Source of the DNA: an uncultured Gammaproteobacteria bacterium
GTDB taxonomy: Bacteria; Patescibacteriota; Patescibacteriia; CAZSQN01
Length of the DNA: 64,000 nucleotides
Direction: 5' to 3'
NCBI GenBank assembly: GCA_964609095.1
Contig: CAZSQN010000003.1
Coordinates: forward strand, 12,687 to 76,686
In this document: positions 1-64,000 of the stretch, piece by piece
Numbering within the stretch: the first letter of the stretch is position 1
Layout of the letters: each line of letters starts with the position of its first letter
The notes under the pieces: model-generated
Database searches by the model: none
The model's input: only the letters and a program-made list of their open reading frames with translations
What the model was told of the DNA's origin: nothing
Made by a program: the position numbers and the translations under genes

Positions 1-1551
1 CGCGTCCAAACCGTCCAAGGATTTGGCAAAACGGGCCCTAAACACCTTGAGGATAATGCTCGCGAACATCAATCCGGAGCCGCGCTCCTGCTGGGTTAGG
101 TTCATTCCGGCGTAAAGCTCGCCGCGCTGCATCATATTGTGCTTTAACCCTTCCACGGAATCGCCGGCATTAACAAGAATGTCGGCATTATGCTCAAGCA
201 TCACCACGGGCACTTCGCTGGCCAGATACTGATAATCAGTATCAAGCGACCCGAAATGCGTACAGCAAACCCCGACCATTCTGTCAACCTTGCGTTCACC
301 GGTCGGCAGAAAATACGAAAGCTTTTTCATCACCCATTCAAGGGCAAAATCCCAACGGTCGGAAAGTTCGTCATAGACCACGCCAGGCCATCTCTTGCGC
401 AATTTGCCTTTTCTGGCCTGCAGTTTTTGAAGCGTCTCTTTAACGCATTCGCGGCTTAAGCCGGTATCGTCGGAAATCAGACCAGTAGTGCGTTTTCCGT
501 GCTCTTTGAGCGACTCAATGCACTTCCTGCGCCGGGGAGACATCTCGGCCGGCAAACCAATAAAAGCGCGCTCGCGGCTAATCAAATCCTTAAACGGATA
601 ATTGCGGACAACGGGAACGGCGCGATCGTGATACACTTCCACGACCTGAACGCCGATCTGGTTTTCGTTCACGGTTGTCTCTTCAATTCGCGAGAGTACC
701 GGAACAGCCACATAAGGAACTTTTGCCTCGCCCTTGGGCTTGGTAATGGAAGAGCCAAAGCATCCGGCAATACGCAAATCCGGCGCGGAAGAAGCTGATT
801 GCTTGCTTCTATCCTTAATCATTCGCTCAACCGGCGTTGAATAATAGTCGCCGCGCATCCACACGGCCTTAACCGGAGTCAGGACTTCCAATTTCCTTGC
901 ATGCGGCTTACCGCTCCAAAGCGGCAGATTAACCGCGTTATCTTCGTAAAGCCGCATCTCGTTTTGCGAACGAAGCCGCGAGAGAAGCATGCCGGTTTCA
1001 ATGCCGACCGCTTTATCGTACGCCTCGCTTAAAACAACATAAAACTTAACCGTTTCGCCTTTGACATTCTTAAAATGAGGAAGGTGTCTGGCCAATCTCT
1101 TGGCCATAACTTCCGGCGAGAGGTCGCGAATCTTGCGCGCAAGAATTCGCAGCTGCGGATCAACCGCATCCAATTCTTTTTCAATCTCAGACAATCTGGC
1201 CACCAATCTGGCAAGCTCCCTCTGCTCCGAGAGAGTTCGCCCTTTCTTCATCTCCAGTTTTTTAATCTCGTCTTTGGTTTTGCCCAATTCCTTGAGCAGC
1301 TTTTTCTGCGGCTTTTCCAAAAGCCTGAAATCTCTGGAAAGATTCTTGAGCTTTCTGGCGACGGCGCGGCCGGAAACCAGACCGCCGGCCAAAATCACAA
1401 AATGAACGTCTTCCTTGCGAAAGACCTCGGCGGCAAGATCAATCAAGCCCTGCCTAAAGCCGTCAGAACCGTAATCAATCCGCGACATTAATCCTATCCG
1501 TAAATGTTCTTTCTTGTCTTTGTCCGTCATTTCTTTACCTGCGGGCGACAT
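1..1551 (-). CDS. Hypothetical protein, 3'-truncated at the window edge (516 codons or more). It has a coiled-coil central region and weak metallophosphoesterase-like motifs (VILAGGL, VCCTHFG, LEHNAD).
   Basis: Manual reverse-complement translation from the ATG at 1549-1551 (MSPAGKEMTDKDKKEHL...) finds no stop down to position 1. GGAG sits 6 nt upstream. It is absent from the ORF track only because its stop lies outside the window. The plus-strand ORFs 190..459, 499..798 and 1075..1491 are antisense artefacts of this gene. Confidence 0.6.
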   Translation of the reverse strand, partial: MSPAGKEMTDKDKKEHLRIGLMSRIDYGSDGFRQGLIDLAAEVFRKEDVHFVILAGGLVSGRAVARKLKNLSRDFRLLEKPQKKLLKELGKTKDEIKKLEMKKGRTLSEQRELARLVARLSEIEKELDAVDPQLRILARKIRDLSPEVMAKRLARHLPHFKNVKGETVKFYVVLSEAYDKAVGIETGMLLSRLRSQNEMRLYEDNAVNLPLWSGKPHARKLEVLTPVKAVWMRGDYYSTPVERMIKDRSKQSASSAPDLRIAGCFGSSITKPKGEAKVPYVAVPVLSRIEETTVNENQIGVQVVEVYHDRAVPVVRNYPFKDLISRERAFIGLPAEMSPRRRKCIESLKEHGKRTTGLISDDTGLSRECVKETLQKLQARKGKLRKRWPGVVYDELSDRWDFALEWVMKKLSYFLPTGERKVDRMVGVCCTHFGSLDTDYQYLASEVPVVMLEHNADILVNAGDSVEGLKHNMMQRGELYAGMNLTQQERGSGLMFASIILKVFRARFAKSLDGLDA

Positions 1552-1702
1552 AACCGCTCCTTTCACGCATTGCCTGCTGATTGTTGGTTGTTTGGTTGTT
1601 AAAGAACTAAAAAGCCCTTCCCTCCTTAGAGTTTCCCCCTCGGCAAGAAGAGCTTTATTGCTATTATTTTAATCTATCCACAATGGATATGTCTAATGGG
1701 AT

Positions 1703-1823
1703 GTCAACCCCCGCACATAACCTTCATAAATATCATTAGATAATTTTGTCGAAACTTCGGTTACATAAAATTACCCAAAATAAGTTAAGTTATTTGTATA
1801 GGTTTATGTGCGGGGTCAACCCC
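1703..1823. repeat. MITE-like element E1 with terminal inverted repeats GTCAACCCCCGCACATAA / TTATGTGCGGGGTCAACCCC.
   Basis: 12-bp inverted core CCCCGCACATAA/TTATGTGCGGGG plus a direct GTCAACCCC flank, enclosing about 85 bp of AT-rich sequence. Confidence 0.6.
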
Positions 1824-2737
1824 GGCCTCTCTTTTTTCAAATCCTTATGCGATGAATAAAAAGATAATCCTACGATTGAAAGCGTCACCGCCGTTGGCAG
1901 CCATTCGGGAAGATGCAGCCCCAACGCCTCTAAAATCATAAAGATGCCCAAAAATCCGATTGAGGTCATGGCTCCGTTTTTAAGCCAGCGGTATTTGCCT
2001 ACCTTGTCTATTCCTTTAATGGTCAGCTCACGAACAACTAAAGCGCCAACGCCATTTCCAATTAAAATCAACGCTACATTGGTTGTAAACGCAAACGCGC
2101 CAAATATGCCGTCAATGCTAAAAGAAAGGTCCAGCACTTCCAAAAACAAAAGTTTGGAAAGGTCGCTTCTTCCCGGTTTTTCTATCTCATGCTCCTCGCG
2201 CTCGGCCATCTGGCGAAAGCCGTAAAGAATAAAAAAGATGGCATTTCCGGCCGCCGCGGCCAGCATGGCAAGCGGCCGCTCGCGCGTTATGGCCAAAAGT
2301 CCCACCAAAAGCGCGGCTGTTAAAGCAAAAAACCAAACTCCATGCTGCGGCTTGATGAGTTTGTCAGGCACAAAATACGGGTCCTTTTTTTCCAAAAACA
2401 GCCAATGAAAATAAAGCAAAAGCAAAAACATTCCGCCGCCGATTAGCAGAATATAGGAATTTTCTTCCATGGACCGTCTGGCCATTTCATCCCCGCCGAA
2501 AGTCGCGGCGGCGGCAGCAAAAAGCGTGATGCCCGGGGTGGTAATCCAGATGATTAAAAGCGGCAACAATCCTCTTACCAGAAAAACAGCGGTTAATATG
2601 CCCCAAAATAAAAACCATTTCCGCGCCCGCTCGCTCATGGTTTTAAGCATGTGCGCGTTAACAATGGCATTGTCCACGCCCTGGACTACCTCCAGCGCCA
2701 TAAGGCCGATAATTGTAATCAATGACGCAATCAGCAT
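1790..2737 (-). CDS. TerC/DUF475-like integral membrane protein. Two repeats carry DNAIV and SIDGIFGAF motifs.
   Basis: Multi-TM hydrophobic profile. The paired motifs EVVQGVDNAIVNA and LSFSIDGIFGAFAFT are typical of the TerC/Alx family. The last 11 codons or so are encoded by the inverted-repeat element at 1804-1823. Confidence 0.5.
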   Translation of the reverse strand: MLIASLITIIGLMALEVVQGVDNAIVNAHMLKTMSERARKWFLFWGILTAVFLVRGLLPLLIIWITTPGITLFAAAAATFGGDEMARRSMEENSYILLIGGGMFLLLLYFHWLFLEKKDPYFVPDKLIKPQHGVWFFALTAALLVGLLAITRERPLAMLAAAAGNAIFFILYGFRQMAEREEHEIEKPGRSDLSKLLFLEVLDLSFSIDGIFGAFAFTTNVALILIGNGVGALVVRELTIKGIDKVGKYRWLKNGAMTSIGFLGIFMILEALGLHLPEWLPTAVTLSIVGLSFYSSHKDLKKERPGLTPHINLYK

Positions 2738-2738
2738 T

Positions 2739-3617
2739 TTATATTTTTAGATTAAAAAGCCGGACGGCGTTTTTAGTCGTTTCCTCCGCGATTTGCTCAT
2801 AACCGACGCCTTTGATTTCGGCAAGCCGTCGGGCGACAAACTCCACATAGCTTGGCTCGTTGCGCGCTCCGCGATGCGGCGGCGGGGCAAGATATGGCGA
2901 ATCGGTTTCAACCATAATCATATTAAGCGGCGCACGGAAGGCAACCTCGGCTAAAATATCAAGCGCGCCTTTTTTTGGCGGAAAAGCAATTGTTCCGGTA
3001 AAAGAAATTAAAAATTCCAGATCAAAATATCTTTTGGCGTCTTCCCAATTTCCGCTAAAACAATGAATCACCCCCCTTTTGCCCAGATTGCCCTGATGGA
3101 TTTCGTCGTGAAGAATCTCAATCGCGTCAGAATGCGCGCTTGCGGCCTCCGGAGTCAAACCATCGCGGACATGGACAACGAGCGGGAGATTTAATTCTGT
3201 GGCCAGATGAACATGCTCGCGAAACGTTTGCCTTTGTTTCTCTTTTGTCGCTTCCGCGTCCAAACCTTCCGGAATGCGGTAATAATCCAGCCCGCATTCG
3301 CCTATGGCAACTATTTTTTCCGAACTCCGCGCTAAATTTTTATAAAATTCGTAATCAAACTTCTCCAACTCTTTTTTAGGATTTGAAAGTTCAGATTCGT
3401 CGTGATGCAAACTATAAAGATGGCTTGGATGCATGCCCACGGCTGCCCAGATGCCGTCATCGTATTTTGCCGCCACGGCAATGGCGCCGGCTGATGTAGC
3501 CGCGTCGGTGCCAACCGTTATCATTTTGACGTTATTAAGAAAAGCGCGACGAATAACTTCGTCGCCGTCTTCTTTATAAGCGTTAAAGTGAACGTGGCAG
3601 TGGGTGTCAATCAGCAT
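2739..3617 (-). CDS. tatD: TatD-family metal-dependent hydrolase (DNase).
   Basis: N-terminus MLIDTHCHVHF plus His/Asp/Glu metal ligands spaced as in TatD/YcfH. Confidence 0.8.
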   Translation of the reverse strand: MLIDTHCHVHFNAYKEDGDEVIRRAFLNNVKMITVGTDAATSAGAIAVAAKYDDGIWAAVGMHPSHLYSLHHDESELSNPKKELEKFDYEFYKNLARSSEKIVAIGECGLDYYRIPEGLDAEATKEKQRQTFREHVHLATELNLPLVVHVRDGLTPEAASAHSDAIEILHDEIHQGNLGKRGVIHCFSGNWEDAKRYFDLEFLISFTGTIAFPPKKGALDILAEVAFRAPLNMIMVETDSPYLAPPPHRGARNEPSYVEFVARRLAEIKGVGYEQIAEETTKNAVRLFNLKI

Positions 3618-3647
3618 TAATTTTTTTATATTTAAATATTTAAATGT

Positions 3648-4178
3648 TTAAATATTCAAAGGCGGCAAGCCGAGAACGCGAAGCGCTTCTGGAAGAAGCG
3701 GCAGGAGCACTCTGGCAATTCCGATCAACCATCTCCCTATTTCCGACGGCCCGACAATTTTTTCCAAAAATACGGCAGAAACGGGAATCGCTCCGGCAAC
3801 ATGCAAAATAAGTCCCAGCACCAGCGCGCCTTCGGCAAATCCCAAAACGGCTCCGGCCAGCCGATTTATTGTTTTAAGAAACGGAATTATGGTCAGGATT
3901 TTAAATATCTTTTCAATTAAATAGAATACAAGCCCGACCAGGCGATTGACGATGGTAAAAACAATTATAAAAACAATAATTTTCCAAACGGGCAAACTGC
4001 CGCCAAATCTGCCGGAAAAAAATTCCGCGATGGAAGCAAAATAATGTCCGGCAACATAAGCCCCGGCAACGGTGCCGACTAGCGCGCCCAAAGTATGGAT
4101 AATACCGAACCAAAAACCAAAAAGAACAAACCCTCCAAGTATGATGAGCAAGATTATGTCAACAAAAGACATAAACAA
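3648..4178 (-). CDS. CvpA-family membrane protein.
   Basis: 176 aa with four TM helices. The N-terminal DIILLIILGGFVLFGFWFG pattern is typical of colicin V production protein CvpA. Confidence 0.5.
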   Translation of the reverse strand: MFMSFVDIILLIILGGFVLFGFWFGIIHTLGALVGTVAGAYVAGHYFASIAEFFSGRFGGSLPVWKIIVFIIVFTIVNRLVGLVFYLIEKIFKILTIIPFLKTINRLAGAVLGFAEGALVLGLILHVAGAIPVSAVFLEKIVGPSEIGRWLIGIARVLLPLLPEALRVLGLPPLNI

Positions 4179-4190
4179 AATATCTAATTT

Positions 4191-5711
4191 CTAATGACTA
4201 ATTTCTAATCTTGGAAAAAGCGCCGCGCCCTTTTTCACCTTGCTTCCCGGCTTTATCCCGCCCCATTTTTTGGCCGTCTCATAGCGCGAACTCCGCCAGG
4301 TCTTTCCAAAGCCAAGGTCTTTAAAAATTTTATCAGCCGTATCGGGTAAAAATGGCGCGACCATCCAAGCAATATTTCGGAGCGATTCAAGCAAGGTGTA
4401 GATAACTTTAGAGAGCCGTTTTTTGTCTATTTTGGCTAAAACCCACGGCTGCTCCGTATCAATAAATTTATCCAAAGCGCCGACCGCGTCCCAGATATCG
4501 GAGAGAGCCAAATCCAACCTTAAACTCCCCATATTCACTTCATATGATAGCCAAGTATGGGCAATCCTGCCAGTGGCGCGAGGCGGCACTATACCGCCAA
4601 AATACTTTTCGGCCATGCCTAAAATTCTGGCGGTTAAATTGCCTAAACCATTGGCCAGATCAGCGTTGTACCGCTCGCTCATCCTGTCGGGCGAAAAGTC
4701 CCCGTCGTTGCCAAACCCGATTTCGCGCAAAAGATAATAACGCAAAGCATCAACGCCAAACCGCGAAGTCAATTCAACCGGATTAATCGCGTTGCCCAGC
4801 GACTTGGAGATTTTCTCTCCGTCTATGGTAAAAAATCCGTGGGCAAAAACTTTTTTGGGAAGCGGCAATCCGGCGGAAAGCAGCATGGCCGGCCAAAGCG
4901 CGCAATGAAACTTGATAATATCTTTGCCCACCAGATGCAGGTCCGCCGGCCAATACTTTTGAAATTTTTTACCGTCTGCGCCGTAGCCAACCGCGCTTAA
5001 ATAATTGATAAGCGCGTCAAACCAGACATAAATCGCGTGATGTTTATCCTTTGGAAACGGAGTCCCGCATTTTGCCGAAGCGCGGGTAATGGAAATATCC
5101 TCCATAAAATTTTGGATATAACTCACTACCTCGTTTCGCCTGCTTTCAGGCGCGATAAAATCAGGATGCTTTTTAATGTGATTCAAAAGCGCTTTCCTGT
5201 ATTTTGACAGTTTGAAAAAATAATTTTCTTCTTTAATTTTTTCCGGCGGCTTTTTATGAATCGGGCAAAGCCCGCTTTCCAAATCCGATTCAGGCAAAAA
5301 TGTTTCGCATCCGACGCAGTACCAGCCCTCATAAGTTCCTTTATAAATATCCCCGCGCTTCCATACCACCTCAATAAACTTGGCGATCGCCTTTTTATGC
5401 CGCGTCTCGGTCGTGCGGATAAAATCGTCATTAGTCATTCCGAGCGAATCCCAGGTTTCCGCCCAAACCGCAGCCATTTCATCCAGATAACCTTTGATGT
5501 CCCCCTCTTTTCCCAATTTTTTGGCCGCTTCAATATTCTTTTGGCTGTTTTCATCCGTGCCAGTTAAAAAATTTACCTCAAAACCACGCATACGAAAGTA
5601 GCGCGCGAGCGCGTCTGCCGCGAACATAGTATAAGCGTGGCCAATATGCGGCTTGTCGTTTACGTAATAGATAGGCGTGGTGATGTAGAATTTTTTGGAA
5701 TTTAATGCCAT
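4191..5711 (-). CDS. metG: Methionyl-tRNA synthetase (class I, short form).
   Basis: TTPIYYVNDKPHIGHAYT (HIGH motif), KISKSLGN (KMSKS motif), and Cys-rich zinc knuckle CVGCETF...CPIHK. Confidence 0.92.
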   Translation of the reverse strand: MALNSKKFYITTPIYYVNDKPHIGHAYTMFAADALARYFRMRGFEVNFLTGTDENSQKNIEAAKKLGKEGDIKGYLDEMAAVWAETWDSLGMTNDDFIRTTETRHKKAIAKFIEVVWKRGDIYKGTYEGWYCVGCETFLPESDLESGLCPIHKKPPEKIKEENYFFKLSKYRKALLNHIKKHPDFIAPESRRNEVVSYIQNFMEDISITRASAKCGTPFPKDKHHAIYVWFDALINYLSAVGYGADGKKFQKYWPADLHLVGKDIIKFHCALWPAMLLSAGLPLPKKVFAHGFFTIDGEKISKSLGNAINPVELTSRFGVDALRYYLLREIGFGNDGDFSPDRMSERYNADLANGLGNLTARILGMAEKYFGGIVPPRATGRIAHTWLSYEVNMGSLRLDLALSDIWDAVGALDKFIDTEQPWVLAKIDKKRLSKVIYTLLESLRNIAWMVAPFLPDTADKIFKDLGFGKTWRSSRYETAKKWGGIKPGSKVKKGAALFPRLEISH

Positions 5712-5796
5712 AAGCTCATTTAATACAATCCTAATTCAGTATAACTTGTAATTTCCAAAATACCAAATTCCGTTTCGGTTCCTATATTCTGTAAAA

Positions 5797-5835
5797 TAGA
5801 ATAACAATTTTAAGCTATAGCTGATTTTTGTTATT
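5797..5835. promoter_or_regulatory. Nested-palindrome operator-like element AATAACAAAAATCAGCTATAGCTTAAAATTGTTATT in the metG upstream region (copy B).
   Basis: Central perfect palindrome AGCTATAGCT nested inside the inverted arms AATAACAA/TTGTTATT. It is near-identical to the copy at 6438-6474. Confidence 0.5.
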
Positions 5836-5862
5836 ATTTTTTAATTTCTTTATTGCTAACCT

Positions 5863-6432
5863 CTACTGACGATGGAGGCCAAATTTACGAACCAACCAAT
5901 AATCGCCGGGGAATCTCTCTGAGGTAAGATATATAATATTTCTTCTTAGACCATATCCGGTTCTCATAAGTTCGATCATCTGATCTGCGGAATAGGGGAA
6001 AATCCAGACACTGTCTTGTAGGCGAAAAAAACCTATAGAACGGAGGGTTTCCCGAGTCCTGTCTCGAAGAACCTTCCGCTTCTCCTCAACATCAAAAATA
6101 ACTATTCTCCACTTCTCATCCCATTTCTTTGGTCTTTTTAATTTTATCTGCTTGGCCTCAATCTGTTGCAGAAATTTGTATCCTTTTTCAGTTAGATTAA
6201 TAAATGTATGCGCGCTGCTAATTTTCTTGAACAAAATCCCACGAGCAACCAATCTATTTACTGTTTGGTTAATAATAGCGGTAAAACTCCCCTCCCTCCG
6301 TTCAAGAAACACCGGCCCAAGATGTTTAATCAGGTTCGGCGCAACAAAAGAAGCCGCGACCAAACCAGTTAATCCCACTGCTTTTATAACCTCTTTTGTC
6401 CATTCAATTCTTTCAATTCTTTTATTTTTCAT
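5863..6432 (-). CDS. Putative transcriptional regulator: N-terminal winged helix plus a C-terminal Cas2/VapD-like motif, resembling the PaaX-like architecture.
   Basis: The N-terminus INQTVNRLVARGILFKK...LTEKGYKFL looks like a wHTH. The C-terminus WRIVIFDVEEKRKVLRDRTRETLRSIGFFRLQDSVWIFP matches the Cas2 core pattern (hhhhYDV..RR..l...l...G.R.Q.SVF). The gene is flanked by identical about 35-bp nested-palindrome elements. Confidence 0.45.
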   Translation of the reverse strand: MKNKRIERIEWTKEVIKAVGLTGLVAASFVAPNLIKHLGPVFLERREGSFTAIINQTVNRLVARGILFKKISSAHTFINLTEKGYKFLQQIEAKQIKLKRPKKWDEKWRIVIFDVEEKRKVLRDRTRETLRSIGFFRLQDSVWIFPYSADQMIELMRTGYGLRRNIIYLTSERFPGDYWLVRKFGLHRQ

Positions 6433-6437
6433 AATAA

Positions 6438-6474
6438 CAATATTAAGCTATAGCTGATTTTTGTTATTGTCAAT
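6438..6474. promoter_or_regulatory. Nested-palindrome operator-like element (copy A) immediately upstream of the start codon of the wHTH gene. It overlaps a TTGACA-like -35 at 6475-6480.
   Basis: The sequence CAATAACAAAAATCAGCTATAGCTTAATATTGTTATT ends 5 nt before the ATG at 6432 on the minus strand. Same element as 5797-5835. Confidence 0.5.
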
Positions 6475-6489
6475 TTTTAAAATGACGGT

Positions 6490-7440
6490 CATTCTTTCTA
6501 TAATTAAAAAAGGGTCCAGCTTTTGGCCAGACCCTCGCGCCGACGAATCGGCTAATGTCACTTCGCCGAGAACGCGACCTTCATAGGACACCTCCTGGAT
6601 GAATGGTTTTTTCGTGAAAGAACGAAAGATGGGTGCGTGCCCGGAATCTAACAGGGATGTGTTTACATTACATTACACGCACCTTACCAGTAAAAACAGA
6701 GTGACTTAGCGTGCCTTATACGGCACGGCACCCGTCGAGGACGTCTCCTCTAACCGGATGAAGTCACGGACTTCGGGAACGTCGCGACGTCCCTGAAGTT
6801 GCCCTCCTGGACCCCGAGGCGGAACTCGGAGCGCTCCTTTGATTCGTTCCAGGCCATCGAGGACCTGGTAACGTCCGCTGCCCGTCCCCAACGCGTCAAC
6901 GCGTCAAGGACAGATTTTAAGGTTCTGGCGAACAGTGGGAAGTAAATCCCTAAACCATTCGTCAAAACCAGTGGAGCCGGGTGGAGTTGAACCACCATCA
7001 TCAACCTGGGCATCCTATATCCCATTAACAGGTATGCTGGCCCGTTAAGAGCTTACGCTCTGATTGATTTACCTCCCTTTAGGCGGCTCCTAAAAAGTGC
7101 TGGACTGAGTGAGATATTTGGGCGGTGAAGTTGGCTTCATTAAGGGAGAAGCCCAGTAGCCCATTTTGCCCGGTGAAGAGTTCCAGCACCAGTGCGACCG
7201 GAAGGATTTGAACCTTCACTCTCTGCGATTCCACTCCCCGTGATTCCCATTTGGGCGGAAGCCAGAGCGCAGCCCGTGCTCGGTCGCGACAACTTTGTGA
7301 AGAACTGCGGGGGGTTTTGTACTCTGGTCCAACCAGAGCCGAGGTTACTCTACCCCCCTAAATCACCTCACTTCTAACGGACAGGTTACCACAAACCCCA
7401 AAATCTGTCAAGCCCCACTGACAAAATTATGAATTTTCTC
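6490..7440 (-). ncRNA. ORF-free, GC-rich structured region: candidate ncRNA locus or loci of unknown class, containing two tRNA-like T-arm/acceptor modules. Possibly tmRNA-like or tRNA-like RNAs.
   Basis: There is no ORF above 91 aa on either strand across about 950 bp. The minus strand carries GGTGG-TTCAACT-CCACC-CGGCTCC-A (6969-6997), with a complementary GGAGCCG at 7083-7089. It also carries GAAGG-TTCAAAT-CCTTC-CGGTCGC-A (7193-7219), with a complementary GCGACCG at 7281-7287. Other structure includes a GNRA hairpin CAGAGC-GUAA-GCUCUG, a G6...C6 hairpin at about 7310-7355, and a minus-strand TTGACA-17-TAACCT promoter-like site at about 7384-7412. No canonical anticodon arm was found in either module. 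Confidence 0.4.
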
Positions 7441-7445
7441 TTCTG

Positions 7446-7481
7446 ATATCACTTTTGACACGGCCGTGTCAAAAGTGATAT
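7446..7481. terminator. 36-bp perfect palindrome (18+18, no spacer) abutting the rsmI stop codon.
   Basis: ATATCACTTTTGACACGG followed by CCGTGTCAAAAGTGATAT. TTTATT follows on the plus strand, and there is no U-run on the minus strand. Confidence 0.45.
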
Positions 7482-8165
7482 TTATTCCGCAGCGGCAGAA
7501 ATTACAATTACAAACTCTCCTCTTACTTCATCCTTCGGAATTTTATCCAAAATATCCACTATGTTTCCGCGATAAATAGATTCAAATTTTTTTGTTAATT
7601 CACGCGCCACCATTATTTTCCTTTTCGCATCAGCATATTTCCTTAATTGTTCCAAGGCCTTAATCAGGCGATACGGCGATTCGTATAAAACAATTGCCCG
7701 CTTCTCGCTTGCCAATTTTTTAAAAAACGTCTCTCTCCCCTTTTTATGCGGCGGGAATCCTAAAAAAACAAACTCGCCCATCGAAAAACCAGATATTGAA
7801 ATCGCGGCGGTCAAAGCCGAAGGACCGGGAATTGATTCACAATTTAAACGATCGTCAAAATTATGAACCAGGGCGGCAACCAATCTGCCGCCGGGATCTG
7901 ATATACCGGGGGTTCCGGCATCAGCGGTCAAAGCAATGTGTTTTCCGCTATCCAACGCTTCTATAATTTTTGGGAGCATTTTTTCATGGGAATGTTCGTC
8001 ATAGCGCCAAACTGTTTTATTTTTAATATCAAAATGCGCCAAAAGCTTGGCCGCCATGCGAGTGTCTTCGGCTAATATCAAATCCGCTTCGCGCAAAGTT
8101 CTAATGGCGCGAAGAGTAATATCTTCAAGATTGCCGATTGGCGTTGCCACAATTGACAATTTCAT
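7482..8165 (-). CDS. rsmI: 16S rRNA (cytidine1402-2'-O)-methyltransferase, a tetrapyrrole-methylase fold.
   Basis: MKLSIVATPIGNLEDITLRAIRTLREADLILAEDTR...TDAGTPGISDPG is the characteristic RsmI N-terminus. Confidence 0.85.
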   Translation of the reverse strand: MKLSIVATPIGNLEDITLRAIRTLREADLILAEDTRMAAKLLAHFDIKNKTVWRYDEHSHEKMLPKIIEALDSGKHIALTADAGTPGISDPGGRLVAALVHNFDDRLNCESIPGPSALTAAISISGFSMGEFVFLGFPPHKKGRETFFKKLASEKRAIVLYESPYRLIKALEQLRKYADAKRKIMVARELTKKFESIYRGNIVDILDKIPKDEVRGEFVIVISAAAE

Positions 8166-8187
8166 AAATTTTATTTACTTTGATTCT

Positions 8188-9366
8188 TCAAAGAATCAAA
8201 GAATCTACAAGTTTAACTTTCTCTATTTTAGCCATCGCGTTTCTTACAAGTTCTTCTACTTCCAGCTTCGCTTCCTCTCTGTCCAAATCTTCTGGACGCG
8301 ATTTTGTTGCCGGATTTTTGGGCACAAAAAGCGTGCAGCAATCCTCGTGCGGACGGATGGAAATTTCAAAAGTTCCTATCTTTTTCGCCATTTCAATTAT
8401 ATCATCTTTATTCTCTCCTATAAGCGGCCGCAAAATCGGGAGTTTAGCTGCCGCTTGCGCCGAAGAAATGTTTTCAATCGTCTGGCTGGCCACCTGTCCC
8501 AAGCTCTCTCCCGTAACCAAAGCTTTGGCGCCATTTGTCCGCGCAACTTCTTCGGCTATGCGCAACATAAATTTGCGATAAAGCAATACTCTGTATTTTG
8601 CTTCCGCTTTCATCATTATTTCTTTTTGAATATCAATAAAGGGAACAAGATAAAGCATTCCTCTTCCCTGCCAGCCCGCAAGCTCGGCGGCCAAGTCCTT
8701 AACCTTTTCAATTGAAGAACGGTTTGTATAAGGATAGGAATGAAAATGAATAAAATCAATTTCTGCTCCGCGGCGCATCATCTTCCAAGAAGCAACCGGC
8801 GAATCAATACCGCCGGAGAGCAATGAGAGAAGCTTGCCCGAACTCCCCACCGGCAATCCGCCTATTCCTTGATGAAATTCGCAGGAAATATAGCACTCTG
8901 TTTCCGCGATTATAATTGAACAAATTATATCCGGATTTTTAATTTTAACCTTTTTTTCTGTTCCCGCCGCCGCTGCCGCGCCAACGACTCTGCTTACCTC
9001 CATTGAATTTAAAGGAAATTTTTTATTTGACCGGCTGGTTTCTATTTTGAAAGAATCGCCGTCTGCCGCGCCCACTGCCAGAACCGCTTCTTTTTTTATT
9101 TCTTCAATATCCAGCGGCGCAACAGCCGCAAAATAAAAATTCGCTATGCCAAAGACGCGCGAAAGCGCGTCGCCAATATCAATTTTGCGCGCGGCAATCT
9201 CGTCTCCTTTAACTATTGCCCGTCCAAAACGCTTCTCTATTTTTATGCCTTTAAAATCCGAAAGGATTTTTTTTATATTAAAAATCAGCGCGTCTTCAAA
9301 CGCCCCTCTGTTTCTGCCTTTAAGCGCGAGTTCGTGATAATGAATAACTACCGCCGTTTGTCCCAT
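8188..9366 (-). CDS. thiI: tRNA 4-thiouridine synthase (THUMP domain plus PP-loop).
   Basis: PP-loop LLSGGIDSPVASW, an N-terminal THUMP-like region, and length about 390 aa. Confidence 0.8.
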   Translation of the reverse strand: MGQTAVVIHYHELALKGRNRGAFEDALIFNIKKILSDFKGIKIEKRFGRAIVKGDEIAARKIDIGDALSRVFGIANFYFAAVAPLDIEEIKKEAVLAVGAADGDSFKIETSRSNKKFPLNSMEVSRVVGAAAAAGTEKKVKIKNPDIICSIIIAETECYISCEFHQGIGGLPVGSSGKLLSLLSGGIDSPVASWKMMRRGAEIDFIHFHSYPYTNRSSIEKVKDLAAELAGWQGRGMLYLVPFIDIQKEIMMKAEAKYRVLLYRKFMLRIAEEVARTNGAKALVTGESLGQVASQTIENISSAQAAAKLPILRPLIGENKDDIIEMAKKIGTFEISIRPHEDCCTLFVPKNPATKSRPEDLDREEAKLEVEELVRNAMAKIEKVKLVDSLIL

Positions 9367-9401
9367 ATAGAATAGTTTATAATACTATATTTTAGGAAAT
9401 T

Positions 9402-9516
9402 AATCCCGTTAGAGATAGGAAACGGTTAAACCGTTTCCGTTAAACCTTTATAAATTTTCATAATTTATAATCATTTCTAAATTCAATAATTTCTGCGTAT
9501 AAAACATATATTGATC
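9402..9516. repeat. Inverted-repeat element: 14-bp arms ATCCCGTTAGAGAT / ATCTCTAACGGGAT enclosing a GGAAACGG-TTAAA-CCGTTTCC palindrome.
   Basis: Seen directly. It lies in the thiI upstream region. Confidence 0.5.
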
Positions 9517-9526
9517 TCTAACGGGA

Positions 9527-9557
9527 TAAAAAAGCCCCGGCTGTTTTAGTCGGGGCA
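9527..9557 (-). terminator. Rho-independent terminator for the 9569..10582 gene.
   Basis: Minus-strand hairpin GCCCCGACUAAAACAGCCGGGGC followed by UUUUUU. Confidence 0.6.
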
Positions 9558-9568
9558 CTTTATCAAAA

Positions 9569-10582
9569 CTATCTGGTATTTGAAGAAACGTTCGGAATAT
9601 CAATCGGCGGCCTGTTGGCGCCGCACAGCTCTTCCCTAACGCGGAAAGCCGCGTAAACAATCGGCCCGCCGCCGGCAAACGAGCGGATTTCCACCCGCAC
9701 AGCCGCCGGGTCAGCCGGAACCGCGAACGCAACCGCCGCGTTGGGATTAATCCGGTCGTCAAAAGCCAAAACATTTTGCTCCGTAAGAGGCGGCTCACCC
9801 GTAAAAACATAAAGGTCAACATCGCGAGCGGCGCCGCCCGAACCCGAAACGGCAACAAGCAAACACATACCGACAGTCGCGCCGGAAGGAAGTCCGGAAA
9901 CGGCCACGGTTCGGCCCTGCATGAAATTGGGGAAATCCGCCGCCCATGGCAAACGCGCCGCATTTGGTTCAGCGCCGCTCGCGATGGTGGAAATCGCCTC
10001 TTCCATGGCCCTTCTTTCAATATTCTGCAGCCGTGAAACAACATCAACTATCACTTCAACGCTCTCTACCGGATAAAGAGCCAAAACAATGCCCATCCTC
10101 GGTCCGCTTGAAACCGCGCCAAGCGTGACTCGCTCGGCGCCGCCAAGACAAAATCCCCGGCCGGCCATGCCAGCGCTCTTATACCAGTCATTCCTGTTTA
10201 GCCCCTGATTCACCAGTTCGCCGGCCATGTTGGTGGCGCCGACATCAACTTCTGCCAAAGGCAATTGAGTCGTGCCAACCAGCATATAACATCCCCGCGG
10301 AACTTCGGTCACAACGCTCAAGGCCCCGCTTTCGGTAGCCAAACCGGCGTAAACGGCAATCGCCGCCACGGAAGAAAGTCCGCTGGCCGTCTGAAATGAC
10401 CTCTGTCCCGTTCCCGCAACCTCAAAGTCGCTCTCGCCAAACTCAACTTCCGTCAGGCGCCGCATCGGCAAGCCGCCGCAGCCGAAAATGCTAAAAAGGG
10501 CAAACAGAGCCGTTGTCCGTCTCATCTCATTCTCCTCTCGTTGCTCCATTACAAGCTTATAATAAGCAAAAATCGCGGTCAA
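9569..10582 (-). CDS. Hypothetical secreted lipoprotein in a compositionally atypical, GC-rich segment.
   Basis: The probable start is the internal Met (MRRTTALFALFSIFGCGG, a signal peptide with a lipobox-like FGC). The segment 9450-10590 is visibly GC-richer than its flanks. No recognisable catalytic motif. Confidence 0.5.
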   Translation of the reverse strand: MTAIFAYYKLVMEQREENEMRRTTALFALFSIFGCGGLPMRRLTEVEFGESDFEVAGTGQRSFQTASGLSSVAAIAVYAGLATESGALSVVTEVPRGCYMLVGTTQLPLAEVDVGATNMAGELVNQGLNRNDWYKSAGMAGRGFCLGGAERVTLGAVSSGPRMGIVLALYPVESVEVIVDVVSRLQNIERRAMEEAISTIASGAEPNAARLPWAADFPNFMQGRTVAVSGLPSGATVGMCLLVAVSGSGGAARDVDLYVFTGEPPLTEQNVLAFDDRINPNAAVAFAVPADPAAVRVEIRSFAGGGPIVYAAFRVREELCGANRPPIDIPNVSSNTR

Positions 10583-10600
10583 ATCCCGCGGCCATTCTTT

Positions 10601-11113
10601 TTAAAGTTTCACCGTATCACCAATCACTTTGCCTACGATTATGCCGATAGCCGCGGCCAATCCTCCTATCACCAGCATTCTTAACGCGCCTTTCAAAACA
10701 TTAAGTCCGGAAATCTTCGCGCTAACTACTCCAAGCAGAAACAAAGCGGCTAAAGAAAAAAGTATTGACAAAAGAAACGCCAGCGGCATGGGAAGAATTA
10801 TATAAGGGAAAAGCGGAACAAAACCAGACGCAAAATACGAAAAAAACATAATCGTTCCGGTAATTACCGAACGGACGGGCGGCGCTTCCGCGCGTTTCAT
10901 ATATTCCTCGGCCGAATATTCAGAAAGGAAGCTTCCCACCGCCATGGAAAACGCCTCTACAAAAATCAAAACCACGCCGGTTAAAAAAATGGTCTTTCTC
11001 GGCACATTAGCTATGGCCACGCCCGAGAGCAGACCAACGGTTGAAACCAAGCTGTCTTCCACTCCAAAAATAAAGCTTCTAAAATACGAAGCCAAGGTAG
11101 TTTTGCTGTTCAT
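10601..11113 (-). CDS. VIT1/CCC1-family (DUF125) membrane iron/manganese transporter-like protein.
   Basis: RSFIFGVEDSLVSTVGLLSGVA motif plus C-terminal TM helices. Confidence 0.55.
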   Translation of the reverse strand: MNSKTTLASYFRSFIFGVEDSLVSTVGLLSGVAIANVPRKTIFLTGVVLIFVEAFSMAVGSFLSEYSAEEYMKRAEAPPVRSVITGTIMFFSYFASGFVPLFPYIILPMPLAFLLSILFSLAALFLLGVVSAKISGLNVLKGALRMLVIGGLAAAIGIIVGKVIGDTVKL

Positions 11114-11160
11114 ACTCCGTACAATAATTTCAACGTAAAAATGATTTGGGAAAAACCCGC

Positions 11161-11538
11161 CTATCTAAACCATTCCTTCAGATTTTTCGGCCAGCCGCGC
11201 AGTAAAAATAGCGCGAGCGGCGCGCCCCAATTAGCCCATCTTTCCACAAAATCCCAAAACGGCTCGCCAACCACCGGCCGAAGCAATGCTGTCCAAAATC
11301 CCCAAACAATCGCCCAAAGAAGAGCAATTCTAATTGGCCTCAACAACACCAAAACCGCAACGGTTACATCCAAAATGCCAATGGCAAGAAGCAATTTTCC
11401 CGCTAGGACGCTATCAACATTAAGCAAATCCTGAATCCAGCCAATCCACGCCTTTTTGCCTTGAAGCGCGAAAACTCCGTGCCCTAGAAATTCACCGAAG
11501 ACCGCGATTCTTAAAACCCAGAGAACGCTTTTGTTCAT
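11161..11538 (-). CDS. DoxX-like small membrane protein.
   Basis: 125 aa with 3-4 TM helices and the pattern LRIAVFGEFLGHG. Confidence 0.35.
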   Translation of the reverse strand: MNKSVLWVLRIAVFGEFLGHGVFALQGKKAWIGWIQDLLNVDSVLAGKLLLAIGILDVTVAVLVLLRPIRIALLWAIVWGFWTALLRPVVGEPFWDFVERWANWGAPLALFLLRGWPKNLKEWFR

Positions 11539-11553
11539 AATGATTATAAAAAA

Positions 11554-12246
11554 TTAATTAGTATCTTTTGAGAGCAAAGAATATAGCCAGACATAAGCAA
11601 GCGCGACGCCCACCCAGAACATTACCACATTGCTGCCGCGCGTGGCCGGACTTGTCCAAGCCGCGGCAAGATAAAAATTGATGTTCATCAAAAGACCGCC
11701 GGCAAGCGCGAGCAAAGACAGGCACAACCCGCAACGTTTGATTTTATTGCTCACCGGAGCGGCAATAAAATAAATCCCGATAAGCAGGGCAAAAGCAATC
11801 GCCACCTGGCTCCACTCTACCGCGTAGGCAAACGCAATGGCGTTTTTTGAGGCAAAACCCAAAAGAAAATCCTTATACCACGGAAAAGGATTTTTGCCGG
11901 CAAAAAAAGCCAATGTCTTGCTGATTCCGCTGACAAACTCCGGCGACGAAACCTTTTCCCAGCCGGCGCTCCACCACTCGTAAGCCACCGTTGCCTGCGC
12001 TCCCAAAAGGCCAAGCAAATAAAGAGTTTCTTTTTTCATGGAAACCAGCCGGTCTTTGCGCCCCATCATAGAAAGCAAGCCGCAAGTCGCCCACAACCCT
12101 TCAAAAAGGGAAAATACGCCAAAAAGAGCCGCCGCCAGCCGCGCCGCCGGATGCTTAAAGAGGGCGAACGCCGCGAACAGAAAAAACGCGGCGCCCAAAA
12201 ACCTTACCGCGCGGTCAAAAGCGTTAAGATTTTTATTTAATTGCAT
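11554..12246 (-). CDS. Membrane protein: DUF2892 (YgaP-like) N-terminus plus a DoxX-like body.
   Basis: NAFDRAVRFLGAAFFLFAAFALF followed by multiple TM helices. Confidence 0.35.
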   Translation of the reverse strand: MQLNKNLNAFDRAVRFLGAAFFLFAAFALFKHPAARLAAALFGVFSLFEGLWATCGLLSMMGRKDRLVSMKKETLYLLGLLGAQATVAYEWWSAGWEKVSSPEFVSGISKTLAFFAGKNPFPWYKDFLLGFASKNAIAFAYAVEWSQVAIAFALLIGIYFIAAPVSNKIKRCGLCLSLLALAGGLLMNINFYLAAAWTSPATRGSNVVMFWVGVALAYVWLYSLLSKDTN

Positions 12247-12356
12247 AGAAAATTAATTATGTGGATAAGTCCCTTTAATTATATCATAATACGGCTTGTT
12301 TATTTATAATTTAGGAATTACTATGTATAATACGGCTTAAATCAATAAAAAATCTT

Positions 12357-12941
12357 ATGCCTTATCTGCCCAAACCGCTGCCTTACAAAGAACTCAAAGG
12401 CATTTCAGCCAAAACACTGGAAATACATCACGGAAAGCTCTATGCGGGCTATGTTAATAAAAGAAACGAAATTGAGGATAAATTAAAATCCGCAGACCTT
12501 TCTTCGGCCAATCAAACCTATTCCGAATTGCGCGCGCTTAAAGTTGAAGAAACCTTTGCCGGAAACGGCGCGGCGCTGCACGAGGCCTATTTTGAAGGAA
12601 TGGGCGGAAGTGGCGGCAGGCCGTCGGGTAAGCTCCTTTCGGCAATAGAAGCCGAATGGGGTAATTATGAAAAGTGGGAGGCGGAATTTAAGGCCTGCGC
12701 TCTGGCTGTGCGCGGCTGGGTCGTGCTGGCCTACGATACTAATGATAATCGGCTTCACAATTATGTCGGTGACGCCCACAACCAGGGAGGAATGTGGGGC
12801 GCGATTCCGGTTCTTGTGCACGATGTTTACGAACACGCTTATTTTATTGATTACGGCAGCGACAGAAAGACCTATGTGGAAGCATATATGAGCAATATTA
12901 ATTGGACGGCGGCAGAAAAAATTTATTCTAAATACGCTTAA
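12357..12941 (+). CDS. sodA: Fe/Mn superoxide dismutase.
   Basis: LPYxxxELxGISAKTLEIHHGKLYAGYV at the N-terminus, and DVYEHAYFIDYGSDRKTYVEAYMSNINW (the D-x-W-E-H-A-Y-Y signature) at the C-terminus. Confidence 0.9.
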   Translation: MPYLPKPLPYKELKGISAKTLEIHHGKLYAGYVNKRNEIEDKLKSADLSSANQTYSELRALKVEETFAGNGAALHEAYFEGMGGSGGRPSGKLLSAIEAEWGNYEKWEAEFKACALAVRGWVVLAYDTNDNRLHNYVGDAHNQGGMWGAIPVLVHDVYEHAYFIDYGSDRKTYVEAYMSNINWTAAEKIYSKYA

Positions 12942-13011
12942 GCCAACGGCAGACAGCCAACAGTTGATAATTTCTGTTGGCCGTTAGCTATAAGCTTTAA
13001 GCTAAAATAGT

Positions 13012-13554
13012 ATGATTAAAATCGGCTTTCCGGCGCCTGATTGGAACGGCGCCGTAGCGTATCAAAAAGGAAAATTCATTAAATTGTCCCTCGCCGATTA
13101 TAAAGGCAAGTGGCTGGCGCTGTTCTTTTATCCGCGCGATTTTACTTATATCTGCCCCACTGAATTAAGGGCTTTCGCGGCGCAAAAGGCGGATTTCGGC
13201 AAATTAAAAGCGGAAATCGTTGCCTGCTCAACCGACTCCGAATGGAGCCACAAAGCGTGGATGGAGCACGATCTTCCGCAAGTTGATTATCCGGTGATAG
13301 CCGACACCACGCACCAGATTGCGGCGCGTTATGATGTTCTAAACGAAGAGAGCGGCGCCGCGGAACGGGGAACTTTTTTAATTGACCCGGAAGGCATCGT
13401 GCGCTATATTGTCGTGTCTTCGGAACAAGTCGGCAGGTCGGTTAAAGAAACATTAAGAGTCCTTCAGGCATTGGAGACCGAAGAGAGATGCCCGGCGGAA
13501 TGGCATCCGGGCGAACCCACCTTGGGAAAACCCGACCAAAATAAAAAATCTTAA
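13012..13554 (+). CDS. 2-Cys peroxiredoxin (AhpC/TSA family).
   Basis: FFYPRDFTYICPTEL contains the peroxidatic Cys. The C-terminal CPAEWHPG contains the resolving Cys. Confidence 0.9.
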   Translation: MIKIGFPAPDWNGAVAYQKGKFIKLSLADYKGKWLALFFYPRDFTYICPTELRAFAAQKADFGKLKAEIVACSTDSEWSHKAWMEHDLPQVDYPVIADTTHQIAARYDVLNEESGAAERGTFLIDPEGIVRYIVVSSEQVGRSVKETLRVLQALETEERCPAEWHPGEPTLGKPDQNKKS

Positions 13555-13557
13555 TGT

Positions 13558-13585
13558 CAAAACCCCGATAAAAATCGGGGTTTTT
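13558..13585. terminator. Bidirectional rho-independent terminator between convergent genes.
   Basis: AAAACCCCGAT-AAAAA-ATCGGGGTTTTT. Confidence 0.75.
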
Positions 13586-13590
13586 AAAAA

Positions 13591-14019
13591 TTATCTCTGC
13601 TCCCGGCAAACGGAACTGCCTAAAACATAAGCGGATAAATATATTCCGCCTTGACCTTTTACAGAAGTAACATTGACGCTTATATTGTCCGTTAGCGACG
13701 GCCTTCCGTATAAAACAAAAGCGTAATTTCCCGCCTTTTTCCCGGAAACCTCAACCTCAAACCGCCAAAATATGGAAATCGTTAATTCCGGCTGATCGCC
13801 TTCTCTTGGCGAAGTCACAAAAAGCAGGCAATCGCCGGACCACCCTTGCGGCGGCAAAGGCCAGTCCAAAGTCATTCCTTCCAGCATAAAAACATCTTCA
13901 TCAACCCAACGAATCGGTCTGGCTCGGGCGTCAATTGAATTCAACAATCTGTTGAATCTGGCCTCCTCCGCGGAAACGCAGGATGCTAAAAAAAGAACCA
14001 AAAGAGCTGTCTTTTTCAT
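13591..14019 (-). CDS. Hypothetical small lipoprotein.
   Basis: The signal peptide MKKTALLVLFLASC carries a lipobox. No other motifs. Confidence 0.5.
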   Translation of the reverse strand: MKKTALLVLFLASCVSAEEARFNRLLNSIDARARPIRWVDEDVFMLEGMTLDWPLPPQGWSGDCLLFVTSPREGDQPELTISIFWRFEVEVSGKKAGNYAFVLYGRPSLTDNISVNVTSVKGQGGIYLSAYVLGSSVCREQR

Positions 14020-14111
14020 CTTCTTCTCCTCAATCTACAGTATCTGACGCATTGCTTATCGTCAATTGCTTATGATAAATTTAAAATGAGTTCTTTCCCA
14101 AAAGGAGCAAA

Positions 14112-14480
14112 ATGGAAATCAAACTGACCGATGCCGCCATCTCCGCCGCTCTTCAGATTTTGAAAAACGAGATCGCCGGACAAAAAGCCGGGGAAGAAAA
14201 GTATGTCGGCGTAAGAATCAAGATCGTCGGCGGCGGCTGCGGCGGCTTTGCCTATGAGATGAACCTGGAAATTCAGACCGAGATTAGGGAAGGGCGCGAT
14301 ATGGAATTTGAATTTGGAGAAAACGAGAAACTAAAAATCGTCGCGGACCGATTTTCCATGCAGTATCTTGACGGCGTTACTATTGACTTTACAAATGACG
14401 GCCTTGGCGGCGCCGGTTTCAAGTTTGAAAATCCCAATGTCAAGTCAAAATGCGGCTGCGGCGGCTCTTTCTCCGATTAA
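14112..14480 (+). CDS. Fe-S cluster assembly A-type carrier (HesB/IscA/ErpA family).
   Basis: GGGCGGFAY...CGCGGSF signature cysteines. Confidence 0.85.
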   Translation: MEIKLTDAAISAALQILKNEIAGQKAGEEKYVGVRIKIVGGGCGGFAYEMNLEIQTEIREGRDMEFEFGENEKLKIVADRFSMQYLDGVTIDFTNDGLGGAGFKFENPNVKSKCGCGGSFSD

Positions 14481-14542
14481 AAATCCCCTTCTAAAATTCT
14501 GGAGGGGATATTTTATTTGCGAAAATGATTTTAAAGTTGGAC

Positions 14543-15100
14543 TTATATTTTCTTAATCACATTTTCCACCGCGGCCCATTTGGAAGGATTATTTTTTGGG
14601 ACCAAAATCACCGCTTCGTCCCCGGCCTCGCCTTTAAAATAAGTAATGCTTGCCGTCAGCGCGTTCCATTTTTTGCCGTCGGAGATAACTGAAAATTGCT
14701 TGGTCACCTGGTCTTGTTCAACAACCCCCACCAACCTCTCCCGCTCTATGGGCCCGATTTGCTTATACATAAATTTGCCGCCGGGCGCGATCACCAGCTT
14801 AAGCATATCCCCTTCCACCAATTTTGATTTGGACGCGTAGTTTGGCGGCACGGCATATTGCTTGCCATCGCTTCCTACCATATGCGTTCCGTCAAAAACG
14901 CCCTCCACGACCCTTCCGCCTCCGGCATCGATTGGTTCGCCGGTTGCCGCCGCCTCCACAAGCATTTTCTTCACTTCTTCCTCGTTTACCGCTTCTCCTT
15001 CGGAGAGCAGCCGCAGGGCGCTCGCGATATTTGTTTCCGCGCTTTTTAAAATTTTTTTAAGCACTTCATTTTTATCCATATTTTTTATCCGCCGACGCAA
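14543..15100 (-). CDS. Conserved hypothetical protein.
   Basis: ORF with no recognisable motif. The probable start is MDKNEVL. Confidence 0.4.
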   Translation of the reverse strand: MRRRIKNMDKNEVLKKILKSAETNIASALRLLSEGEAVNEEEVKKMLVEAAATGEPIDAGGGRVVEGVFDGTHMVGSDGKQYAVPPNYASKSKLVEGDMLKLVIAPGGKFMYKQIGPIERERLVGVVEQDQVTKQFSVISDGKKWNALTASITYFKGEAGDEAVILVPKNNPSKWAAVENVIKKI

Positions 15101-15159
15101 ATCGTATTATAAAATAATTAGATTAACAAAGGCGGATAACCATGAGCGAGTAAAGCGAA

Positions 15160-15254
15160 AGGCGGGCAACAAACTTTTTCGCGCGCCGCTGCTGTCCGAG
15201 CGAGCCGACGTCAGGTGAGCGAGTTCAGCGGCAAGAAAAAGTTTGTTGCCCGCC
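15160..15254. terminator. Compound hairpin: 19-bp perfect inverted repeat GGCGGGCAACAAACTTTTT / AAAAAGTTTGTTGCCCGCC enclosing an inner GCCGCTG/CAGCGGC stem.
   Basis: Seen directly in the sequence. It lies between the stop of the ATPase gene (15264) and the next minus-strand gene start (15100). Confidence 0.5.
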
Positions 15255-15263
15255 GATCATGCT

Positions 15264-17780
15264 TCATGCTCCCGACTGCGCCCTTTCCAAGATTTCCGCT
15301 TCCACCAGCTTGCGGTTGCGCCCGTATTTTAACCGGCTGATGTTTTTAATCGCTTCAATCAGCTTAACATCGCCTTTTATCGGCGGCGGAATGGAAACAT
15401 TAAACGGACGCGATGCGGTATTATCAATCAGCAATTTAGTGTTGGCGGTAAAAGCGTCGCAATTGATTAAGTCATACGGCCCGAATACCGGCGCGAATTC
15501 TTTGGACAAAAACTCGGCGTCTTCGGCGCCAACGCGAAAAGCGGCCATCGTGCCCACATTGCCAAAAATAGCGTCGCGAATGGCCGTGTCCCCGCCTTTG
15601 CCCACAAGCTGGCCTATGTATTGGTGGGCAATCACCAGACCCAAGCCGTATTTGCGCGCTTCTGACAAAATTGTGGCAATGGAATCGGTAAGGAAATTCT
15701 GAAACTCGTCAATATAGAGGAAAAAGTCCTGGCGCTCCTCGCGCGGCATATCGGTGCGGGAAAGCGCCGCGGCCAAAATTTTTCCCACCACCACCATGCC
15801 GATTAGATACGCGTTCAGCTCTCCAAGTTTGCCTTTAGAAAGGTCAAGAAGCAGAATTTTGCCCTCGTCCATTACCTGCCGGAAATTAAACGCGCTTTTT
15901 TGCTGGCCGATAATAGGCCGCACGATGTCGTTGGTGATAAACGGCGTTAGTTTGGAAGTGATGTAAGGAACCATATTAGCCAAAGATGCTTCTCCGCCGG
16001 CTTTCTGCGCTTCCTTGAGCCAAAAATCCTTGACCACCTGCGTTTTGCATTTAGAAAGCTTAAAGGCGCGGAACTTTTCATCGGCCAGCACGCGAGGAAC
16101 CTCCATTAAAGTGGAACCGGATTCAGGGTCATCCATAATAAGCAATAAGGCGTTCCTCATATATTGCTCAAACATCGGGCCTCCGGTTGCTTTGAGGTCA
16201 TAGAGCTTATCAAAAATCTTCAATATCTCATTGATGACAAAGGTCTTTTGTTCCGGATAACGCTCGTCATATTCCAGCATATTCAAGCCCATAGGCCGTT
16301 CGATGTCGGACGGGTCAAAATAAATAACATCGTCAACGCGCTCTTTGGGAACAAGCGCGATCGCGTCCCGCGCCAGGTCGCCGTGCGGATCCAAGGCGCA
16401 AATGCCGCGCCCGGCCTCAATATCCTGCTTAATCATCTGTTTTAAAAATTCGCTTTTGCCCACGCCGGATTTTCCAATGATGTAAAAGTGGCGCAGACGG
16501 TCCGGCTGTTTGATGCGCACGAGATGCTCTTGTCCGCGATATTTAACCGTGCCGATAACCATGCCCTCTTTGGGCAGATTTGTCGGAGGAGGCGGTTTTC
16601 TGGCGGATAGCCACATGATATTCGGGGTTTCAATGCCGGGAAGAGGAAAATGATAAACGCCGGCGAACTCTTCCGCGTTCAAAATAATTTTTCTTTTTTC
16701 GTCAAAAGTTCTGTAAATAAAATTGTGAACGAATCTGGGCAAAGAGCGCGGCGTCTTGCGGCTGAAACTGTTGCCGTATTCGTAGATATTGAATTGCGAA
16801 AAAGAATTGGCAATGTTGTCAAGGTGCATTTTGGCTCTGGCGCCGTCAGGAGAGGAAACAATAATCCTGACATTGACTTCCAACCCGGCTTTTGACGCCT
16901 TCTCCTCCAGCCCGCGCACGGCTTCCTCCTCAAGCGGAGAAAGCTTGTACTCTTTCGGCGGAGCGGTCCCTTCTTTTTTTGCCGGAGCCGTCGCCGCCTG
17001 CAAACCGCCCAAAAAGCTTGCGCCCCTCATCGCCTCTTTCATGCTCTTTCCTTGCTGCATGGCGCGGGCAATTTTTAATCCCGAAGAACGCCAATCGCCC
17101 CTTGCGGAACGGACTACAAATTGTATTGCCGCGCCGTCCGGTGAGGCGATCTTGCTCATAGAATTGGTGATGGCGGAGAGAGGGTCGGAATCAAGTTTTT
17201 TGTATGTTTTTATGGGGAAACCGCCGGGGCGTTTAAAAATCAAGTTTGCCCCGGCAATAACTCCGGTGGGGTTAAAAATGTTATAATCCCGCACCTCTTC
17301 AATCTGGGCGGATGGGAACTGGGCATGAACCTGCTGTTCCAAAAAATCGCGCAAACTCTTGGGCGCGGCGAGGTAAAAATAAATCAGTCCGTCTTTGGAA
17401 ACGATCTCAAAAGAAAAGGCGTCAGAACGGCCCGCAAGCCACGCTTTAAATCCTTTTTGCGGACGCAGTCCCCCGACCGCGGAAAAAAGCGCCTCGGAAA
17501 CGCCGATATCTTGGCGAATTTTGTCAATGGATGGGCTTTGCGTCTGCTCCTCGGCTTTAAGCGCTTCTTTGGGCACTAGAATCCGCAGCACGACTTTGTC
17601 AAAACCCAGTGCGCTCTCGTTGCGCCGGCGAAAATAATATCTTAAGCCGCGCAAAAATATTAAAACGGCGAAAATCAACCCGGCCAGAATCAATGACGCC
17701 AAAACCAAACCGTCGCCGGCAAAACCGGCGGCCTCCGGAGATTCTAAAACAACGGCTATTTGTAAGAGAAAGACAAGCAT
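15264..17780 (-). CDS. FtsK/HerA-superfamily P-loop ATPase resembling type IV secretion coupling proteins (VirD4/TraD/TraG-like).
   Basis: Two N-terminal TM helices. Walker A IIGKSGVGKSE, the motif ALDPHGDLARDA (compare the DPKGE motif of coupling proteins), Walker B LYIDEFQNF and a C-terminal IAHQYIGQL. 838 aa. Confidence 0.55.
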   Translation of the reverse strand: MLVFLLQIAVVLESPEAAGFAGDGLVLASLILAGLIFAVLIFLRGLRYYFRRRNESALGFDKVVLRILVPKEALKAEEQTQSPSIDKIRQDIGVSEALFSAVGGLRPQKGFKAWLAGRSDAFSFEIVSKDGLIYFYLAAPKSLRDFLEQQVHAQFPSAQIEEVRDYNIFNPTGVIAGANLIFKRPGGFPIKTYKKLDSDPLSAITNSMSKIASPDGAAIQFVVRSARGDWRSSGLKIARAMQQGKSMKEAMRGASFLGGLQAATAPAKKEGTAPPKEYKLSPLEEEAVRGLEEKASKAGLEVNVRIIVSSPDGARAKMHLDNIANSFSQFNIYEYGNSFSRKTPRSLPRFVHNFIYRTFDEKRKIILNAEEFAGVYHFPLPGIETPNIMWLSARKPPPPTNLPKEGMVIGTVKYRGQEHLVRIKQPDRLRHFYIIGKSGVGKSEFLKQMIKQDIEAGRGICALDPHGDLARDAIALVPKERVDDVIYFDPSDIERPMGLNMLEYDERYPEQKTFVINEILKIFDKLYDLKATGGPMFEQYMRNALLLIMDDPESGSTLMEVPRVLADEKFRAFKLSKCKTQVVKDFWLKEAQKAGGEASLANMVPYITSKLTPFITNDIVRPIIGQQKSAFNFRQVMDEGKILLLDLSKGKLGELNAYLIGMVVVGKILAAALSRTDMPREERQDFFLYIDEFQNFLTDSIATILSEARKYGLGLVIAHQYIGQLVGKGGDTAIRDAIFGNVGTMAAFRVGAEDAEFLSKEFAPVFGPYDLINCDAFTANTKLLIDNTASRPFNVSIPPPIKGDVKLIEAIKNISRLKYGRNRKLVEAEILERAQSGA

Positions 17781-18262
17781 TAAATTTGTTTTGATTTTTG
17801 CTCTTCGTAGAGCGCCAAAATCTTGTCGGTCTTAATCTTTGCTTCTTGTTCAAGAAAAAATTTATTAACGCCGGGAATAATTTTGAGCCAAAAGACAATC
17901 AGTTCCAACACGTCTTTAACCGCAACTTTGGCCGTCCTTATCATCGCCTGAATTTTGGAAGCAACTTCCTCGCCCTTGGCCTTAAACTCTTCCTGCGTCT
18001 CCGGCGGCATAGCCGCATACGCCTCCAGCAAATCTTCAGCCAAAAAATCTTCAATCTGCGCCGTAAGCTCGTCTTTTTTAACCATTGGAGAAACCGCGGC
18101 CTTGCCCGGAATTACCGTGACTGCCGGCGCCGCTTCTTCCGCCGCCTCCTCTTTTGCCAAAACTTCTTTTGGTTTTTCAATGCTAATCTCCGGAGCCGCT
18201 TCCGGAACCGGCCCGATTTCTACTTTGGTTATTTCTTGTTTTTCTTCCGGCATACCCCGCAC
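17780..18262 (-). CDS. Acidic coiled-coil hypothetical protein, co-oriented with and overlapping the ATPase gene.
   Basis: Glu/Ala/Lys-rich 160-aa ORF. Its start codon lies inside the TIR element at 18251-18266. Confidence 0.4.
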   Translation of the reverse strand: MRGMPEEKQEITKVEIGPVPEAAPEISIEKPKEVLAKEEAAEEAAPAVTVIPGKAAVSPMVKKDELTAQIEDFLAEDLLEAYAAMPPETQEEFKAKGEEVASKIQAMIRTAKVAVKDVLELIVFWLKIIPGVNKFFLEQEAKIKTDKILALYEEQKSKQI

Positions 18263-18432
18263 ATAACTTGCTTAATCCAAAACATAATTTATATTATGTG
18301 CTGGATTCCCGCATTATGTTCATCAAATCTTCTTTTTAAATTATTTGTACAGCCAACATACATAAAATGCTCTGCCTTGCTTTTAATCAAATAAACGAAA
18401 ACATCAAGCAAATTATGTGCGGGGCATACCCC
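18251..18432. repeat. MITE-like element E2 with terminal inverted repeats CATACCCCGCACATAA / TTATGTGCGGGGCATACCCC.
   Basis: Same 12-bp inverted core as E1 with a direct GCATACCCC flank, enclosing about 145 bp of AT-rich sequence upstream of the ATPase operon. Confidence 0.6.
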
Positions 18433-18470
18433 ATCATTATAGCACAAGCATGAGCGCTTGCGCTCATGCT

Positions 18471-19883
18471 TTACGCCTTCTTAATTTTTGGACCCGTTGC
18501 CGCATCCTCTACTTTAAACCCCAGCTCTTTTATTTTTTGCCGCAATTCATCAGCTTGCTTAAAATCGCCTTTTTTACGCGCTTCTTCCCGCTCTCTAACC
18601 AGCTTTTGCGCCTCTGTTGGAACTTTCTCCGCCTCTCTTTTTTTAAAACCGATTCCAAGCGTAGAACCCATTTCGCGAAGAAGCTTGGCGGCGGCTTTTG
18701 CTTCGGAACGCTTAACTCCGTAGTCAAGCAAAGCATTGCCTTTGCGCGCGAAATTATGAAGCGCGGCCAATGCCTTGGAAGTGTTAAGGTCATTGTCCAT
18801 GGCCCGCAGATATTCCTCGCGCGTTTCATTGATTAAACTTTTCATTGATGCGTTGCCGGCTTTGGGCTTATCTAATCTGCCGGCAAACTCGTCAATTCGG
18901 CTAATCGCTACGCGCGCCGAGTCCAAACTTTCCCAAGTAAAATTAAGCGGGTCTCTGTAATGAACCGAGATTAGGAGATAACGCAGTTCGCGCGGAGAAA
19001 ACCCGCGGGAAGTTATGTCATTAAGCGTATAAAAATTTCCCAAACTTTTGCTCATTTTCTCTCCGTCTACCAGCAAGTGCGTGACATGCAGGAAGTAGCG
19101 GCTGAATTTCGCGCCGTTGGCCGCCTCGGATTGCGCTATTTCCGCTTCGTGATGGGGAAACTTATTGTCTTCGCCGCCGGTATGGATATCAATGGTTTTC
19201 CCCAGATATTTTTCCGCCATGGCCGAACATTCAAGATGCCAGCCCGGATACCCCTCCCCCCACGGCGCCTTCCAAGTCATCAAATGTCCGGCCTTGCAAA
19301 TCCACAGCGCGAAATCAAACGGCTCTTTTTTGCCCGAAACCGGCGCCACGCGGGCTCCGGCTAAAAGATTTTCCAAAGTGTTGCCGGAGAGCTTGCCATA
19401 ATCAGAAAATTTTCTTACTTCGTAATAAACATTGCAGCCGTCCTTGTACCCGTACCCCGCCCTGATAAGCTTTTCTATCATTTTAATCATTTCTTTTATA
19501 TGAGCGCTGGCGCGGGGATACTTCCATGCCGGTTTAATGTTTAGGGCGTTAATGTCATTAAAAAACGCCTGCGTGAATTTTTCCGCGATTTGCTTGGGCG
19601 AGGTTTTGGCGAGCCGCGCGGCTTCTTCAATTTTGTCCAAGCCCTCTTCGGCGTCAGCCATCTGATGACCCACATCCGTGATGTTCATTACCTGCCTGAC
19701 TTTATAACCGCCGTATTCAAGATATCTTCGAAGAACATCCACGGCGACAAAAGAACGCAGATTGCCGATATGCGCGAAGTCGTAAACAGTCGGCCCGCAG
19801 GAATACATCTTTACAACCCCGCCTTCTTTCTTGAACGGCTCAATCTCTTTAGAAAGGGAATTATATAATTTTAAACTTGACAT
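18471..19883 (-). CDS. cysS: Cysteinyl-tRNA synthetase.
   Basis: MYSCGPTVYDFAHIGNLR (HIGH motif) and KMSKSLGN. The true start is probably MSSLKLYN, because the first 15 codons of the tracked ORF read through the (CCCTAAA)n repeat. Confidence 0.9.
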   Translation of the reverse strand: MSSLKLYNSLSKEIEPFKKEGGVVKMYSCGPTVYDFAHIGNLRSFVAVDVLRRYLEYGGYKVRQVMNITDVGHQMADAEEGLDKIEEAARLAKTSPKQIAEKFTQAFFNDINALNIKPAWKYPRASAHIKEMIKMIEKLIRAGYGYKDGCNVYYEVRKFSDYGKLSGNTLENLLAGARVAPVSGKKEPFDFALWICKAGHLMTWKAPWGEGYPGWHLECSAMAEKYLGKTIDIHTGGEDNKFPHHEAEIAQSEAANGAKFSRYFLHVTHLLVDGEKMSKSLGNFYTLNDITSRGFSPRELRYLLISVHYRDPLNFTWESLDSARVAISRIDEFAGRLDKPKAGNASMKSLINETREEYLRAMDNDLNTSKALAALHNFARKGNALLDYGVKRSEAKAAAKLLREMGSTLGIGFKKREAEKVPTEAQKLVREREEARKKGDFKQADELRQKIKELGFKVEDAATGPKIKKA

Positions 19884-19887
19884 AAAT

Positions 19888-19947
19888 AAAGGGTATAGGG
19901 TACGGGGTATAGAAATTAAAAAAACCAAACCCTAAACCCTAAACCCT
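19888..19947. repeat. Telomere-like heptamer element (inverted copy): GGGTATAGGGTACGGGGTATAG ... (CCCTAAA)x3.
   Basis: AAAGGGTATAGGGTACGGGGTATAGAAATTAAAAAAACCAAACCCTAAACCCTAAACCC. The two halves are partially self-complementary. Confidence 0.75.
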
Positions 19948-19949
19948 TT

Positions 19950-22199
19950 TTAATATATCGTTCTCCACGCGTAAGAATTTGCCGCGTCTTTGGCGCACAC
20001 GGCCATGGAATCTTTTACGCCGGAAGCGCCTTCTATAAAGCGCAGAGCGCCGCGCAAAGAGGAATTGCAAGTAGCGGCTCCTACCGTACCAAAAAGAATA
20101 TAATTATCAACATGCAGATTGCCGTTGACCCCGGCGTTGCCGTTCACATAGAAATCATCGCCGCCCATGGTAAAAGCCGGATCGTCAATGTTTTCCACCG
20201 TATTGCCAACAAATAAACTGTCGCCAACATAAACATTAGCGTATGGAGACACGCCTGTTCCGGAAAAATATCCGGCCCAGTTGGTTGTGCCTCCGGAAGC
20301 GCTGCCGTAAACGCCGTAGGTTGTGCCCGCTCCATTGCCAATGCCGCGCACGCCATAAATTCCATCGGCGTAAACTCCATAACTTCCGTACCCAACATAG
20401 GCCTCGCCTCCGCCGCTGTCAGTATCGGTAAAATATCCTCCGGCGGTAGAACCCTGCGAGCGCGCTCCATAAGCCGAATTAACGGTTTGTCCGCCGGAAG
20501 CCAGCGCGCCGCTTACAAGAAAATTGTCACCCGAAGCGGTTTGCACTGTTCCATTTGCAGAGTCCAATGTAAGCGCGCCGGTGCCGGCCGCGCCTAAAAT
20601 AGTCGGCGTGGCCTCATTAATAGTTACATCACCGGAAATCTGCGTCGGGTCGGTAATCCTAAATCCAAGAAAACCGCTCGCCATCTGTGAATTGTAAGAA
20701 ATTGACTCTGTTAAATTACCCCTAAAACTTACGTATACTGGGCCTTCCGCCGTATCATTGGCATTAAGTTTCAAAACGCCGTAATCAAGCGTGGTTTGCG
20801 GATACATACCATAAACCATGTTAATAATCCCGCCATTCAAATTGATGTCAGTCCCCAATCCGCTCATATTCAGGTCGCCGGTCATTGTGTCGCCGGGCAC
20901 ATTTACATATCTGCCGTCGGCAAAAGCCGTGTCAAGGGAAACCGTATCAGCGCCAACCGTGATGCCTGGTCCTGCCCCCACATCCAAAGTATCGGCAGAA
21001 GCCGTAAGCCCAGCTCCGGCGCCAACATCAACCGTCACATCCCCGCTTGCTCCGCCCCCGGTTAAACCCGAGCCGGCAGCCACTCCCGTAATATCTCCCC
21101 CGCCGCCGCCTCCTCCGGCCGGCCAGGAACTGCGGCAATCCGTTCCTATGCAAAAAGTGGACGCGCTAATGGTATTGGCGTCAGTATACGGCGCTCCGGA
21201 AGTGCAGGTAGCGCCGGTAAGAGAGCATATTGACCTTCCGATAATTGATCCTTGGGAGGTTAAATTATATCCGCCGGCAACCTGAACGGGACCGCTAAAA
21301 TTCGCGCTCTGCCCAATGGTTGTGCCAAGTCCGCCTCTGAAATAAACTGCTTTATTGAATTCAAAATTATTCCCTGGCGGAATCCAGTCCAAGCGATTAC
21401 CCGCATCAACGAAATTTACGGAAACGGTTGTGCCGCCGTTATCGGTATCAAGCGTGATTGAGCCGACCTGCGTTGTGTTGCCGCGGTTGGTTACAGTGCG
21501 CAAAGTGTCCGCGTCAACTGATGCCCAGGTGCTCCGGCAATCTCCGCCCATGCACAATTCCCGCGCGTCAATGTATCTGCCGGGGGCGTTAATATCTGCC
21601 GAACCGGCTAAATTCAGATCGCCAGTAATCGTGTCGCCGGTTATATTTACATACAACCCGTCAGCATAAGCCGTGTCCAATGAGACAGTCACATCCCCGC
21701 TGCTCCCACCGCCGGAAATTCCCGAACCGGCATTAACGCCGGTAATATCCCCGCCTCCGCCGCCTCCTCCGGCCGGCCAAACATTACGGCAGTCAGCGCC
21801 AATGCAAAGCTGGGTTCCTCTTACATTCCCTCCCGCAGTTAGATTGCCGTCAGTTGTAATGTCGCCTGCCGCCTGACTTGCTCCCGCGCCAATAATTGTT
21901 CCGTTAACGCCATTGCCAAAATAGGCATTGGGCGAAGTCACTCTCCAAGTCGCGTCAGGATTGTGTCCGCCAAAAGCTCCTCCCTGGCTCATCCTGCCGG
22001 TGCCGGAGATATTAAAACTCGCGGTTTGTTCGGTTCCGGAAATCTGGCTGTTCCAGATTAGCGGCGGCGTATTATTGCCGGGCGGAGCCGCAGTCGGCTC
22101 CTGCCAGCCCTGTGCCAATACAATTTGCACGGCAAAAATAAAAAACAAAGCCAATAAAGTGACGGCGGAACTCTCAAAAATAATCTTTTTTATTTTCAT
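19950..22199 (-). CDS. Large secreted Gly-rich repeat protein with tail-fibre-like motifs. Putative surface or adhesin protein.
   Basis: N-terminal signal/TM segment. An internally duplicated block of about 60 aa, CIG(A/T)DCR..WPAGGGGGGGDITGV.AGSG..GGG.SGDVTV.LDTA.ADG.YVN..GDT.TGDLN, occurs twice. Confidence 0.5.
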   Translation of the reverse strand: MKIKKIIFESSAVTLLALFFIFAVQIVLAQGWQEPTAAPPGNNTPPLIWNSQISGTEQTASFNISGTGRMSQGGAFGGHNPDATWRVTSPNAYFGNGVNGTIIGAGASQAAGDITTDGNLTAGGNVRGTQLCIGADCRNVWPAGGGGGGGDITGVNAGSGISGGGSSGDVTVSLDTAYADGLYVNITGDTITGDLNLAGSADINAPGRYIDARELCMGGDCRSTWASVDADTLRTVTNRGNTTQVGSITLDTDNGGTTVSVNFVDAGNRLDWIPPGNNFEFNKAVYFRGGLGTTIGQSANFSGPVQVAGGYNLTSQGSIIGRSICSLTGATCTSGAPYTDANTISASTFCIGTDCRSSWPAGGGGGGGDITGVAAGSGLTGGGASGDVTVDVGAGAGLTASADTLDVGAGPGITVGADTVSLDTAFADGRYVNVPGDTMTGDLNMSGLGTDINLNGGIINMVYGMYPQTTLDYGVLKLNANDTAEGPVYVSFRGNLTESISYNSQMASGFLGFRITDPTQISGDVTINEATPTILGAAGTGALTLDSANGTVQTASGDNFLVSGALASGGQTVNSAYGARSQGSTAGGYFTDTDSGGGEAYVGYGSYGVYADGIYGVRGIGNGAGTTYGVYGSASGGTTNWAGYFSGTGVSPYANVYVGDSLFVGNTVENIDDPAFTMGGDDFYVNGNAGVNGNLHVDNYILFGTVGAATCNSSLRGALRFIEGASGVKDSMAVCAKDAANSYAWRTIY

Positions 22200-22209
22200 A
22201 AAAATTATC

Positions 22210-22776
22210 TCACTGCAACTTAGGCCTGCGCTCTTCTCCGATAAAAATCATCAGCGCTATCGGCGTTACCAGCCAAAAAAATTTGCCCAAATTTCCGGTA
22301 AACACCATCTGCGTAAAAGGGGCAAAATAGCGCATAGCCGTTCCGGGCAAGAAAGAAAGCATCACGGAAGTTAAAAGCCCCACGTGCAAAAAGCTCCAAA
22401 GAATAACTTGCCACCAGCGTCCGCCGGCCGGAGAACCGATATTGCGCAAAAACGAGCTCCGGGCAAGAGCGAAAAATAAAATTATAAAAGCGCCGACAAA
22501 CAAGCTCATGCGCAAAGCAAACTCCGAACCGGTGTTTCTGAAATTGGAAAGATACGGCGCGGTATTAACCACGGCCAGAGACATATAGATCGCGATTAAA
22601 GTCAAAATAATGCGGTCGCGGCCCAAAGTCAGACCGTAGAGCAGCACGGCGAAAGAAAAGAAAAACAAAACAAAAATATCCCAGGTCGGCTGCGCCAGAT
22701 TCAGGTTTTTAAGCGCCGTAAAAAGTCCGGAAAAATCCACGCTCAATTTTGCCAATGTGGTTTGTATAAAAAACAT
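22210..22776 (-). CDS. Hypothetical polytopic membrane protein.
   Basis: 188 aa with 5-6 TM helices. Confidence 0.4.
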   Translation of the reverse strand: MFFIQTTLAKLSVDFSGLFTALKNLNLAQPTWDIFVLFFFSFAVLLYGLTLGRDRIILTLIAIYMSLAVVNTAPYLSNFRNTGSEFALRMSLFVGAFIILFFALARSSFLRNIGSPAGGRWWQVILWSFLHVGLLTSVMLSFLPGTAMRYFAPFTQMVFTGNLGKFFWLVTPIALMIFIGEERRPKLQ

Positions 22777-22781
22777 GACAC

Positions 22782-22848
22782 AGCGTATAGGGTTTAGGGT
22801 TTAGGGTTTAGGGTCACTAAACGCTGAACACTAACCGCTAAACGCTTT
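22782..22848. repeat. Telomere-like heptamer element: (TTTAGGG)x3.5 followed by CTAAACG-type heptamers.
   Basis: GCGTATAGGGTTTAGGGTTTAGGGTTTAGGGTCACTAAACGCTGAACACTAACCGCTAAACGC. Confidence 0.8.
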
Positions 22849-22894
22849 TAACGGTTTTCCACAGCTTCCATATCATTATATCAAAAGCAAGCAA

Positions 22895-22923
22895 ACAAAA
22901 AAAGCGGACAAAAGCCCGCTTTG
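22895..22923 (-). terminator. Rho-independent terminator downstream of the 22942..23190 gene.
   Basis: Minus strand: AAAGCGGGCUUUUGUCCGCUUU followed by UUUUUUG. Confidence 0.6.
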
Positions 22924-22941
22924 CCGCAACGTGGAAAAACT

Positions 22942-23190
22942 CTAAATTCGCTCAAAAGAATGAACAAAATGGCCGTTATTGCTTTCACCCCATTCTGTAA
23001 TACGGACCTTAAAGCCGACCGCGGCTTCAATCACGCCAATAATATAGTTCTCCACCTCGCGCCGCTCTTCCTCGGATTCCCAAAAAGTAACCCCATGATA
23101 GTCATAGTAATAAACCAAACCCTCGTTTCTACGAATGCCTATCTGCCTTGATGGAAGTTTATCCAAAAGTTCACGCTTCAGTTTTTCCAT
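22942..23190 (-). CDS. Small hypothetical protein (about 82 aa from MEKLKRELL).
   Basis: ORF divergent from the ParB/Srx-like gene. Confidence 0.35.
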   Translation of the reverse strand: MEKLKRELLDKLPSRQIGIRRNEGLVYYYDYHGVTFWESEEERREVENYIIGVIEAAVGFKVRITEWGESNNGHFVHSFERI

Positions 23191-23248
23191 GCTATTGCCT
23201 CCCTTGAAAGAACAACTTGATTTATAATATAATAATAAAAAAAATATT

Positions 23249-23677
23249 ATGCAAGAAGACCTTGACCCCAATAAGGCAACCTATGTTGATCCGAGACACG
23301 AGGAACACGCCTTTGACTTGCCTTTTTGGCGAGATAATCAGAAATTATGGGTATTAAAAGTTCCAGTGGAAGATATGAATATTGAGGAATTGCTTTGGAT
23401 TTTAGATGTGCCGTTCTGGGAAGACGAACGCGGCAATATCGTTATAACGCCCAATGAGGTTATAAACAATCCGGATAAATATCCCGCGCACCAAAACAGA
23501 ATAACGGCTGCCGACACTTCTTATCCCATTGATATAATGAAAAATAAAAAAGGAAAGTGGCTGACGTTAGACGGGCTGCACCGCCTTGCCAAGCTGGCAA
23601 TAAAAAAAGCACCCACTGTTAAAGTTAGGAAAATTCCGCCGAAACTTGTCCATTTGACGGCACGGGATAATAAGTAA
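23249..23677 (+). CDS. ParB/sulfiredoxin-fold (ParB-like nuclease domain) protein.
   Basis: PIDIMKNKKGKWLTLDGLHRLAKLAIKK matches the ParB/Srx core (DGxHR...A). Confidence 0.5.
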   Translation: MQEDLDPNKATYVDPRHEEHAFDLPFWRDNQKLWVLKVPVEDMNIEELLWILDVPFWEDERGNIVITPNEVINNPDKYPAHQNRITAADTSYPIDIMKNKKGKWLTLDGLHRLAKLAIKKAPTVKVRKIPPKLVHLTARDNK

Positions 23678-23718
23678 CCGAAACAAAAACAACCTCACGC
23701 GAGGAGGTCGTTTTTGGG

Positions 23719-23797
23719 TGTGGAGCCAAGGGGTATTGAACCCCCCTATCCGAGTGCTAACCACGGAATCCTCACCGTGAGGTGGCCACAAGGACTC
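23719..23797 (-). pseudogene. tRNA-like fragment, probable tRNA pseudogene or remnant. The 3' half is canonical and the 5' half does not fold.
   Basis: The minus strand reads ...GGGGG-TTCAATA-CCCCT-TGGCTCC-A, a T-arm plus acceptor 3' strand. The partner GGAGTCC lies at 23791-23797. The D and anticodon regions form a tight palindrome CCTCACGGTGAGG instead of a cloverleaf. Confidence 0.3.
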
Positions 23798-23955
23798 CAC
23801 GGCGAGGATTGTAGCAGTTTAGAAAATAAAAAGAAAATCCGAGATTTCTCTCGGACTTTCGAGGACTCAATAGAATCCGTGGTTAGCTATTTAAATATAG
23901 CATATCTATGAGATTTGTCAAGATAATCCATCCACAACCTCTTTTTGGATGAACT

Positions 23956-25065
23956 TCAACTCTTTTTCGCAAAATAATAAGCCGCCAAAAGAGTGGATAT
24001 GGGCACGGCAAGAATCAGCGCGGAACTGCCGACAAGAGTCCGGACAATTTCCTCTGCCATAAATTCGCTGTTAAAAATAACCCAAAGCGGTTGCGCTTTG
24101 TCTATTGTAAAAAACATAAATAAAGGCAAAGACGCCCCGGCATAAGCCAAAACAAGAGTATTGACCAGCGAAGCAATATGCTCCCTGCCAATGGAAAGCC
24201 CGCGCCGGTAAAGCTCGCCAAAACCAAGGGAACTATTCGCTTCTTTTAGCTCTGCCACGGCCGCGGCCTGCGCCGTTGTCACATCGTCCAAAACGCCCAA
24301 AGTGCCGATAATTATCCCGCCCAAAAGTAGGCCGCGCAGATTAATGGACTCCGTCAATGACAATTGGAGATTAATCGCCTCCTCGCTTCCGGCTCCCCAA
24401 AGCTTGGAAGCGGCAACAAATAAAAGCGCCAAAACTGCCGAAACCAAAAGAGTTATGACCGTGCTCAAATACGCCACGGCCGTCCGCTTGTTGATTCCAT
24501 GCGCCAAAAACAAAGAAATCGTGGCTATGGCCAGCGAACCCAAAAAGCTTATGCCAAATGCGTTGCCGCCATCAGCGATTTTAGGCACGACATAAAAATT
24601 CAAAATCAGCAAACTGAATCCAAGTCCGAGCAATGACAACACTCCCTTGCGCCTGCCGAAAATTGCCGCCAAAGAAAAAAAGATACCAAAAACCAGCAAG
24701 AGCGGAGTCAGACGATACTTCTCCACCAAAAGATATTCAATCTGGCCGTCAATTATTGTTTTGGAAACAATAATTTTTTCTTTTTCCTTAAATGTCTCCC
24801 AGCTCTTCTCCGCCTCTTGGGTATAAATAATGCCGATTGTTTTGCCTTTTTCTTTTCCGCTTAAAATCCGCGCTTCAAATTTTAATGTTTTGCCGATAAA
24901 CTCATTGCTCTCGGCCGGCAATTCCGCGATGGACAAAATCTTTGCTTTATAATACTCGTCTTTTGGCGGCAGAAAATTTGAAGAGTCAGCCGTTGCGCCA
25001 ACAAAGACAGGAAAAGTTAATAAATAAAAGATAAAAGACAAAAGAAAAAAGATTTTTTTAAACAT
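23956..25065 (-). CDS. YibE/F-family membrane protein.
   Basis: N-terminal signal peptide plus extracytoplasmic domain, then a polytopic region carrying GVLDDVTTAQAAAV. Confidence 0.5.
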   Translation of the reverse strand: MFKKIFFLLSFIFYLLTFPVFVGATADSSNFLPPKDEYYKAKILSIAELPAESNEFIGKTLKFEARILSGKEKGKTIGIIYTQEAEKSWETFKEKEKIIVSKTIIDGQIEYLLVEKYRLTPLLLVFGIFFSLAAIFGRRKGVLSLLGLGFSLLILNFYVVPKIADGGNAFGISFLGSLAIATISLFLAHGINKRTAVAYLSTVITLLVSAVLALLFVAASKLWGAGSEEAINLQLSLTESINLRGLLLGGIIIGTLGVLDDVTTAQAAAVAELKEANSSLGFGELYRRGLSIGREHIASLVNTLVLAYAGASLPLFMFFTIDKAQPLWVIFNSEFMAEEIVRTLVGSSALILAVPISTLLAAYYFAKKS

Positions 25066-25160
25066 AATTATTATTCCGTTTATTACATTTTTTCAAAATC
25101 CTTTAACGGCTGTGGATAACTGTTATTTCAAACTTTCTATTTATTTTCTATAATATCAGT

Positions 25161-26663
25161 ATGATGACAAAAAAGCAAAAACACGTGCTCGATTTTATAA
25201 CCTTTCACCAAGAACGGGAAGGATATGCCCCTTCCCTTGATGAGATACGCAAGAAATTTAAACTTGCGTCTGTTTCAACTGCCCATTTCCACGTATCAAA
25301 ACTCCGCGATTTGGGTTATTTATCCAAAGAAGAAAATAAACCGCGAGCCATTGAAGCGCTTGGCCGCGAAACAATGGTAAAGATTCCGCTTTTAGGAACG
25401 ATCGCCGCCGGCCAACCTATTGAAGCAATTCAAGAAAAAGAGATAATCGCGGTTCCAAAAAGCAAAATTCCTTTTTCGTCAGAGGTTTATGCTCTCCGCG
25501 TAGTCGGAAGCAGTATGATTGACGAAAATATAAACGATGGCGATGTTGTTTTGGTGCGTCAACAGGAAACAGCCGAAAACGGACAAAAAGTCGTGGCTCT
25601 CATAGATAATCACGAAGCAACCTTAAAAAAATTTTACAGAGAAAACGGGTATATTCGATTACAGCCCGCAAACAAAACAATGGAACCGCTTATTTTTAGA
25701 AATGGGCGGGATGTTTCAATTCAAGGAGTTGTGCTGGATGTTATTCGTGATGGCGGTTTTGTGTCTCCGGTAGAAATTTATCCGGATGCAAAACTTCTTA
25801 ATCGAGAAAGAAAAGTCAAAAACCGAGAAGCAAAAGAAAGAACGCGCGGCGGCACAAAATTTCAGAAAGATGCCGTTATGGTTGCGCAAGCAGACGGTAT
25901 TGAAAAATTTACTAATAAAATTATTTGCGGCGACAGTGAAGAAGTTTTGCGTAAAATCCCAACCGGTTCAGTTGATATTATTATTACATCGCCTCCATAT
26001 AATTTTGGTCTGGAATATAAAGACGATAAGAAAAATGATGCGGTTCACTGGGACGAGTATTTTAAGAAGATAAACACAATTTGGAAGGAGTGCGCGCGTG
26101 TTCTAAAACCAGGCGGACGATTGTGCCTCAATGTACAGCCATTGTTTTCAGATTACATTCCGACACATCACCTGATGTCAAAACAACTACTCAATCACGG
26201 TCTTATATGGAAAGGCGAAATTTTGTGGGAAAAAAACAACTATAACTGCAAATATACCGCGTGGGGTAGCTGGAAAAGCCCCAGTATGCCATATTTGAAG
26301 TACACTTGGGAATTTGTTGAGATTTTTTCAAAAGATACGCACAAAAAAGTCGGTGACTCGTCAAAAGCCGATATTACTGGCGATGAGTTTAAAAAATGGG
26401 TTTACGCGAAATGGTCTATTGCCTCCGAACGAAACATGAAAGATTATGATCATCCCGCGATGTTTCCAAAAGAGTTAGCAACACGACTGATGAAACTTTT
26501 CAGCTATCAAGACGATATCGTACTTGATCCATTTAACGGCGCCGGCACAACAACACTTTGCGCCGCAGAAACCGGCAGAAAATATATCGGCATAGATATT
26601 TCGCCTAAATACTGCGAAATCTCTGAAAAACGAATTAAAGAAATTCCAGCGAAGTTATTTTAG
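25161..26663 (+). CDS. LexA-like repressor (wHTH plus S24 autopeptidase) fused in frame to a beta-class N4-C/N6-A DNA methyltransferase.
   Basis: Residues 1-205 form a complete LexA: an HTH, the AAGQP Ala-Gly cleavage site, GSSM serine and LKKF lysine. Residues about 245-500 form the methyltransferase: NKIICGDSEEVLRKIP...IIITSPPYNF (motif IV) followed by C-terminal DPFNGAGTT (motif I). This is the beta-class domain order. No stop separates the two domains. Confidence 0.75.
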   Translation: MMTKKQKHVLDFITFHQEREGYAPSLDEIRKKFKLASVSTAHFHVSKLRDLGYLSKEENKPRAIEALGRETMVKIPLLGTIAAGQPIEAIQEKEIIAVPKSKIPFSSEVYALRVVGSSMIDENINDGDVVLVRQQETAENGQKVVALIDNHEATLKKFYRENGYIRLQPANKTMEPLIFRNGRDVSIQGVVLDVIRDGGFVSPVEIYPDAKLLNRERKVKNREAKERTRGGTKFQKDAVMVAQADGIEKFTNKIICGDSEEVLRKIPTGSVDIIITSPPYNFGLEYKDDKKNDAVHWDEYFKKINTIWKECARVLKPGGRLCLNVQPLFSDYIPTHHLMSKQLLNHGLIWKGEILWEKNNYNCKYTAWGSWKSPSMPYLKYTWEFVEIFSKDTHKKVGDSSKADITGDEFKKWVYAKWSIASERNMKDYDHPAMFPKELATRLMKLFSYQDDIVLDPFNGAGTTTLCAAETGRKYIGIDISPKYCEISEKRIKEIPAKLF

Positions 26664-27271
26664 AGATGCTTTTTGAGTGCGCGCTCAAAGTATCTGATTG
26701 CATGGTCCAATCTTTCGGGGCGAAGTGGTTTATAAAACTGCTTTTTGTGTATTTCCCCTTTAATGTTTCGCTCTCCATCCAGCATAGTGATAATCTCAAT
26801 GTCGAGATTTGGGAAATGATGCTCAAGAACTTTGACCGATGGACTCCCGTTCGGATGATTAACGGCGATGGAGTAATCACCGCCAAGCATACTCTCCAGT
26901 TGAAAAAGAAAAAATTTGAGTTTTGGAAAATGCTTTTTGAGCAAAAAAGCGTCAACTAATATCCGTTTATACATTGCGACCTCTGCATACGCCTTGCATT
27001 CAATCGAAAGCACAAATTCACCGTCAATATAAATCTGTTTGTCCTGCGATAGTTTATAAACATTTCCTTTTCCATCAACGATGGGATATTTTGTTTTGTT
27101 GATTTTAATACGTGCGGGTTTGCCGCCGATGTTCTTCCATGCAAGCAAAACCATCTCCTCAGCCATCGTCTCAACAAGAGTGCCTTTCAATGAACGCAAA
27201 ACACCACCTGCGCGGATGCGCCACATTTTTCGTATTGTTCGTTCATAAAATTTTATAAATTTGTCAAACAT
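26660..27271 (-). CDS. Putative Type II restriction endonuclease (PD-(D/E)xK), convergent with and 4 nt overlapping the methyltransferase gene.
   Basis: YIDGEFVLSIECKAY fits the D...E-x-K motif. 203 aa. Position fits a restriction-modification pair. Confidence 0.5.
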   Translation of the reverse strand: MFDKFIKFYERTIRKMWRIRAGGVLRSLKGTLVETMAEEMVLLAWKNIGGKPARIKINKTKYPIVDGKGNVYKLSQDKQIYIDGEFVLSIECKAYAEVAMYKRILVDAFLLKKHFPKLKFFLFQLESMLGGDYSIAVNHPNGSPSVKVLEHHFPNLDIEIITMLDGERNIKGEIHKKQFYKPLRPERLDHAIRYFERALKKHL

Positions 27272-27329
27272 ATTATTTCAGAAATAATCAACCGGCTTTT
27301 TGTGAATCCGCAGGTTTATTATCTATAAT

Positions 27330-28418
27330 TTAGTCCCCCAACTCCCAACGCAGCTCTTCCAAAAGCTCTTTCTGCCGCCGTGATAATTTTTGCGGAATAT
27401 CAACTAAAATCTCCACCAAGTGGTCGCCTCTACCGGACTTGCCCAAACGCGGCACTCCTTTGCATTTTAATTTCAACATCGTCCCGGGCAAAGTTCCAGC
27501 GGGAATTTTTAACTCCACTTCTCCGTCAACCGTTTCCACGGTCATGCTTCCGCCCAAAACCGCAAACGGATAAGTTATTTTTAATTTGGAAAAGATATCG
27601 TCTCCTTTGCGTTCAAATCTTTTGTCCTTTCTTACTTCTATGTTGATATACAAATCTCCGGCGCTTCCTCCGCGTATCCCCGCTTCTCCTCCGCCCGGAA
27701 CGCGCATAGTGCCGCCATCATCAACTCCGGCCGGAATTTTAACCAAAAACTTTTTCGTGCCTTTGGCAACTCCTGTTCCTCCGCACTTTTTACACTCCTC
27801 TTTTGGCTTGCTCCCCAGCCCGCCGCAGTCGCTACAGGTAACAACCGACTGCATCATGCCGAAAATAGTGCGTGAGGATTGCCTTACCTGGCCGGCTCCG
27901 CCGCAGGTTTTGCAGGTAATCATTTCCGTATTCGGCTCTTTGCCTGCTCCGTCGCACTCTTCGCAGGCAATTTCTTTGTAAAGCTCAACCTCGCGCTCCG
28001 TGCCCGTAACCGCGTCCATCAAGTCAATCGTCATATTCATCTCAATGTCCCGGCCGCGCTTGGAGCGGGTTTTTGTTCCGGTGCCGCCCCGAGATGAGCT
28101 GAAACCGCCTGAAAACATATTTCCCAAAATATCTCCCAGGTCTTCCATATTGATGCCGCCTCCCATTCCGCCAAAACCCTCAAAACCGGAAAATCCGCCT
28201 TGTCCGTTCTGGTCAAAGGCGGTTCCATATTGGTCGTATTGTTTGCGCTTTTTGGCATCGCCCAGCACCTGATACGCTTCATTGATTTCCTTAAACTTGT
28301 CCTGATTTCCGCCTTTATCAGGATGATGCTCGTGCGCGAGCCGGCGAAAGGCCTTTTTAATCTCGTCATCAGTCGCCTCCCGCCCAACTCCTAAGGTTTT
28401 GTAATAATCTTTGGACAT
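27330..28418 (-). CDS. dnaJ: Chaperone DnaJ.
   Basis: J-domain with HPD (AHEHHPDK), a G/F region, and four CxxCxGxG zinc-finger repeats. Confidence 0.95.
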
Positions 28419-28570
28419 GTTTTACTTAATTATTTACAATTATCTCCTGCCTTGATACTCTAAATCCGCGGTGGGGGTGGCTTAGTGTGGAATCTCGCCT
28501 CATCAACGAGGGTTCTCGGGGTGCAACTCCCCGCACCTCCACCGTCTCAAAAATTATTCAAGTATTACTC

Positions 28571-28670
28571 TTGACAATCATAATGATTATTTGCTATACT
28601 AAACATAGTTGATGAGGCGAGTTCCTACTCTAAGTTAGAACTCCGGAAAACCGCAGAAATGCGGTTTTTT
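28571..28670 (+). ncRNA. Candidate small RNA transcription unit: a sigma70-like promoter followed by a rho-independent terminator, inside a 272-bp insertion.
   Basis: TTGACA (28571-28576), an 18-nt spacer, then TATACT (28595-28600). Predicted transcript of about 64 nt ends at AAAACCGCAGAAATGCGGTTTTTT (28647-28670). A 14-nt inverted repeat CTCGCCTCATCAAC / GTTGATGAGGCGAG flanks the promoter. Confidence 0.45.
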
Positions 28671-28690
28671 GGTCTTCTAAATCTCATCTT

Positions 28691-28738
28691 CACTCGCCCC
28701 CGCCCGACTCCTAAGGTTTTGTAATAGTCTTTGGACAT
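28691..28738 (-). repeat. 47-nt direct duplicate (43/47 identical) of the dnaJ start region at 28372-28418, including the ATG and first 10 codons.
   Basis: Copy: CACTCGCCCCCGCCCGACTCCTAAGGTTTTGTAATAGTCTTTGGACAT. Native: AGTCGCCTCCCGCCCAACTCCTAAGGTTTTGTAATAATCTTTGGACAT. Confidence 0.8.
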
Positions 28739-28743
28739 TTCTA

Positions 28744-29457
28744 TTATTTTACCAAATCTATTATTTTTTCTATTGTTTGGGCTAATAGTTTAGATTCATG
28801 CTCTATCCATATAATATCCTTATAACCGGTAAACAGCTCCATTTGTCTATTTATATATCGCAAACATCTTTCTAATATTTTCTGTTTCGCGGTTTCAAAA
28901 TCAATCTCTTTATCCAAATAACTTACAAGCGGAACTACGGCATGGCCGTCTTGCATTACAAGCGTATCTCTATATTTCTTTAAATTTTGAGCGATCTCTT
29001 CAAGCAAACCTTCCTTGAAGGCCAGTTCAACTCTTTGGCTAATCTTCTTCTCTATATCAAAATTGGAGGGAAACTTTAATCCGATAATTTTACAGACTTT
29101 CATTTGTCGATTCAACCGATAGAAGTCCGAAAAATAGGTAGTAGAACCGCCCTCTATTATAGGCACTCCGCCGCTCTTAATAATTTCTAAACACTTATCT
29201 ATCACCATTTCAGAATATTTTATCGGATCAATAATATCTTCATCTGGTTCTAAAAGTTCATAGAGATGTTTCTTAACATCTTTTTCTTTCAGAGTATCCG
29301 ACAATCCCGAACTAATAGGAAAATGCTTAAAAAGATATATCTTATCGAGATTAATAACCTCTCCGTTACCCAGTTGTCTCGCAAGCGCAAAAGCAACAGA
29401 AGTTTTTCCAACTCCAGTAGGTCCAATTATAGCAATCGCGCCTTTGGTCTTGAGCAT
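28744..29457 (-). CDS. miaA: tRNA dimethylallyltransferase (short form).
   Basis: P-loop IAIIGPTGVGKTSVAFALARQLGNGEVINLDKIY. The start is taken at MLKTKGAIA to avoid overlapping dnaK. Confidence 0.75.
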   Translation of the reverse strand: MLKTKGAIAIIGPTGVGKTSVAFALARQLGNGEVINLDKIYLFKHFPISSGLSDTLKEKDVKKHLYELLEPDEDIIDPIKYSEMVIDKCLEIIKSGGVPIIEGGSTTYFSDFYRLNRQMKVCKIIGLKFPSNFDIEKKISQRVELAFKEGLLEEIAQNLKKYRDTLVMQDGHAVVPLVSYLDKEIDFETAKQKILERCLRYINRQMELFTGYKDIIWIEHESKLLAQTIEKIIDLVK

Positions 29458-29488
29458 TAATGGTAAATTATCTATAAACTGTAGGTTT

Positions 29489-31402
29489 TTATTCCTTCTC
29501 TTTAAACTCCGCATCCACGGTCTTTTTGTCGCCACCGTCTTCCTTTTTCTCTTCGGAAGCTGGCGCGCTTGTAGCGGCGTTGGCTTGGCTGTATAATTCC
29601 GCGCCGACTTTTTGCGATACGGTTGCCAGTTCATCTGCCGCCTTTTTCATAGCCGCGCCGTCTTCGCCTGCAAGCGTTTTCTTAAGCTCGACAAGTTTTT
29701 CTTCTATGGCCTTTTTATCATCTTCCTTGATTTTGTCCGCGTGCTCCTTGAGCATTTTCTCCGTGGTATAGCCAACCGTCTCGGCCAAATTCTTGGTCTC
29801 AATCAATTCTTTCTTTTTCTTATCCTCGTCCGCGTGCAGCTCCGCGTCATGCTTCATTTTCTCAATTTCTTCTTTGGAAAGTCCGGAAGAAGCAGTAATG
29901 GTTATTTTCTGTTCTTTATTTGTGGCTTTGTCCTTGGCTTTTACGTTCAAAATTCCGTTCGCGTCCAAGTCAAAAGAAACCTCCACCTGCGGCATGCCGC
30001 GCGGCGCCGGAGGAATCCCGTCCAAAATAAATCTGCCCAAGGTCTTGTTGTCAGAGGCCATGGAGCGTTCGCCCTGCAAAACATGGATTTCCACCGAGGT
30101 TTGTCCGTCGGCGGCAGTTGAAAAAACTTGCGATTTGGAAGTCGGGATAGTTGTGTTTCTGGTTATAAGCGGGGTCATTACCGAACCCAATGTCTCAATG
30201 CCAAGCGAAAGCGGGGTTACATCCAGTAGCAAGAGTTCGCCCTTGATGTCGCCCTGCAAATTTCCCGCCTGTACCGCGGCTCCAATGGCCACCACTTCGT
30301 CAGGATTTACGGAAACATTGGGCTTTTTGCCAAAAAACTTTTCAACAGACGACTGCACAAGAGGCATTCTGGTCATTCCGCCGACAAGGATAATTTCGTT
30401 AATGGCGCCGGCTGTAAGCTTGGCGTCTTCCAAGGCCTTGCGGCAGGGAGCCATGGTTTTCTCCACCAAGTCCCCGACCAGCTCTTCCAGCTTGGCGCGG
30501 GTCATCTTCATTACCAAATGCTTTGGCCCGTTGGCGTCGGAGGTGATAAACGGCTGGTTTATCTCCGTCTCCATTGTGGAAGAAAGCTCAATCTTGGCTT
30601 TTTCCGCCGCCTCTTTAATGCGCTGCAAGGCGAGCGGGTCCTTGCTCAAATCAATTCCTTCGGTTTTTTTAAATTCGTCAACAATCCAGACAATCACGCG
30701 CTGGTCAAAATCGTCTCCGCCCAGGTGCGTGTCGCCGTTGGTGGCTTTGACCTCAACCGTGTTCTGGTTCGCGGCCGCGTCAAAAGCGATCTCCAGCACG
30801 GAAATGTCAAAAGTTCCTCCGCCCAAATCGTAAACAACAATTTTCTCGTCTTTCTTTCTGTCAAAGCCGTAAGCCAAAGCCGCTGCCGTTGGCTCGTTTA
30901 AAATGCGCCTGACTTTGAGTCCGGCGATCTCTCCCGCGTCTTTGGTCGCCTGGCGCTGGGAGTCGTCAAAATAAGCCGGAACGGTAATAACCGCTTCCGT
31001 TATCTTTTCTCCCAAGCGCTCTTCGGCATCGGCTTTTAATTTTTGCAAAACCATAGCAGAAATTTCCTGCGGAGTATATTCCTTGTCTCCCATTTTAATC
31101 TTCACGCCTTCCCCCGCCTTCACAATTTCGTAAGGCATTAATTTTTTGTCGCGCTCCACTTCGCTGTCTCCCCAGCGCCTTCCGATAAGGCGCTTGATGG
31201 ATGAAAGCGTGTTCTTGGGATTGACAACCGCCTGGCGCTTGGCAAGCAAGCCCACGAGTTTTTCGCCTGTTTTGGAGGTAGCGACAATGGAAGGCGTTGT
31301 TCTTGCGCCTTCTTTATTTTCCAAAACCTTGGGCGCGCCGCCCTCTACGACCGCCACGCAAGAGTTAGTCGTACCTAAATCTATTCCGAGTATTTTTGGC
31401 AT
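29489..31402 (-). CDS. dnaK: Chaperone DnaK (Hsp70).
   Basis: [26 protein letters not shown] and the complete Hsp70 signature set. 637 aa. Confidence 0.97.
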
Positions 31403-31436
31403 AATTTTAGCTTTAAGTTATAAGTTTTAAGCTATA

Positions 31437-31478
31437 AGCTTATGGCCTATGGCTTACGGCTTATGGCTTATGGCTTAT
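31437..31478. repeat. Heptamer tandem repeat (TATGGCT)x6 in the grpE-dnaK spacer.
   Basis: The run tatggcc tatggct tacggct tatggct tatggct tatggct is visible directly. Confidence 0.85.
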
Positions 31479-31484
31479 GGCTAA

Positions 31485-31952
31485 TTATTTACTTATTATT
31501 ACTTTTGCCGACCGCAATATCTCATTTTGATATTTATATCCGGCTTGTATTTCTTTTAAGATTGTTCCCGACTCTCCCCCATCCTCGCTTCCCGCAGCTT
31601 CATGCAAATTTGGATCAAATTGCTCTCCGACGCACTTCATTTCCTCCACCCCAAACTGCTTTAACAATTCCTCCAGCTCCTTTTTAATAAGCAGGACTCC
31701 GGAAACCCATCCTTTTTCCATATCTTCTTTTGGAATATGGGCCATTGCCTCGCGGAAATGGTCCAGCGACGGAAGGAACGAAAGAATCACCGTTTGCGCG
31801 CCATATTTTAAAGAATCTGCGGCCGCGCGCTCCATTTGCTTTTTCAGATTCTGGTAATCCGCCATCGCCCGCTTCCATCCCAAAAGATATTCTTCATTTT
31901 GTTTTTTTAATTGTTCTAAATCTGGTTGTGAATTGTTTTCTTCCATAGCCAA
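31485..31952 (-). CDS. grpE: Nucleotide exchange factor GrpE.
   Basis: Coiled-coil N-terminus. C-terminus GVEEMKCVGEQFDPNLHEAAG. Confidence 0.85.
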   Translation of the reverse strand: MAMEENNSQPDLEQLKKQNEEYLLGWKRAMADYQNLKKQMERAAADSLKYGAQTVILSFLPSLDHFREAMAHIPKEDMEKGWVSGVLLIKKELEELLKQFGVEEMKCVGEQFDPNLHEAAGSEDGGESGTILKEIQAGYKYQNEILRSAKVIISK

Positions 31953-32011
31953 AGCGTTTAGCGATTAGCGTATAGCGTTTAGTTTTTACCCTAAACCCTA
32001 AACGCTAAACC
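31953..32011. repeat. Telomere-like heptamer element (reverse orientation relative to 22782-22848).
   Basis: GCGTTTAGCGATTAGCGTATAGCGTTTAGTTTTTACCCTAAACCCTAAACGCTAAACCCTATACCC. Its reverse complement aligns with the 22782 element. Confidence 0.75.
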
Positions 32012-32713
32012 CTATACCCTTAAATCACGAAGCATCTTGCGCGCATAGGAAATTAATGAATAATTACGGTCGTAGTTCATCCGAAGCGAACCCAAGACCC
32101 CTAAAATTCCCGACTCGTCTCCGGTATTAAAACGGGTGACAATGGTTCCGCAGCGGTCTCCGAATGGGCTCTCATGACCGACCAAAATCTGGATGTTATC
32201 AGGAACAGTTCCCCAGAGCGCCGCCATCACTTCGTCCAGCTTGTCCATGATTTCGGAAAAATCGCGCATAAACGCGGCTTCGGCAAATTCCGGTTTGGCA
32301 AAAAGCGCGCCAAAGCCCGTTGAATAATAATGCCGGGGAGTTAGTCCGACGATCACGGCTTCGCCCGTATTTACGGCCAAAAACTTGGCCACTGATTTTA
32401 AAAGCTCTTCCCTGTCGTCTTCTTTGGCCGCTTTCTGCCTGAATTCTTCCAGTTGCTTAACCTTTGTCTGTTTGGGCGAAAGAAAATTTTGAATGTAATA
32501 ACGGTAGCCGGTTTCGGTGGGCACGCGTCCGGCGCTCGTGTGCGGCGCAACAATAAATCCCCCTTCTTCCAGCTCAGCCATATCATTTCTAATCGTTGCC
32601 GGAGACACGCCGAACCGATATTTCTGAACGATAAAATTGGAGCCGACCGGCTCTGCCGTCCGCACGTATTCCTGAACTATGGCTTTTAACAATTGCTCCT
32701 GGCGAGTATCCAT
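32012..32713 (-). CDS. hrcA: Heat-inducible repressor HrcA (short form).
   Basis: N-terminal wHTH LLKAIVQEYVRTAEPVGSNFIVQKY...SPATIRNDMAELEEGGFI. A CIRCE element lies immediately upstream. Confidence 0.85.
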   Translation of the reverse strand: MDTRQEQLLKAIVQEYVRTAEPVGSNFIVQKYRFGVSPATIRNDMAELEEGGFIVAPHTSAGRVPTETGYRYYIQNFLSPKQTKVKQLEEFRQKAAKEDDREELLKSVAKFLAVNTGEAVIVGLTPRHYYSTGFGALFAKPEFAEAAFMRDFSEIMDKLDEVMAALWGTVPDNIQILVGHESPFGDRCGTIVTRFNTGDESGILGVLGSLRMNYDRNYSLISYARKMLRDLRV

Positions 32714-32731
32714 ATTTTCAATATAATATAA

Positions 32732-32758
32732 TTAGCACTCTACTGTCAAGAGTGCTAA
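32732..32758. promoter_or_regulatory. CIRCE operator (HrcA binding site) 19 nt upstream of hrcA.
   Basis: TTAGCACTC-TACTGTCAA-GAGTGCTAA, a perfect 9-N9-9 match to the CIRCE consensus. Confidence 0.95.
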
Positions 32759-32785
32759 TTTAGACCCGTTTTAATCCTATTTTAT

Positions 32786-33439
32786 CTATCGTGATTGGCT
32801 TATCTCAGACAAAAGAACATTTTCCACTATAATCCCGCGCGGGAAAAAGATGCGGGCAAGCTCATTTTTAAGGTCAATCTCCACCGAATCGCGGCGAAGC
32901 GAGGTGATATCCGGCTCATTGTAGCGCGAAGCAATCATGCGCACCCGGCTCTGAATTGTCGGCCGCACGATTTTGGCCACAAAGTCCTCGCCGATATTTT
33001 GCCAAATAGTGGGAATCTGATTTATGTCAAGCCGCAATAAAATAGTTCCCTCAACGTGAATTCTCTTCCCGTCAAGCGTTTGGGCGGAGATAGGCACATC
33101 GCCCATGGCCCGCACTTGTTCGGGGTCAAAATTGCGGTTAACGCCGTATTCCAACGTCTGCGTGTTAAAAAGTTTTGCCTTTTGCCAAAAAGGAATTTTA
33201 AGGTGAAGGCCCGGGGTCATCACCTTTTTAAGCACCCCCTGTCCCAAGTCATAAACGCAGGCAACATAACCCGGCGGGACATAAATAAACAGTCCCTTGA
33301 TTACGTCTTCCATCACGAAGGAATAAACGATTTTATCCAATGAATCAGCCATAGCTCGCTTTCCGGCCTCACTTATGTTCGGACTCAATTCTTCGTCCTC
33401 ACTTTCGTTCGGCCGCCGCTCGCTTCTGCGTCTATACAA
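32786..33439 (-). CDS. SPFH/Band-7 (stomatin/prohibitin/HflC-like) protein.
   Basis: VYDLGQGVLKKVMTPGLHLKIPFWQKAKLFNTQTLEY is a Band-7 core. The true start is probably the internal Met (MADSLDKIVY). Confidence 0.55.
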   Translation of the reverse strand: MYRRRSERRPNESEDEELSPNISEAGKRAMADSLDKIVYSFVMEDVIKGLFIYVPPGYVACVYDLGQGVLKKVMTPGLHLKIPFWQKAKLFNTQTLEYGVNRNFDPEQVRAMGDVPISAQTLDGKRIHVEGTILLRLDINQIPTIWQNIGEDFVAKIVRPTIQSRVRMIASRYNEPDITSLRRDSVEIDLKNELARIFFPRGIIVENVLLSEISQSR

Positions 33440-33460
33440 TAGACGCAGCTACATTAAGGT

Positions 33461-34147
33461 TTAATCCGTCGCTTCCTTAACCCATTTTATACCATGTTTC
33501 AGAAAGATAATCATAAAAGAAAAGAGCATTGATGTCAAGATAAAAAGCGACTTGGCCATAGGCAACGCCGCGAGCACCAAAAATGTCAAAAACGGAAAAC
33601 CAAAAGCATACCACACGTCGGAAGTCGCCACTTTTTTGCCAACATGAGTTAATCTGATTTCCAAAAAAAGAAGTACGGCCACCGCCGCGCTCCAACGCCA
33701 GTCCTGATGCGCGATATTAAAAGAAAAAAACTGCGTGTTCACGTAATCGGGGCGCGCGACCCAGCTATAGAGCTCGCGCATCTGCGGCGCGTTAAACCCG
33801 CCCAAGAATACCTGATAAAGCAAAATAAGCATCAAGCCCTGAATAGAGAGTGAAAACGCTTTGGACCAATAATTCACTTTATTCTCGCGCAAAAGCGAAC
33901 GGATGCGCTCCTTTTTTTCTTCAGAATCGTTTTTAAACCGTTCGCTGATTTTGGCGATCTGGCTTTCTATTTTGGCATATTTGTCTTTGCTCTTCTCGGA
34001 AGCGATGGAGAGCGGCAAAAGCAAAACGCGCAAAATAACGGTTAAAAAAATAACGGCTACGGCAAGCGAGCCGCCCGCCAAACCGTTATAGAGATAAATA
34101 AGAAAATTTAGGAGGGGAAGATAAAGAAAATTGTGCCAGATAAACAT
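33461..34147 (-). CDS. yidC: Membrane protein insertase YidC (short form).
   Basis: ILRVLLLPLSIASEKSKDKYAKIESQIAKISERFK matches the YidC/SpoIIIJ core. The start is taken at MFIWHNF, because the tracked N-terminus overlaps tRNA-Glu. Confidence 0.65.
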   Translation of the reverse strand: MFIWHNFLYLPLLNFLIYLYNGLAGGSLAVAVIFLTVILRVLLLPLSIASEKSKDKYAKIESQIAKISERFKNDSEEKKERIRSLLRENKVNYWSKAFSLSIQGLMLILLYQVFLGGFNAPQMRELYSWVARPDYVNTQFFSFNIAHQDWRWSAAVAVLLFLEIRLTHVGKKVATSDVWYAFGFPFLTFLVLAALPMAKSLFILTSMLFSFMIIFLKHGIKWVKEATD

Positions 34148-34213
34148 AGTTAATTGGTACCTCCAACCGGATTTTCCGCCCAAGGCGGACTGCGCTGACC
34201 CCACACTTTTCCT

Positions 34214-34288
34214 TAGCCCCAACCGGATTTGAACCGGTGTTCTTGCGTTGAGAACGCAATGTCCTAGACCGGGCTAGACGATGGGGCC
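34214..34288 (-). tRNA. tRNA-Glu (anticodon CUC), no encoded CCA.
   Basis: Manual cloverleaf. Acceptor GGCCCCA/TGGGGCT (G1-U72). D-stem GTCT/GGAC. Anticodon stem TTGCG/CGCAA with loop TTCTCAA. Variable loop GAAC. T-arm ACCGG-TTCAAAT-CCGGT. Discriminator A. Confidence 0.8.
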
Positions 34289-34349
34289 ATGGAAAAGTGT
34301 GGGGCAAGGAACGCGGTGCGAAGTCCCGTACCGAGCTTGCTCTGGTGCG

Positions 34350-34379
34350 GGATGCCAGACCGGGCTAGACGATGGAGGC
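34350..34379 (-). pseudogene. Degenerate partial duplicate of the tRNA-Glu 5' half, lying upstream of the intact tRNA.
   Basis: GCCTCCATCGTCTAGCCCGGTCTGGCA versus GGCCCCATCGTCTAGCCCGGTCTAGGA in the intact tRNA. The D-stem cannot pair and no T-arm follows. Confidence 0.45.
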
Positions 34380-34417
34380 ATCATATTTAACTCATACCCT
34401 ACCAGATTTTTCATTTT

Positions 34418-35215
34418 TTGAAAAGAAAGATTAATTTGACCCCCGCGCGCCAAACGGATACTATTAAATTGTTCTTTCAACAAAAAGGAGTCGAGGTGAA
34501 AACCGCAAAAACATTCTTGGCCATTCTGGGATTTGCCGCGGCTGCGGCCGCGCTCATCCTGCATTTTTACAATCCATTTTCCTCTCCGCCCTGGCGGCTT
34601 GAACGGGCGGCGTCAAACAATCGCGCCACCGTTCACATTGTAAATATAACGCAGACAAGTTTGGGTTCGGGGGTCGTCATCTCCCAAAACGGCGTCGTGC
34701 TTACGGCTATGCATATGGCCAATCCCGGGGACTTGCTTTTTGTCATCACCCATGAAAACGCCAAACCCGCCTACCACCTTGCGTCAGTCGGCATTGCCGA
34801 CAAACAATCGCAGCTGGCGATTCTTTTTACCAGAGACGCTCTGCCGCCGCCGGCGCGAATTGGCCGCACCAATTCTCTCCAAATCGGCGATTTCATCTAC
34901 AGCATTGGTTTTCCCGGCAATATGGCGAGAACAGTTACGAGCTTCGGCATTGTTTCTCAAAAATTCTTTTTCCCTCCTCAAAAGCCGCGGCGGCGCGCCA
35001 TCCTGGTTGACCTTGATCCCGTGCCGGGAATGAGCGGTTCCCCGGTTTTTAACAGCCGCGGGGAGCTTGTCGGCATTTTTGAAGCCGCTACGGGACAGAT
35101 GACCATGGGCGGCATCAGGCGCTGGGGAGTTATGAACTCCATTGACCCGCTTTCCAGCATCATCAGAAAACAGCTGGCCGCTTCCGGCCTGCCGGTTCCG
35201 GAAACGGTCAGATAA
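34418..35215 (+). CDS. Trypsin-like (S1, DegP-family core without PDZ) serine protease. The probable start is the GTG at about 34493.
   Basis: GSGVVISQNGVVLTAMH (His), GMSGSPVFN (Ser). AAGGAG lies 5 nt upstream of the in-frame GTG. The N-terminus after that start is a TM/signal anchor. Confidence 0.7.
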   Translation: MKRKINLTPARQTDTIKLFFQQKGVEVKTAKTFLAILGFAAAAAALILHFYNPFSSPPWRLERAASNNRATVHIVNITQTSLGSGVVISQNGVVLTAMHMANPGDLLFVITHENAKPAYHLASVGIADKQSQLAILFTRDALPPPARIGRTNSLQIGDFIYSIGFPGNMARTVTSFGIVSQKFFFPPQKPRRRAILVDLDPVPGMSGSPVFNSRGELVGIFEAATGQMTMGGIRRWGVMNSIDPLSSIIRKQLAASGLPVPETVR

Positions 35216-35266
35216 ACAAAATCCGCCCAAAAGGCGGATTTTTTAAAAACGGTAAAAGCTATAAGC

Positions 35267-36547
35267 TTATTCACGAACTAAAATCTCTTCCGCCTTCTCC
35301 GGCTCGGCCATAAGCTCCAAAACAGCTTTTTCCATACGCATTCCGCGCGAGCCCTTGATTAAAATAACATCACCCGTCTTAATTCTCTCTTGCGCGAACA
35401 ATCCGGCCTCTTCCGATATTCCAAAATGAAATACTTTTCCCTCATCCATTCCGGCTTCTTTAGCCGCTTTCATGATTTCCGCGCCAAGCTCTCCAACGCA
35501 AATCAAGACGTCAACGCCCAATTCCACGGCACGGCGGCCAATTTCAATATGATAATTAACGCTTTCGCTCCCAAGCTCCAGCATATCGCCCAAAATAGCG
35601 TAATGTTTATTGTTTTCGGCAATGGGAACGGCCGCGAGCTCCTCCATGGCCTTGTTCATCGCGGCCGGCGAAGCGTTATACGAATCATCAATCAGCAAAG
35701 TATGCTTTATTCCCGGAATAAGCCGCATCCTGCCCGGAAGCGGCGCGTAACCGTGCAGGCCCTCAACAATGTCATGATAATTTAATCCAAACGCCGCTCC
35801 GCAGGCGGCGCCGGAAGCAGCCGCCAGCGCGTGGCTCCTCCCCAGTACGCCGTCAATATGCACCGGCAGAACCGAACCGTCGGCGTAAAGCTTAAAAGCG
35901 ATTCCGCGAACCTGTTCTTCAATAAATTCTCCCGGCGCGGCAAAAATCATAATTTCTCCGGCCATGATGTCTCCGTTTTCCGTTCCGTAGGAAATTATTT
36001 TTCTCTTTATTTTTTTTATCTCCTCCGCGACCGACGGGTCATCGGCGTTGCCGATGACTGTTCCGTTCGGGCGGACTCCGGCCCACAATTGCAGTTTCTC
36101 TTTCCGCACTTCGGAGAGCGAAATAAATTTTTCAAGATGAACCGGCGTTATGGCCGTGATAATCGCCGCGTGCGGCGCCGCGATATCAGCCAATTTTTTA
36201 ATGTCTCCCGGCCGGTCAGCTCCCATTTCTAAAATCAAAACATCGGGGTAGCTGTGGTCGGTTGCCGCGAGAAGCTTGACGGTCCGCAATATTACTCTTA
36301 TCCATTTCAAAACAGATCTGCCGGGCGCGGGCAAATCAAGGATGGTAAGCGGCGCGCCTATCTCGGTATTATAATTGCTTCTGCTTGCCCGGACCACAAG
36401 CGAGCGCCGCAAAACCGCAAAAGCGGCTTCTTTTGCCGAACTCTTGCCAACCGTGCCGGTGATGGCGACTATTTTGGGCTGGTACTTTTTAAGTACCGCC
36501 TTGGCGCAAATGGCTAAAAATTTAATTGCCAGTTTTTTCATAACCAC
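35267..36547 (-). CDS. murF: UDP-MurNAc-tripeptide--D-alanyl-D-alanine ligase.
   Basis: ITGTVGKSSAKEA P-loop and a Mur-ligase middle/C-terminal pattern (ASPAAMNKAMEEL...GDMLELG). Confidence 0.8.
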   Translation of the reverse strand: MVMKKLAIKFLAICAKAVLKKYQPKIVAITGTVGKSSAKEAAFAVLRRSLVVRASRSNYNTEIGAPLTILDLPAPGRSVLKWIRVILRTVKLLAATDHSYPDVLILEMGADRPGDIKKLADIAAPHAAIITAITPVHLEKFISLSEVRKEKLQLWAGVRPNGTVIGNADDPSVAEEIKKIKRKIISYGTENGDIMAGEIMIFAAPGEFIEEQVRGIAFKLYADGSVLPVHIDGVLGRSHALAAASGAACGAAFGLNYHDIVEGLHGYAPLPGRMRLIPGIKHTLLIDDSYNASPAAMNKAMEELAAVPIAENNKHYAILGDMLELGSESVNYHIEIGRRAVELGVDVLICVGELGAEIMKAAKEAGMDEGKVFHFGISEEAGLFAQERIKTGDVILIKGSRGMRMEKAVLELMAEPEKAEEILVRE

Positions 36548-36572
36548 TAATTAAAGATGAGATTTATGGTAA

Positions 36573-37454
36573 TTATTCTGTCCACCAATCAAAATTATCC
36601 GAAATTATGATTTCCCTTTTTTCCAAATGATGTGTTGTCTTCATGGGTACCATTCTATATTTTAGATGGTACTTATGAACCAGATTTCTAATTTTTTCAC
36701 TATCATCATAAGTCAACATAAACTTACCCTTAATTTCAGCGGCAATAACAAACAATCTCTCGTGGTCCAAATCGTAATGAGTATAAAGTCGCTTCCCCGC
36801 AGTAGTATATGGCGGGTCAATAAAGAAAAAACTGTCGGGATTATTTTTATATTGTTCAATTATTTCAAAACCATCTCCAGTATAAAAATTAATTTTATCC
36901 TTAATAAAATTAATTGCAAGTATTCTACTTTGAAGCGTCTTGGGATACCAACGCGAACGGATACCTTTCCCATTTTCTCCTTTTTTAATCAATCCAGAAC
37001 CTTTAGCCATAATACCGCCATGAAAAATTCTATTTTTAAGAATGGTGCAAAATGCAACGTCATTAATTTGTTTTCTTTGTTTTTCAAATTCCGTTTTGGC
37101 ATTTTTATATGTTAAATCAAAATTATAAATTTTATCGGCAAGCCATTTATTTTTTCCATTTAAAATAACATTCCAAACAGCCGCAATTTCTCTATCCAGT
37201 TCAACCATTGTGATATGTTCAGCAAGATTTTCAAAAGCCGCCGTCAAACTGACAATACCCCCTCCAGCAAAAGGTTCTATTAAATGAGACGCTTTCTTAT
37301 TCTGCATTAACCATTGACGAACAATGGGTATTAACCATGTTTTGCCGCCTGGGTATCGAAACGGACTGCGCTGCGGCACAGATGCAACATTAACAATTTT
37401 GTTTGATTGTTTTTGTAGGCTTTCTGTTTTTAAAATTGTTAATTGCGTTTGCAT
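36573..37454 (-). CDS. Dam-family (D12 class) N6-adenine DNA methyltransferase.
   Basis: SPFRYPGGKTWL, EPFAGGG (motif I) and FFFIDPPY (motif IV). Confidence 0.85.
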   Translation of the reverse strand: MQTQLTILKTESLQKQSNKIVNVASVPQRSPFRYPGGKTWLIPIVRQWLMQNKKASHLIEPFAGGGIVSLTAAFENLAEHITMVELDREIAAVWNVILNGKNKWLADKIYNFDLTYKNAKTEFEKQRKQINDVAFCTILKNRIFHGGIMAKGSGLIKKGENGKGIRSRWYPKTLQSRILAINFIKDKINFYTGDGFEIIEQYKNNPDSFFFIDPPYTTAGKRLYTHYDLDHERLFVIAAEIKGKFMLTYDDSEKIRNLVHKYHLKYRMVPMKTTHHLEKREIIISDNFDWWTE

Positions 37455-37457
37455 AGT

Positions 37458-38345
37458 TTAACTACTAATAATATCCTTTAATGTCGGGGCATCCGGTGAA
37501 TTACTTTCTAATCTTTCGTCCAATTTATCTTGGAGAAGATTAACAAAATCTGAAATATTTCCCGGCTTGGGAGTCGTCACGCAAAGCAAAGCGGGTTCAA
37601 ATTTTGTATAAACAGTATCAACTAACGTGAGATGATATTGTTTAGTATTTTTATCTAAAATAAGATCGTAAAGAAACCAAGCTATCTCTGCGTTTTCCTT
37701 TTTTACGGTTGGCAATTTCGGCAAAGTATCAAAAAAGGATTTTTGTAACGCAACGGCTTGTTTTTTGTTCCAAGTCTTAAATATTCCACCTTTATAAAGC
37801 ATCTGTGGGATAAGTCGTTTTCGTGATGAGGAGAGATAATCAGGTTTAGGATAATTATAACCCTTTGGCCAATAAAACTTGCTAGATGGCCTTTTAATAT
37901 AAGCTTCGAAAGGATTACGAAGATTGCCTGAAATATACACGCCTTGTACTTCAAGCGAGGCAAAGTCCGTCAACTGTCCTTTGTCGTTATAAGAAACTAA
38001 AACTAAATCAACATTTCCGGCTGATTCTCCATTACGGTCAAGTAATTTAACTTCAGTCAAAGACGTCCATTTGCTTTTTTCGTTGAAGAAAAACCTAGCT
38101 GCGTCTTCAACAATAAGCCACTCTTCGCGAAAACGAATTGGGCAGGTAATTACGGGCTTTCCATTATGGATAACACTACATACACCTAAAGGATTATTTG
38201 CTTTGTCTTTCGTGCAGTTAGGGACTTTATTGTTGAAAGGACACAATTTCCGATCACAATATCGTTTTGCTTTTCCCGTGTCATTGGATATAGGGAATCC
38301 AAAAATTTCAGCTAAAGGATTGGAATTATTTTGACTCGAAGGCAT
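37458..38345 (-). CDS. Putative Type II restriction endonuclease partner of the Dam-family methyltransferase. It has an N-terminal Cys cluster.
   Basis: Immediately upstream of and co-oriented with the methyltransferase (3-nt gap). N-terminal Cys-x4-Cys...Cys-x15-Cys cluster. Possible catalytic core NVDLVLV...LEVQ. No definitive family match is possible by eye. Confidence 0.4.
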   Translation of the reverse strand: MPSSQNNSNPLAEIFGFPISNDTGKAKRYCDRKLCPFNNKVPNCTKDKANNPLGVCSVIHNGKPVITCPIRFREEWLIVEDAARFFFNEKSKWTSLTEVKLLDRNGESAGNVDLVLVSYNDKGQLTDFASLEVQGVYISGNLRNPFEAYIKRPSSKFYWPKGYNYPKPDYLSSSRKRLIPQMLYKGGIFKTWNKKQAVALQKSFFDTLPKLPTVKKENAEIAWFLYDLILDKNTKQYHLTLVDTVYTKFEPALLCVTTPKPGNISDFVNLLQDKLDERLESNSPDAPTLKDIISS

Positions 38346-38377
38346 AATAAAAAGAATTAATATTTGAACTTTATAGC

Positions 38378-40129
38378 TTATTCACGATCCGGCGGGACAT
38401 TCATATATTGTAACAAAAATTTGGCTATTTCTCCAAAAAGAGGCGCGGCTGTTGACTCGGCCCATTCCACATCGCGCGGATGGTCTACGCGGGCAAGCAT
38501 AACGAATTTGGGATTCTTTAGCGGCGCGAAGCCCGCGAACGAGCCAATAGTGGCGTCCTTTTCATAACCACCCCCGCCGGCCTTGGGAATCTGCGCCGTG
38601 CCGGTTTTCCCGGCCACAAAATAACCAGGAACTCCGGCGCGCTTGCCGTGACCGTTTTCCACCACCGAAACAAGCATATTGGAAATAATGGCCGAAGCCC
38701 GCGGCGAAATAACTCTGGCTGTTTCTTTTGGCGCGGTTTTTATTATTGTGCCGTCGCTGCGCCTGATTTCATCAACAATATACGGCCGCATCAGCTTCCC
38801 GCCGTTACCAAGAGCCGCAAATGCGGCCACCATCTGCAAGGGAGTCACCGCTATGCCCTGACCGAAAGAAGCCGTGGCCGCGTAGATTTCTCCGCGTTTG
38901 GACAGCGAGCTTATGTCGCCGGCAACCTCGCTCATCATTTCTATGCCGGTTTCTTCGCCAAATCCGAATGCCTTTACATAGCGGCGGAACTCGCCGTCAT
39001 CAAGCTGCCTCATGGCAAAAACGGCGCCGGTGTTAAGCGAATTCTGAAGCACCTGCGCCATGGTCTGGACGCCATTTGCTTTTCCGTCAGAATTTTTAAT
39101 TTCATGCGGCCCTATTTTCACGCTCCCGGTGTCGGTATAGGCGGTGTCAACCGAAACCTTGCCCGCGTCAACTGCCGCCGCCATGGTAATGGGCTTAAAA
39201 ACGGAGCCGGGTTCATATTGAAAAAAAATTGCCGGATTGTTAAAAACGGAAACATTCTCCACTTCCCCAAATTTATTCGGGTCATAATCAGGGTAAGAGC
39301 ACATAGCCAAAATCGCGCCCGTTTCCGGTTCCATAATAATCACCGTTCCTCCGTCGGCGCTGTGGCGCTCCACGGCTTGGCGCAATTTATCGCAGGCGAC
39401 AAATTGGATGGTGCGGTCAAGAGTAAGCACGAGATCAGAGCCGTCGCGCGCGAAAACCGGCTTGCGCCCGGCTCCAAGCAATCCGCCTAATCCTGATTTT
39501 TGCGAGGCAATCCTTGCCGGAGTTCCGGCCAGCTCCTTTTCAAAATATCCTTCAAGCCCGTATCTGCCCTTTCTGCCGCCCTCATCCTCTCCCACAAAAC
39601 CGGTAATATGCCCTCCCAAGCGCCCCTCGGGATAAACGCGCATAACCTCCCGTTTCCATTTTATTCCTTTGATTCCCAGTTCCTTTATTTTTTGCGCTTC
39701 TTCGTCGGAAACTTTTCCTTTCAAGGGTTCATAAGGGTCGCCGGAACGATTAAGCTTATCGGCAATCTCCTCCTCTTCCAAACCCAAAATCGGAGCGAGT
39801 TTGGCCGCCGCCCCATTAGGGTCAGCAATGTCTTTCGGCTCCGCGTAAATTGCGTAAACGACCGTGTTGGCCGCCACCGGCTGAAGTTCCGCGCTATCCC
39901 TGTCGCGCACAAAAATTTCGCCGCGGACGGGATTGAGTTTTGAAAAAATATCCTGCCTGCCGGAAGCTATGCCGTTATAAACGTCATAATCCACGACCTG
40001 CAGCAAAAAAAGCTTGACCGAAAGCAGAACAAACGCAAAAACCAATCCTTTGGCAAAAAACGGAAGACGTTTAAGCGAGGCGTCTCCGCGAATTTTCCAT
40101 TTTTCTCCGGATCTGGCAAATCGCGACAT
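38378..40129 (-). CDS. Penicillin-binding protein 2 / FtsI-type peptidoglycan transpeptidase.
   Basis: N-terminal TM anchor. SVFK (SxxK), SLN (SxN), KTGTA (KTG). 583 aa. Confidence 0.88.
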   Translation of the reverse strand: MSRFARSGEKWKIRGDASLKRLPFFAKGLVFAFVLLSVKLFLLQVVDYDVYNGIASGRQDIFSKLNPVRGEIFVRDRDSAELQPVAANTVVYAIYAEPKDIADPNGAAAKLAPILGLEEEEIADKLNRSGDPYEPLKGKVSDEEAQKIKELGIKGIKWKREVMRVYPEGRLGGHITGFVGEDEGGRKGRYGLEGYFEKELAGTPARIASQKSGLGGLLGAGRKPVFARDGSDLVLTLDRTIQFVACDKLRQAVERHSADGGTVIIMEPETGAILAMCSYPDYDPNKFGEVENVSVFNNPAIFFQYEPGSVFKPITMAAAVDAGKVSVDTAYTDTGSVKIGPHEIKNSDGKANGVQTMAQVLQNSLNTGAVFAMRQLDDGEFRRYVKAFGFGEETGIEMMSEVAGDISSLSKRGEIYAATASFGQGIAVTPLQMVAAFAALGNGGKLMRPYIVDEIRRSDGTIIKTAPKETARVISPRASAIISNMLVSVVENGHGKRAGVPGYFVAGKTGTAQIPKAGGGGYEKDATIGSFAGFAPLKNPKFVMLARVDHPRDVEWAESTAAPLFGEIAKFLLQYMNVPPDRE

Positions 40130-40137
40130 ATTTTTTT

Positions 40138-41340
40138 CTACATGCCAACGCCAAAATCATACAGCCCGCCGGGCCCGTTGGGATTTTGAGCGTTATTTAC
40201 TTCATCGCCGTCCGAGATTCCGTCGCTGTCCGTGTCAGCCAAATTTGGATTGCTGCCATAAAATCTTTCCGCGGTATCAGGCAGCCCGTCTTTATCGGCG
40301 TCGCTATTAAAATCTGGCAAAGACGGCATCGCCGCGGGAAGCGGAGCGTTGTTTTGATTTATAAAAAACTGGCTTGCCGCCGGCGCGCCGGGCATAAGGC
40401 GGCGCGGCGATAAACCTTTGCCAACCGCCTCTTCCAATGTTTTTGCCTCTTCTGGAACTTCTACCGCGACCGGCTTATTATGATTGTTCAAGAGCAAAGA
40501 AATTTCCACTTTTTCTCCTTTGGAGGTATTGCCTGCTGCCAAAAACTTATACGGCCAGCGGCGGAAGATGCTGGCCCAAACGTCAATCTGGGATTTTCCG
40601 ATTTCTTTGATTCTGGCGTCTATCTCATCCAGTTCTTTGCCGCTAAGCTCGCGGCCGGCAAAGGTTTGCTCGTATTCAATTAAAAATTTTTTAAACTTTT
40701 CGGGGTCGGGAATCAAAACCAAATGAATGGTCCAGGCGCCGTCAATTTTTTCAAATTTGTTTTTTCTTTCTATCTTAAACGGCTTATGCTTCGCCAAAAG
40801 CTTAATCGCCGTCTGCCGCTTTTCGGCGCTGATTTTATCCGCCAGCGCATCCGGCGAAATGGATTTGGGAATGCGATTAACCGGAAATTTCAGCCAAACA
40901 TTCAGGTATTGACCAAACATTCCGCCAAAAATCTCCGGCAATTTTAAAATTTTTAAATAACCGGCGTTGTCTTTGTATCTCGCCTCCAGCCGGGCGAGAA
41001 TTTTGCTTTCTTCCGCTCCGGCTTCCGCGTCAATAAAACCTGATAATAACGGGTTTGCCGGATTCTTCCAGCTGTAATCCCCTTTTGCCAAAACAGAGAT
41101 TTCCGTCTCCTTGCCCAATGCTCCGCCTCCCAAAGGAGCAATCTGCGCGTTAACCGAAAGTTTGCTTTTCGCGCGCGCTTCCACGCGCGCGGAATTCAAG
41201 GACTCAATTTTTTTAAGCATGTCCGCGTAAACGCGCCGCGGGCTCACCCAATAGACGGCGGCCGCTCCGATTGTTAAAAAAACAATTCCGAAAATAAAAA
41301 TCTTTTTCATAATATAAAAACAGTATGATACTGCCGCCAT
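40138..41340 (-). CDS. Secreted hypothetical protein with C-terminal thrombospondin-type-3-like Ca-binding repeats.
   Basis: Signal peptide MKKIFIFGIVFLTIGAAAVY. C-terminal DADKDGLPD...DTDSDGISDGDE. Confidence 0.45.
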   Translation of the reverse strand: MAAVSYCFYIMKKIFIFGIVFLTIGAAAVYWVSPRRVYADMLKKIESLNSARVEARAKSKLSVNAQIAPLGGGALGKETEISVLAKGDYSWKNPANPLLSGFIDAEAGAEESKILARLEARYKDNAGYLKILKLPEIFGGMFGQYLNVWLKFPVNRIPKSISPDALADKISAEKRQTAIKLLAKHKPFKIERKNKFEKIDGAWTIHLVLIPDPEKFKKFLIEYEQTFAGRELSGKELDEIDARIKEIGKSQIDVWASIFRRWPYKFLAAGNTSKGEKVEISLLLNNHNKPVAVEVPEEAKTLEEAVGKGLSPRRLMPGAPAASQFFINQNNAPLPAAMPSLPDFNSDADKDGLPDTAERFYGSNPNLADTDSDGISDGDEVNNAQNPNGPGGLYDFGVGM

Positions 41341-41375
41341 AATATCATATTAAGGCCGGCCCGTCCCGCGTTTTT

Positions 41376-42065
41376 TCATTTTCCAAAACGCCGCTCGCGA
41401 TTTTGGTACCAGGCCAAGGCCTCGTCTAAATCGCTTTGTTCAAATTCAGGCCAATGTTTTTGCGCAAAATATAGTTCGCTGTAAGCGCCTTGATAAGTTA
41501 AAAAGCCGGATGTCCTTTGCTCGCCGGAAGTGCGGATGATTAAATCCGGATCTGACGCTTCCGGCGCGTACAAAAATTTTCTAAGCGATTCTTCCGTCAT
41601 CGTTTCCATCTCCATTCCAGAGCTAATCGCCTTTTTCGCCGCGTCAACAATCTCGGCCCGGCCGCCGTAATTGATGGCAATGTAGAGCGTTCCCTTTTTA
41701 TTTTCCGCTGTTGCCGCTTCCGCCTCGGGAATAGCGCCAGCCACATTTTCGGGCAAACCCTCGCGCCGGCCGATAATGCGAAGTTTTATTCCACGTTTCG
41801 TAAATTCGCCCAATTCTTTGGTCAGGGCAAAATGAAGAAGATTCATTAAATAATCAACCTCTTCTTTAGAGCGGTTCCAATTTTCAGTTGAGAAAGCAAA
41901 GGCGGTCATCTCGCTAATGCCGCGGGCAAAACACCAATCGGCAACTTCTTTTAATTTATTATAGCCGCGCCTGTGCCCTTCCAAAGTTGGCAACCCGCGG
42001 CTTCGCGCCCAACGCCTGTTGCCATCCATAATAAAGGCAATGTGTTTTAAGCTGGTATTTTCCAT
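41376..42065 (-). CDS. uppS: Undecaprenyl-diphosphate synthase.
   Basis: HIAFIMDGNRRWA and the C-terminal RTSGEQRTSGFLTYQ(G/S)AYSELYF. Confidence 0.9.
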   Translation of the reverse strand: MENTSLKHIAFIMDGNRRWARSRGLPTLEGHRRGYNKLKEVADWCFARGISEMTAFAFSTENWNRSKEEVDYLMNLLHFALTKELGEFTKRGIKLRIIGRREGLPENVAGAIPEAEAATAENKKGTLYIAINYGGRAEIVDAAKKAISSGMEMETMTEESLRKFLYAPEASDPDLIIRTSGEQRTSGFLTYQGAYSELYFAQKHWPEFEQSDLDEALAWYQNRERRFGK

Positions 42066-42066
42066 A

Positions 42067-43356
42067 TTACAGATATTTTCTCCCTTTTAATTCCTCCGGC
42101 AGATATTCCTGCTCCACCGGTCCGGCAAAGTCCGGATTGTATTTGTATTCTTTGCCGTAGCCAAGATTCTTCATCAGCTCTGTTGGCGCGTTCCTAACAT
42201 GAAGCGGTACCGGAGCGTTGCCAAAATTCTTAACATCTTCTTGAACCAAGCCGTAGGCCTTATAGAGCGCGTTGGATTTAGGAGCGCGTGATAAGTAGAC
42301 AACCGCTTGCGCTAAATTAACATTGCACTCCGGCATCCCGAGCATATGAGCCGCCTGATATGCGGCAACCGCCTGCGGCAAGGCATTCGGGTCTGCCAAA
42401 CCAATGTCTTCCGAGGCAAAACGGATAAGCCGGCGAGCAATATAAAGCGGGTCCTCACCGGCCTCCAGCATCCTGCCCAGCCAGTAAAGAGCGGCGTTCT
42501 CGTCGCTTCCGCGCATTGATTTATGAAGCGCGGAAATGATATTGTAATGCTCTTCGCCCAGACGGTCGTAAAGCAGATTTTTTTTCTGCAAGGCGGAAGA
42601 GATATGCTCTTTTTTTAAAAAAATAACGCCGTCATTGCCGCAAGGAACGGACTTGGCCGCAAGCTCCAAAAGCGAAAGAGCCAGCCGCGCGTCGCCATTG
42701 GCAAGCGAAGCAATGCTTTTAAGCGCTCCTTCTTCGGTTTGTATCTTAAAGCCGGCCAGACCGCGCCCGGCGTCACTTATCGCGCGAGTAAGAAGCGATT
42801 CTATTTCTTCCACCTTAAGCGGTTCCAGCACAAAGACCCTGGCGCGCGACAGAAGCGCGTTATTTATCTCAAAACTGGGATTTTCGGTTGTCGCGCCGAT
42901 AAGCGTAATAGCTCCCCTCTCTATATATGGAAGAAGCGCGTCCTGCTGGACCTTGTTCCAGCGGTGGATTTCGTCAATAAAAATAATAGTGCGCGTCCCG
43001 GAATAAGCGCGGCGCGCTTTCGCCTCCGCAAGCATTTTGCGCAGCTCTGCCAATCCGGACGAAACGGCGGAAATATGCTCAAAATGGGATTTGGTTGCTT
43101 TGGCGATAATGCCGGCAAGAGTTGTCTTGCCGACTCCCGGAGGCCCCCAAAAAATAAGCGAAGGAATCTCGTCTTTTAGCAAAAGAGTCCGCAAAACGCC
43201 TTTTTCTCCCACAAGCGCCTCCTGTCCGACAAATTCATCAAGAGTGCGCGGCCGCATCCGTTCCGGCAACGGGGGGTAGTAGAGCTTCGCTTCACTACCC
43301 CCCATCGGCGCCTCGCTCTTTAATTTCTCCTCTGCCGCGTTGGAAAATAAATCCAT
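42067..43356 (-). CDS. rarA: Replication-associated recombination protein A (AAA+ ATPase).
   Basis: LIFWGPPGVGKTTLAGIIAKA, Walker B IIFIDEIHRWNK and the MgsA C-terminal helical lid. Confidence 0.85.
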   Translation of the reverse strand: MDLFSNAAEEKLKSEAPMGGSEAKLYYPPLPERMRPRTLDEFVGQEALVGEKGVLRTLLLKDEIPSLIFWGPPGVGKTTLAGIIAKATKSHFEHISAVSSGLAELRKMLAEAKARRAYSGTRTIIFIDEIHRWNKVQQDALLPYIERGAITLIGATTENPSFEINNALLSRARVFVLEPLKVEEIESLLTRAISDAGRGLAGFKIQTEEGALKSIASLANGDARLALSLLELAAKSVPCGNDGVIFLKKEHISSALQKKNLLYDRLGEEHYNIISALHKSMRGSDENAALYWLGRMLEAGEDPLYIARRLIRFASEDIGLADPNALPQAVAAYQAAHMLGMPECNVNLAQAVVYLSRAPKSNALYKAYGLVQEDVKNFGNAPVPLHVRNAPTELMKNLGYGKEYKYNPDFAGPVEQEYLPEELKGRKYL

Positions 43357-43441
43357 ATTTGTCCTACGAATCTTAACGCTTTAATTGATTTGAATCAATA
43401 TATCTGCTAAAATGACACGAGCTTTGATTTCTAAGATTATT

Positions 43442-43513
43442 CGGGGTGTAGTTCACCGGTAGAACGCTCCGTTCGGGTCGGAGAGGCAGCAGGTTCAATT
43501 CCTGTCACCCCGA
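43442..43513 (+). tRNA. tRNA-Pro (anticodon CGG), no encoded CCA.
   Basis: Manual cloverleaf. Acceptor CGGGGTG/CACCCCG. D-arm GTTC-ACCGGTA-GAAC. Anticodon stem CTCCG/CGGAG with loop TTCGGGT. Variable loop AGGCA. T-arm GCAGG-TTCAATT-CCTGT. Discriminator A. Confidence 0.85.
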
Positions 43514-43539
43514 ATAATTTTAGAAGACGATTTAATTTT

Positions 43540-44052
43540 ATGCGTTTGTTTTCTGCGGGAATTATAGATAGTTATATTGAACCGAAATTTGGTAAATTCG
43601 CAGATGAAACTGATAAGATTCAAGGAGTGCCCAGCCGCTCTATTCCTATTTCTTGGAGCGACCTTCCAAAAAATACAAAGAGTTTGGCCTTGATCATGCA
43701 AGATTACGACGCCATACCTGTTTGCGGTTTCAGCTGGATTCATTGGACCGTGGCAAATATTGATCCGCCAAAAAATGAGTTGCTGGAAAATGCAAGCCGC
43801 AATGATGCAAGCATCATCCAAGGTAAAAATAGTCTGGCCCCAAAACAAATCTGCGGTGAATCGCCCGAAAGTATCACAAACTTTTATGGAGGGCCGAGAC
43901 CGCCGGACAAAAATCATGAATACGAAATAACTCTTTTTGCTTTAGATACAAAACTTAATCTCTCTACTGGATTTTGGCTTAACGAACTTGTTAAAGCCAT
44001 GAGAGGACACATCTTGGATTCATCCCCAATTTACGGCATCTATCGCGCGTAA
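43540..44052 (+). CDS. YbhB/YbcL-family PEBP (phosphatidylethanolamine-binding / Raf-kinase-inhibitor-like) protein.
   Basis: YDAIPVCGFSWIHWTVANI and YGGPRPPDKNHEYEITLFALD match the PEBP signature. Confidence 0.65.
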   Translation: MRLFSAGIIDSYIEPKFGKFADETDKIQGVPSRSIPISWSDLPKNTKSLALIMQDYDAIPVCGFSWIHWTVANIDPPKNELLENASRNDASIIQGKNSLAPKQICGESPESITNFYGGPRPPDKNHEYEITLFALDTKLNLSTGFWLNELVKAMRGHILDSSPIYGIYRA

Positions 44053-44089
44053 TTAAACCCAATGGAAACACGTTACAAAAGGATAAAAT

Positions 44090-44671
44090 ATGAAATATGT
44101 TAAAAATACAACTTGGGAAGATGTCTTTAAGGGATGGCGCGATCGAGAAGCTAATAATCCCGGTTGGGTTCACTGCGCTACAAAAATTAAAGGATGGCCT
44201 GATTGGGAATCATGGAGGCGATTTACCGCCAAGCAGATAGACGCCGAAGATCGTAAGTGGCAAATATTTGAATTTTCCAATCCAATGGAAGAAGTTTCCC
44301 AAATGCTCATTGGCCCATATTCGGGTTGGCAATCAAGAGTCATCAGTAAAAACAGCACAACATTCCAAGAATTATTGGAGATTCCTGAACAGTATGAGCA
44401 TTTCAGCAAACACGAAGGAGTCATATCAATTTTGAACGGTTTACCATTTACGACAGAATTTATCGGGCTTCTTCGAGAAGATATAAATAAGGTTGTATGC
44501 GTGGAAGGACATCATCGCGCTACCGCAATGGCGTTGGCCGGACAACAAAAAAGACAGATAGACTTCAACAATCATAAGATAACTATTGCCTTATCTCGTC
44601 TTCCTGTTAAAGAATGTTATCTATTTGATGAACTGCTAAAGAGAGGGTCATCGAAAAATACTCAGAGTTAA
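44090..44671 (+). CDS. Hypothetical protein with a ParB/Srx-like motif.
   Basis: VVCVEGHHRATAMALAG resembles the ParB-like nuclease-domain core. Confidence 0.35.
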   Translation: MKYVKNTTWEDVFKGWRDREANNPGWVHCATKIKGWPDWESWRRFTAKQIDAEDRKWQIFEFSNPMEEVSQMLIGPYSGWQSRVISKNSTTFQELLEIPEQYEHFSKHEGVISILNGLPFTTEFIGLLREDINKVVCVEGHHRATAMALAGQQKRQIDFNNHKITIALSRLPVKECYLFDELLKRGSSKNTQS

Positions 44672-44767
44672 GGAATAACCATATTTTTTTATTTACCATC
44701 TTCTTGATATCTATCATTCTTTTTGCTAATCTGCCAAATGTCCTAAAATAACGACAAGGAGGGCGAA

Positions 44768-45382
44768 ATGCCTGGATTTCTAAGCCATCCGTCCGGACAA
44801 ATGTTCTTTAAAATTCCAAATAACAGCATCATGATGTCCTATCTTATTGAAGCCGTGCCGAACGAGTGGCGGTGCGTCTTCGGACACCTTTGCGCTTCCA
44901 GAAATCTCATAGAAATGGGCAGGGCGCTTCAATTAACCGGCATCTCCCTTGATGGCGGTTGCCAAATAGTCGGCGGCTATGACGCTAACGGCAAACCAGC
45001 AAATCCCAACATCTATTCCATGGCTCTGCTTGGGATGATGCCAGGTTTTGTTGATTTCCGCGTCCATACATACGGCAGAGGAAGCATCGCCGATATTAAA
45101 AATCTTGCCATTGGCCTTGTCGTTAGCGGATACCGCGGTTCGCTTCTTTTTGGCAAATCAACTCCGGACGATGACAATGAGGTTCTGTATATTGACCCGT
45201 ACGCGGCGGCCTGTTCGCTTGAACTTGCGCCGTGGAACGGGCATCCTAACGGAAACGAACCAGGAGAACAGCCGGCTCGCATCAAGCTTTGGTGGAATAA
45301 ATCTCTTGAGGGCAAAAAAGATGACATCTGGCCTATTGCCAGAATTTGCCAAAAATTGCGCTTGGAAGAATATACGCCGTAA
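44768..45382 (+). CDS. Hypothetical protein.
   Basis: 204-aa ORF, followed by a terminator. Confidence 0.35.
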   Translation: MPGFLSHPSGQMFFKIPNNSIMMSYLIEAVPNEWRCVFGHLCASRNLIEMGRALQLTGISLDGGCQIVGGYDANGKPANPNIYSMALLGMMPGFVDFRVHTYGRGSIADIKNLAIGLVVSGYRGSLLFGKSTPDDDNEVLYIDPYAAACSLELAPWNGHPNGNEPGEQPARIKLWWNKSLEGKKDDIWPIARICQKLRLEEYTP

Positions 45383-45408
45383 AGCAACAGAGCGGACAAA
45401 CCCCGACA

Positions 45409-45433
45409 ACGCCGATTAAATCGGCGTTTTTTT
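45409..45433 (+). terminator. Rho-independent terminator.
   Basis: ACGCCGAT-TAAA-TCGGCGTTTTTTT. Confidence 0.7.
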
Positions 45434-45468
45434 ATTTTCTTTTTGCGCGGTAAAAGTGTAAAATCTAA

Positions 45469-46104
45469 ATGGATATGATTTTCAAAGACCGTGTTGAAGC
45501 GGGGAAAAAATTGGCAGCAGCTTTGGAAAAATACAACCGCTCGCCCGAAGCCGTTATTTTAGGATTGCCGCGCGGCGGCGCAGTTGTGGCGGCGGAAGCT
45601 GCCAAATTGCTTAATTTGCCGCTTGATATAATCGTGCCGCGCAAAATCGGCGCGGAATTTAATCCCGAATACGCCATCGGCGCCATTACCGAAACCGGCG
45701 AAACAATCTGGAACGAGGAAGAGCGGCAAAATGCCGATCCGGAATATCTAAAAAGAATTATCAAGGAAGAGCAGGCCGAGGCCATGCGCCGTCTTAACGC
45801 TTACAGAGGAGCGCGCCTGCCGCGAGATATTAAAAATAAAATCGCCATACTTGTTGATGATGGCGTGGCTACGGGACTGACTATGCGCGCGGCGATAAAA
45901 ACCGCGCGAGCCGAACGTCCTAAAAAAATAGTCGTCGCCGTTCCTCACGGCGCCGGGGATTCAATGGAGATTATTAAAAAAGAAGCAAACGAGATAATCG
46001 TCCTATTCACTCCGGCCGTCTATGGCGCCGTCGGGCAATTTTACGAATCGTTTGAACAAGTGGAGGATAACATCGTCATTAATTTATTAAAACAAGCCGA
46101 ATGA
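45469..46104 (+). CDS. Type I phosphoribosyltransferase-domain protein.
   Basis: PRPP-binding motif IAILVDDGVATGLTM. Confidence 0.7.
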   Translation: MDMIFKDRVEAGKKLAAALEKYNRSPEAVILGLPRGGAVVAAEAAKLLNLPLDIIVPRKIGAEFNPEYAIGAITETGETIWNEEERQNADPEYLKRIIKEEQAEAMRRLNAYRGARLPRDIKNKIAILVDDGVATGLTMRAAIKTARAERPKKIVVAVPHGAGDSMEIIKKEANEIIVLFTPAVYGAVGQFYESFEQVEDNIVINLLKQAE

Positions 46105-46994
46105 TAATTTTTCCAACCTCTGCCAATCCCGCCCTGTCAGGACGCGTTGCCGAACTCATGGGCGCGAAAATCAGCTCCTGCCAGATAAGCAAATTTAGCG
46201 ACGGCGAGCCGCGTTTTCAAATTACCGCCCGTCTTTTGCCCGGTCCTTATGCCGTTTTTGGCTCGCTAAACCAGCCGGAGACAAACATTAGAGAAATGCT
46301 CTGGACGCTTAATGCCGTAAAGCACTGGAGCGGGCAAGGCGCGCGAGCCGTTATTCCCTATCTCGGCTATTCGCGGCAAGACAGAAGCGAGCCAAAAGGA
46401 ACTGCCGTTTCCGCCGAGCTTGTGGCCGGATTTTTATCCGCTGCCGGCGCGAACGGAGTTATGGCAATTGATGTTCATAGCCCGCGTGTTATAAATTATT
46501 ACACTATTCCGTTTATTAACATTTCTTCCGCGTCCCTGTTTGCCGGGCAGCTTAAAAAAATAAATACGGCTGATTTGGTTTTAGCCGCCCCCGATGAAGG
46601 CGCCGGCGAACGCGTCCGGGAGGTTGCCAAACTCTTGAATCATAAAGATATCGCGGTGGTAAAAAAACGCCGCGACCCTATTGCCGGCCGCGTCCGCGCT
46701 CTGGAGTTTGACGGCGATGTCAAGGGAAAAAACATATGTTTTATTGATGATATGATAGATACCGGCGGAACCTTGATGGAAGCGGCAAAATTGCTTAAAT
46801 CCGCCGGCGCCAAAAAGTTTATGGCCGTTGCCACTCACGGCATTTTCAGCTCAAACGCTTTTGGCAACCTGCAAAAATCCGGATTTGAAAAAATCTTAAC
46901 CACCGACACTATCGCGCGGCCCAAACCGCCCAAATTCGTAACTGTTGTTTCCGTAGCCGCTTTGCTTGCCAAAGAACTTGCCCGCTCAAATTGA
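46101..46994 (+). CDS. prs: Ribose-phosphate pyrophosphokinase (PRPP synthetase).
   Basis: FSDGEPRFQI...DDMIDTGGTL and overall Prs layout. Overlaps the upstream phosphoribosyltransferase gene by 4 nt. Confidence 0.85.
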   Translation: MIIFPTSANPALSGRVAELMGAKISSCQISKFSDGEPRFQITARLLPGPYAVFGSLNQPETNIREMLWTLNAVKHWSGQGARAVIPYLGYSRQDRSEPKGTAVSAELVAGFLSAAGANGVMAIDVHSPRVINYYTIPFINISSASLFAGQLKKINTADLVLAAPDEGAGERVREVAKLLNHKDIAVVKKRRDPIAGRVRALEFDGDVKGKNICFIDDMIDTGGTLMEAAKLLKSAGAKKFMAVATHGIFSSNAFGNLQKSGFEKILTTDTIARPKPPKFVTVVSVAALLAKELARSN

Positions 46995-47046
46995 TAATGG
47001 TGTATAATTAAAATATAAATAAAACTAATTTATAATTTTATAAATT

Positions 47047-47778
47047 ATGGGCAAATTATTTTTATCTTTATTATTAAGCTTGGTTTTGGCAGCGCCAGCG
47101 CTGGCAAATAATACCGGCGCGCCGCGGCAGTCCGCGCGCGAGACCGTCAAGCAGCAGCGCCGGCAAACATTGGAGCAAATAAAAGAAACGCGGGAAACGG
47201 CCAGAAAAGAAATGCGGGATAAACGCGAAGCGTTTAAAAAGGACTTTGAAGCCAGACAGGCGGAATTAAAAAAACAAATTGAAGCGAAACGGGAAGAGCT
47301 CAAACAAAGATTGGAAAAAATCAAGGATGAACGGAAAAAGAATCTGGTCCAAAAAATAGACAAATCCCTTGATGAACTGAACGCCCGCCGCTTAAAGCAT
47401 TACAGCGCCGTGCTGGACCAGATAGAAAAAGTATTGGAGCGCGTCGGCAAAAGAGCTGAACGCGCCGAAGAACGAGGGCTTGATGTCGCGGCCGTAAAGT
47501 CAGCCGAGGAAGCGGCCAAAGCCGCTATCGCGGCGAGCCGTGAAGCAATCAAGACGCAGGCCGGGAAAACTTATAAAATAGAAATAACAACGGAAATGGG
47601 ACTTAAGCAAGCGGTGCAAAAAGCGCGCCAAGCTCTCCATGCCGACCTGAAAAAGGTTGAAGAAACAGTCAAAGCGGCGCGTGAAGCCGTAAGAAAAGCG
47701 GCTGTGGCCCTGGCGCAAGTGCCAAGAGTTGACGAACCAGAGTCCCCGACCTCCACGCCTCCGACAACTTCGCAATAA
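47047..47778 (+). CDS. Secreted Lys/Glu/Arg-rich coiled-coil protein.
   Basis: Signal peptide, then long heptad-like K/E/R stretches and a Pro/Thr-rich C-terminus. Confidence 0.45.
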   Translation: MGKLFLSLLLSLVLAAPALANNTGAPRQSARETVKQQRRQTLEQIKETRETARKEMRDKREAFKKDFEARQAELKKQIEAKREELKQRLEKIKDERKKNLVQKIDKSLDELNARRLKHYSAVLDQIEKVLERVGKRAERAEERGLDVAAVKSAEEAAKAAIAASREAIKTQAGKTYKIEITTEMGLKQAVQKARQALHADLKKVEETVKAAREAVRKAAVALAQVPRVDEPESPTSTPPTTSQ

Positions 47779-47799
47779 CTTTTAAAACATAAACATAAC

Positions 47800-47895
47800 G
47801 CAAATCTACGAATCTTATGCGAATTTACAAATATGCGAATAAATTGTATTCGCGATTCGCGGCATTCGCATTAAATTCGCATCATTCGCATTATA
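47800..47895. repeat. About 100-bp ATTCGCA/ATGCGAA-rich intergenic repeat, copy R1.
   Basis: GCAAATCTACGAATC...GTATTCGCGATTCGCGGCATTCGCATTAAATTCGCATCATTCGCATTAT. Near-identical to 53894-53998. Confidence 0.8.
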
Positions 47896-47899
47896 TTTT

Positions 47900-48124
47900 A
47901 TGAAAAAAACGCTTTTAATCGCCGCTATCATCGTTGCCGCAGCTGTCGGCCTTTGGCTGTGGAAAAACCAGCGAGTTAACCAAGAAGCAGCCCTGCCAAA
48001 GAAGGAAGCTCCGGCCGCGGCGCTGGACTCATCGGCTAAAATCAATCAAGATATTCAGGCCGTTGAAGTAAACAATCTTGACCAGGATTTTAAGGAAATT
48101 GACAGCGATTCAAACCGGCTCTAA
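47900..48124 (+). CDS. Small membrane-anchored or secreted hypothetical protein.
   Basis: N-terminal TM/signal MKKTLLIAAIIVAAAVGLWLW. 74 aa. Confidence 0.35.
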   Translation: MKKTLLIAAIIVAAAVGLWLWKNQRVNQEAALPKKEAPAAALDSSAKINQDIQAVEVNNLDQDFKEIDSDSNRL

Positions 48125-48229
48125 AAAATTGTTAAAATAAATCGCTCCGCAATACCGCGGGGCGATTTTTGTATGTATACAGTTTAGAAAACTTTGGTTA
48201 TAGTATTAAGGATTTAATTCGCGCCAATT

Positions 48230-50251
48230 ATGAAATTTAGCATAACCAAAAACAGCGCGGTTCCGTTGACCATGTTTTTTGCCTCGCTTTTGCTCTATGC
48301 GGCCACGCTGCATCCGTCTATTTTCCCAAGCGATCCGACGGAATTTATGACCGTTATCGGCGTAAACGGGGTGGCGCATCCGCCCGGCTATCCTCTTTTT
48401 ACGCTTTTGGGCAAATTGGCTTCCTTTTTTCCTTTTTTAACTTTTCCGGAACGGATTAATTTTTTATCAGCTTTCTTTGGCGCGGCAACGGTTGGATTAG
48501 CCAGCCATATTATCATGCGCCTTTCAAAATCAATTCCTGCCGCCGCTCTCGGCGCCGGAGCGCTTGCCCTTGCCAAATCATTTTGGCTCTATTCAGTTAC
48601 CGCAGAGGTTTTTACTTTAAATACTTTCCTGCTCGCGCTCTTTGCCAACCAAATTATTTCCTTCATTCAAAAGCCAAGCCAGAAAAACGGTTTGCTATCC
48701 GTTTTCGCGCTCTCTATAAGCGCCGGCAACCATCACACAGCCGCGTTTATGTTGCCCGCGCTCATCTATATTTTATTAAAGAAACGCCGCGCCGCCGGCT
48801 TAAAATGGAATTTTATTCCGCTGGCTTTTTTCGTATCGCTTGCCGGACTGCTTCCTTATATTTATGTAGTAATCGCGGCTCGGGGTAATCCGCCGATAAA
48901 TTGGGATAATGCCGCAAATCTTAAAAATCTTATCCGCCTTTTTTTGCGGCAGGACTTTGGCACGACCGCGCTTGCCGCAGGCGAACTGGCTTATCGCCCC
49001 AAAACAACGGCTTTGGAATTTTTCTTAAAAAACGCGGTGACAGAAACCTTCGGCCTTTTGCCTTTATTCGCTGCCGCTGGCGCGATATTGTTTATCCGCC
49101 GCAAACAAACGGCTTTGGCCATGCCTTTAATTTGGGGTTTCCTGGCTTTGGGTCCGTTTTTTATGATGATAAGCCGTTTACCAATCGCTTCACTTAATCA
49201 AGCGGCTGCCATTGAAAGGTTTTTCATGGCGCCATCTCTTTTTTTGGCGATTCTTGCCGGCTACGGCGCCGCCGGCATTTTTGGATATTTGCGGCGCCGC
49301 CTCAAACTTGTTTCCCCAATTATTATTTTAATTTTGCTCGCGCCGCTCGCCGCCGCTAATATCTCTTACGCCGGCCAAAAAAATAATTTTCTCTACTATA
49401 AATACAGCGTGGCGCTTCTTAACGGCTTGCCAAAAAACGCTGTTTTTCTGACAACTGATGACATCAGCGATAATGGCGCGCATTATCTTCAGTTTGTAGA
49501 AAATATCCGCCCGGATGTTAAACTGGTCACTATGCCTAAAGTGGTGGCGGATTGGTACCGCGAATCGCTTGGAGAACTCTATCCGGAGCTTCGGGACTTG
49601 CTTAGCGCCAATCCGGCGGAAGCGGTAAAAAATTTGTGCCGAACATACGCGAAAGACGGGCTTATTTTTTCCGCCGGCTGGCCGCGGCAATTTACAGGCG
49701 CGGAAGAAGAATGTCTGCCGCTTCCTTTCGGACTGCTGACCCGCTTGACGCCGCCAAACGCGCAATTTAATCTGGAAGATTATCAAAAAACACAAACTGA
49801 TTTTTTTGACAAATTTCTCTCTGAAATCCCCGCTTCGGATAAAAGACCGCGCGATAACCGCACGGAACGGCTTATTTATGAAATCAGCGCCGCGCTTGAT
49901 GCCGTCGCCGATACCTTAAAACGTCAAGGCAATGAAGATGCCGCGATTCTGTTTTACCAGCGCGCGACTATCACATCGCCGTACTGGTACCGCAGTTTAA
50001 ACAAACTGGCGGCTATTGATGTTAAAAACGAGATGCTGGATGAGGCCATCGCCAAAACGCGGGAATCCATCAAAAGAAATCCTGATTTTCCCTGGAGCTA
50101 TTATGATTTAGGCATCATGCTTTTTGGCGTCGGAGACGCCAAGGGCGCCGAAGGAGCCCTTGACTATTTTATTTCTTTTGAAACAAACGCCCAAAGCCCG
50201 CAAGTGGAGATGGCCAAACAAGCGCTCGCGCAAATCAGGGCGCAAAAATAA
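48230..50251 (+). CDS. GT-C-fold glycosyltransferase-like membrane protein (DUF2723/TMEM260-like) with C-terminal TPR repeats.
   Basis: At least 10 TM helices with an early FPSDPTEF loop (an Asp-Glu type motif), then a soluble C-terminal helical-repeat domain. Adjacent to a GT2 polyprenyl-phosphate glycosyltransferase. Confidence 0.5.
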   Translation: MKFSITKNSAVPLTMFFASLLLYAATLHPSIFPSDPTEFMTVIGVNGVAHPPGYPLFTLLGKLASFFPFLTFPERINFLSAFFGAATVGLASHIIMRLSKSIPAAALGAGALALAKSFWLYSVTAEVFTLNTFLLALFANQIISFIQKPSQKNGLLSVFALSISAGNHHTAAFMLPALIYILLKKRRAAGLKWNFIPLAFFVSLAGLLPYIYVVIAARGNPPINWDNAANLKNLIRLFLRQDFGTTALAAGELAYRPKTTALEFFLKNAVTETFGLLPLFAAAGAILFIRRKQTALAMPLIWGFLALGPFFMMISRLPIASLNQAAAIERFFMAPSLFLAILAGYGAAGIFGYLRRRLKLVSPIIILILLAPLAAANISYAGQKNNFLYYKYSVALLNGLPKNAVFLTTDDISDNGAHYLQFVENIRPDVKLVTMPKVVADWYRESLGELYPELRDLLSANPAEAVKNLCRTYAKDGLIFSAGWPRQFTGAEEECLPLPFGLLTRLTPPNAQFNLEDYQKTQTDFFDKFLSEIPASDKRPRDNRTERLIYEISAALDAVADTLKRQGNEDAAILFYQRATITSPYWYRSLNKLAAIDVKNEMLDEAIAKTRESIKRNPDFPWSYYDLGIMLFGVGDAKGAEGALDYFISFETNAQSPQVEMAKQALAQIRAQK

Positions 50252-50271
50252 TTATCGCCAAAAGCATTATT

Positions 50272-51087
50272 ATGGATAATATTGAATTTTTCATAGAACG
50301 TTTTTCGCGCATCTACCCCCTCTCGCATTGCCTTTGGCGCGTGCCGGAAGCGGCGGCGGAGCTGAAATTTTTCCCTTTGCAACCGCCCATACTTGATCTT
50401 GGCTGCGGCGACGGAACGTATGCTCAAGCTATTTTTACGCGCGTAGCCGAGGTCGCGCCGTATAAAAAATATGCTCCTCTAATCGGCCTTGACCCCAATC
50501 CCAAGGAAACAGCCAAAGCGATTAAATTGAAAATTTATGACAAAGTATCAACTGCCGACTCTTTTGCCATTCCCTTGCCGGACGCATCGGTAAACACGAT
50601 TTTCTCTAACAGTGTTGTTGAGCATATTAAGAATAAAGACGGCGCTTTGCGAGAAATCTCCCGCGTGCTCGCGCCCGGCGGCGCATATCTTTTCAGCGCC
50701 CCGTCCCAAAATTACGGCTCAAATTTCAGAATTGCCGAATTTTTATCGCGTATCGGCGGGCCGCGATTAGCCAAACTCTGGATTAGCGCCATCAATGGCA
50801 AATTCAAACATTATTGGATCCAATCGCCAGAAGAGTGGTCCGAAGACTTAGCCCGCCATGGACTCAAAACGTTAAAATATCGTTATACGCTCTCGCCCAG
50901 AAATTCATCTCTTTGGGAGCTATTTCTTTTACCGTCTTATGTTCAGCATCTTTTTGCCAAAAAGTTCGGCATATTGCCCTTTGCTTCAATAACAAAAAAA
51001 TATCTGCAAAAACATATTTCCGAATTAACGGAGGATCCGAATATGGAAACTGGCGGTAATATCGTAATCTTGGCTCAAAAAATATAA
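50272..51087 (+). CDS. Class I SAM-dependent methyltransferase.
   Basis: Motif I ILDLGCGDGTYAQ. Motif post-I and II spacing. Confidence 0.7.
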   Translation: MDNIEFFIERFSRIYPLSHCLWRVPEAAAELKFFPLQPPILDLGCGDGTYAQAIFTRVAEVAPYKKYAPLIGLDPNPKETAKAIKLKIYDKVSTADSFAIPLPDASVNTIFSNSVVEHIKNKDGALREISRVLAPGGAYLFSAPSQNYGSNFRIAEFLSRIGGPRLAKLWISAINGKFKHYWIQSPEEWSEDLARHGLKTLKYRYTLSPRNSSLWELFLLPSYVQHLFAKKFGILPFASITKKYLQKHISELTEDPNMETGGNIVILAQKI

Positions 51088-51094
51088 TCCTTCT

Positions 51095-51805
51095 ATGCTT
51101 GTCTCTATTATCATTCCAACCTTAAACGAGCGCGACGCCCTCGGCTTTTTGTTTGGAGAATTGCAGGAAGCGCTTACGCGAATCCCCGAATACGAATTTG
51201 AAATAATTATTGTTGACGACGGCTCCATTGACGGCACGCGAGAATTTGTTTCAGGATTTAAAAATTTTCCCTGGACTTTGCGGCTTATGGAAAGAAAAAA
51301 ACGCGGATTGGCAACCGCCGTGCTTGAAGGATTTAAAAACTCATCTGGAGAAATACTTGGCGTAATGGACGCTGACCTCTCCCACCCTCCGGCGCTTATA
51401 CCCAAATTGCTGGACGCTTTAAAAAATGCGGATGTCGCCATCGGCAGCCGGCATATTTATGGAGGCGGTGTTGAAGAATGGCCGCTTGTGCGAAGAATGT
51501 TCTCCGAGTTCGCGACGCTCCTCGCCCGCCCAATATCCGGCGGCATGCGCGACCCGCTCTCGGGATTTTTCTTTATAAAAAAATCAGCGCTCAAAGTCGC
51601 TGACCTTAAACCGTTTGGTTATAAAATACTTCTGGAAATTCTGGTGCGAGCCGCGCCGCTTAAAGCCGTTGAAATCCCTTATATATTCAGAAACCGGAGC
51701 GTGGGCAAAAGCAAGCTTAACTGGCGCGTTTCAATTGATTATTTCCTGCATTTAGTTCGACTATATTCTTTTACCGCGAGACAACTTTGCCGGAAAAAAG
51801 AATAA
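51095..51805 (+). CDS. GT2-family polyprenyl-phosphate glycosyltransferase (DPM1/GtrB-like).
   Basis: VSIIIPTLNE...IIIVDDGSIDGT...DADLSHPP (DxD region). Length 236 aa. Confidence 0.75.
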   Translation: MLVSIIIPTLNERDALGFLFGELQEALTRIPEYEFEIIIVDDGSIDGTREFVSGFKNFPWTLRLMERKKRGLATAVLEGFKNSSGEILGVMDADLSHPPALIPKLLDALKNADVAIGSRHIYGGGVEEWPLVRRMFSEFATLLARPISGGMRDPLSGFFFIKKSALKVADLKPFGYKILLEILVRAAPLKAVEIPYIFRNRSVGKSKLNWRVSIDYFLHLVRLYSFTARQLCRKKE

Positions 51806-51851
51806 AAAATACCCCGATTTAATTCGGGGTTTTATTTTTCATAAAAGAACT

Positions 51852-52553
51852 TTAGAAATGAAATCCGGCCAGAGCCAGAGACGCAAACGTCAAGCCGTCC
51901 TGAAGCGCATGGTAATCCACCAAAAAACGGAGTTCGCGAGCAGAAAACATTCTCGTCTTTCCAAGAATCTCCAGAGCTTCCGGCCTGCTCTCGCCTCTCC
52001 CGACAATATCTGCGGCAACGACATACTGGCTATGAGCAAAGAAAGTGGTGTTGGCGTTGACCATACCGACCACGCGAGCATTGGCTACGGAAAATCCCGA
52101 TTCTTCCAAGGCCTCGGCCTTGGCAGTCTCCAGGACAAACTTTTCTAGATTGGTTTCCGTACTCACCTGAGAAAGCCCGCGCGGCAGCTCCCATTGCCAT
52201 TCGCCAAGCTTTTCCAAAAGTTCATCCCACCGTCCTTCTTCATTGAGCCGCTTCACGTAATCGGCTCCGGCTTCCAACAGACGCTTGGCGGTAAATCTGT
52301 AATTTTGAACCAGTCCGACCTTATCTCCGGCCTTGCAGACAACCATTGAACCGGCATTTTCCACAATAAGCGGCTGATCATAAAGGTCCTTGAGCCGGCC
52401 GTCAATGACTTTCTGAACAACAACGCGAAGCAGAGCCCAGCCCTTGGAATTAACCAAGCTGCCGGCGCCCTGCGTCCCGGGTTTCCATCCGACAACGGAA
52501 GTGACCAAATCGCTCTCTGTCAAAAGACGCACTGCTCCGCCGGGCTGTTTCAT
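51852..52553 (-). CDS. Hypothetical protein, possibly NUDIX-like.
   Basis: GEWQWELPRG...ETAKAEALEESGF loosely fits the Nudix box. Confidence 0.3.
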   Translation of the reverse strand: MKQPGGAVRLLTESDLVTSVVGWKPGTQGAGSLVNSKGWALLRVVVQKVIDGRLKDLYDQPLIVENAGSMVVCKAGDKVGLVQNYRFTAKRLLEAGADYVKRLNEEGRWDELLEKLGEWQWELPRGLSQVSTETNLEKFVLETAKAEALEESGFSVANARVVGMVNANTTFFAHSQYVVAADIVGRGESRPEALEILGKTRMFSARELRFLVDYHALQDGLTFASLALAGFHF

Positions 52554-52670
52554 TTACTGTCTCCTTGTTAAGGTTCAAATACGCGTTTACCGAGCAAAAA
52601 TGCGGACGTTCTTGTCCGCATTCCCGGATAAACGCCTATCTTTATTACAATAAATTCAATTAAAAGTCAA

Positions 52671-53285
52671 TTAAAAGTCAATCCCTTCCCTCGCACGGGT
52701 ACCGCGGTAAAAATAATGCTTCACGAGTTTCATTTCCGTAACAAGGTTGGCAATATCCAAAAATTCTTTTGGCGCGTTCCTGCCGGTTAGTACAAGTTCG
52801 GCCTTGTCTGGATTTTGACCCGACCGCCGTCGGGGCATCCCGCCAGCTTTGCGCCGTATAGGAAAATGGCGGGAAATTACTTTTAGCACCTCCGCCGCAG
52901 TCAGCATCTTTAAATCCACAGTGGAGTTTATTTCATCCAAAATAACCAAATCGTATTTTTTTGATATTAAAAACTTCTTTGCCGCTTTGAGCCCGGCTCT
53001 TGCTTCCCTTATATCCGCCGGCGTTACGCCAAACCTAAAACGGCCTGTTTTGGGGTCAATCCTATCGCAGCCGCTTACAAAATAATCAATTCCCAATTTC
53101 TTGAATAACTTTCTTTCCGAATAATGCGTCCCGCCCTTATCAAAATAAACAATAGCAACCTTAAGCCCGGCTCCGCGCGCCCGAAGAGCAAGCCCCAGCG
53201 CCGCCGTCGTTTTTCCCTTGCCGTTTCCTGTGTAAATTTGTATAAATCCGTAATTCGTAAAGCTATACTTGACATTTCGCATCAT
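52671..53285 (-). CDS. cobO: ATP:cob(I)alamin adenosyltransferase (CobO/BtuR family).
   Basis: IQIYTGNGKGKTTAALGLALRARGAGLKVAIVYFDKGG is the family signature. The start is taken at the MMRNVKY Met. Confidence 0.75.
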   Translation of the reverse strand: MMRNVKYSFTNYGFIQIYTGNGKGKTTAALGLALRARGAGLKVAIVYFDKGGTHYSERKLFKKLGIDYFVSGCDRIDPKTGRFRFGVTPADIREARAGLKAAKKFLISKKYDLVILDEINSTVDLKMLTAAEVLKVISRHFPIRRKAGGMPRRRSGQNPDKAELVLTGRNAPKEFLDIANLVTEMKLVKHYFYRGTRAREGIDF

Positions 53286-53357
53286 TTTTGCTAAAGTTAA
53301 ATACTTGTTCTTTATATCCTTGCCAATCAGTAATCTCGCCAAAAAGGAAAAATAAAA

Positions 53358-53828
53358 ATGGCTAAAAAATCAAGAAAACCAAGAGAGAAAACGGTAAAGA
53401 TGAGCGTTTCTTGTGGAGCGCTCGGAGAAGTGAACAACGCCACAGAACCAGAAGCGGATACCACTTTAGTTCCCAAAGCACTCCAAAACACAGAATATTG
53501 CAAAACTCCGACTTGGCCATCACCGCGAGGTGATAATAACTTTCCGCGCAACGAAATGCGGTGCAGTAAATGTCATTTCTTTATTTACAGAGACGAAATA
53601 AGTGATAATTGCAAATCTCTACGCACATATGAGCGCCGGGCATTTGTTGGCAATAGGTTGCGTCCTAAGGAAGTTACAATTTATGACGAAGATGGTAACT
53701 ACCGCCGCAGGATAGATGTCGTCGAATCCGTTGTTATTGCTATAACTGGAAAAGTATATCTATGCGGCAATTGCGGTAAAGAAATCAAAGTTGATGATAA
53801 CCCCGAACACCAAGAATACAATGTCTAA
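53358..53828 (+). CDS. Cys-rich zinc-ribbon hypothetical protein.
   Basis: CSKCHFF...C and CGNCGKE pairs. Confidence 0.4.
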   Translation: MAKKSRKPREKTVKMSVSCGALGEVNNATEPEADTTLVPKALQNTEYCKTPTWPSPRGDNNFPRNEMRCSKCHFFIYRDEISDNCKSLRTYERRAFVGNRLRPKEVTIYDEDGNYRRRIDVVESVVIAITGKVYLCGNCGKEIKVDDNPEHQEYNV

Positions 53829-53893
53829 TTTCTAACTTGGTTCCTTCTCTCGCCTCGATACCTATCGGGGCTTTTTTATTTTCTTTGTAAAAT

Positions 53894-53998
53894 GCAAATC
53901 TATAAACGAACTACGAACCTACGAACATGCAAATACGGTATTCGCACATTCGCGGCATTCGCATAAGATTCGCATTATTTGCATTATGTTTATCCGCA
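53894..53998. repeat. About 100-bp ATTCGCA-rich intergenic repeat, copy R2.
   Basis: GCAAATCTATAAACGAA...GTATTCGCACATTCGCGGCATTCGCATAAGATTCGCATTATTTGCATTATG. Same orientation as R1. Confidence 0.8.
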
Positions 53999-56317
53999 CT
54001 TGGAATACCCGCACCCTTGGCAGAGCATACAGCCCTCGCCCATGCGTAACACCCCTCCGCAATCAGGGCATTGCGGCGCGCCGCCAAAGTTAGCAATGGA
54101 TTTTGTTTTAATCAACGGAACGGGTTCTGATTCTACTGCCGAAACAGGTATGGCTTCCGGCACGCGCAAACTTTTTACTTCGGCATTTTCCATTTCCTTT
54201 TTCGCCTCGGCAAGCGGCAGATGCCGTTGCGGGCCTTTAACATGCTCTTCCAGCACTTGGGCAATGGCGTCCGGAACGGAGAGAATCATGCCCCGTTCGC
54301 TCCAGCTGGGCATCGGCCCCCTGATTCCTTTTATCTGGTCAATCACTTCTTCGGGCGCAATGCCCGAACGCAAAGAAAGCGAAACCAATCGGCAAACGCT
54401 TTCCGATTTGGCGGCAAAAAATCCTCCGGCCTTGCCGATGGTGGCAAAAACCTCAAACGGTTTGCCGTCTTCATCATCATTTACCGTAATGTAGAGATTG
54501 CCGTAGCCGGTGGAGCATTTATAGGTCTTTCCGCTCATCACCTTTGGACGGATGCGCGGCGACAATTTGGGGAGTTGCCCCGCGGACGCGGGATTATCAG
54601 AAGTTGAAAGTTCGGATTGTTTTTCCTCATTGTTTACTTTTTGATTCTTATCTTTAGAGTACAAAACCGCCGCGTCTCTGGAGTTTTCCCTAAAATACGC
54701 CACTCCCTTGCAGCCCAGCTCATAAGCCAAAGTATATAATGTCTTCACATCTTCCAAAGTATGTCCCTCCGGGGCATTGACCGTCTTGGAAATGGAAGAA
54801 TCAACATATTTTTGTATAATCGCCTGCATGCGGATATGCTCTTCCGGAGAAAGCTCCTTGGCATTCACAAAATAATCGGGGACTTTTTCTCCCGGATGCT
54901 CGTCAATATATTTTTGATACAAAGGATGATAAACCTCGTGCTCTCCGATGCGGTCTTTGCGCGTAAAGACAAAATCATAAATCGGCTCTATGCCCGAACT
55001 TGCGCCGGAGAGCAGCGAGGTGGTGCCGGTTGGCGCCTGCGTCAAGAGCACGGCGTTTCTAATGCCAACTTCCGCGATGCCGGCCTTGATGTCATCCGGA
55101 AGCTGCTCTATAAAATAACCTTGCAGATACTTCTCACGCTCAAATTTTGGAAACGCGCCCTTTTCCGCCGCCATGGCCACCGAGGCGCGATAGGCCTCGT
55201 CCCGTATAAAAGAATACAGCTTTTCGCAAAAAGCAATCGCCTCCGGCGAGCCGTAGCGGATTTTTAATTTAATCAAAAGATCGCCCAAACCCATTGACCC
55301 AAGGCCGGTGCGGCGGATATTTTTTTGCGCTTCGCGATTTTCCAAAAACGGATAAGCCGTGGCGTCAATCACATTGTCTAAAAAACGGACAGACGCGGAC
55401 ACCACTCGTCCAAGCCGCGCCCAGTCAACATCGCCGTTTGCTTCAAACGCGGACAGGTTCAGCGCGCCAAGATTGCAGACGCTCCATGGGCCCAAACCCT
55501 GTTCGCCGCAGGGATTTACCGAAACGATATCTTCAAAATACCAGGTATTTGACCATTTGTTATATCGTTCCAAAAAAACAGTTCCCGGCTCGCCCGACGC
55601 CCATGCCGATTCGCAAATAAGGTCCCACAAATAACGGGCGCGGATGGTTTTTACGATTTCGCCCTTCCAGACAAGGTTCCAAGAAGCGTCCTTTTTAACC
55701 GCTTCCATAAAACGGTCGGACACGCAAACGGAAAGATTGGCGTTGGTGATAAGCCCCATTGTCTTTTTAACCGTAATAAACTCCTCAATATCCGGATGGT
55801 CATCATTTAACATAAGCATCAGCGCGCCCCGCCTGCTTCCTCCTTGGATAATTAATCCCGTGGCGTAAGAATAAAGGCCGCCAAAAGACACGGCGCCGGA
55901 AGCGGAGCCGTTAACGCCTTTAACGCGGCTTCCGCGCGGCCGAAGCGATGAAAGATTTACGCCGACTCCCCCGCTCCGGGACATTATCTCCACCATTGTT
56001 TTGACCGAATCCAAAATTCCGCTGCGCGAGTCCTCCGGACTGGGAATGACAAAACAATTATAAAAAGTCACTTCATAGCCGCTTCCGGCGCCGGAAAGAA
56101 TCCTGCCGCCGGGCACAAACTGGAATCCTTCGAGAGCTTTATAAAATTCATTGGCCCAAAAATCTTTTTTTTCCGGAGTGGATTCAACTTGGGCTATGGC
56201 CTTAGCCACCCGGCGCCACATTTCTTCGGGGGCGCTTTCTACCTGGTTTCCATTCGCGTCTTTAAGCGCGTAACGGTCGTCAAAAACTTTTTTAGAAAGG
56301 CCTTCTAGGATATGCAT
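53990..56317 (-). CDS. nrdJ: Class II (adenosylcobalamin-dependent) ribonucleotide reductase.
   Basis: Roughly 780-aa RNR catalytic core, with a C-terminal zinc ribbon [25 protein letters not shown] typical of NrdJ. Start taken at the internal ATG (MHILEGL), because the tracked GTG start lies inside NrdR box 1. Confidence 0.75.
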   Translation of the reverse strand: [775 protein letters not shown]

Positions 56318-56340
56318 AAAGCATGGGTTATGAAATTTAT

Positions 56341-56356
56341 CCACAATATATTGTGG
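56341..56356. promoter_or_regulatory. NrdR box 1.
   Basis: CCACAATATATTGTGG, a perfect 16-bp palindrome matching the NrdR-box consensus acaCwAtATaTwGtgt. Confidence 0.8.
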
Positions 56357-56372
56357 TTATAAATAAATTATA

Positions 56373-56388
56373 CCACTATATGTAGTGG
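56373..56388. promoter_or_regulatory. NrdR box 2, 32 bp from box 1.
   Basis: CCACTATATGTAGTGG, one mismatch from a perfect palindrome. The tandem 31-32-bp spacing is typical of NrdR operators. Confidence 0.8.
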
Positions 56389-56472
56389 CAAGTTGGGGAT
56401 AAGGTCGTACTTCTCGGCCTGCCTCAAACAGCAGCGGCACGCAAAAAATTTGTTTCCCTCGCTGAAGAATAT

Positions 56473-57087
56473 TTAAAACGGCATTGTGAGGTTAATGGCG
56501 GGTTTTGTTTCGGCCAGATTGCGGTTGAATTTAACGGGAACCAAAACCATTTTCCCCTGCCTATTGTCATAATATTTTAATTCCCCTTTTGCCAGACCAT
56601 GCTCGTAAACCGCTTTAGTAACTTTCACGTCCTGCAGACAATAATCGCGGAGCTTTTCCATCTCGCCCTGCCTAAAATACTGGACCGCCATAAGACCGTT
56701 GCCCGACTTTCCCATTCCCAAAGTTCCATGCGCCACATCATCCAATTTTACGCGAAATCCGATATGTTTCTGGATTTCTTCCATAATATCCAGCTGCGGA
56801 ATCCGCAAAAGGTCGCCGGCGTAATAATTATTCATCACCGGCAAATCAAAACCCTTGCTGTTGTATCCTACAATGCGCTCCGCGCGCTCTAAACGCGGCC
56901 AAAGCGAGGGCAACTCATGCTCCAAAAAACTTTCATAAGTGTCGGTTTCATAAAAATAAGCTCCCACAAGCGAAATGCGGAGCAGAGTATGGTCGTATTT
57001 CCCCACTTCCTGAAAGGTATTTTGCGTTTCTATGTCTAAAACGATTTCTTTGGACATAAATAAATTTAAATCCGAAATCCGAAGCAC
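56473..57087 (-). CDS. DEDD-family 3'-5' exonuclease (RNase H-like fold).
   Basis: Exo I VLDIETQN, Exo II GYNSKGFDLP, Exo III YCLQDVKVTKAV. Confidence 0.6.
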   Translation of the reverse strand: MLRISDLNLFMSKEIVLDIETQNTFQEVGKYDHTLLRISLVGAYFYETDTYESFLEHELPSLWPRLERAERIVGYNSKGFDLPVMNNYYAGDLLRIPQLDIMEEIQKHIGFRVKLDDVAHGTLGMGKSGNGLMAVQYFRQGEMEKLRDYCLQDVKVTKAVYEHGLAKGELKYYDNRQGKMVLVPVKFNRNLAETKPAINLTMPF

Positions 57088-57218
57088 GAAGCACGAAATC
57101 TAAAACAAATCTCTCGCACTTTATTGTAATAAGTTCGAAATGCCTAAAATTCAAAAGTTAAAACTTTTACTTTTGACTTTCACAGTTTACCACACTTTTT
57201 TTCTGTGGATAATTTTTT

Positions 57219-57258
57219 GTCAACTCCGCACATAACTTTTTATGCGCGGGGTCAATTC
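57219..57258. repeat. Solo or collapsed copy (E3) of the CCGCACATAA inverted-repeat family.
   Basis: GTCAACTCCGCACATAACTTTTTATGCGCGGGGTCAATTC. Confidence 0.5.
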
Positions 57259-57272
57259 TCCAAACCCGAAAT

Positions 57273-57310
57273 TAAAAAACTCCGCACGAATGCGGAGTAA
57301 ATTTTTATTT
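57273..57310. terminator. Bidirectional rho-independent terminator.
   Basis: AAAAAACTCCGCA-CGAA-TGCGGAGTAAATTTTTATTT. Confidence 0.75.
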
Positions 57311-58663
57311 AGAACACATCTTACGGGCAACGACCACGCCCATCATTGAGGCCTGAAGCAAGCCGCGCGTGCGGCCGGAACCGTCGCCTCCCACATAAAG
57401 ACCGGGGATTTCCGTTTCAAAGGTCTGTTCGTCGGTCTCCACTTTGTTGGAGTAGAATTTGACCTCAATGCCGTAAAGCAAAGTATGCTTGGAGGCAATG
57501 CCCGGAGCGATTGCTTCCAGCGCGTCAAGCATTTCCACAATGCCGACCAAATGCCGGTGCGGAATAGCCAGGGCCAAGTCGCCGGGAATGGCTTCCGGCA
57601 TACTCAAAGTCGGCTGAACCATCCAAGTATGCATTTTTTCCGCTTTGGAGCGCCTGCCGTCGCGAAGGTCTCCCAGCCGCTGTACCAGCACGCCGCCGCC
57701 GGCCAGCTTGTTAGCCAGGCCGGAAATGTATTTGCCGTAGCCGAGCGGGTCGTCAAACGGCTCGGTAAAAACCTGCGTCATCAGCATGGCAAAATTGGTA
57801 TTGTTACTCTTCCTTTCCTTATAGGAATGGCCGTTTACGGTCTTTAATCCGCGATAATTTTCTATGGACACAAACCCACCGGGACACATGCAGAAAGTCC
57901 GCACCCTGTCTCCGTTTCTTGACTCAAAATAAAGCTTGGCTTCGTAAAGCAGGTCGGTAATCTGCCGCAGGGTATCGTCGCGCACCTCCACCCGCACGCC
58001 GACATCAATGCCGTTATTCATCAACTTGAGGCCAAGGCCGCGCGCCTGTTCGCTAAACCATTCCGCCCCGTCTCTGCCGGGTGCAACAAGCGTCTTCGCG
58101 GCCAAAATATCGCTTCCGTCCTCCAGGAGAAGGCGAACGCCAACGCCCGGCTCGGGAACGATTTTATCCACGGCAATCCCCGTTCGGATTTCCACTCCGT
58201 TTGAGTAAAGATGCGCTCTGATATTTTCCACAATGACATAGGCCGTATCCGTGCCCAAATGCCGGATGGGAAAATAAGCAAGGTCTAGGTTGGCGGAGAG
58301 CGCCTTGATGCGCAGCGCCTGAACCTTTTCCCATTTTTCTTGGTCGCTTTTCGCGTCAATTATCTCCGGATGACCGCCAAAATGCAGGTATTGCCTGTCC
58401 ACATAGGCCATCAGCTCCAAAAAAGCGTCTTCGCCAAGGCATTGGCCCATCACGCCGCCGACGCAGCTTCCCAAATCCAGCTTGCCGTCGGAAAACGCTC
58501 CGGCTCCTCCCCAGCCGGAAACGGCATGCTCCTTGTCCCCCATTTCGCGGATAGGCCCGCGCTCAATAATGGCAATCTTTAGTCCCGGATTGATTTTTAC
58601 CAATTCCAACGCGCAAAACATTCCGGCCGGGCCGGAGCCAATGATGGCAATATCGTATTCCAT
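57305..58663 (-). CDS. FAD-dependent oxidoreductase (COG2509-like uncharacterised dehydrogenase).
   Basis: MEYDIAIIGSGPAGMFCALEL Rossmann GxGxxG. C-terminal GLYVGGDGSG. The start is taken at the internal Met. Confidence 0.6.
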   Translation of the reverse strand: MEYDIAIIGSGPAGMFCALELVKINPGLKIAIIERGPIREMGDKEHAVSGWGGAGAFSDGKLDLGSCVGGVMGQCLGEDAFLELMAYVDRQYLHFGGHPEIIDAKSDQEKWEKVQALRIKALSANLDLAYFPIRHLGTDTAYVIVENIRAHLYSNGVEIRTGIAVDKIVPEPGVGVRLLLEDGSDILAAKTLVAPGRDGAEWFSEQARGLGLKLMNNGIDVGVRVEVRDDTLRQITDLLYEAKLYFESRNGDRVRTFCMCPGGFVSIENYRGLKTVNGHSYKERKSNNTNFAMLMTQVFTEPFDDPLGYGKYISGLANKLAGGGVLVQRLGDLRDGRRSKAEKMHTWMVQPTLSMPEAIPGDLALAIPHRHLVGIVEMLDALEAIAPGIASKHTLLYGIEVKFYSNKVETDEQTFETEIPGLYVGGDGSGRTRGLLQASMMGVVVARKMCSK

Positions 58664-58788
58664 TATTTTTCTCCTTGTGTCAAAGAACCCTAACAAGGGT
58701 AGCAAAAACCGCCTTTGTTGACAAATACCGCGAGCATTAAAAATCTCAGCTTTTAAGCGAAGATTTTTATGCGATTGCAAATTTGAAA

Positions 58789-60126
58789 TTATATGATGAG
58801 CGGCAGTTTTTCCAGCTTATACGGCTTGCCGGTGATAATCTCTTCAATGCGGAACGCGCCGTGCGTTGGCGCTTCTATAAACCCGCTCCAGGCCATGCGG
58901 GCAAAAGCTCCGTTTTCCACCCAGTCAAAAAGCCATTCATTGGTATAGCGCGGGTCGTTCATAGTAACGCCGCCGCCCATAACCTTTAGCCAAATCTTGT
59001 TAAAATCCTCCTGGCTTCCCACCGGCGGGGCCATAATAATCGGCAGTCCAAGTCCCGTGTAAAAGGACAGTTCTGACGGCTTGGTCCACAAAATGTCCGT
59101 GGTGCGAAGCATCTTGGTAAACTCGCGGAAATAATCAGCCCGCGTTTTCCAAATGTTCACGTTTATCCAACTGCCTAATTTCTTGCCCAAATTGGCGGCA
59201 AGCGCCGTTTCGGTAAAAAATCTGGCAACCTCCTTGCGGGAGCCGGCGACCAAGTTGACCCGTATCTTTTTTTGGCGGATTTTTTCCGACAAACTTTTGA
59301 TAATATGAGCGCCGATTTCTTTTTGCGCTCCGGCGCCGCCCACGGTAAAAGTGAGAGTAAGCGGATGGGACGGTTTTCTGGTGCAGTGATGCGAAGGCAA
59401 AAATTCGTGCAGAGTCATCTCATAGCGCTGGTTAAAAATTTTATTAGGGTCAAGATTGCAAAGGCGGGCTGACAAATCTTTTTTAGCTATCTCGGCGCGG
59501 GAACCGCCCACCAATTCTTTGGGCAAAGGAAAGCCGGTCAAATAGATATTTTCTTCGCGCACGCCGTAAAGCTTGAGCCGCTCCGCAACCCTTCCGGTGG
59601 GAGCAAAATACTTTATCCGGCTTCGCTTGGGGTCAAGCGCGACCCAGGCGCGATTCATATCCGTATCGGTTACTAGACAATAAATATCGCCCGGATATTG
59701 CCAAAACTCGGCCACAAACGCCGGAAGAGGAAAAGTGCAAATTATCGGGAGCGGGCGCTTACCAAGCTCCATAATCAAATGCTTACACCATTCTTTTCTT
59801 TCAATCAAACGATAGGTCTGCTTAAGCTGGAAACTTGGCTTGGAAAGGTCGCGCCGGGGATAAAACGGCTCTATTTCCTGCAGGCGGTCCATTAAACCGA
59901 AAAGGGCTTCGCCTATAACCGGCGCCGGCTTTAACCTGGATACGGCTTCGTAAATTGATCTGTTTTGCGTCCAAATATCCCTATCGCTTTTTGGTATGCC
60001 AGGATAATTATTGGCAACGATAATGCCCCCTTCCGCCAGATGGCGCAGTCCATAAGCGGCCCGCTCATGGCCATAGCCCATATCCACGGCGATGACCCAT
60101 GCTTTTCCTTTAGGTAATCTGCTCAT
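58789..60126 (-). CDS. GT-B-fold glycosyltransferase-like protein (MGDG-synthase/UgtP-like).
   Basis: N-terminus VIAVDMGYGHERAAYGL. C-terminus LGLPIIMAPPVGSQEDFNKIWL. Weak family-level similarity only. Confidence 0.35.
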   Translation of the reverse strand: MSRLPKGKAWVIAVDMGYGHERAAYGLRHLAEGGIIVANNYPGIPKSDRDIWTQNRSIYEAVSRLKPAPVIGEALFGLMDRLQEIEPFYPRRDLSKPSFQLKQTYRLIERKEWCKHLIMELGKRPLPIICTFPLPAFVAEFWQYPGDIYCLVTDTDMNRAWVALDPKRSRIKYFAPTGRVAERLKLYGVREENIYLTGFPLPKELVGGSRAEIAKKDLSARLCNLDPNKIFNQRYEMTLHEFLPSHHCTRKPSHPLTLTFTVGGAGAQKEIGAHIIKSLSEKIRQKKIRVNLVAGSRKEVARFFTETALAANLGKKLGSWINVNIWKTRADYFREFTKMLRTTDILWTKPSELSFYTGLGLPIIMAPPVGSQEDFNKIWLKVMGGGVTMNDPRYTNEWLFDWVENGAFARMAWSGFIEAPTHGAFRIEEIITGKPYKLEKLPLII

Positions 60127-60158
60127 AACTTCTATAATATTATAACAAAAAATCCCCC

Positions 60159-61775
60159 TTATCCGCCAAAAGCGACTTGGGATGAATCCGGCGGAGCGGT
60201 TTCAGAAACCGCATAAACGGGATCGCCAAGCCGATAATTGGCAAAAAACGCGTCTGACAATTCTTCCACACCCTGCCTCCAATCATCTCCGTAAATAACT
60301 TTGGCCAGCTCCTCGCTGGTTATCCAGCGAATTATTCCGTCCGGCGAAGCGGCATAAATCTTAGAATCGGTCTGAAATTTAATCCGTTTTTTTGGCACTT
60401 CTTCTCTAAGAACCGCCGGACTCACCAAAATCGGGGCTGCGGCCGCCTCTGTTTCCTTAAACGCCAGCCGCGAGGCCTCGTCCATCCTTTGCATCATATT
60501 TTGCTTTAAGGACAAGTGAGCGTAAACCGGACGCAGTTTATTGAGATAATTTATTGTCTCCGCCTTAAGCGAACCCTTTTTCAAAAAGGCGATTTTTGCC
60601 ACTAAATCGTCATGGTCTTTTTGCGCGCTTCCGAGTTCGGCCCTTAACTTTTTCGCTTCAGCATTGGTTTGGGCTTTTTTAATTTTGCTTTTTAATTGTG
60701 AAATCTTCGCGTCAATTGATTTATGCCGGATGTTTTCTTTCGCTATGTCCACGAAATGGTCAGCATTCCACAGTTCGCCCCACGCGCGAATGGCATAAGA
60801 CACCCTGCTGCTACCTCCATTATAAGAAGCCGCCAGATATTCTCCTATAAGCACGGGGTCGGCAAACGCGCGCTCTTTTATATTATTCGGCAGGACATTA
60901 AGCTGTATATCCATAAAAGCCACTTGGGCCAAAATGGAATTTGGATGGTCTGTCATCGCGTCCTCAAAATACGCGATTAAACCCAAATCAGGCCGCGATG
61001 CCCTTAGCGACTTATAGGTCTTGGGCATAAATTGGGCAATGCCTCTTGCGCCGGCGCTGCTTCTGGAATAATTAAAGGTGTTAGTCGTATTAAGGCCGAA
61101 AGTGGTATAAAGGCGGCGAAGCGCGCCGTCAAAATCGCCCAAAAGAGTCGTGGTGCCGATATGCTCTATTAAAATCAGCGACTCAACCATCTGCCGGTTC
61201 AAAACCTCGGTTATTTTTTTATCAGGAAAAGCGCGCGATTTTGTCCCAAGCGCTTCTAACTTGTTATAAGCGCCGGCAATCAGATTATCCACATAGGCCT
61301 GGCCATTCCCGAGTATCTCCGGCGATTCCAAATCCTTTGAATACGCGGAGTAAACAACATCCTCCGGATAACGAACTTCAATGCCTTTTTTATTAAGATT
61401 GCGCAAGGTGACGGGATACTTCATCGCCACCACGAGCTGACTCTCGGGACTGATTACTTTAAACTCGGTATTGACGCCATTATTATTTAACATCAATATC
61501 TTCCAATCTTTATCGCCCAAAACAGCGGCTTTTTTATTAACCACGGAAATATCGATGATTTCAATTTCGCCGGTATTCTTATCAAGCGCCGCGAGCGCGA
61601 TTCTGTCTTCTCCTTTTTTGGGTTTTGACGGTTTGGGGATTTTGTATTTTTGAAGCAATTCCTGCCCTTGGCGCACCTTTTCTAAAAGAGTCCATTGTTT
61701 TTCTTCGGCAAAAACAGAGGATGGAACAATCAGCGCCAAAAACACAAAAGATAATAAAATGACGGGCTTACGCAT
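60159..61775 (-). CDS. Secreted protein with a lytic transglycosylase (SLT) domain.
   Basis: Signal peptide MRKPVILLSFVFLALIVPSSVFA. SLT motif GARGIAQFMPKTY. Confidence 0.55.
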   Translation of the reverse strand: MRKPVILLSFVFLALIVPSSVFAEEKQWTLLEKVRQGQELLQKYKIPKPSKPKKGEDRIALAALDKNTGEIEIIDISVVNKKAAVLGDKDWKILMLNNNGVNTEFKVISPESQLVVAMKYPVTLRNLNKKGIEVRYPEDVVYSAYSKDLESPEILGNGQAYVDNLIAGAYNKLEALGTKSRAFPDKKITEVLNRQMVESLILIEHIGTTTLLGDFDGALRRLYTTFGLNTTNTFNYSRSSAGARGIAQFMPKTYKSLRASRPDLGLIAYFEDAMTDHPNSILAQVAFMDIQLNVLPNNIKERAFADPVLIGEYLAASYNGGSSRVSYAIRAWGELWNADHFVDIAKENIRHKSIDAKISQLKSKIKKAQTNAEAKKLRAELGSAQKDHDDLVAKIAFLKKGSLKAETINYLNKLRPVYAHLSLKQNMMQRMDEASRLAFKETEAAAAPILVSPAVLREEVPKKRIKFQTDSKIYAASPDGIIRWITSEELAKVIYGDDWRQGVEELSDAFFANYRLGDPVYAVSETAPPDSSQVAFGG

Positions 61776-61849
61776 ATAGATAATATACAAGATAAATCGC
61801 CGATGCTCAATCGCGCGTATCGCGAATCACGAAAAAGACCGCCCAATTT

Positions 61850-61880
61850 AAAACCCCCCGATTTTATCGGGGGGATTTTT
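61850..61880. terminator. Rho-independent terminator downstream of the response-regulator gene.
   Basis: AAAACCCCCCGATTTTATCGGGGGGATTTTT. Confidence 0.75.
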
Positions 61881-62262
61881 ATGCCTTTTTTGTTCTGGAT
61901 TTTATTGAAAGCAGTTTGACTTTTTCAACCACTTCGTCAATCGGATGCTGGACTTTGACAAAGTAATCGTCGGCGCCCAAAGCCAGCGCCTTTTTAATGT
62001 CTTCATCAGTATCCAGATTGGTCAAGACAATTACCGGAATCTTTTTAAATTCCTCATCGGCTTTTAAATCGGCCAATACTTCCAGCCCATGCTTTTTAGG
62101 CAGAATTAAATCCAGAAGCACGACATCGGGAACAAATTTAGAAATATTGGTCATTGCTTCTTCGCCGTCAGACGCAACGTCTACTTCAAAATTCTCTCTT
62201 TCAAATTTTTCTTTAAGCACTCTCGCGAGCACTTCTTCGTCTTCAACGATAAGTAATTTCAT
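61879..62262 (-). CDS. Stand-alone response-regulator receiver domain (CheY-like).
   Basis: MKLLIVEDEEVLARVLKEKFERENFEVDVASDGEEAM...DVVLLDLILP. 127 aa with no output domain. Confidence 0.85.
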   Translation of the reverse strand: MKLLIVEDEEVLARVLKEKFERENFEVDVASDGEEAMTNISKFVPDVVLLDLILPKKHGLEVLADLKADEEFKKIPVIVLTNLDTDEDIKKALALGADDYFVKVQHPIDEVVEKVKLLSIKSRTKKA

Positions 62263-62280
62263 ACGGCTAAAACATTATTA

Positions 62281-64000
62281 TTATTTATTGATTTCTTCAA
62301 TATTTTCAATAATATACTTTTTGACCCTGTCCTGATTTGTTCTGACGCGCTTCAACAAAAATTTTATCTCAGTGACGCCTTTCTCGTCAAGTTCTCCGTC
62401 CAATTTCGAAATAACGGCTTCTATGCTCTTGCCTACGGCGTCAAAGGCGTTAACAACATCCCGCTCGGCAATAATGATTTTCCTGTTTCTTTGCTTGCTC
62501 GCGAGATTCTGCAAATACCAGCCGGCTGCCGCACCCGCGCCTAAAAGAGCAAGGAGAAAAAACAAAAGCCATGCTTTGGAGAGTTCAAACCCGCCAATGA
62601 CAATAAACGGCCTTTCACGCACGGATACTTCCGCGCTCACGGGCAAACTTAACGCTCCGCGCTCGTCTTTTGCCCTAACCCTTACGATGTAATCGCCCTT
62701 TTTAAGGGGTTCGTCAACTTTAAACGACCAATTGCCTTCTGCTCCCGTCTGAACCACTTTTGAAGCTGCCAGAACATCTGGCTTTTGCAAAACCTCCACT
62801 ACCACATACAAATTCGGAAGAGCCGTGCCCACTACTTCAAGCCCGCCTTCGCCGATAAACAATTGTTTGGTCACGGAAAATATGGTCGGGGAAGCAATTG
62901 GCAATATCTCAAATTCCGCTGGTTTTTCGGTTGAATTGCCGGCATTGTCTTTGACGGAAACTCTTACTTTATATTTAGCCGGAGGCAGAGGCGAAAAGGT
63001 ATAAACGGCTTCCTCCGTTTCTATCACCTCTCCGCCTTCAAGCTGAATAGCGTAATTGGCCACGCCCGAATTCTCGTCTCTCGCCTGAAATTCCAGAGCG
63101 GGCGTCGGGTTATCGCTGGCTGCGCCCTGTTTGATATTTATATCCTGCATAATGGGCGCGGTTTTATCAATCGCCAGGCGATAATTGGCCGTCTGCCCCC
63201 AGCCGATATTATTTCTAAAACGGACATGCAGATACCAAATGCCTTCCTGGAGCGAGCCAAAGGCCTTATTGTCAAAAAGCCCTTCTGACTTTGTTGGCGC
63301 AAACACCGGCCGCTTATCAAGAGAAGTGGCCACATCCGTGACATCCGGCGGTAAATCCCACTTTACCGTAAAAACGGAAGTAACATTATAAAATTTATCC
63401 GGATCGGGATAGAACTCCACAACCAGTTCCGGCTTATCCGGCGCTTTTGCCGCCTCCACCGCCTTGCGGGTTATCTGCGCGGGCGCCGGCACAATCTCCG
63501 GCTGCGGCGCCGGAGCCGGCGCAGGCGCCTCAACCGAAGCTTTTGCCGGAACATTTATCTGAATTCCGACCATTGACGAGAGCACATTGGTGCCGCTGCC
63601 GTCTGCCGCCGTTACCGCGCCGTCGGCAAAAGAAATCTGCGCCGTGCCGCTTCCCACAACCTTAAAGGTCGCCCGCAAAACCTGCAAAACGCTTCCGTTA
63701 AAATCAGAGCTTGAACCGCCGATAAAGCTGATTTCTCCATTCGCATTAGAATAGATTGGCTCTTCAACCCAAAATGTTATTACCGAGCCGGTTTTATCCA
63801 GCTTTACTGCCTGCAATATATCCGCTGGATAGCGCAAAGCCGCCTGAATGGCGTTAGCGCTTACCCTCTCGCTGTCCAATTTAATGTCCACAATCAGCTG
63901 GTCTCCTACTGAAGCGATTGTTTTATCCGGCGCCAGATATAATTTTGCGGCGCTTGCTTCGCCGCGCGTAAAAACAACTCCGGCAAACACCATCGCGAAA
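62281..64000 (-). CDS. Cell-surface protein with a cohesin-like N-terminal domain, Ig-like repeats and a C-terminal TM anchor. Probably 5'-truncated at the window edge.
   Basis: KLYLAPDKTIASVGDQLIVDIKLDS...ILQAVKLD looks like a cohesin-type beta-sandwich. A PAPAPAPQPEIVPAP linker follows, then a C-terminal TM helix plus charged tail. The reading frame stays open to position 64000. Confidence 0.45.
   Translation of the reverse strand, partial: FAMVFAGVVFTRGEASAAKLYLAPDKTIASVGDQLIVDIKLDSERVSANAIQAALRYPADILQAVKLDKTGSVITFWVEEPIYSNANGEISFIGGSSSDFNGSVLQVLRATFKVVGSGTAQISFADGAVTAADGSGTNVLSSMVGIQINVPAKASVEAPAPAPAPQPEIVPAPAQITRKAVEAAKAPDKPELVVEFYPDPDKFYNVTSVFTVKWDLPPDVTDVATSLDKRPVFAPTKSEGLFDNKAFGSLQEGIWYLHVRFRNNIGWGQTANYRLAIDKTAPIMQDINIKQGAASDNPTPALEFQARDENSGVANYAIQLEGGEVIETEEAVYTFSPLPPAKYKVRVSVKDNAGNSTEKPAEFEILPIASPTIFSVTKQLFIGEGGLEVVGTALPNLYVVVEVLQKPDVLAASKVVQTGAEGNWSFKVDEPLKKGDYIVRVRAKDERGALSLPVSAEVSVRERPFIVIGGFELSKAWLLFFLLALLGAGAAAGWYLQNLASKQRNRKIIIAERDVVNAFDAVGKSIEAVISKLDGELDEKGVTEIKFLLKRVRTNQDRVKKYIIENIEEINK

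Follow-up and report, generated by a model that had tools for sequence, protein, structure and literature searches.

The start of the heat-shock gene dnaJ occurs twice in the window, the stretch of 64,000 nucleotides analysed here, and the two copies enclose a segment of 272 bp. The question raised by this locus is what the enclosed segment represents and how it came to lie in the operon hrcA-grpE-dnaK-IPT-dnaJ, in which the IPT gene is located upstream of dnaJ. The insertion site comprises the following features:

27330-28418, minus strand: dnaJ, the functional gene, 362 aa (Pfam DnaJ, DnaJ_CXXCXGXG, DnaJ_C)
28350-28428, minus strand: repeat copy A, containing the 5' end of the functional dnaJ (codons 1-23) and 10 nt upstream
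28429-28679, plus strand: inserted cassette, a discrete homologous unit of ~250 bp with the order P1, RNA-1, P2, RNA-2, terminator
28671-28746, minus strand: repeat copy B, a decayed pseudo-5'-end of dnaJ with its ATG at 28738, adjoining the IPT stop codon
28744-29457, minus strand: IPT/MiaA-like gene, 237 aa (Pfam IPPT/IPT; gene call in L001; 75% identical to the L008 orthologue)

An identical DnaJ protein is recorded at NCBI for the Candidatus Uhrbacteria MAG GCA_016181485.1. The original prediction had described a duplication of the first 47 nt of dnaJ. This duplication is real, the 47 nt being ~91% identical with one indel, but the repeat is longer. While the repeat search returned 28379-28418 and 28699-28738 (40 nt, 95%), the local alignment extends to 28350-28428 and 28671-28746 (~79 nt) with a score of 92, compared to 27 for the best of 500 shuffles. 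Accordingly, the repeat spans from the IPT stop codon to codon 23 of dnaJ. Copy A showed 94% identity to the dnaJ start of L008, a relative with an empty site, and copy B showed 86% identity to both copy A and L008. Copy B is a dead fragment, since it has lost 1 nt by deletion and contains a TAG in frame.

L008 is the closest genome with the same IPT gene (IPT 75%, DnaJ 80% identical). In this genome the real dnaJ begins where copy B stands in the window, and the junction consists of the IPT stop codon, AAAA and the dnaJ ATG, with neither insert nor repeat. The empty site in this sister genome identifies the cassette as an insertion, as had been proposed. The duplicated dnaJ start is regarded as the scar of the arrival of the cassette and not as a regulatory repeat. 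Among close relatives the occupants of the dnaK-dnaJ junction differ, the cassette being present or absent, and this junction is an insertion hot spot in the clade.

The extent of the inserted unit was determined by blastn with 28419-28690, which matched homologous cassettes in L031 (83.6% over 250 nt), L028 (76.7%) and L010 (73.5%). The alignments to these cassettes span the query positions 10-12 to 258-261, and the edges of the cassette correspond to the inner ends of the dnaJ repeats. The search for extra copies and empty sites, suggested with the original prediction, succeeded in relatives and at L008, but not within the 64-kb window, where blastn and the covariance model found the 272-bp segment only once. 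An independent assembly of the same strain (L002) showed the same configuration in the same orientation.

The part of the cassette next to copy A comprises a first predicted transcription unit:

28433-28461, plus strand: predicted promoter P1, TTTACA-N17-TACTCT, with TG one base upstream of the -10
28468-28472, plus strand: 5-nt leader GCGGU, pairs with the trailer ACCGU (28541-28545)
28473-28543, plus strand: RNA-1, a 71-nt tRNA-like RNA resembling the tRNA-like domain of tmRNA
28473-79/28534-40, plus strand: acceptor stem of RNA-1, GGGGGUG/CACCUCC, with G3:U70
28480-88, plus strand: mini D hairpin of RNA-1, 2-3 bp
28489-97/28507-16, plus strand: long stem of RNA-1, 9-10 bp with a bulge
28498-28506, plus strand: loop of RNA-1, caps the long stem
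28517-33, plus strand: T arm of RNA-1, 5-bp stem and 7-nt loop
28541-43, plus strand: A73-C-C, the 3' end of RNA-1

Relatives were collected with an exact search for the T-arm/acceptor pattern in a collection of 185,579 species genomes. The matches comprised 21 CPR instances on 19 contigs and one canonical tmRNA, and all CPR instances, which come from ultra-small bacteria, showed the same order and spacing of parts. The T arm and the 3' side of the acceptor were demanded by this pattern, so that their invariance is partly built in. RNAalifold on the cassettes gave the cloverleaf of RNA-1 with 10 pairs showing double changes, and in the window RNA-1 has an MFE of -36.5 kcal/mol (z -2.8). The covariance model R1 scored 85.6 bits on the plus strand of the window, far better than on the other strand. 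While G3:U70 was present in 20 of 20 cassettes, the final A of CCA was encoded in only five of the 20. As judged by covariation, RNA-1 is conserved as a structure and not as a reading frame. The pairs between leader and trailer covary as well (CG in 15 cassettes, UA in three) and extend the acceptor stem to 12 bp. Since the leader pairs with A73-C-C and covaries, the mature RNA might keep a closed, unchargeable 12-bp stem.

The position of P1 is likewise conserved, and 17 of the 21 cassettes have a -10-like hexamer whose end is exactly 11 nt ahead of G1 of RNA-1. Another promoter, TGGACA-N17-TACAAT (28412-28440), was rejected in favour of P1 because it occurs only in the window, consists partly of dnaJ sequence and is not conserved. 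P1 and the 71-nt tmRNA-like RNA-1 gene, the pairing partner of RNA-2, are additions to what the original prediction contained.

Compared to tmRNA, RNA-1 shows clear similarities at both ends. Its 5' strand GGGGGUG and its 3' end are identical to those of Thermaerobacter tmRNA, permuted tmRNAs share the same 3' end, and the 7-bp acceptor with G3:U70, A73-CC and the T arm CGGGG-UGCRAHU-CCCCG are all tmRNA-like. In contrast, RNA-1 contains no mRNA-like domain, no resume codon, no tag reading frame and none of the pseudoknots PK1-PK4. In place of helix P2 and the message of tmRNA, RNA-1 has the 9-10-bp stem-loop, with a 7-9-nt loop capping the stem in the position of helix P2, and its D region is a mini hairpin that lacks the D-loop motif typical of tmRNA. 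To our knowledge, no tmRNA is accompanied by a dedicated antisense gene, as RNA-1 is. The closest analogy for a tRNA-like domain standing alone would be the jakobid mitochondrial tmRNA (mt-tmRNA), a tmRNA derivative that keeps the tRNA-like domain only. However, this RNA belongs to mitochondria, is encoded by a circularly permuted gene and has no partner sRNA, and RNA-1 gave no match to its Rfam family.

In the whole window, the Rfam scan at gathering scores reported only two ordinary tRNAs elsewhere and nothing at the cassette, and a scan of the cassette region by E-value gave no significant match. An end-to-end alignment of 28473-28544 to the Rfam tmRNA family RF00023 scored only 12.3 bits and RF04321 scored 19.3 bits, both compared to a gathering score of 47. 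Among all Rfam families, mascRNA matched best with 19.6 bits, below the threshold. Together with YrlA and viral tRNA-like structures, mascRNA shares with RNA-1 the acceptor/T-arm module and the reduced D and anticodon arms, but the matches to such tRNA-like ncRNAs are confined to T arm and acceptor, and these RNAs differ from RNA-1 in their partners and biology and lack an antisense partner gene. ARAGORN found no tRNA or tmRNA at the cassette. A canonical tRNA was also rejected for RNA-1 on the grounds of the 9-10-bp bulged stem, the 2-3-bp D hairpin and the lack of any tRNA call by ARAGORN or Rfam.

The second predicted transcription unit of the cassette comprises the following parts:

28571-28600, plus strand: predicted promoter P2, TTGACA-N18-TATACT, 11/12 consensus match and TG upstream of the -10
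28608-28673, plus strand: RNA-2, a predicted sRNA of ~65 nt with 5' seed, internal hairpin, A-rich linker and terminator hairpin
28608-28621, plus strand: 5' seed of RNA-2, exact complement of 28494-28507
28647-28670, plus strand: predicted terminator hairpin of RNA-2, 12 bp, AAAACCGCA-GAAA-UGCGGUUUU, then U's (folding)

This unit had been recognised before as a strong promoter followed by a transcript of about 64 nt and an intrinsic terminator, possibly an antisense sRNA gene. Its parts were recovered: the promoter is present with 11 of 12 consensus positions, folding gives the ~65-nt predicted transcript with the 12-bp hairpin and the U's, and the whole appears as an autonomous unit antisense to the operon. 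P2, about 60 nt downstream of RNA-1, is predicted to be the stronger promoter of the pair. In 19 of 20 cassettes TTGAC[A/G/T] is found 35-38 nt upstream of the start of the complementarity to RNA-1, and the value of 43 in the exception, L027, is an artefact of seed calling. As for P1, the hexamers are conserved in position, while the spacers are variable. RNA-2 folds into 7 free 5' nt and two hairpins (z -3.8). A hairpin with a T-run was also observed at the terminator position of related cassettes. A scanner for consensus terminators called none at the cassette, which is due to the upstream A-tract pairing with the U-tract, a case that its rule misses.

The connection between both units becomes apparent from the inverted repeat that the original prediction had placed around the promoter. 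The 14-nt repeat is exact (28494-28507/28608-28621), compared to 0.03 such matches expected by chance, and forms the core of a 34-nt repeat with 79% complementarity. From its first nucleotide on, RNA-2 is complementary over ~34 nt to a part of RNA-1 that comprises the D hairpin, the 5' side of the long stem and the loop, and this complementarity begins at the predicted start of the P2 transcript. In the alignment of RNA-1 with RNA-2 across the cassettes, 25 pairs were found with 95% of the cells paired, and 20 of the 25 showed changes on both sides. None of 500 shuffles was as good, and slid alignments were paired to only 28-43%. The pairing is also specific. The mean duplex energy was -48.8 kcal/mol for cognate and -30.3 kcal/mol for non-cognate partners, and the cognate partner ranked best of 20 in 14 cases and among the top three in 19. 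L016 and L022 contain two cassettes each, which do not cross-pair (about -29 compared to -40 to -51 kcal/mol).

Since the long stem of RNA-1 and the duplex with RNA-2 occupy the same nucleotides, the two folds are mutually exclusive. A read-through transcript of both units folds into the duplex as well (-81.9 kcal/mol, z -6.3). In L012, RNA-2 is predicted to be transcribed divergently from RNA-1, and the complementarity appears as a direct repeat in the DNA. This arrangement points out RNA-2 as an independent gene acting in trans. Altogether, the locus presents two adjacent, small RNA genes with separate predicted promoters and an extended, cognate-specific pairing, as known for antisense pairs.

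The strand on which the pairing takes place bears on the possibility that the segment is a cis-acting device of dnaJ, that is a structure in the 5'-UTR, an invertible promoter or an antisense control of the heat-shock operon. The IPT/dnaK-dnaJ position in two genomes (window, L010) and the inverted repeat bracketing the promoter would fit such a device. However, the pairs between both RNAs comprise 47 G:U pairs compared to 12 A:C mismatches, and this excess suggests pairing at the RNA level on the plus strand. Read in the sense of dnaJ, the G:U pairs become A:C mismatches, and the structure scores on the plus strand, while dnaJ is encoded on the minus strand. Moreover, no dnaK or dnaJ was found beside the cassette on the other 19 contigs, among the annotated neighbours. 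An invertible promoter switch was rejected specifically, since the arms of the repeat are only 79% matched, the repeat is direct in L012 and the same orientation is seen in both assemblies of the strain. It is therefore hardly credible that control of dnaJ is the function of the segment, and the insert is not specific to the dnaJ leader, as the homologous cassettes of other CPR genomes are surrounded by core genes of unrelated kinds.

The 5' end of RNA-2 allows a different combination of the two RNAs. A start triplet (ATG, GTG or TTG) was found in 21 of 22 RNA-2s. It begins 9-12 nt downstream of the -10 hexamer, at a distance of 1-2 nt from the predicted start of the RNA, and the loop of the partner RNA-1 has the corresponding CAU, CAC or CAA. 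RNA-1 and RNA-2 could thus cooperate in a bimolecular functional complex, for example a split tmRNA in which RNA-2 serves as a leaderless mini-message on the anticodon-like loop. An ORF of 5-9 codons is present in 14 of 22 cassettes, whereas the in-frame stop lacks conservation and the frame runs past the terminator in 7 of 22. The peptides show no conservation beyond that imposed by the RNA pairing, RNA-2 is fully accounted for by antisense segment, hairpin closure, linker and terminator, and in the complete duplex of 34 bp the tRNA-like fold is lost. We consider such a cooperative complex improbable.

In a broader form, the cassette would be either a two-molecule relative of tmRNA, with RNA-1 docking on RNA-2, or the first RNA-only toxin-antitoxin system, with a tmRNA-mimic toxin that jams ribosome rescue; this pair of options we hold to be quite doubtful. 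In the two-molecule version RNA-1 would accept alanine and its CAU/CAC/CAA loop would dock on the AUG/GUG/UUG of the leaderless RNA-2. RNA-1 would then either bring RNA-2 to stalled ribosomes as a detachable message, in a split form of trans-translation, or be a competitor of initiator tRNA for RNA-2.

The distribution of the cassettes gives signs of mobility. Besides the empty site in L008 and the variation at the dnaK-dnaJ junction, three of 20 cassettes are bordered by a repeated end of the adjacent gene (79, 53 and 46 nt), and L025 contains a decayed copy, which keeps P2 and RNA-2 and has lost the 5' half of RNA-1. At the L010 cassette a duplication of dnaJ was not significant in the local alignment.

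The segment is small, flanked by direct repeats and polymorphic for presence or absence, which would also agree with a MITE-like or other transposable element with target-site duplication, as the original prediction had put forward. The claimed target duplication does accompany the insert and has its counterparts at two other cassettes, but with ~79 bp it is not a short TSD, and the duplications of 46-79 bp are diverged and vary in length by site. The cassette has no terminal inverted repeats, its ends ATTATTTACA... and ...TTTTTTGGTTTTT not being inverted repeats of each other, and the 14-nt repeat is internal, reflects the complementarity of the two RNAs and is replaced by a direct repeat in L012. 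Only one copy is present in 64 kb, neither an integrase nor a transposase was found near the cassettes among the annotated neighbours, and blastn against phage and plasmid collections gave no match. The interior consists of two covarying structured RNA genes. A transposable element is already largely refuted as an explanation and very improbable.

Further scans extended the search to other sources of DNA. Scans of viral contigs revealed no cassette, as the pattern matched permuted tmRNA genes in 11 cases and a GC-rich sequence by chance in one. A metagenome scan with the loose pattern TCCCCNCNNCTCCACC-N(3-33)-TTGAC showed no cassette among the matches listed, which were tRNA-Ala genes, canonical tmRNAs and chance matches.

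No conserved gene neighbourhood was found across the cassette loci. The cassettes sit between unrelated core genes, often related to translation (L25, L31 with a release factor, AlaRS, IleRS, KsgA). Such neighbours, together with the lack of an integrase or transposase, also fit a housekeeping RNA. In that case RNA-1 would be the ssrA of CPR bacteria cut down to the tRNA-like domain, like that of jakobid mitochondria, and thus a minimal tmRNA that rescues ribosomes with SmpB and is tuned by RNA-2. The tmRNA-like acceptor, G3:U70, A73 and T arm described above agree with this explanation. The same could be said of the lack of a canonical tmRNA by ARAGORN or Rfam in the window or the CPR loci. 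ARAGORN did detect the tmRNAs of L026 and of the viral loci; however, this lack is uninformative because the loci cover very little of each genome. Against a reduced ssrA, the annotation of CPR genomes usually includes a normal tmRNA. A tblastn search for SmpB with an approximate E. coli query gave no match in the window and the collected loci. Contrary to a housekeeping function, the exact pattern occurs in only 19 of 185,579 species genomes, the presence of the cassette at the dnaK-dnaJ locus varies among close relatives, two genomes carry two non-cross-pairing cassettes each, and flanking duplications as well as the decayed copy in L025 are observed. A minimal tmRNA is therefore considered unlikely.

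The organisation of the cassette resembles that of antisense pairs such as RNAI/RNAII and CopA/CopT, the type I pairs ibs/sib and zor/orz, and the RNA-RNA 'type VIII' pair SdsR/RyeA. Like these, it comprises two small adjacent units with a stronger antisense promoter, a free tail and a loop that nucleate an extended duplex, cognate-only specificity and tandem paralogues without cross-reaction. The patchy, insertion-prone and sometimes decayed loci are shared with antisense and RNA-antitoxin systems as well. In contrast to these pairs, the target is a tRNA/tmRNA mimic and not the mRNA of a toxic peptide or a replication primer, and the partners are encoded side by side instead of overlapping. 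A type I toxin-antitoxin system was rejected, since RNA-1 is conserved as a structure and the mini-ORFs of RNA-2 comprise 5-9 codons in a frame that is not conserved.

Taking these observations together, we give about an even chance to the interpretation that the segment represents a self-contained cassette of two RNAs, which is horizontally mobile and conserved across CPR/Patescibacteria, and in which an antisense RNA would inactivate a mimic of the tmRNA tRNA-like domain. The cassette may act like a toxin-antitoxin pair. In the proposed mechanism, P1 would drive RNA-1 as the tRNA-like effector, and P2 would drive RNA-2 as its cognate antisense antidote or regulator. RNA-1 would probably be charged with alanine and engage SmpB, EF-Tu and the ribosome without offering a message. 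The free 5' tail of RNA-2 would nucleate on the loop of RNA-1 and then invade the stem, converting RNA-1 from the tRNA-like fold into a long duplex. This duplex would inactivate RNA-1 and probably expose it to a double-strand RNase, and the pair would behave as an RNA-RNA toxin-antitoxin or addiction cassette. A block of RNA-1 by RNA-2 is suggested by the mutually exclusive folds and by the L025 copy, in which RNA-2 persists while the 5' half of RNA-1 is lost. The arrival at the IPT-dnaJ junction was, on this interpretation, a duplicative insertion copying ~79 bp of the junction, which left one intact dnaJ start and one decaying copy.

No description of the cassette was found in the databases searched or in the literature on tmRNA and tRNA-like RNAs in CPR bacteria, where the one relevant paper was a tmRNA survey from 2014 without CPR. 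CPR/Patescibacteria represent a large share of bacterial diversity, and very few non-coding RNAs are known there. The cassette described here is compact, recurrent and RNA-only, shows strong covariation and is missed by the standard annotation of tRNA, tmRNA and Rfam families. If it is true that RNA-1 is charged and binds SmpB, it would be a natural stand-alone tRNA-like domain of a bacterial tmRNA, and it would serve either as a minimal RNA for ribosome rescue or to inhibit this process. As far as known, no RNA of the tmRNA type has a dedicated antisense regulator, and RNA-2 would be the first. Furthermore, the pairs of loop and seed that do not cross-pair would constitute a natural set of programmable RNA-RNA specificities.

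The window was assigned to a Candidatus Uhrbacteria (CPR/Patescibacteria) MAG, GCA_016181485.1 (contig JACOZF010000009.1). Its heat-shock operon on the minus strand comprises hrcA, grpE, dnaK, an IPT/MiaA-like gene and dnaJ, and the cassette lies at the junction between the IPT gene and dnaJ. The duplicated dnaJ 5' end reported to bracket a 272-bp insertion at this point (28419-28690) was recovered by a repeat search with 40 nt at 95% and proved to be longer than claimed. By local alignment, 28350-28428 matched 28671-28746 over about 79 nt (score 92; shuffle maximum 27), and the repeat extends from the IPT stop codon via a short spacer to dnaJ codon 23. The copy on the IPT side carries a deletion of 1 nt as well as a TAG in frame. 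Its identity was 86% to the functional copy and likewise to the dnaJ of L008, a relative with an empty site, while the functional copy was 94% identical to the dnaJ start of L008. Accordingly, the IPT-side copy is regarded as a decaying fragment. A second, independent assembly of this strain shows the same arrangement. The longest ORF of the IPT gene (296 aa, 28744-29634, minus strand) overlaps the 3' end of dnaK (29489-31402, minus strand) by about 145 nt; a protein of 237 aa starting at 29457 is supported by the public gene call and by the orthologue. Elsewhere in the window, a single 500-aa ORF (25161-26663, plus strand) combines LexA DNA-binding, S24 peptidase and N6/N4 DNA methyltransferase domains and possibly represents a fusion of LexA with a methylase; on the public contig, only the 327-aa methylase part was called as a gene.

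The comparison with sister genomes bears out an insertion. L008, whose IPT orthologue and DnaJ share 75% and 80% identity with those of the window, carries neither insert nor repeat, and its dnaJ starts four bases past the IPT stop. In L007 and L163 dnaJ directly adjoins the upstream gene, while the junction holds a 323-aa Abi_C-like gene in L164, a 175-nt GC-rich palindromic spacer in L165 and a homologous RNA cassette, without dnaJ duplication, in L010. Depending on the relative, the site upstream of dnaJ is empty or occupied by an IPT gene, an Abi_C-like gene, a spacer or an RNA cassette, and it represents a hot spot of the clade. Three of 20 cassettes are flanked by direct repeats of the end of an adjacent gene. 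The repeat measures 79 nt in the window, and those of L015 (53 nt) and L027 (46 nt) mirror this dnaJ duplication:

L015, 5655-5707 and 5975-6027: diverged 53-nt flanking repeat, 3' end of the neighbouring gene
L027, 6684-6729 and 7128-7173: diverged 46-nt flanking repeat, 3' end of the neighbouring gene

Such long, diverged duplications at differing target genes fit better with a duplicative illegitimate insertion than with a transposase or a site-specific integrase. One conceivable route is homology-anchored recombination following the uptake of DNA.

Within the insert, the promoter TTGACA-N18-TATACT of the original prediction was confirmed as a predicted 11/12 site with TG (P2). The predicted terminator was missed by a simple scanner and emerged upon folding as a 12-bp hairpin with a U-tract, and the exact inverted repeat of 14 nt exceeds chance expectation and forms the core of an imperfect 34-nt repeat. 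The proposed sRNA unit was retained as RNA-2, while the view of a single transcription unit had to be revised to two genes on the plus strand. A further promoter-like site (TGGACA-N17-TACAAT, 10/12) at 28412-28440 on the plus strand spans the start of dnaJ and the edge of the cassette and is not conserved in other cassettes. The additional gene is:

28473-28543, plus strand: RNA-1, 71 nt, upstream of P2, folding as a cloverleaf

The acceptor stem of RNA-1 (GGGGGUG/CACCUCC) has 7 bp including G3:U70 and leads into A73-C-C; the other parts are a D hairpin of 2-3 bp, a stem of 9-10 bp with a 9-nt loop, and the T arm CGGGG-UGCAACU-CCCCG. Across the cassettes, RNAalifold returned the cloverleaf with double-sided changes at 10 pairs, mostly in the long stem, and the covariance model R1 scored 82-102 bits on the cassette strand compared to at most 37 bits on the reverse strand. 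Neither ARAGORN nor an Rfam gathering scan made a call at RNA-1; when the search was limited to this stretch, the Rfam tmRNA model aligned exactly to 28473-28544 with 12.3 bits (E 0.001), well short of the gathering score of 47. CPR genomes are usually annotated with an ordinary tmRNA. By definition, RNA-1 corresponds to the tRNA-like domain of a tmRNA, and both the 5' end (GGGGGUGAUUCAG...) and the 3' end of a canonical Thermaerobacter tmRNA match it. However, it was not classified as a tmRNA because it comprises no message and no pseudoknots and lies below the Rfam threshold. G3:U70, A73 and the tmRNA-type T arm suggest that RNA-1 may be alanylated and interact with tmRNA partners. Rfam 15 holds no family for RNA-1 or RNA-2, and a full-text literature search found no description of the cassette, the on-topic item being a 2014 tmRNA survey that does not include CPR.

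Relatives were sought with the T-arm/acceptor string in one genome per species (185,579 species genomes), which returned 20 loci; the invariance of this part across the relatives is therefore given by construction. One locus was the Thermaerobacter tmRNA, and the other 19 contigs, CPR MAGs labelled Saccharibacteria, Uhrbacteria, Doudnabacteria, Yanofskybacteria, Sungiibacteriota and Parcubacteria plus one 3-kb contig binned as Bdellovibrionota, carry 21 cassettes. The tandem order was complete in 18, the exceptions being the divergent genes of L012 and the incomplete L025 and L029. In viral contigs, the string occurred only in permuted two-piece tmRNA genes. Since the insert of the window aligned with other cassettes by blastn from 10-12 to 258-261 of its 272 nt (83.6% over 250 nt for L031), the unit is defined as about 250 bp (28429-28679), and its edges border on the two dnaJ repeat copies at their inner ends. 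Short-read Logan contigs from this strain (L003-L006) end inside or just past RNA-1, between about 28499 (L006) and 28545 (L004). These stops in several samples suggest that the conserved RNA-1 sequence is common to other community members and disrupts the assembly graph.

The anatomy of the cassettes is largely conserved. The -10-like hexamer of P1, the predicted RNA-1 promoter, ends exactly 11 nt ahead of G1 in 17/21, often with an upstream TG and with variable spacers, and covarying base pairs join a leader of 5 nt to the trailer (GCGGU/ACCGC compared to GUGGU/ACCAC). P2 consists of TTGAC[A/G/T] and a -10 hexamer. In 19 of 20 cassettes, the complementarity of RNA-2 to RNA-1 begins 35-38 nt past the start of the -35 hexamer, which coincides with the predicted P2 transcription start; a hairpin, an A-rich linker and the terminator follow. 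In 10/20 cassettes (L010, L015, L018, L021, L024 and L027-L031), a DnaA-box-like TTATCCACA (at most one mismatch) lies between RNA-1 and P2 and precedes the -35 hexamer by 3-9 nt; its counterpart in the window at 28553-28561 (TTATTCAAG) is degenerate. Through this motif, a regulator may act on the sRNA promoter. Furthermore, an ATG, GTG or TTG (never CTG) starts 9-12 nt past the P2 -10 in 21/22 cassettes, 1-2 nt from the predicted RNA-2 5' end (28609-28614 in the window) and opposite a matching CAU, CAC or CAA triplet of the RNA-1 loop. In 14/22 cassettes this codon opens a short ORF of 5-9 codons; of the other eight, seven have a frame that runs beyond the terminator, and in L017 the start codon is missing. 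RNA-2 was not called coding, since the downstream frames and their stop codons are not conserved. A link of the start codon to leaderless initiation or ribosome rescue is conceivable.

The sequences show that both RNAs have co-evolved. To evaluate their pairing, RNA-2 was joined over its initial 38 nt to the 5' half of RNA-1, which spans the D hairpin, the long-stem 5' strand and the loop. RNAalifold returned 25 pairs, 20 of them with compensatory changes, and 95% of the cells were paired; the observed values were reached by none of 500 shuffles, and sliding the partner by 1-3 columns reduced the pairing to 28-43%. The 47 G:U pairs compared to 12 A:C mismatches fit a pairing at the RNA level on this strand. 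Cognate duplexes showed a mean energy of -48.8 kcal/mol compared to -30.3 kcal/mol for non-cognate ones, with the cognate partner at rank 1 of 20 in 14 cases and among the top three in 19. In L012 (3573-3800), RNA-1 on the minus and RNA-2 on the plus strand lie head to head with a common promoter region, and at DNA level their complementarity takes the form of a direct repeat. This excludes a DNA cruciform or inversion site as a general explanation, and the divergent arrangement shows that RNA-2 would act in trans.

The long-stem 5' strand of RNA-1 takes part in both the cloverleaf and the RNA-2 duplex, and the two structures are therefore mutually exclusive. A transcript with both RNAs folds into a long duplex (-81.9 kcal/mol, z -6.3) in which the tRNA-like fold is lost, while the fold of RNA-2 alone leaves seven free 5' nucleotides complementary to the RNA-1 loop. 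Judged from these models, classical antisense control would be the simplest mechanism. RNA-2 would nucleate on the RNA-1 loop and then invade the stem, unfolding RNA-1 into a duplex of about 34 bp, a likely RNase III substrate. RNA-1 itself would be a tmRNA-type effector without message.

As an alternative, the cassette could represent a regulated minimal tmRNA, that is a housekeeping RNA. This would agree with its core-gene neighbours (L25, L31 + release factor, AlaRS, IleRS, KsgA, FtsW), among which no mobile-element genes were seen in the annotated cassette neighbourhoods. However, the exact pattern is uncommon, with 19 of 185,579 species genomes, the presence of the cassette differs between close relatives, and some genomes hold duplicate cassettes, in tandem in L016 and about 1 kb apart in L022, without cross-pairing in either. 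A decayed copy likewise speaks against a housekeeping role: L025 (4100-4260, minus strand) holds an orphan half-cassette, in which RNA-1 is reduced to the T arm and 3' acceptor strand and directly abuts the stop codon of a 101-aa ORF, while P2 and RNA-2 are intact; no complementary partner of this RNA-2 was found within 8 kb. Moreover, loop/seed types do not track relatedness, the type of the window being unlike that of L010 and the same as in contigs labelled Saccharibacteria, although such MAG labels may be unreliable. Weighing these signs of mobility against the core-gene neighbours, we rank the minimal tmRNA second and an antisense-controlled accessory cassette first, which would work most like antisense RNA pairs or RNA-RNA antidote systems and is possibly toxin-antitoxin-like.
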